From positions 10,788,001-10,852,000 of the forward strand of contig NC_043004.1 in the NCBI RefSeq assembly GCF_006345805.1: 64,000 nt of DNA, written 5' to 3'. The number at the start of each line of letters is the position of its first letter. Positions within the stretch are counted from its first letter, which is position 1. This DNA is from Octopus sinensis (Eukaryota). Below, one piece after another: positions 1-64,000 of this stretch. The position numbers and the translations under genes are program-made. A model generated the notes under the pieces. That model was not told the DNA's origin, did not search any database, and saw only the letters and a program-made list of their open reading frames with translations.

Positions 1-918
1 AAGCAATCCCTTTTAGTTAGCCCTCCTTCTTGCCTTGTCTTTCTCCCTACAAGACCATTTTCAGAGTGCGGTGTATAACAGCACGGGGTTTGGAGGCACA
101 TCGAAAGATGGGATGGCTGCTCAGTGACCTGAGTCCACTAGGTTTACATAGACCAGTATTACCAAGACATGCATCTTAATACTCATTTTTGGTGAAATTT
201 AGATCTTCAGATCTTCTACTTCGCCTAAAAAGGGGGTGAATAGCTATGTTATTTTGGAAAGGTTTGAGCCTCAAGGTTCTGTCAATAGTCCAGGACCCGG
301 GCAGTAATTTACTGTTCCTGGACATAAACAGAAGCGAAAGTAGTAGCTATAGACTAGTTGTCAGGTGTACCGTGTCAGGGAAAGGGTAACCCATTTTTCC
401 AGGCGTCGAGAAGTTTTCCTGTGAACGTCCCGCATCTTAATGTTGGTAGATTAGAACGCTACATTGGAAACACGCCAGGACTTTGTGTGTCTAGGTTAAG
501 GGTGTGTGAAAAGCCTTGTAAACTTGCTCAGACATTTCCAATGGACTGTCGTTTGCTTTTTTTAATGTTACACTTGAAGGAGAAAGTCACGGTTCAAAGG
601 GTGCTACCTTCCCGCCCAGTTAATTTGTTGAAAGGTGGACGTGTGTGAAGAGGATATCCTGAGTGAGTGGGCCTGTTATGTGCCGTGTCCTGTAAGCTGA
701 AGAGTAAGGAGGAGAAAAGTACTTGCCATGCCATTCTTGATTAGTAGTGTAGGGTCCCTTCGTTGCCTCTGGGTGGCGTTTATACCCTGTTGGGGGAATT
801 TTATTAGAATTTTTCTTGTTATTGTTTGTTAGCGTATATGTAAAATCCCCCTCTTCACCCTGCCCCCACAAAATGCAGGCCTTGTGCCTTCAGTGGAAAG
901 GATTGTTGTTATTGCTAA

Positions 919-1135
919 GGCGGCGAGCTGGATGAATCGTTAGCATGCCGGACAAAATGCTTTGCAACATTTTGTCCGTCTTGACGTTCTGAGTCCAAAT
1001 TATGCCGAGGCAAATCTTGCCTTTCATCTTTTCGGAATCGATAAATTAAGTACCAGTTGAAACACTGGAATCGATGTAATCGACTAGTCCCCTCCCACCA
1101 AATTTCAGGTCTTGTGCCTTTAGAAGAAAGGCTTA
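919..1135 (+). mobile_element. SINE family G
   Basis: GGCGGCGAGCTGG...GTTCTGAGTCCAAATT...GATAAATTAAGTACCAGTTG. Other copies or fragments at ~8145-8335(-), 9855-10055(-), 12870-13040(+), 25855-26065(+), 27393-27540(+) and 48650-48840(-). Confidence 0.85.
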
Positions 1136-1627
1136 TTACTATTACACGCGGGACCCGTGAATATTTCACGGAATTAATGGTAACCCTATTTGGTTATCTC
1201 TGAAAGCTGTACACAAAAAACCTGAAAGCGTAGCCTGTGCTGTGTCTGTATGGAAAGACATTCGCTCGTCTGCTACTCATTGAAAAGTGAAATAAATTGG
1301 AATAAGATGATTACTTAATGCAACTTATATAATACACTTTATATACTTTCAGCACAATCTTAAAAGACTAAACACACAGCACTCATAAAATAAATATTCA
1401 CTCTTCTTTTTCGATTTTGCTCATAAAAAAATCCCGTACGTATGATATAATCTCTAGTTAAATTGCATATATCTGCCACGTAAATAAATGTGAAATTTTC
1501 GTGGAATTATACTTATACGCAGAGATGATATAAAAACTCGAATCAATTTTCCTTCTACTCTCTTCCCCTTCAACTAAATACGTGAAAGCGTTACAATTAC
1601 ACTCCCTCAACCTCATGTCATGGGCAC

Positions 1628-1867
1628 TTACTCTTTTACTTGTTTAAATCATTTGACTGTGGCCATGCTGGAGCAGTGCCTTTAGTCGAGCAAATAGACT
1701 CCAGGACTTATTCTTTGTAAGCCTAGTACTTATTAAATCGGTTTCTTTTGCCGAACCGCTAAGTTACGGCTACGTAAACACAGAAGCATCGGTTGTCAAG
1801 CGATATTGAAGCGACAAACACAGAAACACAAACATATGCACACGCACACACGCACACACACACACAC

Positions 1868-1904
<37 letters not shown>

Positions 1905-2070
1905 TATACATATATACGATGGGCTTCTTTCAGTTTCCGTCTACCAAATCCACTCACAAGGCTTTGATCATCCCAAGGCTATAGTAGAAGACACTCGCCC
2001 AAAGTGCCACGCAGTGGGACTGAACCCGGAACCATGTGGTTGGTAAGCAACCTACTTACCACACAGCCTC
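1628..2070 (-). mobile_element. SINE family A (tRNA head + internal TA/CA tract + conserved tail)
   Basis: Reverse complement of TGGCTGTGTGGTAAG...GGGTTCAGTCCCACTGCGTGG...GCAGTCAAATGACTGAAACAAGTAAAAGAG. Confidence 0.9.
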
Positions 2071-2994
2071 TCTCTCTTTTTCTCTCCCCTTCTTTACATT
2101 CTCCCTCTTCTTCTTTCTCTTCACGTGAAAGCGTTACTGACGGCCTAAGTAACGCAATGACTAGCAGAATCATAAGATTATTGTTGTTGTTACTTATAGT
2201 AGTGATGGTGGTGGTGAAAGAATTGATGCTAGTTGTGGAAGTAGAAGTGCTATAAACTCCTGCTTAACAATAATAAATTATGTTAATTTCTTATGGTAAA
2301 TACAATTGCTTATATGAAAAGTATTATCTTAATGTTTTAACAGAATACAAATCTGATTTCGGTATCTTGACGATATTAACAACACATTCCATAAGACACA
2401 ATCTTTTTGTCGATCGTCGTAGTTCTGTGTAATCACAGCTGTATATTGAATTGTTTATTGAAAACAATATGTCTCCAGATTGTCTTCTACCATTCCTTAC
2501 GTAAGAGGAAAATCATAAACAGACAAAAAAAAATTAACGACTATAATATTTTGTAATCCGATTTCTTCTGTCGTTGATCAGATATCGTTTGTTTCTAAAG
2601 AATTCAACAAAGTTAGAATAAAGTAATTTTCTTGAAGACGTTCGTGATGCGTTAAAGTGAACCTTTGCCTTTTATAATCGTATTTCCAATTAAAGCAAAA
2701 TGTAAAAAAAAACCCCAAAAAAACCAGAAAAGAAAAACGCAAAACGTAATTTCGCACAATGGTAAAAAAAGTGCAATTATAAAATACATTACGATATAAC
2801 ACAATAAAGTATTACAATAGAGCATGTAATAATATAGAATTATAGTACTAATATTATGATATTTAATACTATAGTGCTAATATCATAATATATAAAACTA
2901 TAGTCATGTAGTACGAGAGTAAATACATTAAAAACAAGAACACAGGAAGTTGCCTTCAGTGAAGCACATAAAATCTCAATCAATGGGGAAACGA

Positions 2995-3600
2995 GGGGAA
3001 GAGGTTGAACGCTTCATATATCTTAGTAATGTTCATACAGCAAATGGCAATGATGAAACCGACTTAGAATAAAGCATTGCGAAAGGTGCTGGACAATTCA
3101 ACACACTTCAATCAATATCGCAATTAAAGAGACTCACATCACAAATCAGATTAAGATCATTCTGGTCGATTGTTATCTCAACCACAATCTATACAACAGA
3201 CATATGAAAGAACACCGCCGAAATTGAATAACTAATTGATACTTTCCAACACAAATACCTCAATAAAGGCCCTCCAAAATGTCAGGCACTAAACGGTAAG
3301 ATCACAAACAAAGGGGTGCTCCGAAGAACCAGCGTTACACGCCCGAGTTTTGTCATCAAGGGCAGAGGACTGCATCTGGTTGCGGATGTGTACAAATGGA
3401 AGACAACATCCCAGCAAGAACGGCAATGACAAGGTTATCAGTTCATGGGGAGAAACCAAAAGATAGGCCAAAGTAAATCTGAAGGTCCGCCTTGAAAGAC
3501 AACCTGTACAGTTTTGGCACAAATTGGTTTCATGCTCTAACTATTGCTAAAGATAACGAAATATGGAAGAGCATAGTGGCCCATTGCCTTGAGGCTCGAG
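2995..3600 (+). mobile_element. Decayed RTE-clade LINE, post-RT C-terminal region
   Basis: Translation EEVERFIYLSNV...IAKGAGQFNTL...IRLRSFWSIVISTTIY...IDTFQHKYL and MEDNIPARTAM...KPKDRPK matches the typical RTE ORF2 C-terminus (FCYLGS...RIAKA...LLYG.ETW...GRPR). Confidence 0.75.
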
Positions 3601-4575
3601 AAAACATATATTCATAATATTCAATCTTCAATGTTGCTATTAATCATTCGGCGCATGAGCATTCGTGAGAGAGTTGGGTAGACTGTACCGATTCTCTGCG
3701 CTCTAACTTCATATTCCATCTAGGTCAGCTGTTATTTTCATACTTTCGGTCCGATAAAAAGTCAAATAATTCAAAGCAGTGGATTGGCTGAAATGTCAGA
3801 GTCGGACGGGATGTCTTACAATATCTCTTTCGCTACTCTGCATTGTAACTGCAACACTTATGACAACACTAGTGTTAAGTTGTATCGGTCCACATCGGCG
3901 GCCTCTACCTAGGAAAACACAGTTGGTGTAGGGATGGTAGGCTTGCATTTACGGGCAACTAAAAGTCTTTCTCATAAAGTCTTGCTCAAGTCAGCTCATC
4001 GGTATGGCAATGCGTGTTTAATATTGAACACCGGAAATCGCACATATAATTTACAGTGACACTCAATACTATAATGTTCTACGCTATTATAATATACAGA
4101 GGCAGTATGGCAGTATTGTTTCTCAAATAAGCTTCGTAATCGCGAGTTTGTGAGTTCTGTCTGTCCCTGAGACATTTTGGGCAGGTGAGTTTCACTTCAG
4201 CCTCAGGTTAGATCGTATCTGCAATTTCGAGGTCCACTCTTGACTCACGCCGTGACACTTTCACACTCTCTGATCATTACGCAAACGGTATTTTATATCT
4301 GTGAAGCTCTTAGTCAGTCACTCTTTAATTTTGATGGTAAATCAGTTATTCGAATCTTTGGAACTCGTTGTCGATAATTCGATCATTTTAACCAATTACC
4401 ACTGTTGTAACACTATTACAATTGTACTGAAATAAGTGATCGACGAGAGAATTATAATATACTTTAAAGTCTTAGTAAGGTATTAAAATTTACCAATCTT
4501 ATAATGCGCTGTGATTGTACTGATTAACTACAATTGTTTGACAACAACAGATACTACAGTATACTATTAAAATGT

Positions 4576-4830
4576 GGAGGCGCGTGGTTTAGTGGTTAGG
4601 ATATCAGCATCATGATCGTAAGATTGTGATTTCGATTCCAGGATCGGGTGACGCGTTGTGTTCTTGAGCAAAACACTTCATTTCACGATGCTCCAGTCCA
4701 CTCAGCTGGCAAAAATGAGTAACGCTGCGATGGACTGGAGTCCCGTCCAGCTGGGTAACACATACGCTATTGAAACCGGGAAACCGGGCCCATGAGCCTG
4801 GCTAGGCTTTAAAAGGGTGCATATATTTAT
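4576..4830 (+). mobile_element. SINE family D (tRNA head, CORE-like centre)
   Basis: GGAGGCGCGTGG..TAGTGGTTAGG...TTCGATTCC...TTCTTGAGCAAAACACTTCATTTCACGATGCTCCAGTCCACTCAGCTG; second copy at 61644-61840. Confidence 0.85.
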
Positions 4831-7185
4831 TTTTATATGCTATTATAAACCCCGTGTAAGAATACAATATTCTCCATAGTATAATAAATATAGTAAATTA
4901 TTACAATTTACTACAATGTTATGCCTGATGTTACAATAGTGCATGTATATTTAACGTATCTATTATATGGAAACTGTGGGCTTTCGTGTATGTGAATGGG
5001 AAAACTCCGTTTGATTATGTAAACAATTGTTACAGAAAATTTACTCTAGAAGCTGCGTAATGTTTAAGAGCAATCTCCCTTGTAATAGTTGTTGATCAAA
5101 TGTTTTAAGGGGAAATTTTACGCATATAGCATTATAATAAATTTTTAGAACATAAGTATACAGTCAGATATTCCTGTGAAGTTTGAAGATTTAAAGAAAA
5201 TATATATTTAGTAAGCAATATTTGAAACATGAAATTTTAAAGCATAAAAATACGCACAATTCAGTATGTTGGATAAATCTGCAGCAAGTTTGTGACATAA
5301 CTGATTTTGTACTTTCGCTTTAACCAATTTGTCGTTGATCTGCATTTCATAGAATTAGTCGTGAATTCGTCGTGAAAAGTTGAAAGGTAAAATTGCTCTC
5401 GACGGCATTTGAACTTAAATTTTAGAGAGCCATTTAAACAAAATGCACAAAGTGCCATCTTATCTCACGTATTTCGCAATATGTTTAGCATATTATAAGC
5501 ATAGAGCCATCACAATATTCAGTTCTTGGTGCGGGGTAGTAGTTTCTACGCTTTAATGGTCCTGTGCCAGCAGAGAGAAAGCTCCTGATAAGGCTTCACA
5601 TGCTGCATAGGTTAAAGGACAGAGACCAGGCTAATGCGGACCATCTCTTCGCAGAGGTAAAAATAAGTTTGTGTAGGGTCTTCACCTTTACATAAGGGAA
5701 AGAAAAGGTATAGAAACATTGATGAGAATTCGAAATCAACTTCTCGTATGTAAATATTTGCAAGGATTTGTAAAGAATTTATGAAAAGCAAGAATAACAG
5801 TTACAGAGTTACAACCCAGATTCAAGAAAAGGGGAGAAACATCATCGTTGACTTAAGTTCCACAGGGAGCGAACAGCTTAATTAATAAATATAGACGACC
5901 TAAATTGTTCTGGTTATGTGTAATAACACTGATATATGGACACTTTCGAATACAAGAACTTTATGAGACTCTATTTCACTAATACGGTGCCTTGTAAGTG
6001 TTTTTGCATTAATTTTTGGTTGAGGTTTTGTGGTAGGCAAAACAACATAATCCTGTAATCTAGTTTTACATCTCGTTAATCGGATATCATTGGCTTTGCA
6101 ATGAACGCAACATAGACTGAAATCATTTTGGGAAAGGAGTGTCGTAAAGCAGTTGTAAAAATTTAGAAAGAAAATAGATTAGACATTTGGTTAACAAAAA
6201 AGCAATAGAATAATAAAGAAAAATGATAGTAGTAAATATGAGATTAATATGTTTATAGCAAAATAAAATACTATCTCTCTGTTAGGTAACTGAAAATGTG
6301 GTCATAAAACTGGACGAATACACTTTTTTGTTTCAGCTTTCCGTTCTATCTAACATACTTATCAGAGTTTCCTTTGAATAAGTAAATGAATGAATATATA
6401 AATACATAAATATATAGACAGGTAGATAGATGCATAAATTGATAGATAGATATCGAAAAATAAGCAAAACAAGAAAAGAATGGGTGTAATAAGGAAATAA
6501 GTAAAACTTATAAGGGAAAAGAGAGCCACGCAATTTCGATTTTTTTTCTCTATGATGTTTTGTTGGATTTTTAGAATTAAGGATTTGTAAAAGATAAAAG
6601 TCAAAGCAACGATACATAAACAAAAATAAAAAAAAGACACCACAAAATCAAGAGAAGCAACAATTACAACTAACAAACAAAACAAAACTGGCAAACATTT
6701 AAAAATAATTAATGATTCGTTAGAAGACAACGTATCAATAATTGAGATCAAAGACACTAGTTTTTTCATATCGAATACCATCATTTTTATGGCAGTAGTG
6801 ATCGGCATCAAATTTACACGACTGTAAATATTCGTAAAAGTTCGGAAGTTATTTTCAATATTATTCGCTTTTAGTAGTATTAAAAGTCGTTGTGTAAACG
6901 TCATCTTTTGCAAACACGCAACACAAACATACATTGATAAATGCACATACACTCACGTATGCTCACTTATGTATATATATTCGCTCACAAGCATATATTC
7001 AATAGTCCATGATACAAACATATAAATATACATACATACAGTCACACACACACACACACACAACACACACTCAAACTCAAACATATTATACTAGTACAAA
7101 CACATAACTTCTATATGAATATATATTGTGATTGTATACACACTATTGGCTTATACCACACACACACACATATATATATATATAG

Positions 7186-7285
<100 letters not shown>

Positions 7286-7414
7286 AACGATATATGTATA
7301 TACCTATATAAATGTCTATTCACCTCTCTCTGACCATCAAGCGATGGTGGGGAGCAAATAAAGGCACGCAAACATATATATATATATATATATATAAACA
7401 TATATGTATATATA

Positions 7415-7566
7415 CAACATACTTCTCTAAGTTTCGTCTACCAAATCCACTCACAAGGCTTTGGTTGACCCGAGGCTATACTAGAAAATACCTGCCCAAG
7501 GTGCCACGCGGTGGGACTGAACCCGGACCCATGTGGTTGTTAAGCAAGCTACTTACCACACACCCA
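7415..7566 (-). mobile_element. SINE-A head only
   Basis: Head homology ending at a TA tract; tail absent. Confidence 0.8.
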
Positions 7567-7780
7567 CCCCTGATATCTATCTATCTGTCTCTCTCTGTCT
7601 CTCTTTCTCTCTCTCTCTATATATATATCTATATATCATTATTCAGCCTTTCTAGTGTGGATCTTGTGAATATCCTTGCATGTACTTCGCTTTATACCAT
7701 TTTAGGGTTTGTTTAATGTACTAAACATTGGTTATTTTTTTTACATAAATATACATCACTAAATGCATATACATATCCAC

Positions 7781-7846
<66 letters not shown>

Positions 7847-7853
7847 TGTAACG

Positions 7854-7913
<60 letters not shown>

Positions 7914-8431
7914 TAACTGGTACATCACACGTATTGAGAAGAGCATCGTCGCTGTGAGAGCTGTTACTGCCCATGTATTTTAATTTAACCTTAAAAAAAA
8001 AAATGAACGAACTATTGAGTTTGGTTTAATGGCCTACCAATGTATACTATGAGTTTCTTTGCCCTAGGAGTCGGGAAGATGCTCGGCAAGAAATAGAAGC
8101 AAATTTGAAAGAAGAAAAATAAAAAAAAAAATAATAATAATAATTCCTTCTACAGGCACGCGGCCTGTCATTTTGGAGGAAGGGAGTAGATAATGTTTGA
8201 CCCCACTGCGTAACTGGTACTTATTTCATCGACTCCGGAAGGATTAAATGCAAAGTCGACCTCGGAGAGACTTGAACTGAGAAAGTAATGACAGGCGAAA
8301 TGCGTCTGAGCATTTTGTTCTGCTAGATGCAGGCAGCTCATATTCTCCATAATATCCGGAAAAAATAAGCTGGGCTTTTATTTAAAAAAAAAGATAAATA
8401 GATAAAAAAAATTAATAGTAATAATACAATA

Positions 8432-9302
8432 GGCGCAGGAATGGCTGTGTGGTAAGTAGCTTGTCTACCAACCACATTGTTCCGGGTTCAGGTCCCACTG
8501 CGTGGCACCTTGGGCAAGTGTCTTCTACTAGCCTCGGGCCGACCAAAGCCTTGTGAGTGGATTTGGTAGACGGAAACTGAAGGAAGCCGTGTAGTATGGG
8601 ATATATATTTATATAAAATAAGAGAGTGGTCACTATATTGATCACTTAGCACTCTAGTTAATCCAAAAGGTTTCAACACGAAAATACATGTTTCCCATGA
8701 AAGCCAAGTACGACTGTTAGCTCACACGGACAGGGCAAATAAAAAATAACAAGCGAAACATTGTCCCAAAATAATCTGTATTTTTGTTATTTTTATTTGC
8801 CCTGTCCGTGTGAGCTAACAGTCGTACTTGGCTTTCATGGGAAACATGTATTTTCGTGGTTGAAACTTTTGGGTTAACTGGTGCTAGAGTGATCAATATA
8901 GTGACCACTCTCTTATATTTATTTGTGAAAATATTATAATATGTTATAAAATATTATAATAATCCAGGTTTCTCGTAGCACTAGGCCACTTGGTGTGGAA
9001 TAAATATACTATTAAATTAGTATCTAATTCTCTCACCCTTATTAATTAATTATATATATATATATATATATATGCGTGTGTGTGTTTGTGTGTATGTGTT
9101 TGTCCCCTAGCATTGCTTGACAACCGATGCTGGTGTGTTTATGTCCTCGTTACTTAGCGGTTCGGCAAAAGAGGCCGATAGAATAAGTACTGGGCTTACA
9201 AAACAATAAGGTCCCGGGGTCGAGTTGCTCGATTAAAGGCGGTGCTCCAGCATGGCTGCTGTCAAACGACTGAAACAAGTAAAAGAGTAAAGAGTAAAAG
9301 AG
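8432..9302 (+). mobile_element. SINE-A split by MITE and AT-rich insert
   Basis: Head at 8432-8600, tail at 9060-9302. Confidence 0.85.
8621..8913. mobile_element. Fold-back MITE, ~130 bp arms, TA target duplication
   Basis: TA|AGAGAGTGGTCACTATATTGATC...GATCAATATAGTGACCACTCTCT|TA. Arms ~8621-8752 and ~8781-8913 are near-perfect reverse complements. Confidence 0.9.
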
Positions 9303-10059
9303 TTATGAAAAAAGCGATAAGTAAAATGTGAAACAGCAACAGATTAAAATAATTAGCAAAGAAGAGATCTCAAAGAGCGCAAACCTTCGTCAATGCAACA
9401 CCAACGTCCTCTCAACGATTAGCCAGAGATGATTTTTAAAAATAAGTACATCTGAAATAAACTCGACTACTCTCACAAACGAGAATACTAAATATGAACC
9501 CAATCGCTCTCATAAATTAAGTAAAAAAAGAAAGAATAAAAAAAGGAATGATGATCCAGAATCCTTGTCCGGTAGCGGATCGATCCCAAAATCTAATCAT
9601 TTCGTGCTAGTGACGAAGACAAACAATTCTGAATGTCTCGTCTGATTCTGTTCGGCGGCTCTTGAGATATTTTGTCCACAGACAAACAGACAAATGCGAC
9701 TGAAAGCAATACCACAAAGGTGGAGTTAATAGGTGTATGAATATGACTATGATAAGAAGAAAGAAAATAAGAACAAAACTAGTAAGAAAAGAAGAGGTCT
9801 GGGTTCTTTTATGGATAATAATAATGGTATTAATAGCAAAAGTATTTATTTCTACTATAGGCACAAAGCCTTGAAAATTTTGGGGGAAGGGAGGTTAGTC
9901 CATTATATCGACTCCATTACGTGACTGGTACTTATTTCATCGATCCTAAAAGGGTAAAAGGCAAAGTCGACCTCGGCAGAATTCGAATAGCGGCTGAAGA
10001 AATAACGCTGAGCATTTCGCCCGACGTGCTAACGGTTCTGCCAGCTCGCTGCCTTAGCT

Positions 10060-10393
10060 GAGACCCCTTCGGTCATGACTGACTGTGGGATTGCACCTTG
10101 AAAGTTACCCTCCCAGGCACAATTCCAGGCAAGTTTGTTTGTGGAAGACTAACAGTCGTCCATGCATAACGGCCTCCCCTCTCCACGCCACTGATGTTAT
10201 CCAAGGCAAGGCAAAGACCGATACAGCTTGGCATCAGTGACGTCGCAACTCATTTCTACAGCTGAGTTAACTGGAGCAACGTGAAATAAAGTGTCTTGCT
10301 CAAGAACACAATAAGCAGCCTGGTCCAGGATTCGAACTCACAAACTCACGATCGTAAGCTTGACGCTCTAATCACTGAGCCATGCGCCTTCAC
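10060..10393 (-). mobile_element. SINE family E (D-like head/centre, different tail)
   Basis: GACCCCTTCGGTCATG...GTGACGTCGCAACTCATTTCTACAGCTGAG...GGATTCGAACTC...ACTGAGCCATGCGCCT; fragments also at 62645-62915 and 63411-63539. Confidence 0.85.
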
Positions 10394-10402
10394 GCCGCCT
10401 TA

Positions 10403-10434
<32 letters not shown>

Positions 10435-10584
10435 CGGTGATGATAACATCGGTAATAATGGTGAATAGAAGCGAATAAATAATTAAACTCTTCGAGAACA
10501 ATACAATAATGTGAAGTGTGGTAGTGTGATAGACGAAAAGAGAAGTTAGTAGCAATTCATACATACATATATGTGGAAGTGGAA

Positions 10585-10952
10585 GCACTCCGTCGGTTAC
10601 GACGATAAGGGTTCCGGTTGATCCGAATCAACGGAACAGCCTGCTCGTGAAATTAACGTGTAAGTGGCTGAACACTCCACAGGGCGTGCACCTTAAAGTA
10701 GTTTCTCGGAGATATTCACGTGACACAGAGAGTGACAAGCCGGCCCCTTGAAATAAGGTACAACACGAAAGGAGTAGTAACAGTGAGAGAAAGTTGGGTG
10801 GAAAGAGTACAGCAGGGATCACCATCATCCCTGCCGGAGATCGGCAGCTTTTAGGTGTTTTGCTCAATAAACACACACAACGCCCGGTCTGGGAATCGAA
10901 ACCGAGATCCTATGACCGCGAGTCCGCTGCCCTAACCACTGGGCCATGGCGC
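10585..10952 (-). mobile_element. SINE family F (tRNA head GGCCCAGTGGTTAGGGCAGCGGACTC)
   Basis: Homologous to the plus copy at 40808-41160 and, in the head, to 60500-60790(-). Confidence 0.85.
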
Positions 10953-11421
10953 CTACGCATACATATATGCATATGTGCATACATGAATGCATGCATACGT
11001 ACATGCATACATACTGTACATACATACATAAACGCACATCAGTATCCTCCTTCTTCTCCTCATCATCATTATCATTGTTCAACGTCCAATTGCTATATGA
11101 TATGGGTTGGACGGCTTGATATGAATCCGGTAAGTCGAAGAACAGCATCGTGCTCCAATATCTTGCTACGGTATAGTTTTCAATGAAAATCTTATAAACT
11201 GACAAGGCGAGCTGAGTTTACCCCTAGGCACTGTGAGAGCCACTGATGAACATTAAAATACAGAAGCAATTAAATGCGTCTTGCTATGTCTGTTGCTGCA
11301 GGGAGCTTGCCTCCCTTGTCTCTCGTTAAGATGATGCTTCCGTGGCTATTGTGTTATTTTGACTCTTATTTCTTGCACCACTGGTGCTAATTGATACCTT
11401 TGTCACTTTCGTGTGGACTAT

Positions 11422-11488
<67 letters not shown>

Positions 11489-11552
11489 GTCTGTCTGTCT
11501 ATCTGTCTATCTGTCTATCATCTAGCAGCCCTGTGTGGCTAATAAAGAAACA

Positions 11553-11611
<59 letters not shown>

Positions 11612-11619
11612 ATCATATC

Positions 11620-11650
<31 letters not shown>

Positions 11651-11729
11651 ATCTCTCCCTTTCCCTCTCTGTATATATATATATATATATATATATTATT
11701 ATATATATATATATAATATATATATATAT

Positions 11730-11945
11730 ACACGGTCATTTAAAATGTGACCGCGTGTCTACCGTTGGCGATTTTTTCCCCCTGTCTTTCTTCTCTGGAT
11801 CTTTCCTTCCTATGTTTCCGACGAAGAGCTCCGCTCGAAACGTTAAACCCTCCTTCTTTCCTTCTTTCCTGAACGTCCAATAATACTATATTGGTTCCAC
11901 GTCTTCGCGTTGTTGTGTTTTTTTTGTGCTTTCTTGTTTGGATTA

Positions 11946-11952
<7 letters not shown>
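11730..11952 (+). mobile_element. Small TA-flanked element (family C) with hammerhead-like motif at 11814-11848
   Basis: GTTT-CCGACGA-A-GAGC-TCC-GCTC-GAAA-CGTT-AAAC. The element is bounded by (TA)n on both sides and is related to 60105-60305. Confidence 0.6.
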
Positions 11953-11988
<36 letters not shown>

Positions 11989-13055
11989 GCATGTAAATAT
12001 ATGTGTGTGTTTAAGTATGTATGGATACACAAATGAATATCAGGCGTCAGGGGTGTGAAGCCCTGGCGTTCATGGTGCTATCAAGTGTTAATAAAATATA
12101 CAGGTGGTACCCAGTGTGACTGCAGGCTATTGTTTGAGACTGTAAACATAATAAATGTAATATATGCGAAAATAAGACAGATATTTCCCTCTCACATCTT
12201 GGGTACGTGTTTATACACACGCACGCACGCACACACAAACACACACACACACACACTGACACACAAAGACACACGCACACACTGACACACACAGACACAC
12301 TGATACACACAAACACACACAAACACACACACACACTGACACACACAGACACATGCACACACTGATACACACAAACACACACAAACACACACACACACTG
12401 ACACACACAAACACACACGCACGAACACACACACATGCACACACAAACACACACAGACACACACAGACACATACGCGCGCACACACACACACACACACAC
12501 ACGTCTCTCTGAAGAAATTCATCAACTTTTAAAAAGAATTTTAGAGAAACGGAATGACACGATTCTTTCTTCGCATTTTGTGCAAGCGCTTGTTATTCAT
12601 TTTTTTTTTTAAACACGCGAGGATTAACCTGATAGATAACTCTATAACGTATGTGTTTGTAGTATTGATCAAAGAAAGCGCTTACACACAACGCGAAATA
12701 AACATCCCACTATGTTCGTGTAATCCTGTTTTTCTAAGATTTTTTAAAAACCAATTTATAAATTTTAAGAAAATGTTTCTTCATATCTAATTATAGTATC
12801 AAGTATATTTTGCAAAAAAACATTTTATATATGGTATACGTACGTACACTATATATAAAATGTTTTTTTGCAGTGAGTTCAAATTCCGCCGAGGTCGACT
12901 TTGCCTTTCATCCTTTCGGGGTAGATAAATTAAGTACCAGTTACGCACTGAAGTCGATGTAATCGACTTAATACCTATGTCTGTCCTTGTTTGTCCCCTC
13001 TGTGTGTTTAGCCCCTTGCGGGTAATAAAGAAATAGGTATACGTACGTACTCACA

Positions 13056-13092
<37 letters not shown>

Positions 13093-14157
13093 GCTCACGC
13101 ACGTGCGCGCACAGAAACATGAACGCACACGCAAGTCGTAAGTCGGCTTACATAGCTTTGTTTTATATTTTTACAATCTTAAGGTACATTCTCAGGCAAA
13201 AGTCACACATAACATTCTTTATTATACTACAATATTATTTGTTCATAGAGAAGTACCAAAGAATACACATCCAAGAAATAAATACACAATGTAGTGTAAG
13301 GAACAGTTGCAAAACTTATTTAAATATTTATTATAGACTGGTGATTGGCTGCTGTGGATCTTTGATGTTTTAGCTGACGTCATCCGTTGAAGGGTTAATT
13401 TCTGGGAAACTAAACCCGTTAGATTTCAGCCGGACTATTTATTATTACTGCCGGGAACTGGCGAGCCAATCGGTCGTAAGTCAACGACGACCTGTACTCC
13501 GATGAGTTCTGTACCCTTTTCGTGTACTCTGTGACAAACACAAGACTTACTTAGCTTGTCAAGATGCTATGTATTGGTATCGAATCCGTGTTTCCATGAT
13601 TGAGAAGCGAATTCCTTAACCACTCGGCCACGTGTGAGTACAATCCCTACTGACAACAATGTCGACACTAATCTGTATACAAGCAACAAAGTAACATCAC
13701 GTGAACAAAACAGTTTATCCTCTGCCCGTATTTTACGAGAACGGGGAGCCTCTAACTAGTCGTAAGGCTTAATAGACGTACGTCGCATTTCTTTCATATC
13801 ACAGATTACCATATAAAAGACAAAAATAGTAGTACTAAATACACGGTATCAGATATAAGAAAAATCGCGATGGTCATGAATGGAGTGTCACTCACAGCTG
13901 CGTTAGGGACTAAACAACAAAATCACATATCATTTTCAAACGTCTCCATCACCACGAGTTTCAAACAACTTACAGTAATTATTTTTTCATTTAAAAAATA
14001 CTTTTTTTATTATCATTATCATCAACCAAATCTAAATAGAAAATAAAAAAAAAATGCGGCCTTTGAAATATCTAAAAATCAATTAGTTTGTATCGATATT
14101 CTACGCTCATAAACATAATAAAGGTAAGAAAATATATAAAGCCGACTCTTTTACGTC

Positions 14158-14750
<593 letters not shown>

Positions 14751-15324
14751 CTTTTCACTTCCTTTATTCTTCCTATTTCCCTCTCATCACAAAAATAAGA
14801 GAAACATTTAAATTGTCAAATTAATTATTTTTCAACCATTTAATGTTCTCTTTGAAAAAGGAAGACAAAAAGGCCAAAAAACTAAACAAATAAAGAAACA
14901 AATAAATTTGGGAAAGCATACACGCGCGCATGCGCAAAAATTAACAGTTCGCCATTTAAAATGACTAGTTCGTCTGTCTCATTCAAAGACTGACATAGTA
15001 TATCTATTGGAAATAAAGTTATCTCCAAAGACTAGTTTGTTTGTCAGGAACCAGGAACGGAAAGTCTCAAAAGAATCATATGTCTATGAGAAATTTAGTA
15101 TTTGAAAATAAAATGAAATAAAATAAATAGGCTGTCTCTGTCATAAGTGGACTGTCCTCACAAATATATATCAAAAAATAAAACCAAACAAAATATCTTG
15201 TAATGATATTTTACACGCAAATTTTTTTATTTTGCGGCTGTTGCAGTCGTTGTTGGAGTTATTGTTGCTGTTGTTTCGTCTCATGTCCGGTCCTGACTCG
15301 GCTGGTCAGTGAACAATGACACTC

Positions 15325-15477
15325 CAGTTATCATCATCATCATTATCATCATCGCCACTATCATCGTCGTCATGATCGGTATCATCATCATCGTCATCAT
15401 CATCGTCATCATCATCATCACCACTATCATCATCGCCACTTACATCGTTGTCATGACCGGTATCATCATCATTGTCG

Positions 15478-15521
<44 letters not shown>

Positions 15522-15920
15522 GTCATCATCATCATCATCATCATCATCGTCGTCGTCATGATCATCATCATAATCATCGTCGTCGTCGTCGTCATCATCG
15601 TCTTCGTCGTCATCATCATCATCATCATCGTCGTCATCATCATCATCATCCTCATCCTCATCATCATCATCGTCATCATCATCATATCTTCATCATCACT
15701 ATCATCATCGCCACTAACATCGTCGTCGACATGATCGGTATCATCATCATTTTCATCATCATGATCATCATCATTGTCTTCCATCATCGTCATCATCGTC
15801 ATTTTGATCGTCATCGTCATCGTCACCACCCTTGTCTTAATCGTCAACCTTCTCATCATCGTCATCATTACCATTCGTTGTTATAATAATCATTAGCACC
15901 GTCATCGTTATCATCATTAT
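15325..15920. repeat. Degenerate (CAT/CGT)n trinucleotide tract with higher-order units
   Basis: ATCATCGCCACT...CATGA[T/C]CGGTATCATC recurs at ~15350, 15430 and 15705. Confidence 0.9.
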
Positions 15921-16019
15921 CGTAATTCCATCTCGTCTCAAATTTCAGACACACACACATTATCACTGGGATCATATACAATGCGTGATTCCATTTTTAA
16001 GAGAAAATTATTCATATAG

Positions 16020-16622
16020 ACGCAGGTGTGACTGTGTGGTAAGAAGCTAGCTTTCCAACCACATGAGTTGCGGGCTCAGTCTCACAGCGTAGCACCTTGG
16101 GCCAAAGGTTTGTGAGTGGATTTGGTAGGCGGAAACTGACAGAAGGCCGCCGTGTACATATATATATATATAGGGACAATTCTTTAAAAAAAAGCAAAAG
16201 TCGAAGACAGGTGGTGTAGACAACAAACCTATGTATTAGTTTAACGCTTGGGAAGTGAAAAAGTCTTTAACGTCTCGAGCCTACGCTCTTCCACAGAAAG
16301 GAACACGGAAAGAAACAAGGAGAGAAAATTTAAAAAAAAATGTCTAGTGGTTAGCGATCTATCATGGCGATATATATATATATATACATATACATATGTA
16401 TATATGTATATATTTGTGTGTATGTGTCTGTGTTTGTCCCCCTCCATCGCTTGACTATCGATGTTGGTGTGTTTAGTTCCCCGTAGCATAGCGGTTCGGC
16501 AAAAGAGTTCGATAGAATAAGTACCAAGCTTACAAAGAATAAGTCTAGGGTGGATTTCTTCGACTAAAAAGGTAGAGCTCCAGCATGGCCACAGTAAAAA
16601 ATGACTGAAACAAGTAAAAGAA
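16020..16622 (+). mobile_element. SINE-A split by family C element
   Basis: Head at 16020-16170, tail at 16370-16622. Confidence 0.85.
16172..16370 (-). mobile_element. Family C element inserted in the TA tract of a SINE-A; degenerate hammerhead-like motif at 16265-16300
   Basis: Minus strand reads CTTT-CTGTGGA-A-GAGC-GTAG-GCTC-GAGA-CGTT-AAAG; homologous to 17830-18047. Confidence 0.55.
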
Positions 16623-17020
16623 CTTATTTATTTAGTTATTAATGAATGAATGAATTAATTTGTCGTTAGTAAGATTTGGCTGCTCGTATTTGAAGGTCAC
16701 TTGTCTCTATACTGGCTTGTTTGCTACATTCTGTAAATGTTTCAGCCGTATTCGATTAAACGAGACTGTTAGTGCTTACTCAATACTTATTTGCATTAAG
16801 ACTGTAGTATTAATTAATTAATTAATTAATTAATTACTTGATGTATTGATTTATTTATTTCATGTAGCAACTTTTGGCTACTCTTTTTGCAGGTCATTGG
16901 ACACCATACATGTTTCCTTGCTCGCTTCTCTAAAAGTTTCATTCAATTAATAGGAGACTGATGTACTTACTCAATTCATATATGCTTTAAGGACTCTGAA
17001 AGAGATAAGCATACTTTTAA

Positions 17021-17226
17021 GGTTACGATGACCTACCCGTGTTTCCGCTGCTTTGAGTATGGGCAGCTGCATATACAACCGGGAATAATTTTATGTGCAG
17101 CTGCGTTCAGATTCTTTCAACCAGCTTGGCTGAAGCGAACTCGAAGCTTCACAGAAAATTATGCCCGGCTGCATGTGCAACTGCTCATATTCTGTGCAAT
17201 GGAAACACGAGTAGGTTGCCGTAACC
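17021..17226. mobile_element. MITE-like imperfect inverted repeat
   Basis: GGTTACGATGACCTACCCGTGTTTCC...ATAATTTTATGTG pairs with CACAGAAAATTATGCCCGG...GGAAACACGAGTAGGTTGCCGTAACC. Confidence 0.7.
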
Positions 17227-17829
17227 ATAAAAAATATGCTGTATAACATTGTAAATAAAAGAAAATAAATGTTGAGGTTTTACCAATTTCCATATTCTCT
17301 ATCGTTATAATTACTGCTAATAGACACTCCAGATAATATTACTATCCACTGAAGCGAACACAGAGTTACTCATTGGAGGAATTTACCGCGTGAGAGACAA
17401 CTCCTAGTAGTCATAGACGTGAAATACTAATAGATGCTGTTAACTGTAACCTGTAACACAGCTGAGGGCTACCACGGTATCCGATCGGATGATATACCGC
17501 TCTGAACTCACATGGTGCACTAAAAGAAAAAAACAACAAAAAAAACACACGAATACGAAGACAAGATACAAATAAACAACAGACCGATTGATTTTGGTTT
17601 ACGCTCAGTAAACGGAGAGCGAAATGTCTTTTATATTCGAGCATACGATCTTCTACAGAAAGTAAAGAATAGATGATAAAAAAATTGACATATAATAGAA
17701 CAAACTCGTGTTAATAAGGCAATCACCGAATACATGCATGTACTGCATGTATTTATGTATGACTGTACGTATTTATACATGTATGTGTGTATTCATGCAT
17801 GTATGTACGTTTGTAAGTAAGTACATATA

Positions 17830-18047
17830 TAGATCGCCATGTTGATTCGTTAGCTACTGCACGCATTTTTTTTCTCTCCTTCTTTCTGTGTTTTTCTCTC
17901 TCTGTGTATCTTTCTGTTGAAGAGCGTAGGCTCGAAACGTTAAACACTTGTTTTATTTATATTTCCTGAGCGCCATACTAATACAATTGTTCGTTTGTTT
18001 TCCACCTGCCTTCGTCTTTTGTTTATTTTCATAAAGCTTCCCGTTAT
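17830..18047 (+). mobile_element. Family C element; hammerhead-like motif at 17911-17944
   Basis: TTT-CTGTTGA-A-GAGC-GTAG-GCTC-GAAA-CGTT-AAA; flanked by TA repeats. Confidence 0.55.
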
Positions 18048-18070
18048 ATATATATATGTATATACATACA

Positions 18071-18103
<33 letters not shown>

Positions 18104-18594
18104 TTCATATACATGCACACACGTATGGTAAAGAGACGCAGGGCGCTATAGTTATTTCAGCACTTTACATGATTACAGCTTAATTCACTGTGAAGATCAA
18201 TATATGTCTCAAGATAGAAACTATAATTATTATACTGATGCTTTCCTCTATCATCCCATTGAATATACATCTTGAGAGATCCACCAAGGAATTTAGTAAT
18301 ATATATGTTCCAGTGGTATAGCTCTGAAGTTTAGCTTAGAATAATTTAATGGTTTCGTTTTAAGGATATCCATGATCGGCTGGAATATATACCAATGCCA
18401 ATTAACAAGCAATGATACGAAATTATTGAAAGAATTTCCATTTGATTGATAACGGTTGCCAAATGTGGTGTTTATTTTTATTTATAGCAAATGAGAAATG
18501 TATAAATTATATATAATTTATATACATTTCATCGAAGTAAAAACGAGAAAATTGTAAAATACCGATGAACTGTTGTCGCAAAGGTACTGCAATG

Positions 18595-18980
18595 TAGTTT
18601 CAAAGTTCGCTTTGAAATCACATAATTTTGGGTTCAATCCCGTTTTGCGGCACTTTGAGGAAAGAAGATTTTCGGCTATAGCCCCGGAGTTGCCATTGTT
18701 TTGTGAATCTTGTCGACGGAAAGTAAACGGAAGTCTGTTGTATATATATGAGTACGTTTATGTGTATCTTTGTCTTTATGCCGTGTCTGTTCCACTCCAG
18801 AAGTTGACATCCGTTGTTAGTTTGCTTACATCCTCGAAAACTAGCGTCTCGGCAAATGAGAATGATGTAATAGGTATCAGACTTTAGAACAAAACAATGT
18901 ACTGGTGTCAATATGTTCGACTAAACCTTTGAAGGTGGTGCCCCAGCATGATCGCAGTCCAATGACTGAAACAAAAAATA
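18595..18980 (+). mobile_element. Old diverged SINE-A-like copy
   Basis: Recognisable GGGTTCAATCCC, CTATAGCCCCGG and GGTGCCCCAGCATGATCGCAGTCCAATGACTGAAAC. A partial diverged copy also lies at ~30790-31330. Confidence 0.6.
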
Positions 18981-19296
18981 GGGCAAAGATAAAACCTAAC
19001 AACTAAAAACATTTGCACGGCAATCTTCGACATCACGTGATTAGACACTTGCCGTGAAGAAAGCAATACACGTTTCCTCTAACAGAAGATAATGGCGGAA
19101 GTAGTGCGAAAAATATAAGTCACATTTTCTGAATTTAGCACTCTAGTGTCGAACGACACTTGCATAAAATTGTTCGCTACAGGAAAATAAAAGACACAAT
19201 GGTCACAGGTGGAATGTCCTAGTGCAATGTTTACACGTTCAGAACTATTCTTGTTGGAAAATATCAACATTATCATTATCATTAATTATTTACATT

Positions 19297-19746
19297 ACGC
19301 AGGAGTGGCTGTGTGGTAAGTAGCTTGCTAACGAACCACATGTTTCCGGGTTCAGTCCCACTGCGTGGCATCTTGGGCAAGTGTCTTCTGCTATAGCCTC
19401 GGGCCGACCAAAGCCTTGTGAGTGGATTTGGTAGACGGAAACTGAAAGAAGCCCGTCGTATATATGTATGTATATATATATATGTATATATATATATATA
19501 CATATATATATATGCGTGTGCGTGTATATTTGTGTGTTTGTGTTTGTCCCCCAAGCATTGCTTGACAACCGATGCTGGTGTGTTTATGTCCCCGTTACTT
19601 AGCGGTTCGGCAAAAGAGACCGATAGAATAAGTACTGGGCTTACAAAGAATAAGTCCCGGGGTCGAGTTGCTCGACTAAAGGCGGTGCTCCAGCATGGCC
19701 GCAGTCAACTAACTGAAACAAGTAAAAGAGTAAAAGAGTAAAAGAG
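19297..19746 (+). mobile_element. SINE-A, full length, flanked by ATTATTTACATT direct repeat
   Basis: The 12 bp duplication sits at 19285-19296 and 19748-19759. Confidence 0.9.
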
Positions 19747-19976
19747 TATTATTTACATTCGACGGACATTGGTACTCACCTTGTTTGTGAGCATATGGCG
19801 TAGTGGTTAAGAACGCGGGCTACTAACCCCAATGTTTCGAGTTTGATTCCAAGCAATGACCTGAACAACAACATCAACAGCAACAACAACAACAACAACA
19901 ACAACAGCAACAACAACAACAACAGCAACAACAGCAACAACAATAATAATAATAACAACATCGAAAAATACCTTAG

Positions 19977-19999
19977 ACTTACGGCCATATATTGATAGC

Positions 20000-20030
<31 letters not shown>

Positions 20031-20093
20031 AACATCGAGCCTAGTTAGCACTTAGATGGGTGACCACTTGGGAAACCTAGGTGGTGTAAGCAT
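19977..20093 (+). pseudogene. 5S rRNA-derived copy (near full length, diverged)
   Basis: ACTTACGGCCATAT...GGTTCTCGTCCGATCACCGAAGTTAAGCAACATCGAGCCTAGTTAGCACTTAGATGGGTGACCACTTGGGAAACCTAGGTGGTGTAAGC matches the animal 5S consensus, including box A/IE/box C region. It has a small deletion near the 5' end, is a single copy and lies inside a SINE. Confidence 0.9.
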
Positions 20094-20107
20094 TCCATTA
20101 CATTATA

Positions 20108-20270
20108 GGCGCAGGTGTGGCTGTGTGGTAAGTAGCTTGCTTACCAACCACATGGTTCTGGGGTCAGTCCCACTGCGTGGCACCTTGGGCAGGTGTCTTC
20201 TACCATAGCCTCGGGCCGACCAAACACTTGTGAGTGGATTTGGTAGACGGAAACAGAAAGAAACCCGTCG

Positions 20271-20312
<42 letters not shown>

Positions 20313-20315
20313 CGT

Positions 20316-20354
<39 letters not shown>

Positions 20355-20568
20355 TGTGTCTGAATTTGTCCCCCCAACATCGCTTGACAACCGATGCTGG
20401 TGTGTTTACATCACCGTAACTTAGCGGTTCGGTAAAACAGACCGGTAGAATAAGTACTAGGCTTACAAAGAATAAGTTCTGGGGTCGATTTGCTCGACTA
20501 AAGGCGGTGCTCCAGCATGGCCGCAGTCAAATGACTGAAACAAATAAAAAAGTAAAAGAGTAAAAGAG
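20108..20568 (+). mobile_element. SINE-A, full length, immediately downstream of 5S copy
   Basis: GGCGCAGGTGTGGCTGTGTGG...GTAAAAGAG. Confidence 0.9.
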
Positions 20569-20603
20569 TTAGGAATGAGAACCCAGGTTCGAAATTTCCC
20601 CAA

Positions 20604-20649
20604 GACACCTGAAGGAGGCTGGAGGGTATATCAGCCGAAACGTTGTGCT
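20604..20649 (+). ncRNA. Minimal hammerhead-like motif in SINE-B tail
   Basis: GACAC-CTGAAGG-A-GGCTG-GAGGGTATAT-CAGCC-GAAA-CGTT-GTGCT. The sister copy (29717-29752, minus) has canonical CTGAAGA but stem II is deleted. Confidence 0.55.
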
Positions 20650-21143
20650 AAAAACAAACAAGATGAGGACAAATATCCGTTGAATGTAAATAATGTAAAT
20701 AATGTAAATAATGTACATAAATCCTCATCTCTTAAATATGGAACTGTATTATCATTACTATTCATCCGACTTACCTGAAGATCATTTGTTTGGATATCAT
20801 TTTCTATGATGATTGATTGTTTCAGTCTTCTCTTGAATCTCAGAATTCATTGAACCTAGGAAGCCAGTGATTATTAAACAAAAGTCTTTTTGCTTCGCTT
20901 TTCTTTCTAAGGCGTTGTCTCCTTTTCGAAGTTTCTGTCAATTTATATGGATATTAAGTGCGTAGCTCAGCTCTATTCAACATGTCATATGCTGGGTGAG
21001 CTACAGGTTATGCGAAAAATGATATCAGTCAGACGAAAAACGAAATGGAATACAAAACTCCATTCCTCCTAACTTAGTGTCATAACAACATAATAAAATT
21101 TCTGTCAGCTATTGGTTGGTATAGTAATTAATAGCCCAAAGTA

Positions 21144-21188
<45 letters not shown>

Positions 21189-23478
21189 CCAGACAGAGAA
21201 AGTAAGTGAGAGAGAGAAGGAGAGACAGAGACAGAAAGAGAAAGTGAAAGCGAGAAAGGAATTTATTTTATTATCATTTGTTAACCTTTTAGTTAAATTT
21301 GGAACAAATATTTCAACCAACTGCGTAACTGCAAATGTGGATATAAAAAATCACTACATATATATATATATATATATATTGTTTTGTAATCCATTAGAGT
21401 TTTTGTTAATATTTTTTCCTAAATATTTTTTATTATGTGTATCAGATACGGAGTGGGTGGTTCGCTCGACTGTTACAGCTATATTCGATTAAGCATCGGT
21501 TTTACTCATAACTCATAGCAAAATTAAAATCACCAGAAATCATCGGTTTAAACTTGCTTGACTGGAATTACCAGCCTGAGATGATTTCGTTGGCTAGGTT
21601 GAAACTACCGGTTGGAAAATTTCGTCGCATTGCTGATGTTTGTTTTCTTTTTGTTATTGTTTTTCTGGGTGATAATGTTAGTGATGATGGTGACAGTAAT
21701 ATTCCTTGATCGATGCAACTTATTTTCACATGCATTACAGCCTGGCCATTCAGTTTGATTTTAAAAAACACGATGCATCTAGGATTAGGTAATTGAACAT
21801 ATCCTGCATTTAATAAAACCGTAGTAGTTTGAGATTTGAGGAAGATTTAGCTTCTATGAATAGCTAATTCAACGACCACAAAGTCTTTTCGTCAGTTAGC
21901 TCATGACGTTGATGTTAGTTTAATAATTTCGATATGGTAGCAAGAAAATTGTAGGTGGAGTAACTTATAATGATTTTGCAATCAGAATATTACTCGTAAC
22001 ACGTTTGACAATCTTCTTTGTTTTAGAATACAGCAATTACAATTAAACAACATCGTTCATAGCTATAAATATCTACGCTGATCTGATGAGCTTTAAGATT
22101 TCAGAAGTCCACATGATACCTGAAAATTAAAAAATTTTTTTTTAAAGGACGATAATTAATAATTTCATGGCAAAACTAAGTATTTTCTTAAAATGACTTC
22201 TTTTCTGTGAAAATCACTAACAGATTTTGCTTCTCGTTTTTCTTTTCTTTAGTTGAATAAGAGGCATATTTAAATCTAATACTAATATTTTGCATATGTC
22301 ATTCAGTGCATCGCGACCTATCGTATTCATCAAAATTCATGCCTTGAGTCTATTTTACTTACTTCCCTTAGTAAGTAGAATCTTGTTTCAAAGATCTTAA
22401 GATGAAAGGATGTGAGTTGAATCCATTACTGCAAACTAGGTTCATGGATAGATCTAATAGCAGCAGTATCTATAGGAGTAACAATAGCATCAACAACAAC
22501 CGCAATATCTAAAAATAAAGAATTAAACAACAAAAGCTGAAACAATTACAATAACATCAGAAACGATAAAAGGAACTCAACATACTTCGTAAAGTCGATA
22601 AAGAGGAACGAAATAGCGATAAAAGCAATGTTATGCTCAGTGAAACTTAGGAGAGAAAGATCAATAACAGTAATGGCAAGAACATTGCAATGAATGAGAT
22701 CTTGTGAGGAATTTTCAGCCACTAGATATAGCAGCCAAATTTTATTAAATCGCTTTCTGTTGCCTTAGAAAATTAGCACGAGGATTATATCCAAAAGGAA
22801 AAAAGGTAAACAGCAAAAGTAGTACGAGATAAAGAGCAATAGCAAGCAGTACAGGAAAACCGTGCCACAGCAAATGGCAGTAAACGGTACAAGACTGGAA
22901 TACATATTATTAATCACATCACTTCTGTCATTATCACGTTAAACATGGGAAATAAGATCGACAATAACTTCAACAAACGATTAAACGAGAGTCATTTGGC
23001 CTTCTAGAAATAGTCGGCAAATCTTCCTCATATCACATACTATTCTTTTCCTAACAGGCGACAGTGGATGATGTAGTGAGATGCAATATTACTGTCCATG
23101 TTTTGATGTGTTTCTATGCGGGAGGTAATAAGAAATTTGATGTTCCCAGATTTATCATTCATCACCAGGAAAGGACAAATGTTTTAAAAGAGAAATTTAG
23201 GTTGTACTGAGAAGATATAAGGGAATAACTAAAAGAGAACTAAGAGAGGATTCAGATGTAATCATCCGAAGTGAGTATAATATGGCGGAACAAATGAAAG
23301 GGATTTTATAAACTGAATACATCTACTCTGTAATATAATAACACTGAATGCAAGTGACGACGTTCAGGATGTAACTGTATGAATATGAAAATGGAGACCA
23401 CTGGACTCTGTCACACATGTCCGTCAGCCTCCGTTTGTACATTCATAGAGTTATATTTTATCACACTTTTTATTTATG

Positions 23479-23853
23479 ACTAGCAGTATCGCCCGGCGTT
23501 GCTCGGGTTTGTAAGGGAAATAACTATAAAGCATTTTTAGAGAGTTATAGCCAAAAAATGGTAAAAAAATTATGGTAAATTTTTTTAGTTAAAAAGGTCG
23601 AGTTGCGTCCCCTAGACAGTCTGTGGTTTGTGTTTCTGATTCTCGACCCCGTGTCGAATTTATCGATTTTTTTTCAGAACTGGGGGAACTTTTCAAAATT
23701 TTCGCTGCGTTAGTTTTGAATTATGACATTGGGCTATGAGTGTGTCAAGTTTCATCAGAATCGGTTGAAAGCCGTGGTCAGGGTGAGGGTACAACCTAAC
23801 AGACACACAGAAACACACACAGACAAACTGCCGTTTATATATAGAGAGAAGAT
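23479..23853 (+). mobile_element. Non-autonomous Helitron-like element (DINE-1/Lep1/HINE-type architecture)
   Basis: Starts ACTAGCAGTATCGCCCGGCGTTGCTCGGG (5' CCCG..CGGG hairpin), has an ACAG/ACAC microsatellite near the 3' end, and ends TTTATATATAGAGAGAAGAT. Confidence 0.55.
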
Positions 23854-24024
23854 TACCAATCGATAATGATTCTTTGATAGCTATAATCCAGTCAAATTTC
23901 TCATTTGCTCGTTGACTCTTTTTTCGAATAATTTTTTTAAACAGCAGTATCGGAAGAGGATACCTCCAACCCACCTCAATGGACTTTTAAGAACCCCTTT
24001 CAATTAATTGATACATACACACAA

Positions 24025-24060
<36 letters not shown>

Positions 24061-24061
<1 letters not shown>

Positions 24062-24470
24062 GGTGTAGGATTGACGGTGTGGTAAGTAGGTTGCTTACGA
24101 ATCACATGGTTCCGGGTTCAGTCCCAGTGCGTGGCAACTTGGGCAGATGTCTTCTACTATAGCCTCGGGCCGACCAAAGCCTTGTGAGTGGATTTGGTAG
24201 ATGGAAACTGAAAGAAGCCCGTCGTATATATGTATATATATATGTATGTGTGTGTGTATATGTTTGTGTGTCTGTGTCCCCCCCCCAACATCGCTTGACA
24301 ACCGATGCTGGTGTGTTTACGTCCCCGTAACTTAGCGGTTCGGCAAAATAGACCGATAGAATAAGTACTAGGCTTACAAAGAATAAGTCCTGGAGTCGAT
24401 TTGCTCGACTAAAGGCGGTGCTCCAGCATGGCCACAGCCAAATGACTGAAACAAGTAAATGGGTAAAAGT
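24061..24470 (+). mobile_element. SINE-A, full length
   Basis: Head, TA/TG tract and tail homologous to the other copies. Confidence 0.9.
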
Positions 24471-25099
24471 ATAATATATTATTTAATTTTTCTTGAGTGC
24501 ATTTTCTAAATAAAAGGCATTATCATCTAAGCTTTATTACCTTTGATTAGGGTCTCCTCGATTAGCGTTGATCTGTAGCTAATGAAAAGTTATAAGTATT
24601 TCTATCCACAATAAAAAAAAAGGAACAGTAATACACAAGGATAATTAAATTGACTACCTCTATTTCTATAATAACTTATGATGATTACTAAATTAAAAAC
24701 AGAATTAGATATTTTCGTGATGAGTTATAGCCCAATTTAGTTTACACTAGTTTTTGACTAATACTTTCTTTTAAAAACACCGTAATGAGGAAAAGTAAAG
24801 TCGACTTGCATCTAAGTAATAACAGCAACATTCCAACAACAATTACAAAGTTAACATATTTTGTTTATATAAATAATTAGGGAATCAAAATTCTATCGAC
24901 AATTATTACAAAAAGCACAATAACAAAACAAATGTGATAATGAAGAATAAAGCAGGAGAGACGATGGAAGCAATAATATGACTGAGTTCTGAAAATAATG
25001 GCCGTTCTATGTGTTGTGTTTAGAAACGCAATTTTATCATAGTATTTTAATTATATTTTAGGTGAATTTTGGCATACTTAATAATTGATGTATGCTCTT

Positions 25100-25680
25100 T
25101 AAGCAAAAAGCACGGCATTTTGAAGTGTGCTGGATGGTCTTTCTGCGAAACACCAACGATCATTTTCTTGACCGAATAGACACTTGTGACGAAAAGTGGA
25201 TCCTTTAGGATAACCGTAACCGATCAGTTCAATGGCTTGACGGTGATGAGTCCCCCAAACATTTCCCAAAGCCAAAGTTATATTAGCAAAAGATTATGGT
25301 GACTGTCTGGTGGTCTGCAATTGGTGTTGTCCAATTGGTGTTCTGCAGTTGGTGTTGTCCAGCTTTCTGCAAGCTAATCAGAGCATTACAGCAGAAGTTT
25401 TCTGCAATCAACTCGCTGAAATGCACGCTCACTTGCAAAAAATGAGACCTGCGTTGGTGAGTCGGCGTGGTCTAATTCTACTCCACGATAATGCAAAGCT
25501 ACATATTGCAAGAATGACGCTACAGAAACTCACAGACTTGGGATATGAGACTTTACCTCATCTTCCATATTATCTTGATCTTTCACCCACTGCCTACCCT
25601 TTTTTTAAGCATTAAAACACGTTTTTAATTGAGAAAACTTTTAGTGGAATCGGCTTTCAAATATTTCTTAGCAACAAATG
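25100..25680 (+). pseudogene. Mariner transposase catalytic-domain fragment
   Basis: FLDRIDTCDEKWIL*DNR, VTVWWSAIG, LLHDNAKLH, LPHLPYYLDLSPTAYPFFKH; multiple stops. Confidence 0.9.
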
Positions 25681-27569
25681 AAATTGAAATTTGATCGCGG
25701 CAGTATTTCGTAGAATACTGAGAACGAAATAAAAGCGGGAACTGAATAAAACAATGCATTTGTTCAACGCTCTAAAATTCTGCGAGCCTATCGTAATACG
25801 ACGACAAAATTGACAAGCATTTTGTAAGAAATGTCTGCTCTTTTGTGCTAGTTATCTCCATCTTGCTGGCAGAATCGTTAGTAAGTCAGATAAAATACTT
25901 GGCGGCATTTCGTTGGGCTGTTTAGAATCTGGGTTAAAGATTCCTGGAGGTCGACTCTGTCTTTCATCCCTTTGGGTTTAGCAAAGTAAGGACCAGTTGA
26001 ATGCTGGTGTTGTTGTCATTGACTTAGCTCTCACATTAAAATTGATAGCCTTGTACCAGCTTTGATTTTTCTTATTATATTCAAAATTTCATTATTCTGT
26101 GTCTATTTCTGTTGACAGTCAAGTATATTTTGAGGACTTTTTGACTGCATGTGATCGAGGAAAACATTAGCAAATAGCCGTTGTTTAGAAAAGTGACGAT
26201 TAATTGTTAGAAGAATACTATTGAAACTTGGGAGGGGCATTATACCGGTAATAATAAACATACGCACTGGTTTTGTCATTTATTGTTATTGTTTAGTATT
26301 GTTCGTGTTATTCTATTTTTTTTTGTCATAGGTTCAAAATGGAAGTAGAGAGAAGAGATTGCAAAAATGTGATGAAATAATTATTTGACAAAAAAAGAAA
26401 AATAGAAATAACAACACGAACAATACTGAACAATAACAATAAAGACAGAACCAGTGCATGCTTATTATTAGCGGCATTAATGCCCCTCGCAAGGTTCAAT
26501 GGTATTTCTTTCAACACACGAATTCACATCAAGAATCTTGCAAAGCAAATACAAATACGAACAGTTAGAAGAATATTAAACCTACTTCTCTGTAATTCCA
26601 CATAATATCTTTCAGATTTGTAGTCCTGTCTCGTTCAGTCTCTCAAAGCGAACATAGAATTTCACACTCGCACAGTATGTAATCTTACCAACATATATAC
26701 ATACAATCATGTTTGTGTGCGCATCCATGCACGTGTGTGAATGACTTTGTTTTTCGCTTTTTGCTGTATTACAATATTTCCTTAATTTATGACAATAAGG
26801 AATAACAAATAAAAAGGAAAATACAAAACAAAAAATGTCCGTCCTCTGAAATCTGAAGTCTCGTTGTAACTTGAACGAATTAAGAGTAAGAGCAGAGAGG
26901 TTTTTGTGTTGTAATTGGCACATATAAAATTATTCTTCGCCAACATCCTTCTAAAGGAATTGTATATATTATAATCTCGTTCATGTCGTCCTCCTTAGCT
27001 GAATATCTAAATGAGCATTTCCGTTTCAGAACATTATCCTGTATACAAGGTAAAATATATTTTATTTGAGTTGACCAAATCATAATCTCTTTACACGCCG
27101 TAACACTTGAAAACCATTTTTTATCTATACAAACACTACAACTTATATTAGTTATACGCAGTCGACCACCGACCTCGATCATTAACACTCACTTTAACAC
27201 TCAGGCCATTTATATAAGCTATATCACTTATACTATGCTTCCTTCGTTACTTTTGGTGTTGTTTATGTTGCTTTAAAAGCTGTTTCTATCCGAGGTTTAC
27301 AAATGTTATGCCTTACTGAGGAAACCTAATAAAAACGGAACATTCTCGATATTGTCTCCCATCCTTGCTAGATTAGTTAACAATATTAAGTAGGGCGGCG
27401 AGCCGGCAGAAACGTTAGCACGTCTGGCGAAATGCTTGGAAGTATTATGCACTGAGGTCGATGTAATCGACTTAATCCGTTTGTCTGTCCATGTTTGTCC
27501 CCACTATGTTTAGCCCCTTCTGGGTAATAAAGAAATAAATATTAATTTATTAATATTATCATCAGTATA

Positions 27570-27731
27570 GGCGTGGGAGTGGCTGTGTGGTAAGAAACTT
27601 GCTTACGAACCACATGGTTCCGGGTTCAGTCCTGCTGTGTGGCATCTTGGGCAAGTGTCTTCTACTATAGCCTCGGGCCGACCAAAGCCTTGTGAGTGGA
27701 TTTGGTAGACGGAAAGTGAAAGAAGCCCGTC

Positions 27732-27765
<34 letters not shown>

Positions 27766-27989
27766 GTGTGTGTGTATATGTTTGTGTGTCCGTGTCCCTC
27801 TAGCATCGCTTGACAACCAATGCTGGTGATTTTACGTCCACGTAACTGAGCAGTTCGACAAAAGAACCAATACAATAAGTACTAGGCTTACAAAGAATAT
27901 GTCCTGAGGGCGATTTGCTCGACTAAAGGCGGTGCTCCAGCATGGCCGCAGTCAAATGGCTGAAACAAGTAAAAAAGTAAAAAAAGTAC
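27570..27989 (+). mobile_element. SINE-A, full length
   Basis: Head, TA/TG tract and tail homologous to the other copies. Confidence 0.9.
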
Positions 27990-28361
27990 TACATCCTAAT
28001 TAGCTCATTTTCATGCTTGTCATACGCAATACCTTAACACTGTCATGGTTGTTGATTTTCACTCAACGTCTCTAAGTAATTTCTTCACATGCTTACCACT
28101 AAGTGTAGCTATTCGCCGCACCGCCATAGCACAGCATAAGAACAACATGCCACCCGCCCGCCCGCCCGCCAGCCCTATGGCTTGCTCTTCCATAAAATAA
28201 TTTGCGTTACCCCAAATTGTAAGGCACTTAAAATCTACGAGACAGACATTGCAAGCACAGCAGTGTATCTTTGTCAAAAAGTAGGCGGAGTTTAGAGATA
28301 ACCGAGTGTGGAAATATTCAAAAAGATAAATGTCTGTGAAAACACGAAAGGAGTAATGGTA

Positions 28362-28408
<47 letters not shown>

Positions 28409-28481
28409 ATTTTATATAGAAACTGAAGCTCAGAGTTGGCCTCGAGTCGGGTTTCATGCCAATGCAATATAGCGATATATG

Positions 28482-28512
<31 letters not shown>

Positions 28513-28734
28513 GTGCGTATCTTTGTTTATGTGTGTGTCTGTGGTGTGTATGTGAGTGCTTACGTATGCATGTCTCTTCTACTTTTTAATCATTATAAGT
28601 CTTCCACTAAGGAGGGAGCCGGTACCTATGTATGCAGTCAGACTTCCCACGTCATCAGAAGAGATAAACTTATTTTCCCTTCATCATGTAAATTATATTC
28701 CTTTCTTTTCTACTCTCGCTCGGCACAAGGTCCG

Positions 28735-29226
28735 ATATTTTGAATGGATGAAAGTCAAAGTCGACCTCGGCAGAATTTGAACTCAGAACATTGCTCAGAC
28801 AGACGAAATACGTATTTCTTTACTACCCATTGGGTGCTAAACACAGAGAGGGCAAACAAGGACAGACAAACGGATTAAGTCGATTATATCGACCCCAGTG
28901 CGTAACTGGTACTTATTTAATCGACCCCGAAAGGATGAAAGGCAAAGTCGACCTCGGCGGAATTTGAACTCAGAACGTAGCAGCACAAGAAATACGTGTT
29001 TCTTTGTTATCCACCAGTGGCTAAATATAGAGGGGACAAACAAGGACAGACACACGGATTAAGTCGATAACATCGACCCCAGTGCGTAACTGATACTTTA
29101 TTTATTGATCCCGAAAAGAAGAAAGGCAAAGTCGACCTCGGCGGAATTTGAACTCAGAACGTAACGGCAGACGAAATACGGCTTCGCATTTCGCCCGGCG
29201 TGCTAACGTTTCTGCCAGCTCACTGG
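28735..29226 (-). mobile_element. SINE-G with internal ~184 bp tandem repeats (3 B-box units)
   Basis: GTCGACCTCGGC[A/G]GAATTTGAACTCAGAAC occurs at ~28760, 28947 and 29131. Confidence 0.85.
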
Positions 29227-29387
29227 CTTATGTAAATTACATTAACATAATACAACTATTATATTGGATGACAAATATATTAAGTTTCGACCTTCATTTT
29301 AATCATAATGTGTCACGGCTAACATGTGATACTTTTACTTACGTGTTAACATGCAGAGACAAACACACGCACACACACACACACACA

Positions 29388-29436
<49 letters not shown>

Positions 29437-29647
29437 CACATACACACACACACATACATTTTCACAATTGTATCAACACTTTCTCTCTTGTCCCACTTCT
29501 CGTTCTCTCTCCGATACAGTTGCAAATGTATTAAGCCCTCCACATACGACGACAGAAAGTAATAGAAAAAAAATGTAACTTCATCTCAATGCGATTCATT
29601 CAACCTTATTTTCATCACTTTTTCATTAAGTTAGTTAATTTTGTTGC

Positions 29648-30397
29648 TCATTATTTACATTATTTACATTATTTACATTCGACGGATATTTGTCCTTATT
29701 TTGTTTGTTGTTAACACAACGTTTCGGCTTCTTCAGGTGTCTTGGGGAAATTTCGAGCATGGGTTCTCATTCCTAAGGTATTTTTCGATGTTATTATCAT
29801 TATTGAGTGAGAGAGCAGTGCATGCCATCAAAGTGACACTGGGGTAAAATATACAAAGCGCATTATACCCATCATGTCTACCCGTCTGGTAAGGGTACAC
29901 TAGGCACATTCATCACAACCATATGTACGCGACATGGAGATCTCATATCAAGATAAACAGCGCATGACCTTGCAGGTGGGGGCCCAGTTAGAATTTTCTT
30001 CAGGTCAAGTAACCCATCCCACTCAAAAGGTCCCTGAATAAGGGTTGTTTAAGGATGTTGAATGAAACACCCAGTTTCCAGAGGTGAAAAATTCAAACCC
30101 CAAATAATCCCTCTCAACACATGGCTATGATGCACCCCCACTACTTCTGCTCGTGATCAGAGATGGACATATCGTCAGCCACTAAGGGACATGGTCAACT
30201 GGTTAAGGTTAAACAACTGACAAGCAAATCTGTGATATTGAGCAGAGCATTTGTTGTAGCCCAAGACAAAACAATGTACATTATTATTATTATTATTATT
30301 ATTATCATCATCATTATTGTTATTGTTCAGTTCACTGTTTGGAATCGAACTTGGAATCTTGGGACTAGTAGCCGCGCTCTTAACCACTACGCCATAT
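29648..30397 (-). mobile_element. SINE family B copy, interrupted in its (AAT)n linker by another retroposon segment
   Basis: Tail at 29648-29805. Head is the reverse complement of ...GGAATCGAACTTGGAATCTTGGGACTAGTAGCCGCGCTCTTAACCACTACGCCATATG (to ~30397). Confidence 0.8.
29807..30279 (-). mobile_element. Retroposon 3' segment inserted into SINE-B microsatellite
   Basis: About 470 bp of higher-GC non-SINE-B sequence between two AAT/ATT tracts. On the minus strand it ends ...GCACTGCTCTCTCACTC followed by AAT repeats. Confidence 0.5.
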
Positions 30398-30998
30398 GCC
30401 GTTCACAGTTAGATCAACATGCAAATATAAGAGAGAACGAAAACAATAAAGAAATGTCGCTGACTGGCATCTAACAATACTCTTTTGAAGCAAAATCGTT
30501 TGGAACAGAACTTCCATATTCATATCTTCGTAGATGACTATTTTGTAAATATCCGTCGAATCTAAATAATGTAAATAATGTAAACAATGTCCATAATTCC
30601 TCATCTCTTAAATATAGAACTGTAATTTTGTTGTTGTTACTAATTCTATATTTCTTTTAATCAAGAGGGGGAAAAGGCGTTCACGACATTTCACAGAACC
30701 TCCAAGACCTTTGGAAGAGAGGATATAATGTCCTCAAACCGGAGGCTTTAGATGAATGTTTGAAACAGCTCTGATGGCAGGTGGTAAGTTAAAACAGAAA
30801 CATGTGAGCTGTGTGGGACGTTTGCTTCTCAATCACATGGTTCCGGGTTCAGTCCCACTGCGTTGCATTTTAGGCAAGTGTTTACTACTATAACCTCGGG
30901 TCGACCAAAAACCGGTGAATAGATCTGACAGACGGGAACAGGAAGAAGCCCGTCGTAAAGGTATATATATATACATGTGTGTGTGTGTGTTTGTGAGT

Positions 30999-31051
<53 letters not shown>

Positions 31052-31140
31052 TATGTGTATGTATGAATGTATGTAGTATGTATGTATGTATGAATGTATA
31101 TATTTATGTATGTATGTATGAATGTATGTATGTATGTATG

Positions 31141-31174
<34 letters not shown>

Positions 31175-33241
31175 TGTGAGTGTTGAGTGTGTGTGTGCTT
31201 GAAAAAAGGAATAGAATTGAATTTTCTATTAATTTCTATTCAATTTCTCAAATATATATGTGTGTATATGTGACTTTGTCTCCTTCCAACGCTTGACATC
31301 GGTGTTTGTCTGTTTACGTCCCCGTAACTCTCTTTTTGTAACTGTTTGTCTGTCTGTCTCTGTCTGTCTCTGTCTCTGTCTCTGTCTCTCTCTCCATGAA
31401 TCTATCTATTCTCAGAATCAGCTGTTTGCACTGTATGAAGTGAGATGCGGAACCACAGTCAATGTCCGCTTCTCCAGAATTAGAAACGGGCTGGGCATAA
31501 AGCTTACACTATTTACACGCTGAAATAAAAGAAAAAAAATAAACAAATATTTGATGCTTGTTGAGCCGTTCACAGTTAGAACTATGTGCAAATAAAAGAG
31601 AGAACGAAAACAATAAAGAAATGTCGCTGACTGGCATATAACAATACACTTTTAAAGCAAAATCATTTGGAACAGAACTTCCAGATTCATATCTCCGTAG
31701 ATAACTACTTTGTAAATAACTAGATATTAATACGTTAGTTTCATCAATGCTTTTATCTAGATTTGAATATGAATTAATTTATCTGGATGATATGTTCGCT
31801 GGGATGCAATTTGTAAACTTGTATCAGTATAAGTTTGTCTCTCAATGTAGGAGAATGCAACAGCGTGAGTATCTAGTGTGTATGTAGTATAAATCGACAT
31901 ATATGTAGTATGAATCGACATATATGTAGTATGAATCGACATATATGGCTGTATATGAAATTACTCTATTGACCTACGTTTGCTAACAAATTGGCCTGAG
32001 ACAATGGAAGAGGTAGATTTAAACTGTAATAGGATAACAGAAAGAACAAAAACCACATTTATTACTTGAACAGTAGAGAGAATAATAATATAACTTTCTA
32101 GCTTTCAAGTTTCATGCATTTGATAGCCAGCTCTTTCTTTTTCCATCACTTCTCTTCTCCCTCTCCTGCTCCCCTCTACGCCTTTCCTTCTACTCTGTAT
32201 AATGGACACATAATTCAATATCTTGGGTGAGAATTGTGGTTAATTGAGGAATAATTCAGAATTATGTCTTAATTACATTGGAGAGACAGAGCAAATATTT
32301 TATTTAAATGTTTGTCGCAGCGTCCATGATACCTACGTAATTCATTAGTCTGTGTTTCTGCTGCAAATTAAATTAGTACTTTTGGTTCTGCGGCTATACT
32401 ACTAAGCTGGAATCACCAAGATTTACTGCGATAACAAACAGACATTAAAACGTGTTTTAGCAACACTAAGAACATCGTGTAAGATGCCATCAGCTTTTAT
32501 TATGTTACACTTGCCGGTTCATAAGTATTGAAATAAATTAGTAAATTGCCGATTTCGTATACTGATGTCTTATACATACATACATACATACATATATACA
32601 TACATACATATATACATACATACATAAAAACATACATACATACTTACATACATACATACATACATACATACATCGATGCATTAATGCATACATACATAGA
32701 TATGTACATACGTACATACATACAAAATGCATGTATATATATATGCATACATAGATACATACATACATACATACATGCATAAATGCATGCATACATACAA
32801 GGATACATACATCAATCAATATATGCATGCATTCATAAATACATCCATCCATCCATACATACATACATCAATTCATACATACATACATGCATGCATACAT
32901 GCATACATGCATACATACATGCATACATACATACATACATACATACATACATACATGCATACATACATACATACGTACGGGCATAATACAAGCAAAGCTT
33001 TCAGCGTTTTATATATGAAAGGGCTTTTTGTATTATTGTAGCATTTATGTGCTTCGATATACTATTCCAATGTCAGGTTCTCTCGAAAGCTTATATACTT
33101 TATAACTTCCAGTACCATATATATATATATAATATATATATATATATTATATATATATATATATATTATATATATATATATATGTATGTATGTATGTATG
33201 TGTATGTATATATATATATATATATACACATCTATCTCTGT

Positions 33242-33279
<38 letters not shown>

Positions 33280-33335
33280 TACGCAGATGTACTTGCATAG
33301 CAAGTAACCTGATCTGTGATCCTGTGCTGGAACGA

Positions 33336-33516
33336 AAACAATTGCGGCGTGGGAGGTGTTTATAAACCATTTAAGAAACATACAAAAACCGTTAGATTCT
33401 CTTCAACATTTAAATTTAATTTGCCTGGCAAATTAAATTTTAATGTTGAAGAGAATCTGACGGTTTTTGTGTGTTTCTTAAATGGCTTATAAACACCTTC
33501 CTCGCTGCAATTGTTT
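33336..33516. repeat. 181 bp near-perfect palindrome (axis at 33426, essentially no spacer)
   Basis: AAACAATTGC...AATTTGCC-T-GGCAAATT...GCAATTGTTT, ending in (TA)n. Confidence 0.9.
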
Positions 33517-34323
33517 ATATATATATATGCATAAGAAACTCTAATATGTATATATATTCTGATCTAATTTATAAGAAATATTTAACACGTCACACTTCTG
33601 GAACTATCAATGAAAAATAACCACATGTCTACAGCAATAGAAGGAATGTCTAAAGTCACCATTCATATATATATATATATATATATATATCAGTGGGAAA
33701 CATATTTAGTTAGATTAAGAAGTAAGAGTCGATAACTTTCATATGTCTGGAGTTCAACTACGTTTGGGAAGGTGAAATAATTTCATTTTATCAGAATTTA
33801 AAGGCCGTTTCCATAGCTTTCTTAAATGTATGGGTAAACTGTGCGAAGAAGCCAAGAACCATAAGTTATTGTATGAGTAAGTAGCATACCAGGCTCTCAA
33901 GTTATTCTCAAACCGTGGACCAGATCCGAATGCTTGCAGGAACGTAAGATTCTGTTAAAGGCGAATCAACAACTTTGGTGAGGCGCAATGTGGTCGACAA
34001 AATTGCGTACAATTTCCATTTAATTCTTTTCTCACAAAGCTGAGGTTAAACTGAGATTGTATTTTTATTCATCGTGTGAACGACGTAAAGGTGGGAATAA
34101 AATAAAATCGGATGTGCAGATATTTCTTTCATTTCGACAAGATAATTTCTAGAATCAATATTTTTCTATGACGAACCACAATCATTTGCAATCCCCTTGG
34201 TTTTTATAGAATTCAATGTAAATGTCAAATATCTCACTATCATATAGTGAATAGATAAAGAAAAAGAAGCGTTCGATCTTCCTCTGTGGTAATATATGTG
34301 TGCACCCATAACTATATACACAC

Positions 34324-34367
<44 letters not shown>

Positions 34368-34455
34368 GATGAATCTATGGAATGACGTTCCACAAATCCC
34401 ATCAATTTCGTAAAAAATGGGGGAAACAAGTTGTTAAAATTTGTAAGAAGTTGAA

Positions 34456-34545
34456 TTCTTGCTTACAATCGTATCGTACAAAGATATCATAATATAAATT
34501 CATGATTGAATTAAATAAATATCATCGTACTCATCAGTGCAGGAA
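34456..34545 (-). ncRNA. Degenerate hammerhead-like motif (left-arm copy)
   Basis: The minus strand reads TGCA-CTGATGA-GTAC...GTAC-GATA-CGATTG-T-A-AGCA. CUGAUGA is canonical but GAAA has become GAUA. Confidence 0.55.
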
Positions 34546-34849
34546 GGAAAGAAATCATAATACAAAGAACTTAAAAAAGAATGGAGCCAAAAAATTGGAT
34601 GTAGGGCATACATGCCCCACGCTGCATATATGGAGCTATAATTCTAATTTCCATACGTATCTATAAAGGGAACGTTTCCGATTCCTCTTTATTTATATCT
34701 TCAAATAACCGTTAAGTCGTTAGTTATGGTTCAATATCCGATATGATTCCCATCTCTTTCTCACACGGATCGCAATATGACTCTCCTAGATCCAATATTT
34801 TCTACTGTATTCTTTTTTAAGTTCCTTGTATTATGGTTACTTTCTTTCC

Positions 34850-34940
34850 TGCACTGAAGAGTACGGTGATATTTATTTAATTTAATTCGATCATGAATTT
34901 ATATTATTATATCTTTGTACGAAACGATCGTTTGCAAGAA
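34850..34940 (+). ncRNA. Type I hammerhead-like motif with long stem II
   Basis: TGCA-CTGAAGA-GTAC...(52 nt, partly self-pairing)...GTAC-GAAA-CGATCG-T-T-TGCA. Stem III palindrome is ACGATCGT and the triplet is GUU (34930-34932). Confidence 0.65.
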
Positions 34941-35155
34941 ATAAACTTCTTATAAATTTTGACAATTTGTTTCCTCCATTTTTAACGAACTTGGCGGGAT
35001 TTATTGAACTTCATTCATACATTACGTACAAGTACTACTTTCATATCTTCGCAAATTTACGCCTGTAAACTCCCAGCAAAGTATGAAGAATCAACATTAG
35101 AAATGTGTTTTGGAAACCTCCAATTAAGGGTCGAAACCACATTCAACATTTATAC

Positions 35156-35197
<42 letters not shown>

Positions 35198-35399
35198 TCT
35201 ACATTTAAACACATAAGAGATGGCCATAACAGGACATCTGACACGCTAGAGGGAGTAGTTAAAATCCAAACCACTATTGGGTTAATTTCCAAAGGGAATG
35301 AAAAATGAAAACATTTACCCTTTTATTTTCCATTACCTTTCGAAATTTTTTATGTGAATAATATATAGTCTATTCTGCCTTATAGAGGTTCTCGTGCCA

Positions 35400-36350
35400 C
35401 ACCACCACGGTTTCATGACGATGTCAGCGCAGCGTTGGAGACATCGAAGTGCCAAGAGTTAAGCTGGAGAGATGTTCAGATGGTGGGAAAGCCTGGAAAA
35501 GTTGAATCGGTCCACAGCGCGCTGGCAGGCGCCCGCAAAATGATCGACTGCTTGAAGCTGGCCAGGAGCTGGCGTCCACAGGGATGGTCATCGGCCCAGG
35601 TCGGTGAAGCAGTCCTCATCATTAGATGAAGGGGGTGTGTCGCGGAAAAGCGTACACAACCTAACACGGTGCACAAAGCTGCGGATATCGGCACGAGTCC
35701 GAAATTCATTACTGGATGGAGTGAGGGGGATGAAGCGCAGATTCCTCTGAGGAGGGAGCGTTCCGTCTCAGAGAGGAGAAGATCTGGAGGAATGTTAACA
35801 ACAGACTGAAGTGGAGGAGGGGTGAATGGGATAGAAGTAGGAGGGGTGGTGGGGATGATTGAAGGCTGGGAGGGAGGGGATAGGTGTATGTGCTGAGGGG
35901 ATTGGAGTGAGGGTGGGGGAGCCTATCAGGGAGGGAGAGGGGTAGTGGAGGAGTTGGGGTAGTGGCATCGGGCGTGATGGAAAGGAGGAGTGAGTGGAGT
36001 TTACGTTGTTTGGTGTGAGCGAGAAATCGATGAAAGTTGGTTTAAATGAATTATTTAACGTAAGGTAGTGTTTGCATGGGAGGGCAACTGAAAGGAGATG
36101 GAGATGGAAAAAAAAGAGGGAGAAGACGGTCGATGGTGTGTATTTTGGAGAGATTAGAGCGAATTGTGGCACGCATAAGGTGGTAGGATGTAGTACGGAG
36201 TATGGGTAAGATGGTCGTAGTAGAGTGGAGAATGGGGTGGAAATGGAGGCAGAAACCTTTAGGGATGAGGCAGTGATGTAAGCAGCGACTGAGGAACGAA
36301 ATGTGACTACAAGACAAAGACGGGTCACTCGAAGGCTACTCTTGAGGGCG
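35400..36350 (+). mobile_element. Purine-rich decayed LINE 5' region, possibly APE endonuclease of an RTE-like element
   Basis: GC-rich island in AT-rich DNA. Fragments such as SVCMGGQLKGDGDGKK and YFGEIRANCGT weakly resemble APE motifs (VYAPQ..EEK; GDLNAHVG). Many stops. Confidence 0.35.
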
Positions 36351-36374
36351 AAGTAGTCTGATTATATATATAGC

Positions 36375-36410
<36 letters not shown>

Positions 36411-36873
36411 AAGAGAGAGAGAGATAGTTCTAAATATATAGATGTATGCTTGTTTATGACTGTGCTTTAATAGATAAAGATAGGTAAGTATATGGATATA
36501 TATACAGGAACGTACACATGAAAGGGGATATGAAGAAGAATAAGTATAGCAGTCGATTACGAATACAGCGCAATGGAATAATCAGACTGTTTCGTGTATA
36601 TGTTTGACTCGTATTTTTGAAACTAAATTATGAAACAGTAATATAACGAAACATTCAATTTCGTTCGAGGTGACATGATAATTTTCAGCATATGCCAGCT
36701 TTGTAATGTCATATTCGTGCTATGTATTGCTTATATTTTTTGAGTTACGAATTTAACTAGTTTCAAGTCACGTTTAATTATAAAAATACGACACATTAGT
36801 TTTTAATGAATACGCACGTTTCCGCATATATGCACCTCTATCACTTTCTCTATAAGGCTAAACGCACACGCAT

Positions 36874-36908
<35 letters not shown>

Positions 36909-36997
36909 ACACACACCCACACACACACACACATACACACACACACACACACATAATCATATAGGTATACATATTTATATATGTATCGACTGATAAA

Positions 36998-37089
<92 letters not shown>

Positions 37090-37803
37090 GAGTGTATTTT
37101 TACCTTGTTCACGATTAACACGGAAAAAATAAATAAATAGATACCAGGGTAGCAAAAATCTCACAAGTAAAGATGTTGTAACTCCTTGTTTATAAAGGTA
37201 GAAACTTCGTGTTTACGCTGAATATTTTGAATAATATATGAATAAATAAATGGAGTTTAACGCAGGTGTAATCAAATATTTTTACTTTCGACACATGTTT
37301 CGAAAATTCCACTGATACTATTCAAAAGAATAAATGGTATAAACAATGCAATCTTCTCCTCAGGAAAGTGAAAAAAGCGAAACTCGACAGATTGGAGTAA
37401 TCTCGAGATCATTCAGCCGAAATTGCGAGGATGATCCGGTTCTTGACTGAAGATAAAAGGCTTCGAGTGACCCGTCTTTGTCTTTTTGTATCGTCTATCT
37501 GGATGTTCTGTTGTCCCCTTTTGTATCACCTAGCTGTCCGGATGTTTTACGTTCTTGCCCCATTTTGCATTTTATTATATATATATATATATATATATTA
37601 TATATTATATATATATATATATATATACATATAAAAGTAATGACCACTAGGTCTAGGTGGATTCCTAATATGCTAAAGGTAGACATTTAATTCACATATA
37701 GAGATCATTCTTTATACTTACTATATAATTGAATATTTTTCAGCAACGACCGAGTATGGATGATTCATCGAGTGGCATATACGATACATACATACATACA
37801 TAA

Positions 37804-37871
<68 letters not shown>

Positions 37872-37954
37872 TATATATATGTGTGTGTGTATGTGTGTGT
37901 GTGTATATATAAGTATATAAAATATCTATCTATTATCTATCGATCCATCGACCC

Positions 37955-38009
<55 letters not shown>

Positions 38010-38267
38010 CACACAAATATATGGGGATGTGCTAGAATATTTATTATGTACATTTATATTCATTGGACTGTCCATTATCAGTGAAATATTTTTCGCAGTT
38101 CATTTTCCATCATTAACAATTATGATTGGATTATAATCTGATTTCAAAATGAATAAAACAATTGATGGGGCGCCATGGAGAAGCGTTGTATAAATTTTCC
38201 TGTCGGTAAAATCATCGTGTACAACCGTCAAAATGTGTTATGAAACAATAACGAAATGAACAATATA

Positions 38268-38672
38268 GGCGTAGGAGTGGCATAGGCGTCGGAGTGGCAT
38301 AGGCGTAGGAGTGGCTGTGTGGTAATTAGCTTGCTTCCCAACCACATGGTTCCGGGTTCAGTCCCACTGAGTGGCACCTTGGGCAAGTGTCTTCTACTAT
38401 AGCCTCGGGCCGACTAAAGCCTTGTGAGTGGAAGTGGTAGACGTCGTATATATGTATGTATATTTTAGGAGATAAAAAATTATAAGGCAGAATGGTGAAT
38501 TGAAAATAAATTTTAATAAAAATGTGTGTATTGAAAATTAAAAAAATAATAAAAGAAAAAAATAATAATAAAAATTTTTTTAAATAATAATTAAAAAAAT
38601 AATAATATAATGTTATATATATATATATTTATATTTGTATATATGTATATATATATATATATGTGTATATAT

Positions 38673-38746
<74 letters not shown>

Positions 38747-38950
38747 TTGTTTGTGTGTCTGTGTTTGTCCACTCCAAATCGCTTGACAACCGATGCTGGT
38801 GTGCTTACTTCCCCGAATTCTAGCGGTTCGGCAAAAGAGAGCGATATAAGTACTAGGCTTACAAAGAATAAGTCCTGGGGTCGATTTGCTCGAGTAAAGG
38901 CGGTGCTCCAGCATGGCCGCAGTCAAATGACTGAAAGAAGTAAAAGAGTA
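38268..38950 (+). mobile_element. SINE-A with triplicated 5' end and AT-rich internal insert
   Basis: (GGCGT[A/C]GGAGTGGCATA)x2 precedes the head; tail at 38750-38950. Confidence 0.85.
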
Positions 38951-39281
38951 AACAATTACAGTACTACCTCATTTTACGAGAATCGCTTTACGAGACCCCA
39001 GGTTTACGAGTTTTATTTCCTTATACATTTTTCAAACACAAGATCTAAATTTTGAACGAATACAAAAGTTTCTACAACCATAACAAATGCATCTGCGTAT
39101 TTCCGAGAAACTTATTGAGAGCGAAAAAAAAACAAAAAGAACTTCTATGCAAAACAACCCTCGATCTCTTTTTTTTAAAAGAAATCTACAAGTCTGTCTT
39201 CGAGTGCTTGTGAATCGGCGATCGCGTCTAAAAGTCATGGTATGTGCGAGTCTAGTATGGACAAAAGTGATTCAAAAAACG

Positions 39282-39329
<48 letters not shown>

Positions 39330-39624
39330 TTTTTTTATTATAAAAGACCTTGACAACCATTTTACTTTACGTAAAGTATTCTTCATAGTCGACTGTTGTT
39401 TTATTGCCATTTATTTACGAGTATCATAAACTTTATTGGTAAAATATTTTTCTGACAACAAATTACGATTCATAATATTGCTACTATGGGAAGTTATTAC
39501 TCTGCTTCACGAGTTTCTGCACTTTACGGGTACAAGTCAGGTCGTGTATTGGGGCATTAATTTACAATCTAGTTTCCTAGGTGCCGATGCAAGAAACTCT
39601 CTGCACGAAGTACTTGCTTCAAAT

Positions 39625-40012
39625 TTTGGCACAAGGCCACCAATATTAAAGGAGGGGCAAATTGATTACATCGACCCCATTTTCAACTGATACTTATTTT
39701 ATCGCCCCCCAGAATAATGAAAGACAAAGTCGACCCCAACAGCGTATGAACTGTCAACAGAAAAAACGACGAAATATCTGTTTCTTTATTACCCACAAGG
39801 GGCTAAACATAGGGGGGGACAAATAAGGACAGACAAACAGATTAAGTCGATTACATCAACCCCAGTGCGTTACTGGTACTTAATTTATCGACCCGAAAGG
39901 GGGGGGGGCAAAGTTGACCTCGGTGGAATTTGAACCCAGAACGTAACGGCAGACGAAATACGGCTATGTATTTTGCCCGGCGTGCTAACGTTTCTGCCAG
40001 CTCGCCGCCTTA
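39625..40012 (-). mobile_element. SINE-G with 2 internal units
   Basis: AAAGTCGACC at ~39728 and AAAGTTGACC at ~39912. Confidence 0.8.
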
Positions 40013-40187
40013 TCTCAGCAGAAAATATTAATTACTGATCATTCTGAGCAGTCAATAGAAGGCGGTTAATCACGTTGCCATGCAACGAGATCGAGCGACC
40101 ATCAGGTCGTTGCAATGCTCACTTACTCCTGCATCAATCTCAGTTTTTCGAGCTTATAATGAACTTGGATATGCATACATACATACA

Positions 40188-40219
<32 letters not shown>

Positions 40220-40757
40220 AGTGTGTGTGTGTGTATACATATATGTATAAATACATATTTATATATACATATATATATAAATATATACACATATATGTAC
40301 AGTGATACACACACTCTCTCTCTCTTTCTTTTCTCTCTGTCTCTCTCGCACACACACACACACACACACCACACACACACACACGCATTTATTCTAGCAA
40401 TTATTATTCTATACCACTGATAAATATTAGATAGCAATATCTCATTATCTGACTCAATAGATTATGACAAGAGGAACCGCCATATATAGCATTGTTGATG
40501 ATGTTAGTCCTGATGAGGAAGATATATAATTAAAGATATTCCAGCTGTGACAATGCCATCCTATGTAATATATGTCTACCACATACGATGTTCCTTTCTT
40601 TTTTTATCTACGATATCTACAAATTTTTGTCTGTTCGTCGATAAGGAGAATTTCACTTAGTGACAATATTTCTACTTACTTGTTTTATGTAAATCTTATA
40701 TTTACTGCAACTGAATTCTGCTCTGCCTACGTTAGGCATATATATACACACACACAC

Positions 40758-40797
<40 letters not shown>

Positions 40798-40807
40798 CAC
40801 GTATATA

Positions 40808-41160
40808 TGTGGCCCAGTGGCTAGGGTAGCGGACTCGTGGTCATAGGATCGCCGGCCGTTTCTATTCCCAGACCGGACGTTGTCAGTGTTTATTGAGCGA
40901 AAACACCTAAAGGTCCACGAGGGTCCGGCAGGGGATGGTGGCGAACCCTGCTGTACTCTTTCGCCGCAAATTTCTCTCACTTTCTTCTTGCTTCTGTATT
41001 ACCTGTATTTCAAAGGGCCAGACTTGTCACACTCTGTGTCACACTGAATTTCCCCGAGAACTACGTTAAGGGTACGCGTGTCTGTGCTCAGCCACTTGCA
41101 CGTTAATTTCACAAGCAGGCTGTTCCATTGATCGGATCAACTGAAAGCCTCGTCGCCGTC
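40808..41160 (+). mobile_element. SINE family F
   Basis: TGGCCCAGTGGCTAGGGTAGCGGACTCGTGGTCATAGG...CCCTGCTGTACTCTTTC...GCAGGCTGTTCC. Confidence 0.85.
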
Positions 41161-41161
41161 G

Positions 41162-41207
<46 letters not shown>

Positions 41208-41303
41208 CCGATAGTCAAATGAAGTCTAGCATACTGAATACAGCAAAAACAATTTCCAAATAATTAAAATTTCGTCCACATCGGTGAAAAAATTCATTAG
41301 CTT

Positions 41304-41513
41304 TACGCTGGGGCACTGAGAAGTTCCTGGCTTAGAGTAACAGAAAATATAGAATCATTTTTTGTTCAACATATTCCCTTCTCAGATACACACGATTATT
41401 GCAGTAGTTTTTCAGTGTTTCTAAACCCTGTAAAAGAACACAGAAGGTTGGGCTCTAACCATGCCTTTCGCGATACCCTTAAAACCAGGAACTTTTCAGC
41501 ATTCCCTCGTGTA
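41304..41513. mobile_element. Tc1/mariner-type MITE
   Basis: Degenerate ~30 bp TIRs, TACGCTGGGGCACTGAGAAGTTCCTGGCTT / AAACCAGGAACTTTTCAGCATTCCCTCGTGTA, with TA ends. Confidence 0.7.
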
Positions 41514-44500
41514 GCTGGATAAGAAAATTACGAGTGACGATAATTTCGAAATCAAAAGCTTAGCATTATTTCATACTAAACTGAAGCATACAGTAAGGAG
41601 TGAGTTTAATCACAGACGACGAAAGTGACAACCCTAGGTAAGTTTCGGCATTATTAGACCTCCTCATTGAAGTATTGCCATACCAGAACTACTAGAGTCT
41701 AGATGATGGTAAAATATGAAAATCTTTATCGAAGGAAGTTAAAAATGTTTTTTTACGACACAACCCGACCCCCTTCGGCTACGGGGAATACGAATCTGCA
41801 AAAAAAATTGGCAAAAAGTCGGCACCCCCACCCCCATTTCCTTCATTTTTAACCTTTTTCACATTTTTTTTTCAAAATATGCGGAAAAATACGGAGATTA
41901 TGATTCTGAAAAAAACTTCCAAACATCTTTGGAAAATGTTTTTTTAAGAATTTTTTTTTTTTAAAAATATGCGGAAAAATACGGATATCATCATAGTGAC
42001 AAAAATTCAAAACATTTCTTTACTTACGGTTAGGGTTAGGGTTTTAGGGTTAGTGTTGTGGAAGAAAGTCAAAATTGAAGAAACTGGTGGGGAAATGGGG
42101 GGTGGGTGGGATTTCACAATGCCGATTATTGGCAATTTCCCGGAACCTCCGTATCCGAAAACGGGGATTTTCAGCAAAAAAATACAAAAATAAACAAATT
42201 TGGGAGAAAATGGGTGGGGAGGGGACGGGCGGAAGTCTTTCCCAACTTTGTTTCGATTTCCTTTCCGGCACCAATAACTTGTTCGTTGACAAACAATCAT
42301 GCGAAGTCCCAAAAGATGATTTCACAACACAATCATGGTACACTAAAGACCATTGTTGGTGCAGTGTTGATCTGTGGCGATCAAGATTAGGATGAGTTTT
42401 GCCGCCTGTGCAACTGAATAAACTGAACTCGTTCCATGCATTCCTCAACTCAGCTAATATTATTATGAATTCAGCAATTTCGTCCAGCAACTGGCTGCCT
42501 AATTTTTGAAATGAACCTCAGTTTTGGCTATTTTTCTACTCTGAGACCAAAGCCTCGAACCCAGACTCCCCTTGTGCTAATGCATCGAGTGTGCAATGGA
42601 GTAGCTGTCCTCGTCAGACGAAATACAACAGCGATTAGCATATTCATGAAACGTGTTAAGAATAGAGGTGCAAGTAAGAAACCTTCCATCGAAATTCCTT
42701 TGTTAATTTATATTCTGAATACCAACATAATAATGACAAATTATTTCACCGAATCTTGATCATTTTTAAAACTAATCAAAACAAATACAGTGTATTTCAA
42801 CTGAAATATGTTAATAAAAGGGTTAGACCCCCTTGTTAGAGAATTGCTTGTTTTTAACACTCACACCAGCACTGATGAAGTACATGGCCTATGATCAAAG
42901 GGTTTTCGATAGTGAACGTCTGTCTAGTTTATATGAGAATATGTTATCAATGAATCATTTCCTTACTGACAGCGTCACGAATTTTTACAGAGGGGTTTCC
43001 AGTTTTAGCGGGTTCTGTGGTCACAGGATAGCCCTTCGTTGGTCCGCTTCTTATGTCTGTGATTTCAATATTAACAAAACATTCTGTGTGCTGTTCAACG
43101 TATGTATTGCACTATTAAATCTGTGTATTTAAATGATCTGTTGCTGTTTCACTATTCGGGTAAAGAATCTCGCTACACCATTATTCGGTGTATTTATAAA
43201 CATTAGATAACATGATATCTTCTTTATGACGTACAGTAGAAATTGTGTCTCCCACACTGGACATTTCAGTTTGAGCAACATGCTCGTTCTAAACAGCCAT
43301 TATCATTTTCTTCCCAACCGTAAATCTTGCAGTCATTTAGTTCTCCTTCTGGGCAACTTTTAAAATTCTCAAATTTAGTGTGAATCTTAGACTTCAGCTC
43401 AGTCAATCTGAATTAATTGTAATAGATTATTCGTTTGGTATCGTTAACATGTTAATTATTCTAATAACTAAATAAATACTTTCACCAGAGGACTGTTAAG
43501 GTATTTAATTGCAGACCGATATAGCTCCTCCGGGAGAGAACTTGAAACTTCTGTAGCACAATGTTAATTCCAGATAGATTAATACTATTTACCAGTATAG
43601 TAGTTATAAATGCTATTTGTTATTCAAGTTGGCCACCTGAACAGATGAAGAGATTGAAAGATATATATTTGTTTGTCATAATTTGCCTCCAAGATAAGGC
43701 GGAAATAATTAATTTCAAACAAGATAGATTTAACTACAGCAAACTTAATTGCATTTTCTTAAGGCAGTATAGATAGTGTGGAAAGAAAGTCTGCGTTTGT
43801 TATCCTATAATTCGCCTTGCGTAGTTTATAAGTCAACCACTATGACTAGTTAGCTGTAATGTTTGAATAATTATGCAAAATAACACACTTCCTACATGTT
43901 TAACATGTTTAACGTCTTGCTTAATATTAACATCATTTCTCGGTTGGTTATTTATCATAAAACATATGTGGAATAAGTATGCCAATAAATAAGTAAAATT
44001 TAAAGCTTGATATTTTTCGACAGAATTTTTCTTAAAGCTAAATATAAAGAACCAAAATTTCTTTATAGCTCATGACATGCTGTCTATTTACTCCTTCAAT
44101 AAAATTCAGTAACTTAAGGATATTATATAACTTTGAGCATGAATAGATTTATTATGATAATAAAAAAAGACGAGATTAAATTTCAGTTAATGCAAATTCA
44201 GAGTAGGTTAAATAGTTCACATTACAGAAAAGCCACACACACACACACACATAACAAACTAAAAAGTGAAAATTCTTAAATGACACACAGAGAGGTGCAG
44301 ACTTTCGTATCGTTTGAAAATTTTGTTTATTTTCTTTATATTTTTCTGGCAGAATGATTTAAAGAAAGTTGAACAATAGTTGATTCTCACTGGAAATGAT
44401 AGTCTTACGGAACATTTACAATAAATAAAAGTGTCACTATAGAAATACGATGCTGAATATAAATGTGTCACACCGAAACTCACAAAGGAAAATCGATAAG

Positions 44501-44639
44501 ACCTTTTGATGTCCATTCAAACCAATTCCATGCATTGTTTGACGCCTGTTTTGGTGCTTAGATGAGACCAAACTCTTACAGAGACATTAAATCAATCATG
44601 ACATCTCAAAACATCAACGATTCTGACAATAACAGTAGC

Positions 44640-44935
44640 AATCTTCCTCCTCCTCCTCCTCCTTCCCTCCCCCTCCTCTCCTCTTACTACAACTACCGAT
44701 GCTTCTCGCCTCACCACAAATTCTTTGTCTCCTTTTTCCTCCTTTCACCTTGTTGTTGTTGTTCTTCATCATCATCTTCTTCTTCTTCTTCATCTGCTTC
44801 ATCTTCTTCATCATCTTCTTCATCATCTTCTACATCTTCTTCATCATCTTCTTCTTCATCTTCTTCTTCATCTTCTTCTTCATCTTTTTCATCTTCTTCT
44901 TCACCTTCTTCATCTTTTTCTTCATCATATCTTTA

Positions 44936-44967
<32 letters not shown>

Positions 44968-45017
44968 AATCATCATCATCATCATCATCATCTTCTTCTT
45001 CTTCTTCTTCTTCTTCC

Positions 45018-45048
<31 letters not shown>

Positions 45049-45130
45049 CTTTCTTCTTCTTCTTCTTCTTCTTCTTTCTTCTTCTCTTCTTCTTCTTCTT
45101 TCTTCTTCTTCTTCTTCTTCGTCCTCTTCC
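44640..45130. repeat. Compound (CCT)/(CTT)/(CAT)n tract
   Basis: Direct reading; it explains the low-complexity ORFs at 44562-45192. Confidence 0.95.
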
Positions 45131-47084
45131 GCGTCTCCTTTGCTGTTACTACTGCTTGTGCAGTATGGCATTTATTAGTTCTTCAATATTAGACTATCAA
45201 TAATCTTTGTGGTAATTCCTATCAATACACACATACGTCCACCTGTATATATGCACGCATACACACGAAATCAAAGAGTACTAAAGTCTATAGAAGAACT
45301 CATATGTTCCCAAGCGATTATTACTTAATTTCATAAGGACGCCTCCATAATGCCTAGTCCTTTTTCTTTCTTTTTTTTTGTGGTTTAATGGCTTGTGTGT
45401 TTCTATGACCCTTAGAGCTATGTTAGCAGAGCGCATGCTCTTTGTAAGGCTTGCCAAGGTGGCCAGATCGTAGAATAGAGGACTGACTATTACAGAACAC
45501 GTATTCCCAGAAATAAAAATGGTTTTCATTAGGACTAACACGCTTTCGAAGGAAAAAGAAATGTTACAGAATCATATATGATAATACAAAACCAATAAGG
45601 CCTAAGAAAGCAAGGCCTTAAAGAGAGAGCGCAGATTTCGCAACAGTATATATGTATGTAGTTATATTCTCCACGTTAATGCATTATGTTCTTTCGATAG
45701 GACAGCAAGACTTTGTCAGGGTGCCGAAGTAGGTGTCAGATTTTATAAATGAAATAATGCAGACTTCATAATAATAATTATTTGCTCCCTAGACTGAGAT
45801 CGAATATGCAAAGTCTGCTCGTGTTGCGATGCAGCTCGGAAGATTTTTATACAAATTTTATTGTAGCCTCAATCATTATCCCACAGATATACACAAGATA
45901 TGTAATTTTCTTGCCATATGATGTACGAGTAACATAAGAACCGACTACGTGTACGTCATCTTATTAGAAATAGTAACCAAATCATGAATATTAACTTTAG
46001 ACAGCCTCAGTAGAGAATCTGTTCCGAGAAAATATACAGACTCGGAAGAATACCAACGAAGACGAAATTGGCAAGAGGGAAAAGTCTTTTATCATCGATC
46101 AATTGGTTCAGCATTTAGTTTGGGACTAAATTACAACAATAACAATATCAATAACGACGATGCGAGCGGTTGTGTTCCAAGTAAGATAAATTTGCAATTT
46201 CCTCTTGTGATCTGTAATCTGGAGATGGATAGAAACCGGCAATCTCGTAAGTCTACGTAAAACTTAATGCCTCGTGGTAAAACAAAATATTGTATGCAGA
46301 TTATCTATTGTAATATTTATATTTCATAACATTATAACAGAATTAGTAATATAACAACATTAATACAACCTCTCGTCTTTCTCTCTCTCTCTCTCTGTTT
46401 TTTTTTTTCAGAATTCTGGAATATTCTCATTATAAATACATACGAAGAAAGATTTATAAAAACTGTTTTGCACATTGTAAAATTTCTATAACATAATATA
46501 CCCCTGGGGTTGAATACGTATAATTTAAATAAATTGTACTCAAGTTTCAACTTAAAATACTAATAAACTTTTGTGATCTCATATTCAACTAAAAAAAAAA
46601 GTACAGACATTCTGCAAATTTTGTCATAAAATTCACTGTTAATTTGATATGATGTAAATACTTTGCAGGTCACGTTTTATGAACTGCAGTATGTGTTTAC
46701 TGTCAAAACAATCATAAGAACTGTGAGAGTTCACAATAATATGTATGTCATGTAGGACTCAGATGTTTTACCAGACTATACAGATATGAAAACAATAAAA
46801 CTTTGGGCTGCGCATCGGTAGAATCGCTAAAGTGCTGAAAACATTCCTTGCCATAGTTATTCTCCTTTACGATGTAAGTTCAAGTACTGCGAATGCAAAC
46901 GCTACCTTTCATCCTTCCAGAATCAATAATAAAATAACTAATCACTCAAGTTTCGCGGTAGACGTATCCTTATCCCTTAAAGCATTGTATCACAAGACGG
47001 GACAATTAGAAGTTTATGTAAAATGAAGACTATATTTCAATTTCGAATACTGTTTACATACTGGTTTCACATTTTACTCCAGGC

Positions 47085-47700
47085 ACAAGGCCCGAAATTT
47101 TTTGGGAGGAGGCCAGACGATTAGATCGACCCGAGTACGCAACTGATATTTAATTTATCGACCCCGAAAGGATGAAAGGCAAAGTCGACCTCGGCGGAAT
47201 TTGAACTCAGAACGCAAAGACAGAAGAAATACCTATTTCTTTATTGCCCACAAGGGGCTAAACATAGAGGGGACAAACAAGGACAGACAAAGGGGTTAAG
47301 TCTATCACATTGACCTCAGTGCGTAACTGGTACTTAATTTATCGACCCCGAAAGAATGAAAGGCAAAGTCGACCTCGGCGGAATTTGAACTCAGAACGAA
47401 ACGGCAGACGAAATACCTATTTCTTTACTACCCATAAGGGACTAAACACAGAGAGGACATACAAGGACAGAGAAACGGATCAAGTCGATTACATCGACCC
47501 CAGTGCGTAACTGGTACTTAATTTATCGACCCCGAAAGGATGCAAGGCAAAGTCGACCTCAGAACGTAACGGCAGACGAAATACCGCAAAGCATTTCGCC
47601 TGGCGTGCTAACGATTCTGCCAGCTCGCTCGCCGGCGTGCTGACGTTTCTCCTAAACATATTGCTCACTGCACTAATGATACTACCTGCTCGCCGCCTTA
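47085..47700 (-). mobile_element. SINE-G with 3 internal 184 bp units and duplicated head end
   Basis: GTCGACCTC at 47184, 47368 and 47552. Confidence 0.85.
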
Positions 47701-47864
47701 AATACTGTCTACATGTTAATGTATCTTTTACCTTTGACACGTTTCAGCCATTGGACTGCAGCCATACTAGGGCATAACTTATTTTTTTTAGGTCTGGTGC
47801 ATATTTTATAGGTCAGTCAATTTTCTTGCTACATAATGCCCACGATCTCTTTTACCAGTTCCTC

Positions 47865-47910
<46 letters not shown>

Positions 47911-49421
47911 ACACACCCACACACATTCTCACTCACATACATATAAACTATAAATATCGAATCTGTAGGCTAGGAACAGACAGAGAGACAGACCTAAACA
48001 TACCCGGTTTAGAGAGGATATGGCAATGATGAGATCATGAGTCACAACGAAAGGACCTTGGCAAACCTAGCTGAATGATCGATTGACCGAACGATTAACG
48101 AAACAATCAGTTAGTTCGTTATATGATTAGCTAATTGTCTAATAAAAATAAAGAAGCAAAACTAAAACCGGTGCATGTGTTTATTATTGGCATAATGACC
48201 CTCCTAAAATACAACAAAATATGTTAGTCATATATACTTAAAGTGCATAGGCTGGCACGACCTCTAGACTAAAAATGGAACATACAGAAAATAGAAACCG
48301 ATTTTTGAAAAGAAGACGGATCAAATAATTAACAATTATTTTCCTCGCAATATCTGAAAAAAAGTGTGTAAGCAATTTATTATAATCGGTAGCGCGTTTT
48401 GTTTTATGTTATTTTAATTAAATACATGTTTACATTTTAAACAAATCTCTTGATTAGATAGTTATTCGACAATCTATCCTTAGGAAAATCTCTACAAAAT
48501 GGATTTCATCACCAAGTGAGAGAATGAAGCAAAACAGCTGAAATATATTTTCCTACGTTGTAAGGAGGAAGTTTACACAGAGACAGTATCAGGGATATCT
48601 TTGTTTTGTATTTATTTTTTGTTTTTTTTTCCTGGTAATATCTCTCCTACTATGGGCAAGAGGCCTCAAAATTTTGGTTATGGGTTAGTAGATTACATTT
48701 CAGTCGGTGTTCATTTGCTACTTATTTTCATCGACTCCGAAAGAATGACGAACAAAGCCTACCTTTACGGAATTTGAACTCAGAACTAAAGCTCCAAAGG
48801 ATTCTTGTCTGGTACGGTAACGATTCTGACAGCGCATCACATTCTCTAATGCGTAATATTAATAGTTATGTAATATTACATTCAGAAAAGACCTCATGAC
48901 ATTTAGTACAATAGGAATATATATTAGCGTAGATACTAATCTTAGTCAAGATAGTTATTTTATACATGCATACGTGCACGTATTCATATACATAGATGCA
49001 TACATACATACATACATACATACATACATACATACATACATGCATACATACATACATACATACTAATCTTGAGAAATGAGGCTTCTCAAAACCAGACAGA
49101 AGAAAGTTAAATCGAAGACTACAGTTCGAGTTCATCACTGGAACTGTAAAAATCTGTAAAACTTTCTAGGAGTTTATCATTTAGATATATACAAGCACGT
49201 ATAGATATGCAACAATATGCATCAGAATACATACATAAAAAAACTTTTACAAATCTGCACATATACATATTTACATACATACATACAAAAATACCTTGTA
49301 GATGATGTTAAAATTCCAATGTAGGAGCCTTGGGTCGAGGTTAGAATCCGGTTCTTTCTCTATTGGCAAGAAATCTTGAAATAAAACTGAAGAATGACAC
49401 ATCCATCCATCCATCCATCCA

Positions 49422-49510
<89 letters not shown>

Positions 49511-49777
49511 TTTGCTATAATGAATCATAAAGAAACATAAAAACATCTATTGGTATATTTGTATTCTCTCTGAAGATATTATGCTCAGATATATGGACTT
49601 AATATTAATTAGATCCACTGAGTATTAACTTAAACAGTTGTAAGAGATGATGTTCGATTTGTTGTTAATAATAAACTATTATTAACTTTTCAATCTCCAT
49701 TTTTTTCTTCTTCCTTTACACACACACACACACACCACACACAAACACAAACACACTCACACACATACACCACACAC

Positions 49778-49852
<75 letters not shown>

Positions 49853-50112
49853 TACAGAAAAGGAAAGTCAAGGCAGGACGAATATCTCAAGTCGTCTATA
49901 ATAATTTAATTAAAGTATAGAGGTTGGTCCATACTTCCGTGAAGGTGTAGGCCCTTAGGTAGAATCCCAGGGAAATCCAGGTAGCGTTTTGGCAGTATTT
50001 TGAATGATGCGTTCATGTTGAAGTAATGGATTAAGTGGTTAGCCTTATATTAAGCGGCTAACAACTCCAGAAACACACCCACAGAATGAATTTCCTCCAT
50101 ATGTAGTATATA

Positions 50113-50191
<79 letters not shown>

Positions 50192-50409
50192 TTATGAGAG
50201 GTAATGGTGTCAATAAGACCCAAAGGTGTCAGGTAATGGTGAGTAAGTGCTATGGACAGACCATAGTTAAGCTCCCGGTTCGGTGATTATGCGAATAAGG
50301 AGTCCAACGTAGGTCATATATCAGCATGTATATATGTAAAAAATGTTTTTTCAGAATGAGATAAAAATCCAAAGCCGTGAAATATTTTTAGAACATTTAT
50401 AAATAGAAG

Positions 50410-50457
50410 GTCTTACAGCTGTTTCCGGAATATTTATTATATCCTTTCATTGGAGAC
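50410..50457 (-). other. Fossil minimal hammerhead-like motif
   Basis: Minus strand reads GTCT-CCAATGA-AA-GGATA-TAATAAA-TATTCC-G-GAAA-CAGCTG-T-A-AGAC. Stem III is palindromic (ACAGCTGT) and stem I is perfect, but the core has two substitutions. Confidence 0.4.
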
Positions 50458-51579
50458 GGTGTGAGAAAATGGTTAAGCAATAGTTAATTTAGATTAGATA
50501 TGAAATAGAGAGTGAAGTGGAGGAATGAAAATAGATCTGAGATTTGCAGGTATATTGCATATGTAGATGCATTAAGCAGAATGGTATACATATAAGATTC
50601 CAATAACTTGTAAGTTCCAATAGTACTTAAAATTGGTCATTCCAAGTATAGAGTTTGTACACGGTGTATGTGTACAAACTGTGGTGAATATCTGAATGAA
50701 ACCCCCATGTGTTGTTTCTTAAATGGCAATCCAAGAAGCTGTGTAAAAAAAGTGTGCCTCTGTTTGCGCCTGTTGAATTTCAGTTAAAGACTAGCTATAA
50801 ATATATAAATAGACGTATCAAGAAATTTGAATAATTGCCTCTTGGAATACCCCTAAATACACATAGTCAGGAATTTAGAGATCAATATCGTTAATATTGA
50901 CGAATATTGTTTTGCATATATCGATTAATATCTAATGTTGTTACAAATATTTATGCTTGAAAAAATTTCAAACGATGTACGATTTAAGTAATGAGAAAAC
51001 AACAATCTGCCTCAGGATGTTTTCATCCATGTGCTATTGAGAGTATAGATTTTTCAGTCGAAAAGCTTATCGATCTCCGCTCTCCTTCCGAATATGCATT
51101 CAATGGAAACACCCTAAATAATCGTTATTAGGGAATTAGACACCTTGGAAATCTTGAGGCGAATTGCATAACGTATTCTTTACGATATGCATCCAATAGA
51201 AATCCCCTAAATAATCGTTATTAGGGAATTAGGCAACATGGAAATTTCGAGGCGAATTGAATATCATATTTTTTTGTGGAAATGCCTTAGCAATAATAAC
51301 TGAAGTCTTTCGTTGAAAACGTGTTTCGCTGCAAAGTTTTGGATTTTACATGCTACTAAAATCAGAACCTTTCCCCCTAAATTCTGTCTAAGCAAATCTG
51401 TCAGTCACTCGATCTCACTACTTCATAATTCTAGAGCCCAGGACGAGTAATCGAGAGAAAAAGCTAGATAAAAGATTAAAGGATGAAAACAAAGTGTATG
51501 ACGCTACAAATACATAGAGATACAATCAAGAATGTCAATTCTGACTGCTCTATCCAAGTCTACCTTCTCCAATTTTCTT

Positions 51580-51619
51580 ACTACTGCTGCTGTTGCAGCT
51601 TCAACTTCTACTACTACTG

Positions 51620-51656
<37 letters not shown>

Positions 51657-51694
51657 ACCACCACCACCACCACCACCACTACTACTACTATTAC

Positions 51695-51730
<36 letters not shown>

Positions 51731-51742
51731 CACTACTACTAT

Positions 51743-51780
<38 letters not shown>

Positions 51781-51782
51781 GT
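51580..51782. repeat. Compound (ACT)/(ACC)n tract with internal duplication
   Basis: An (ACT)n-(ACC)n block occurs twice, directly upstream of the mariner. Confidence 0.95.
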
Positions 51783-51890
51783 TCTTCGTCTTCTTTTTCT
51801 TCTATCCCGTACAAAATATTGCAAAACAGTGCTAGAGAATTAAGAAGGTTTATGTTCCTATAAACTCTGTTAATTCTGTAACCCTTTAAA

Positions 51891-52910
51891 ATGGAAGATA
51901 AGAAAGTTCGTTTTCGGCACTTGATGCTTTTCTTTTTCCACAAAAGGAAAAATGCCGCACAAGAAACGAAAGAAATATGTGCAGTTTACGGTGATGTTTC
52001 TTTATCTGAAAGAGCTATACGGAAGCGGTTCGCTAGGTATCGAGCTAGAGATTGTAGCCTTATTGATAAAGAACGATCAAGCAGACCATCCACTACAGAT
52101 GATGACCAAATCAAGTCATTAATTGAGAATAACCCACATTGCACAACCCGAGAATTGGCAGAAAGCCTCAACCTATCAAAATCCGTCGTTCATGAGCACC
52201 TGGTAAGGCTTGGGTACACAAATCGCTACGATGTTTGGGTACCACATGAGTTGAGTGAGAAGAACCTTTTAGATCGCATTTCCATCTGTGATTCGCTTTA
52301 TAAACGGAATTAAAACGCGCCTTTTTAAAAGCAAAGGTGATGAGAAATGGATTATCTTCAGAAATGTTCATAGAAAGTGATCCTGGACTAAGCGACATGA
52401 GCTACTCTTAGCCACCCCAAATGCAGGTCTTCACCCTAAAAGAGTCTTGCTTTGTGTCTGGTGGGATTGGAAAGGAATTCTGTACTGAGCTTTTTTCCAA
52501 ATAACCAAACAATTAATTCTGAGAAATACTGCACACAACTGGACGAGTTAAAAAAAGCAATTCAAGAGAAACGTCCAGAGTTGGGCAACAGGAATGGGTG
52601 TTGTTTTCCAACATGATAATGCAAGACTGCACGTTTCTTTGGGAACCAGACACACCTTGCTGCAGCTCGGCTGGGATGTGCCACCCCACCTTCCATATTC
52701 ACCAGATATTGCTCCTTCGGATTTTCACTTATTCAGGTCTCTGCGGAATAGTCTTAATGGTAAAAATTTCAATTCCTTGGATGACGTAAAAAGATACTTT
52801 GATGAATTATTTGCCATGAAACCACATCAATTCTGGGAAGAGGGTATTTTCAAGTTAAAGAAAGTGATGGAGATGCATCGCGCAACAAAATGGTTCATAT
52901 TTGGTTGATT
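51891..52910 (+). pseudogene. Mariner (DD34D) transposase pseudogene, near full length
   Basis: N-terminal HTH region (MEDKKVRFRHLMLFFF...), WVPHEL motif, GDEKW, VWWDWKG, HDNA...YSPDIAPSDFHLF with 34 residues between the last two Ds. It has stops and frameshifts, and TIRs are not evident. Confidence 0.95.
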
Positions 52911-53616
52911 AAAAATGTAACGACAAGTATTTATTGACCTTTTTCTTTCCTTTAGCTAGTGACTCGGCAAATGACTGATATAAAATAATGTACCATTAGC
53001 TAGATAAGCATAGACAGATAAATAGATAGAATATGGGTTTCCACAATTTCTTTTCAGCACATTCAATACACAAGCCATTGCTTTACTCAAGGAATGGTAA
53101 ATGATGCTTGAACAACAAGTCGCACAGCTTGATTAAGCCAGGCCCTACATGTTTGTCAAAGAGAATACTTAACGATGGTCTCCATGATTACTCAAGAGAT
53201 ACTTCTTTTGAGCAAGTCCCATTCTTCGTTGATGCTAAATTTAGCCACGTCAGGGAAACTGATTCAACCAGGTTTGCGATACAAGAACCGGTCATTACTG
53301 CTAGTTGGCATGTTGAGTGTAATAATTGCCAAAGCCTGTCATTTCTATGATAAATATCACCAATCTGGTCAATTTCCTGAAATGTTACATCGCATCATTA
53401 TGGTGACCAACACTACGTATCACAAATATGTTAGAGGAAACTTAATAACTTTGCTGCTTTAAATTTAGGTTTCTTTTACACTCTCTGTCCATCCAGTCTC
53501 TTTCTGTATATGTTTTAATGTACATATAAACATCTAAAACAGAAACACACTCATATACGCATATATACAAAAGTTTTTCGGGTTCAGCCATAGTCTTGTG
53601 ATATGAATTGTTATTG

Positions 53617-53650
<34 letters not shown>

Positions 53651-53657
53651 CACACAA

Positions 53658-53690
<33 letters not shown>

Positions 53691-53734
53691 AGACACAGAG
53701 AATCACGCACATACAATTTACAAATATATGTATA

Positions 53735-53946
53735 CTCTTTTACTCTTTTAATTTTTTCAGTCATTTGACTGTGGTCATGCTGGGGCACCGCCTTTAGTCG
53801 AGTAAATCGACCCCAGGATTTATTCTTTGTAAGCCTAGTACTTATTCTAGCCTTTCTTTTGCCGAACCGCTAAGTTACGTGAACGTAAACAGACCAGCAT
53901 CGGTTGTCAAGTAATGTTGGGGGGACAAACATAGACACGCAAACAC

Positions 53947-53990
<44 letters not shown>

Positions 53991-54170
53991 ATATAATATA
54001 TATATATGCATATATATACGACGGGCTTCTTTCAGTTCCGTCTTCCAAATCACTCACAAGGCTTTGGTCGGCCCGAGGCTATAGTAGAAGACACTTGCCC
54101 AATGTGCCACGCAGTGGAACTGAACCCGGAACCATGTGCTTGGTAAGCAAGCTACTTACCACACAGCCAC
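53735..54170 (-). mobile_element. SINE-A, full length
   Basis: Reverse-complement homology to family A. Confidence 0.9.
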
Positions 54171-55447
54171 CCATACAGTCTTGTGATTTGAATTGTTATT
54201 GGTACCCCCCCACACACACACACACACACACATACACACACAGAGAAGCACGCACATATTTATGCATTTATATTCATGAAAATATATGCATATATGCTAT
54301 GTACATATATGTATATATATATGCATATGCATACACACACACACACAGATATATATATATATGTATATATATACATATATTTATGTGTGTATGCATACTA
54401 AGAGGGTTTCAGCAGGTCTTGAGAGTGTGGTGTTTCATAGTACTTCAAACACATATTTTATACAAGCCTACTGTAATTTATCACACAAAAATATATAAGC
54501 GCAGGATTGTTTGAAGTTATAAACTGCTAAAACAATTGTAGCAGGTTTTAAACTTATGATATGCTGACAGCTTCAGAACTAGAAATGTATGAGCCATAGT
54601 GAGTAGAGACGTGGCAGGTAGGTTGAGTGAACCTGTTGGAAAAAAGATACAATTCACTGTTCCAGAGGAAACTATTTAAGTGTTTCATATGCTTTTATTC
54701 TTCCATTCTATTCCCTTCATGACCAAGCAGACCTATGTTCAACGGTATTCATTCCATGACCGTCCATATATTAGAAGGCTATGTTGGACTGTATTCTCTG
54801 ATGTGTCCTTTCAATGCATTCACTATCTAATGTGACATGTTCATCAAGTAACGAAAGGGAACTCGCCGGGATGTACATGATGGTGATCCTCAATACACCA
54901 TCCACCAAGAACAGCTAACAGCTAGGTTCTAATTGAATAAATACTTTAATACGGATGTATGAGATATCAGGGAGGCTTGGTCACAATTTCATGCAGAGAG
55001 ATATATTTTCTCTGATGGTCAATATAAGAAATGTGTAGTGAAAATGAAATGCGTAGTGACAATGTGCTTGCATGAAGATTCAAAACCATTCATGTTCGTG
55101 TTGTATATCTCTGAAGACATAAAAGGAAGTGCGTGAACGTATACTATTTCTCATTCAAATCTTCCACCGAAAAATGTAGTAATCTTAAGGCGAATCGATA
55201 CATGCAGTAATCGAATATTAAACGAACATATTGCTGAGTTTGGTATGAAGTTCGATAATATATTATTGCATTATTTTATTATATTACAGGCAGATATACA
55301 TATATACATATGCAAACACATACACCTGTATAAAGAGATGAATGCATACACACACACACAGAAACACAAACGCACACATATATATACGTGTGCATATATG
55401 CCTGTGTATAGTATGTATGTATCTATTTATCTCTCTCTCTCTCTCTC

Positions 55448-55491
<44 letters not shown>

Positions 55492-56777
55492 GGATCACGT
55501 GACCGACCAGACCATCAGATGATGTTACACATCGCTGGTCACAATGCGTTCGCATTGTTTTAGCCTTCGAATGACGCCACCCCGCTGGCTAAGCGAGCAG
55601 GCATATATATAATATATATATATATATATATAGATATATATATATATATATATAATATATATATATATATGTATTATATATATATATACACATATACATA
55701 TAAATACATACATACATACAGACATATAAAGATATATATATATATAATTTATATATATATATATATATATAATATATAATTACTATATATACATATATAT
55801 GGGTTTATACATTTGTTATGATGATGCATGAAGACGTACATATACAATATATACATACACACACACACACACTCCACACACACACACACATATATTATAT
55901 ATATATATATAGATACATAACACACACAGTGTGTTAACCTGAGGATTTATATACAACAGTAAATTTATCAATAACGTTCACATGTATACATATTAGTATA
56001 ATATAAACAGATAAAACATGCGCACACAAGCAAGAACATACACTCACACATCTATATATATACAAACACACACACATACACTGACAAGAACACGCATCCA
56101 CGTACAAGAACCCCCTACCTCCCTTGTAGAATAATGAATATCCCGAGAAAAGTAAACGAAAGACAAACACAATATCAGCAGAAAGTTTCCTGAATGAGAG
56201 AGAAAAAAAAAACGCGCCAAAAACTAAATAAATACAAAAATATAAAATAAATGAAACTAAAACAGCAAGAACCAATAAAGCTTGTGCTCCAATTTCTATA
56301 GGTGTAGGTTAGTGTGTCAGTATATTGTTTTACCTTGACTTCAGAGACTAGTTATTCCTGATATTGACTTATTACAGAGCTTGTAAGCACAACTATGCCA
56401 ACGCATTGTTCATAGTATTTTAAATGCCGATCACTTTCTATTGCATGTTTACCTTAAAGCGGTTCAGAAAGACGGGGAGGTGGATGTAGTTTGATAGATA
56501 GATAGATAGATAGACAGAAATAAATAGATGAACAGAAAGTTAGATAGAGAGATAAAGATAGTATGAGAGAGACAGACAAACTGGAAGCAAAGGTGGAAGG
56601 TGATTTTGAGCAAAAGAGAGAAAGTGTAAAATGGTGAGAGAGCGAGGGAGTATTTACTAAAGTCAAAGTCAATACAAATGTATCTGCAGATTCTTCGATG
56701 TGTATGTATATACATTTTGTGTGTGTGTGTGTATGATCAAAATATATGCATATGTGTATGTGTGTGTGCATATATAC

Positions 56778-56819
56778 GCTGCATTGAAAAGGGGCAATAC
56801 CCCGAAACGCGTCTGTAGC
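56778..56819 (+). ncRNA. Type I hammerhead ribozyme motif, U3:A8 core variant (array copy 1)
   Basis: Stem I GCTGCA/TGTAGC; core TTGAAAA; stem II GGGG-CAATA-CCCC; GAAA; stem III palindrome ACGCGT; GTC cleavage triplet ending at 56813. Confidence 0.8.
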
Positions 56820-57120
56820 TGCCGGCCAAGTAGTGTGGAGCGACTGACCTCCCTTGTTCAAAGGTTATATGGATACAGTTTGTGTATCAAATAGCTAACT
56901 TAAGGCGATGGCCTCATGGAGCTAATAAGCGGTCAGCTTTTTTCTTATTTTTATAAGAATGCCATATTAGTATGCGATAACTAATATATTTCCGGGAACG
57001 CTGCCGTTGTTCTCTTTTAGAGAGACTTAGTATTTTATATTTCTATTATTGAAAACAAGTGGATGTATCCACCGAAGCTAGGTAAATAAAACCTTTGAAC
57101 AGAGATTGTCGGAAGCGACA

Positions 57121-57192
57121 CCTACTGGTTTGGCTACGCTGCATTGAAAAGGGGCAATACCCCGAAACGCGTCTGTAGCTGCCGGCCAAGTA
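57121..57192 (+). ncRNA. Type I hammerhead motif with extended stem I (array copy 2, intact)
   Basis: Same core at 57138-57179, predicted cleavage after 57173. Distal stem I is CTACT-GGTTTGGC-(TAC bulge) pairing with (T)-GCCGGCC-A-AGTAG. Confidence 0.8.
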
Positions 57193-57848
57193 GTGTGGAG
57201 CGACTGACCTCCCTGTTCAAAGTATATGGATACAGTTTGTGTATCAATAGCTAACTTAAGGCGTGGCCTCATGGAGCTAATAAGCGGTCAGCTTTTTTCT
57301 TATTTTTATAAGAATGCCATATTAGTATGGCGATAACTAATATTTTCCGGGAACGCTGCCGTTGTTCTCTTTTAGAGAGACTTAGTAATTTTAATATTCT
57401 ATTATTGAAAACAAGTGGATGTATTCCACCGAAGCTAGAGTAAATAAAACCTTTGAACAGAGATTGTCGGAAGCGACACCTACTGGTTTGGCTACGCTGC
57501 ATTGAAAAGGACCAATACCCGAAACGCGTCTGTAGCTGTCGGCCAATAGTGTGGAGCGACTGACCTCCCTTGTTCAACGGTTTATGGATACAGTTGTGTA
57601 TCAAATAGCTAACTTAAGCGATGGCCTCATGGAGCTAATAAGCGGTCAGCTTTTTTCTTATTTTTATAAGAATGCCATATAGTATGGCGATACTAATATT
57701 TTCCGGGAACGCTGCCGTTGTTCTCTTTTAGAGAGACTTAGTAATTTTAATATTTCTATTATGACACAAGTGGATGTATTCCACCGAAGATAGGTAAATT
57801 AAAACTTTGAACAGAGATTGTCGGAAGCGACACCTACTGGTTTGCTAC

Positions 57849-57890
57849 GCTGCATTGAAAAGGGGCAATACCCCGAAACGCGTCTGTAGC
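57849..57890 (+). ncRNA. Type I hammerhead motif (array copy 4, intact core)
   Basis: GCTGCA TTGAAAA GGGG CAATA CCCC GAAA CGCGTC TGTAGC; predicted cleavage after 57884. Confidence 0.78.
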
Positions 57891-58919
57891 TGGGCCGGCC
57901 AAGTAGTGGGAGCGACTGACCTCTACTTGTTCAAAGGTTAATGGATACAGTTTTGGTATCAAATAGCTAACTTAAGGCGATGGCCTCATGGAGCAATAAG
58001 CGGTCAGTTTTTCTATTTTATAAGAATGCCAATTAGTATGGCATGCAACTAATATTTTCCGGGAACGCTGCCGTTGTTCTCTTTTAGAGAGACTTAGTAA
58101 TTTTAATATTTATTATTGAAAACAAGTGGATGTATTCCACCGAGCTAGGTAAATAAAACCTTGAACAGAGATTGTCGGAAGCGACCACCTACTGGTTTGG
58201 CTACGCGCATTGAAAAGGGGCAATACCCCGAACGCGTCTGTAGTGCCGGCCAAGTAGTGTGTGGAGCGAGGACCTCCTGTTCAAAGGTTTATGGATACTG
58301 TTGTGTATCAAATAGCTAACTTAAGGCGATGGCCACATGGAGCAATAAGCGGTCAGCTTTTTCTTCTTTTTATAAGAATGCCATATTAGTATGGCGATAA
58401 CTAATATTTTCCGGGAACGCTTGCCGTTGTTCTCTTTTAGAGAGACTTAGTAATTTTAATATTTCTATTATTGAAAACAAGTGGATGTATTCCCCCGAAG
58501 CTAGGTAAATACAACTTTGAACAGAGATTGTCGGAAGCGACACCTACTGGTTTTTGGCTACGCTGCATTGAAAAGGGGCAATACCCCGAAACGCGGTCTG
58601 TAGCTGCCGGCCAAGTAGTGTGGAGCGACTGACCTCCCTTGTTCAAAGGTTATATGGATACTTTTGTGTATTAAATAGCAACTTAAGGCGATGGCCTCAT
58701 GGCGTAATAAGCGGTCAGCTTTTTTTCTTTTTTTATAAGAATGCCATATTAGTATGGCGATAACTAATATTTTCGGGAACGCTGCCGTTGTTCTCTTTTA
58801 GAGAGACTTAGTAATTTTAATATTTCTATTATTGAAAACAAGTGGATGTATTCCACCGAAGTAGGTAAATAAAACCTTTGAACAGAGATTGTCGGAAGCG
58901 ACACTACTGGTTTGGCTAC

Positions 58920-58961
58920 GCTGCATTGAAAAGGGGCAATACCCCGAAACGCGTCTGTAGC
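58920..58961 (+). ncRNA. Type I hammerhead motif (array copy 7, intact)
   Basis: Identical motif, predicted cleavage after 58955. Copies 3 (57496), 5 (58205) and 6 (58562) have small indels or substitutions in stem II, GAAA or stem III. Confidence 0.78.
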
Positions 58962-59222
58962 TGCCGGCCAAGTAGTGTGGAGCGACTGACTCCCTTGTTC
59001 AAAGGTTATATGGTACTGTTTGTGTATCAAATAGCTAACTTAAGGCGATGGCCTTGGAGATAAGCGGTCAGCTTTTTTCTTATTTTTATAAGAATCCAAT
59101 TAGTATGGCGATAACTAATATTTTCCGGGAACGCTGCCGTTGTTCTCTTTTAGAGAGACTTAGTAATTTTAATATTTCTATTATATATATTATATATATA
59201 CATATGACACACATTGTCTCTC

Positions 59223-59268
<46 letters not shown>

Positions 59269-59454
59269 GCAAGATGCATAAAATATGTACATGTATATGA
59301 AGGGAGGAGTGAATGAGAATTAGAGTGGGAGGTTGATAAGTGCTATTCATGGAATTCGCAGTCCTTGAGGTACCTTTTGTAACTTTCTGCCAATAGAAAA
59401 TATAGAATACAAATATGTATGCAATAACATGCATGCATACATACATACATACAT

Positions 59455-59850
59455 ACATACATACATACATACATCTTGCAGCTGCATCCTCGGCACACGA
59501 GAAAAGCCATTGCCAAGAAGACTTACTGAAATGATTCATGATTGTCGCCATGTGATGCCCTTATATGACTTTTAAGCCCGGCCAAGCTTTTACACTTTTT
59601 ATTACATACTAGACAATTGTGCTAGCAGGTAGGAGAAACAGGTGCCACCATATCCACTCTCTTGACATGTCTTTTTAGACCTCCAACTGAGAGGCACACC
59701 GTTCCACATTTTGCACATTTTCTATTATGAATTTTAATAGCCACATCATTGTTTATCATGGGTCGATTTCTATGAGAATTTTGATGGCTCACCAGGCCTG
59801 CACAACTCAAACACCTCCGCCCACAAACCACACACATAAAAAGGAACACT
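59455..59850 (-). mobile_element. LINE (RTE-type) 3' end with three C2H2-like fingers and (ATGT)n tail
   Basis: CVVCGRRCLSCAGLVSHQNSH, CAKCGTVCLSVGGLKRHVKR and a third stop-containing finger (..KSLAGLKSHIRASH), then a short UTR and simple-repeat tail. Confidence 0.6.
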
Positions 59851-60104
59851 CTCTCACTTTCTACAGGTTCCCCCTTCTAAGCCCCCTCCTAATTCTCTCA
59901 TACTTCACTCTCTCCCTCTCAGAACTTGAACAACCATCATGCACTATCTTCCTCCATCCATCACGGTCGTGTGCCTCAGACTCCCAATTACCTGCTGCAC
60001 TATGTACTTGTAGGAGAAAGATGCGCAAACTTTCAATACATATACAGAATAGAATATTTGAAGCACATACACGTATTATATATATATAAATATAATTCCA
60101 AAAT

Positions 60105-60305
60105 GTAACTACATATGGATTGTTGGCGATTTATTTCATCCGTCTTCCTTTTCCTTTGGACTTTCTTCTGTCTCCTGTTTCTGAAGAAGAGCTTTGCACG
60201 AAACGTCTTTTTGTCTCTGAGCGTCTTATTAATACTTTGCATGTACCACGTCCTCGCGTTGTTGTTTTTTCTTGTCGTTTTTCTCCGTTTTTTTAATTTT
60301 ATTAT
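60105..60305 (+). mobile_element. Family C element; hammerhead-like motif at 60177-60207
   Basis: GTTT-CTGAAGA-A-GAGC-TTT-GCAC-GAAA-CGTC. Shares GTTGGCGATTT and CCACGTCCTCGCGTTGTTG with 11730-11952. Confidence 0.55.
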
Positions 60306-60499
60306 AGTTTTAAAGCATTGAAACTCTCTTCTCTCCAGCGAAGCCGTGAGCCATACATTATTTGTACGATGTGGAAAATATACCCCACCTGCATTTCCCA
60401 AACGACCTCAACATTATCTTTAGAATTCATCCAAGGCTAGGACCACGGGTTATACGCGGTCCTAGTTTGTTCCTTCTCGAGCCATGCATGACTCATAGA

Positions 60500-60790
60500 G
60501 CCGGTTTCCCATTCCTGGCTCATAGGGCCGGTTTCCCTGTTTCCTTGGCGTATAAGTTCCCCACCTGGACGGGACGCCGGTCCGTCGAAGGTGAGCTACA
60601 AGATGCAGGAGGAAAGAATGAGTGAAAGTTGTGGCGAAAGAGTCAGCAGAAGTTCGCCATTACCCTCTGCCGGAGCTGCGTGGAGCTTAGGTGTTTCGCT
60701 CATAAACACACACATCGCCCGGTCTGAGATTCGAACCCGCGATCCCTCGATCGTGAGTCCGCTGCTCTAACCACTAGGACATGTGCCTCC
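60500..60790 (-). mobile_element. SINE with F-like head and different tail
   Basis: Head is the reverse complement of ...GATTCGAACCCGCGATCC...GAGTCCGCTGCTCTAACCACTAGG. Confidence 0.7.
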
Positions 60791-60797
60791 ACCACAA

Positions 60798-60858
<61 letters not shown>

Positions 60859-61643
60859 TATATATATATATGCATGTGTTAAAGGAGTATGTTAAAAGTG
60901 TTAAAACTTTCAATATATATACAGAGTAGAATATTTGAAGCACGTACAATTATTGGATAACTGCATTCGGAGATAATTCATTCTACGGAGAAACACAAGG
61001 AATACGAAAAGGAATTTGACTCTAATACAGCAAAAATGCTTTTTAATTAATATAAATAACTATTGAATTATTTATGAGTCGTGTTCTCATTACAAGCGTA
61101 TATAAATTTATTAAAATCTTATATTTGTCTGACAACGCTGAAATTTGTTAGTACGCGCTCAGTGATAGTGTTTACTTGTTTAAAAATGATACTGTTGATG
61201 CGTATATTATCGATCTGAAAATTTTGACAGGACAAAGCATAATGAAGTGATTGTGCAGTTCAACAACGTGCATCAGTGTCTAGGTTAAACCAAATATTTA
61301 TCTATTTGCCTTGGCATATCATGTGTACAGTTTTCATCTAAAGGCCAATGTTTGTTTTCAGATGTCCAGTTAGCACTTGTTTCATATATTCTGAGTAATA
61401 AAAAGCATTCCTGTTATAAGTCCCAAATTAGTCAGACGCTTAATAAAAAAAAAAAAGAAATACGAATGTGTAACATACACCATGCATGGATATCCAGTGT
61501 ATCGTATGTGATATACAGGATATGCAATGTGTTTAATGTATAAGGGGCCTCAGACAATGAAAATTCTCATGGATCACACACAAACACATACACATATGCA
61601 CAGGTACAAATATTTATATGTAAGTATGCATGTACGTATTTGT

Positions 61644-61840
61644 GGAGGCGCGTGGCTTGGTGGTTAGGGTGTCAGTATCATGATCGTAAGATTGTGGTTT
61701 CGATTCCTGGAACGGGCGATGCGTGGTGTTCTTGAGCAAAACACTTCATTTCACGATGCTCCAGTCCACTCAGCTGGGGAACACATAGGAACTGGAAACC
61801 GGGCCCATGAGCCTGGCTATGCTTTAAAAGGTCGCATTTA
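61644..61840 (+). mobile_element. SINE family D, internally deleted
   Basis: Homologous to 4576-4830. Confidence 0.8.
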
Positions 61841-62392
61841 TCTTATTTTATGTATGTATGTGTGTATGCATATATGTATGTATGCATGTATGTATGTATG
61901 AATGTATGTATGTATGTATGTATGTATATATGCATATATGTATGTATGTATGAATGGATGGATAGATGGATGGATGAATGGGTGGATGGATTGATGTGTA
62001 TGTAACTAGTAAATGCATATTAATGGTTTGCCTTTTAAATATAGATTATGTAAGCTGTTTACAAGCAATAAACTAGGCCAACAAAAAGAAACTTAGAAGT
62101 ACACCGGAAGAACTAGAAAGACATATCCATCAGCGCACCAGAAAGACCCTTGTCAACATCTCTTGATAAATTTGGAGAATTAAAAGTATATTTTTTTTAT
62201 CAGTATAAGGAAACGGCATCACTCAACCCATATATCCAAGGAGAATTAAAATAATTTCGATGAAACTTAACCCTCACTAACACGGTCATACCAAAAGTGC
62301 TAGAGGCGAGGTCAGAGTCTCGTGGGACATGCTATCCGCTTGATTCCCTAGATCAGTTCTCGCATATATCGCTATAATATGTATATGTATAT

Positions 62393-62458
<66 letters not shown>

Positions 62459-62464
62459 ATATAT

Positions 62465-62914
62465 ATGCAGAGTGGCTTTGTGGTAAAAAGCTTGCTTACC
62501 AACCACATGGTTCCGGATTCAGTCCCACTGCGTGGAATTTTTAAGCAAGTGTCTTCTACTAAAGCTTCGGGCCGACGAAAGCCTTGTAATTGAATTTGGT
62601 AGACGGAAACTGAAAAGAAGCCCGTCGTATATATATAAAGGGTAAAGACCCCCTTCGGTCATGAATGACCATGGGATTGCACCTAGAAAGTTACCCTCCT
62701 AGACACAAGTCCGGGCAAGGTTGTTTATGGAAGATCAGCAGTCGCCCATGCATACCAGCCTCCCCTCTCCACGCCACCAGTGTTATCCAAGGGAAAGACA
62801 AAGGTCGATACAGCTTGGCACCAGTGACGTCGCAACTCATTTCTACAGCTGAGTGAACTGGAGCAACGTGAAATAAAGTGTCTTGCTCAAGAACACAACA
62901 CGCAGCCCGGTCCG

Positions 62915-62947
<33 letters not shown>

Positions 62948-62948
62948 A

Positions 62949-62991
<43 letters not shown>

Positions 62992-63293
62992 GTGTCTATG
63001 TTTGTCCCCCATACGACTGATGGTGGTGTGTTTAGTCCCCATAACTTAGCGGTTCGGCAAAACATACCGATGGATCCATGAGAATTTTCCTTGTCTGAGG
63101 CCCCTTATACATTAAACACATTGCATATCCTGTATATCACATACGATACACTGGATATCCATGCATGGTGTATGTTACACATTCGTATTTCTTTTTACAA
63201 AGAATAATCCTGGGGTCGGTTCGCTCGCCTAAAAGCGGTGCTTCAGCATGGTCGCAGTCAAATGACTGAAACAAGTAAAATAGAGTAAAAAGA

Positions 63294-63295
<2 letters not shown>
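62465..63295 (+). mobile_element. SINE-A interrupted by SINE-E fragment and a templated insertion
   Basis: Head 62465-62635, E fragment 62645-62915, tail 62915-63295 containing foreign 63073-63196. Confidence 0.8.
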
Positions 63296-63344
<49 letters not shown>

Positions 63345-63634
63345 ATACACACATATATATATATATATATATTATACACACACATATATATATATATAAT
63401 ATATATATATGTTTATGGAAGATCAGCAGTCGCCCATGCATACCAGCCTCCCCTCTCCACGCCACCAGTGTTATCCAAGGGAAGACAAAGTCGATACAGC
63501 TTGGCACCAGTGACGTCGCAACTCATTTCTACTCATTTCTACTCATTTGTTAATAAACAAAGCTGTACTATTTGAAAAAAGAAAATAACGGGCAGTATGG
63601 CTTGACGATAAGAAGGCATTCGACTCTATCTCAT

Positions 63635-63679
<45 letters not shown>

Positions 63680-64000
63680 CACACAAACGCGCCAAACGCA
63701 TACACACATGCATATATTTTCTTTTAATGGTACACGATGTTCTGTTCCATCGTTATCGCAAGTTTATCGTTTTGGTTCTTGATAGAAAAAGCGCAAATTC
63801 GGATATATGGTAGACTTATAAATATCGCTTCATTAGTACATCTACGAAATACTTTAGCTCCCGCCACCGCTAAATTCGAGTGTGTCTCCAAATTTCGCTG
63901 ACTCAGTAGCGAAGACTGCGGAATACATCAAAAACAATTTAGAATTACAATTCACCAAAATTATTTTTACTTTCTTGAAGCTTTCGTTGAGCAACAGACC

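What the first reader, a model, noticed from the sequence alone, without database searches (positions are those of the whole stretch)
56775..59184. Tandem retrozyme-like array: ~357 bp units each carrying a type I hammerhead ribozyme
Seen in sequence: 6.75 head-to-tail units in a (TA)n tract. Each has GCTGCA-TTGAAAA-GGGG(CAATA)CCCC-GAAA-CGCGTC^TGTAGC. Predicted GUC cleavage sites fall after 56813, 57173, 57530, 57884, 58238, 58598 and 58955, i.e. 354-360 nt apart. No real ORF is present. Established: animal non-LTR retrozymes are tandem arrays of 150-400 bp units with one type I hammerhead per unit. Their oligomeric transcripts self-cleave to monomers that circularise, and they are thought to be mobilised by Penelope-like elements. 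Inference: this is such an element, producing a ~357 nt circRNA starting UGUAGC. I do not recall a cephalopod family of this sequence, but cannot verify novelty. Caveat: most inter-copy differences are 1 bp indels, which may be long-read errors.
Basis: partly seen in the sequence, partly recalled or inferred. Interest (0 to 1): 0.93.

Follow-up and report, generated by a model that had tools for sequence, protein, structure and literature searches.

The report
Tandem hammerhead-ribozyme retrozyme array
This is a 2.4-kb array of about 357-bp non-coding repeats, each carrying a self-cleaving hammerhead ribozyme motif; it is a well-formed but ordinary example of the animal "retrozyme" class of small circular-RNA mobile elements, notable only for a rare compensated change in the ribozyme core.

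Summary
Window 56775-59184 is a head-to-tail array of 6.8 units of 354-360 bp, and a GUC|UGUAGC junction lies exactly at each of the seven predicted positions.

Each unit carries one plus-strand type I hammerhead. Helix I is 6 bp, helix II is 4 bp, and helix III is a single A-U pair capped by the palindromic loop CGCG. A UAC bulge and a CAAUA loop II match the Schistosoma Sm1-type ribozyme. Against that ribozyme, 9 of 10 helix pairs differ on both sides and all still pair.

A full descriptor hits only inside the array, never elsewhere in the window and never in 300 shuffled windows.

- The core is UUGAAAA, not CUGANGA. This U3-A8 replacement of C3-G8 is a documented natural covariation.
- No Rfam hammerhead model scores the motif.
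- The 1-bp helix III implies cleavage as a dimer.
- Only 4 of 7 copies are intact.

Unit size, low GC (41 %), lack of coding capacity, a strongly self-paired circular fold and insertion in a TA-rich microsatellite all fit metazoan non-LTR retrozymes. Cleavage, circularisation, expression, Penelope-like mobilisation and the "cephalopod" host could not be tested. Verdict: a new member of a known kind, of moderate to low interest.

The parts
56775..59184 (+). Whole tandem array: 39-nt 5' partial unit, six full units and a 229-nt 3' partial unit
   Evidence: TRF period 356, 6.8 copies. Unit alignment. blastn of the consensus finds no copies elsewhere in the window.
56778..56819 (+). Hammerhead copy 1, intact. 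Predicted cleavage after 56813.
   Evidence: Exact consensus motif. Passes the full descriptor with a palindromic loop III.
56814..57173 (+). Unit 1 (360 nt), bounded by two intact ribozymes. This is the best candidate for release as a monomer and circularisation.
   Evidence: Circular fold -112.5 kcal/mol, z = -4.7.
57138..57179 (+). Hammerhead copy 2, intact. Helix I 57138-57143 / 57174-57179, core 57144-57150, helix II 57151-57154 / 57160-57163, GAAA 57164-57167, loop III CGCG 57168-57171, U16.1-C17 57172-57173. Predicted cleavage after 57173.
   Evidence: Aligned element by element with the Schistosoma-derived N79 ribozyme.
57496..57536 (+). Hammerhead copy 3, lesioned. Helix II reads GGAC...CCC (two substitutions and one deletion). 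Site after 57530.
   Evidence: Fails the descriptor.
57849..57890 (+). Hammerhead copy 4, intact. Predicted cleavage after 57884.
58205..58244 (+). Hammerhead copy 5, lesioned. A U is lost from the helix I 5' strand, the core GAAA reads GAA, and the helix I 3' strand reads TGTAGT. Site after 58238.
   Evidence: Fails the descriptor.
58562..58604 (+). Hammerhead copy 6, mildly lesioned. Loop III reads CGCGG, so it is no longer palindromic. Site after 58598.
   Evidence: Passes the descriptor only without the palindrome condition.
58920..58961 (+). Hammerhead copy 7, intact. Predicted cleavage after 58955.
56721..56774 (.). Left flank: (TG)n followed by a TA-rich microsatellite ending ...GCATATA. 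The junction shares TAC with the unit consensus.
   Evidence: Sequence read directly.
59185..59258 (.). Right flank: ATATATTATATATATAC, then (CA)n-like sequence and (TC)21. ATATAT abuts both ends of the array, but this cannot be called a target-site duplication in such low-complexity sequence.

Best explanation
The array is a genomic copy of a metazoan non-LTR retrozyme, a non-coding and non-autonomous retroelement made of head-to-tail units of about 357 bp. Each unit encodes one plus-strand type I hammerhead ribozyme.

Proposed mechanism:
1. The array is transcribed as an oligomer.
2. Helix III of a single motif is only one A-U pair closed by the palindromic loop CGCG. Two ribozymes on the same transcript therefore pair their ACGCGU segments into a 6-bp helix III, forming a 'double hammerhead'.
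3. Each ribozyme cleaves after the C of GUC. [quoted passage not shown]
4. A host RtcB-type tRNA ligase closes the monomers into highly base-paired circles. As monomers with a 1-bp helix III, the circles are poor substrates for re-cleavage.
5. A reverse transcriptase, most likely from a Penelope-like element, copies the circle round and round into multimeric cDNA. This cDNA inserts at a nick in a TA-rich microsatellite and gives an array whose ends fall at arbitrary points of the unit.

Shown here: the array, the motif and its non-random nature, its architecture shared with the Schistosoma Sm1-type ribozyme, the in silico dimer and circular folds, the absence of coding capacity, and the microsatellite context.

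Inferred: transcription, cleavage by the U3-A8 core, ligation, reverse transcription and the identity of the autonomous partner.

The confidence of 0.8 is for the identity of the element as a retrozyme-class array with a genuine type I hammerhead. I would put about 0.55 on this locus or family being catalytically active and producing circles in vivo.
For: Array and junctions.

Motif specificity: 5 descriptor hits in the array, 0 elsewhere and 0 in 300 shuffled windows. A minimal-hammerhead descriptor gives the same result, with an expected count of 0.000.

Core: U4, G5, A6, A9, G12, A13, A14, A15.1-U16.1, C17 and G10.1-C11.1 are all canonical, read directly against the consensus stated in PMC7151607. 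Positions 3 and 8 changed together from C-G to U-A. This is a natural covariation reported for hammerheads of Schistosoma Penelope-like elements (PMC4209133).

Architecture: helix I of 6 bp, helix II of 4 bp, and helix III of 1 bp with a 4-nt palindromic loop. This is the 'canonical metazoan type I' layout of PMC4209133 and of axolotl HHR_Amex1, which cleaves efficiently only as a dimer (PMC7229834).

Comparison with the printed N79/Sm1 ribozyme (PMC12550524): the UAC bulge, loop II (CAAAUA vs CAAUA) and GAAACGCG..UC are conserved. Nine of 10 pairs in helices I and II changed on both sides, and all 10 still pair.

Dimer: cofolding two 52-nt motifs gives the double hammerhead at -40.7 kcal/mol, against 2 x -17.3 for separate monomers.

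Circle: -113.6 kcal/mol, 62 % paired, z = -5.8.

Other class features:
- GC is 41 %.
- No ORF has a homologue.
- There is no ribozyme on the minus strand.
- Two consecutive complete motifs satisfy the working 'active retrozyme' criterion of the 2026 preprint, and 6.75 units is typical, since 75 % of families have at most 7 units.
- Penelope-like elements insert preferentially into (TA)n and leave no discernible target-site duplication (PMC8557442).
- The hammerhead region varies about half as much as the rest of the unit: 0.027 vs 0.055 differences per cell, Fisher p = 0.024.
Against: - No Rfam 15 hammerhead model scores the motif at gathering threshold, at E<=10 on the array, or at E<=10 on a 76-nt query.
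- Two core positions depart from the consensus. PLE-type minimal hammerheads, the class in which the U3-A8 variant was found, cleaved only weakly in vitro (PMC4209133), and I found no activity measurement for a U3-A8 core itself.
- Three of seven copies are damaged as assembled.
- There is no compensatory change among the copies: 0 of 103 pairs. No relatives were found in the viral, metagenome or protein collections. Conservation therefore rests on one cross-species comparison.
- The window holds no reverse transcriptase, GIY-YIG domain or PLE-type minimal hammerhead.
- There is no expression evidence of any kind.
Confidence: 0.8

Rival explanations
1. The array is a dead relic. It descends from a genuine retrozyme, but it is no longer transcribed, or its U3-A8 ribozymes no longer cleave. 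It now behaves as an ordinary small satellite maintained by unequal crossing-over.
For: Three of seven ribozymes carry disabling or weakening lesions. Copies differ from the consensus at about 5 % of positions. The core is non-consensus and is not recognised by Rfam. PLE-type minimal hammerheads had low activity in vitro (PMC4209133). The window holds no autonomous partner.
Against: Four copies are identical to each other and to the consensus across all 42 nt, including two adjacent ones. The ribozyme region varies about half as much as the rest of the unit. Many differences are singleton 1-bp deletions, which may be long-read errors and not real decay.
Confidence: 0.2
2. The array is not an independent retrozyme. 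It is a run of tandem pseudo-LTRs left by a Penelope-like element whose coding region was lost or never inserted here.
For: Penelope-like elements carry type I hammerheads in their pseudo-LTRs, insert in partial tandems and prefer (TA)n (PMC4209133; PMC8557442). Xenopus retrozymes are sister to PLE pseudo-LTRs (preprint 10.64898/2026.07.22.740005). The U3-A8 core was first seen in PLE hammerheads.
Against: The array has 6.75 uniform units with no trace of reverse transcriptase or GIY-YIG sequence inside it or within the 64-kb window. The ribozyme is of the canonical kind, with a helix I bulge and loop II elements, and not the minimal PLE kind that lacks tertiary contacts (PMC7761336). In practice this rival merges with the main explanation, since retrozymes are thought to derive from pseudo-LTRs.
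Confidence: 0.07
3. The array is an ordinary tandem repeat in which a hammerhead-like string occurs by chance, with no ribozyme ancestry.
For: No Rfam hit. The descriptor was written after seeing the sequence and had to allow a non-consensus core.
Against: The descriptor has 0 hits in 300 shuffled windows and 0 hits outside the array. The element-by-element correspondence with the Schistosoma-type ribozyme includes the unpaired bulge and loop II, which no descriptor required. The two core deviations are exactly the pair that forms a Watson-Crick contact, and they changed in a compensatory way.
Confidence: 0.02

Closest known systems
Metazoan non-LTR retrozymes (Cervera & de la Pena 2020, PMC7229834), in particular the Mytilus galloprovincialis repeats of 350-390 bp and the axolotl Rtz_331 / HHR_Amex1 family
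   Same: Tandem head-to-tail units of 150-450 bp. One type I hammerhead per unit. No LTR and no coding capacity. GC below 45 %. A highly self-paired predicted circle. As in HHR_Amex1, helix III is a single base pair capped by a palindromic tetraloop, which implies dimeric cleavage.
   Different: The unit sequence has no detectable similarity to anything I could search. The ribozyme core carries U3-A8 in place of C3-G8. Expression, cleavage and circularisation were shown for those families and are not shown here.
Schistosoma mansoni Sm-alpha / Sm1 type I hammerhead, compared through its engineered derivative N79 (sequence printed in PMC12550524)
   Same: The order and size of every element match: outer helix, UAC bulge, 6-bp helix I, 7-nt core strand, 4-bp helix II closed by G10.1-C11.1, A-rich loop II (CAAAUA vs CAAUA), then GAAA-CGCG...UC and the cleavage site.
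   Different: Nine of 10 helix pairs differ, all compensated. Core positions 3, 7 and 8 differ (C, U, G against U, A, A). The 3' side of the helix I internal loop is one U here against four nucleotides in N79. Helix III of N79 was artificially lengthened.
Minimal hammerheads of Penelope-like elements (Cervera & de la Pena 2014, PMC4209133)
   Same: This is the only place where I found the U3-A8 core covariation documented (about 1,300 hits in S. mansoni). They also share palindromic helix III positions, the dimeric mode of action and the link with retroelements that target microsatellites.
   Different: PLE hammerheads are minimal. They lack helix III and loop-loop contacts, have a longer helix II with a bulged base, and sit in the pseudo-LTRs of an element encoding RT and GIY-YIG. 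Here the ribozyme is of the canonical kind and no such ORF is present.
Newt and salamander satellite 2 hammerheads (Epstein & Gall 1987; Forster et al. 1988, as cited in PMC6155905)
   Same: A tandem satellite of about 330 bp transcribed into self-cleaving RNAs. The short helix III makes the ribozyme active only as a double hammerhead.
   Different: The host lineage and sequence differ, and the newt core is the consensus one. That last point is recalled from general knowledge and was not checked here.

Membership tests
Metazoan non-LTR retrozyme | Head-to-tail tandem repeats with units of about 150-450 bp | tested here: met
   Period 356, 6.8 copies, units of 354-360 bp.
Metazoan non-LTR retrozyme | One type I hammerhead motif per unit, all on the same strand, with at least two consecutive complete motifs | tested here: met
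   Seven motifs on the plus strand and none on the minus strand. Four are intact, including the adjacent pair at 56778-56819 and 57138-57179. Criterion taken from the 2026 preprint.
Metazoan non-LTR retrozyme | Non-coding, without LTRs | tested here: met
   The longest ORF is 111 aa, and the consensus frame has no homologues. The flanks are microsatellites, not direct repeats, and the window has no other copy. PBS and PPT motifs were not searched for specifically.
Metazoan non-LTR retrozyme | Low GC content (below about 45-50 %) | tested here: met
   Array 41.2 %, consensus 40.9 %, window 36.4 %.
Metazoan non-LTR retrozyme | The monomer folds as a stable, highly self-paired circle | tested here: met
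   Circular MFE -113.6 kcal/mol, 62 % paired, z = -5.8 for the consensus and -4.0 to -4.7 for single units. This is in silico only.
Metazoan non-LTR retrozyme | Transcribed, self-cleaved and accumulated as circular RNA | not testable with these tools
   No transcriptome or host genome data were reachable. Scans of the public collections found no relatives.
Metazoan non-LTR retrozyme | Co-occurrence with Penelope-like elements in the same genome | not testable with these tools
   Only 64 kb is available. Within it there is no RT, no GIY-YIG and no PLE-type minimal hammerhead, but a 64-kb window cannot test a genome-wide property.
Hammerhead ribozyme, canonical metazoan type I | Invariant core nucleotides U4, G5, A6, A9, G12, A13, A14, the A15.1-U16.1 pair and H17 | tested here: met
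   All are present in the consensus and in 4-5 of the 7 copies. Consensus as stated in PMC7151607.
Hammerhead ribozyme, canonical metazoan type I | C3 and G8, which form a Watson-Crick pair in the active fold | tested here: inconclusive
   The identities are not met: U3 and A8 in all seven copies. The ability to pair is kept, and U3-A8 is a reported natural covariation (PMC4209133). Its catalytic competence in this context is untested.
Hammerhead ribozyme, canonical metazoan type I | Three helices in type I topology: helix I about 6 bp and open, helix II about 4 bp closed by G10.1-C11.1, helix III 1-2 bp with a 2-4 nt palindromic loop | tested here: met
   GCUGCA/UGUAGC, GGGG/CCCC, and A-CGCG-U. 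Definition from PMC4209133.
Hammerhead ribozyme, canonical metazoan type I | Helix I bulge and loop II elements that make the tertiary contact | tested here: met
   The UAC bulge and loop II (CAAUA) align with UAC and CAAAUA of the Sm1-derived N79 ribozyme. That these nucleotides make the contact is from general knowledge of the Schistosoma structure and was not modelled here.
Hammerhead ribozyme, canonical metazoan type I | Recognised by the curated Rfam hammerhead covariance models | tested here: not met
   No hit at gathering threshold or at E<=10, even on a 76-nt query. This is an operational test, not a defining property. The likely causes are the 1-bp helix III and the two core changes. 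I could not run a positive control.
Hammerhead ribozyme, canonical metazoan type I | Site-specific self-cleavage 3' of H17 | not testable with these tools
   This needs an in vitro transcription and cleavage assay.
Penelope-like element (autonomous) | An ORF with reverse transcriptase and GIY-YIG endonuclease domains between pseudo-LTRs | tested here: not met
   Stop-to-stop frames of at least 90 aa across the window contain no such domain. Only Mos1/mariner fragments were found.

The most novel reading that the evidence does not exclude
This may be a previously undescribed retrozyme family whose canonical type I hammerhead, equipped for tertiary contacts, runs on a U3-A8 core pair in place of the near-universal C3-G8. 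If it cleaves efficiently as a dimer, it would be a natural proof that the 3-8 pair needs only Watson-Crick geometry.
Probability: 0.3. Interest if true: 0.45.

Novelty: new member of a known kind. Interest (0 to 1): 0.35.

Why it matters
Retrozymes are an abundant, ribozyme-dependent source of small circular RNAs in animals. Their unit sequences are species-specific, so each new family adds a data point on their spread and on their link to Penelope-like elements.

The one feature beyond routine is the compensated U3-A8 core inside an otherwise canonical type I hammerhead. This gives a ready-made natural experiment on the C3-G8 contact. It also shows that Rfam-based annotation misses such elements entirely, so retrozymes of this kind are probably under-counted in genome annotations. 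Beyond that, the locus is an ordinary example of a described class.

Tried and rejected
1. Rfam at gathering threshold on the window, at E<=10 on the array, and at E<=10 on one 76-nt motif gave no hammerhead or other ribozyme hit. The few weak hits (mir-297, SCARNA7 and others) fall on flanking microsatellites and are noise.

2. Exact-pattern scans of viral contigs and metagenome contigs gave nothing. A looser structural pattern gave 5 metagenome matches. These lack helix I pairing, a palindromic loop III, a tandem context and any similarity to the unit, so they are chance matches.

3. The 117-codon minus-strand frame of the consensus was used as bait to find spurious ORF calls on related repeats in other assemblies. 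There were no hits.

4. Host identification through the best coding remnant, a Mos1/mariner N-terminus, gave hits 60-80 % identical to insect and crustacean copies. These are uninformative, so 'cephalopod' stays unverified.

5. Covariation among the six full units showed 0 compensatory pairs of 103. The copies are too similar for the test to be informative.

6. A target-site duplication cannot be called. ATATAT abuts both ends, but this is meaningless in a TA-rich microsatellite.

7. PLE-type minimal hammerheads and RT or GIY-YIG domains were searched for elsewhere in the window and none was found.

8. Lunse et al. 2017 (PMC5785218), which assayed PLE hammerhead variants, is not held in the library. 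I found no paper reporting kinetics for a U3-A8 core.

9. A coding role for the minus-strand frame was considered and rejected. It has no homologues, is broken by indels in most copies, and the unit length is not a multiple of three.
Full report
**1. The observation**

Tandem Repeats Finder reports a single array at 56775-59184 with period 356, 6.8 copies, 92 % matches and 5 % indels. The units are 360, 357, 354, 354, 360 and 357 nt, preceded by a 39-nt partial unit and followed by a 229-nt partial unit.

The 42-nt string GCTGCA-TTGAAAA-GGGG-CAATA-CCCC-GAAA-CGCG-TC|TGTAGC is exact in four copies (sites 56813, 57173, 57884, 58955). Three copies are lesioned:
- 57530: helix II is damaged.
- 58238: a helix I base and one A of GAAA are lost.
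- 58598: loop III has an extra G.

blastn of the unit consensus finds no further copy or fragment in the 64-kb window. Relative to the consensus, the copies carry 57 substitutions, 53 deletions and 14 insertions, and 88 of 99 variable columns are singletons. Substitutions are about as frequent as indels, however, so not all variation is artefact.

**2. Is it a hammerhead?**

Rfam says no. No hammerhead model, and no other ribozyme, is reported at gathering threshold on the window, at E<=10 on the array, or at E<=10 on a single 76-nt motif. I count this as real evidence against a textbook hammerhead.

The reason is visible in the sequence. The 5' core strand reads UUGAAAA where the consensus is C3-U4-G5-A6-N7-G8-A9 (consensus as stated in PMC7151607). 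In addition, helix III is a single A15.1-U16.1 pair closing the loop CGCG.

All other conserved positions are canonical: U4, G5, A6, A9, G10.1-C11.1, G12, A13, A14, A15.1-U16.1 and C17. The two deviating positions, 3 and 8, are the two that pair with each other, and they changed together from C-G to U-A. This covariation has been reported as a natural variant in hammerheads of Schistosoma Penelope-like elements, with about 1,300 hits (PMC4209133).

The same paper defines the 'canonical' metazoan type I hammerhead as helix I of 6 bp, helix II of 4 bp, and helix III of 1-2 bp capped by a 2-4 nt palindromic loop. That is exactly the layout here. The axolotl HHR_Amex1 ribozyme has the same single-pair helix III with a palindromic tetraloop (PMC7229834).

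**3. Chance**

I wrote a descriptor requiring:
- helix I of 6 nt with at least 5 pairs;
- a C..G or U..A core;
- a helix II of 4-6 bp closed by G-C;
- GAAA;
- 2-10 nt of helix III;
- UH.

It hits five times in the array, four of them with a palindromic loop III. It hits nowhere else on either strand, and never in 300 dinucleotide-preserving shuffles of the window. A minimal-hammerhead descriptor gives the same picture.

**4. Comparison with a known ribozyme**

The N79 ribozyme is derived from the Schistosoma mansoni Sm1 hammerhead, and its sequence is printed in PMC12550524. MAFFT places it in register with the array motif. Element by element:
- The UAC bulge 5' of helix I, loop II (CAAAUA vs CAAUA), G10.1-C11.1 and GAAA-CGCG...UC are conserved.
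- All six pairs of helix I and three of the four pairs of helix II differ on both sides, and all ten still pair.

Conserved unpaired elements combined with compensated helices are the signature of a real, homologous RNA architecture. No descriptor of mine required the bulge or loop II.

Among the array's own copies there is no compensatory change, 0 of 103 predicted pairs. This is expected at about 95 % identity and is uninformative. The hammerhead region does vary about half as much as the rest of the unit: 0.027 vs 0.055 differences per cell, p = 0.024. That signal is weak.

**5. Folding**

- A 134-nt segment around one motif folds at -60.2 kcal/mol (z = -6.5), with helices I and II formed.
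- Two 52-nt motifs cofold into a double hammerhead in which ACGCGU forms a 6-bp intermolecular helix III. The energy is -40.7 kcal/mol, against 2 x -17.3 for separate monomers.
- The unit folded as a circle gives -113.6 kcal/mol, 62 % paired, z = -5.8, with helix I continuing into a long imperfect rod. This matches the 'highly self-paired' circles described for retrozymes (PMC7229834; PMC7761336).

**6. Context**

- The array has 41 % GC in a 36 % GC window.
- Its longest ORF is 111 aa on the minus strand. The 117-codon consensus frame has no homologue among 5.8 billion proteins.
- The flanks are TA-rich microsatellite between (TG)n, (CA)n and (TC)n runs.
- Penelope-like elements of several clades insert preferentially into (TA)n, which usually hides their target-site duplications (PMC8557442). 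The ATATAT on both sides here is compatible with that but proves nothing.
- The array ends fall inside the unit (consensus positions about 324 and about 237), not at cleavage sites. This is what rolling reverse transcription of a circle, or later unequal exchange, would give. That reading is inference.
- The window has no reverse transcriptase, GIY-YIG domain or PLE-type minimal hammerhead. Only Mos1/mariner remnants were found.

**7. Classification**

All sequence-testable features of metazoan non-LTR retrozymes are met: tandem units of 150-450 bp, one type I hammerhead per unit, no LTRs or coding capacity, low GC and a self-paired circle (PMC7229834). The working criterion of at least two consecutive complete motifs is also met (preprint 10.64898/2026.07.22.740005). 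In that survey 75 % of families have at most seven units, so 6.75 units is typical.

I could not test self-cleavage, circularisation, expression, genome-wide copy number or co-occurrence with Penelope-like elements.

**8. Host and relatives**

- Nothing related was found in the viral or metagenome contig collections.
- The mariner remnant matches insect and crustacean copies at 60-80 % identity, which does not place the host.
- The paper library holds no report of hammerheads or retrozymes in cephalopods. The 2026 survey covered vertebrates plus four invertebrates and does not mention molluscs.

**9. Verdict**

The locus is a structurally complete non-LTR retrozyme array, probably a new sequence family of a known class. 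The only feature beyond routine is the compensated U3-A8 core in an otherwise canonical type I hammerhead, together with the fact that Rfam misses it.

Such species-specific tandem hammerhead repeats are described as widespread across invertebrate phyla (PMC7229834). I score it 0.35.

Noticed in passing
window 19977-20092 (+), with context 19748-20097: Full-length 5S rRNA match (78.8 bits, E = 4.6e-15). It is preceded by a tRNA-like stretch that ARAGORN does not call and by an (AAC)n run. The whole segment lies between two direct copies of the 450-bp dispersed repeat. It could be a 5S gene, a pseudogene or part of a composite SINE-like element.
   Followed up: partly
window 1628-2072(-), 19290-19747(+), 20098-20569(+), 24067-24469(+), 27576-27982(+), 53733-54170(-), plus split copies near 8.4-9.3 kb, 16.0-16.6 kb, 38.3-39.0 kb and 62.5-63.3 kb: A dispersed repeat of about 450 bp with an internal (TA)n microsatellite, in at least ten copies or fragments at about 83-92 % identity. 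Several copies are interrupted at the internal TA tract. It is probably a SINE-like or MITE-like family of the host. It does not flank the retrozyme array.
   Followed up: partly
window 51882-52310 and 52552-52905 (+); 25250-25612 (+): Degraded Mos1/mariner-type transposase remnants (HTH_48 at E = 1.6e-12; a weak Transposase_1 match). The closest database proteins come from ants, bees and an amphipod at 60-80 % identity.
   Followed up: partly
window 55603-55800, 55457-55489, 59217-59258, 59427-59474, 60793-60858 and many others: The window is very rich in microsatellites, including (AT)101, (TA)16, (TC)21, (ACAT)12 and (CA)n. It has low GC (36 %), no ORF of 200 aa or more, and no Pfam domain other than the mariner fragments. 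It looks like gene-poor intergenic or intronic animal DNA.
   Followed up: no
window 56704-56770 (+): Weak Rfam match to mir-297 (31.8 bits against a gathering score of 90) on the (TG)n/(TA)n microsatellite just left of the array. It is a low-complexity artefact, not a microRNA.
   Followed up: no
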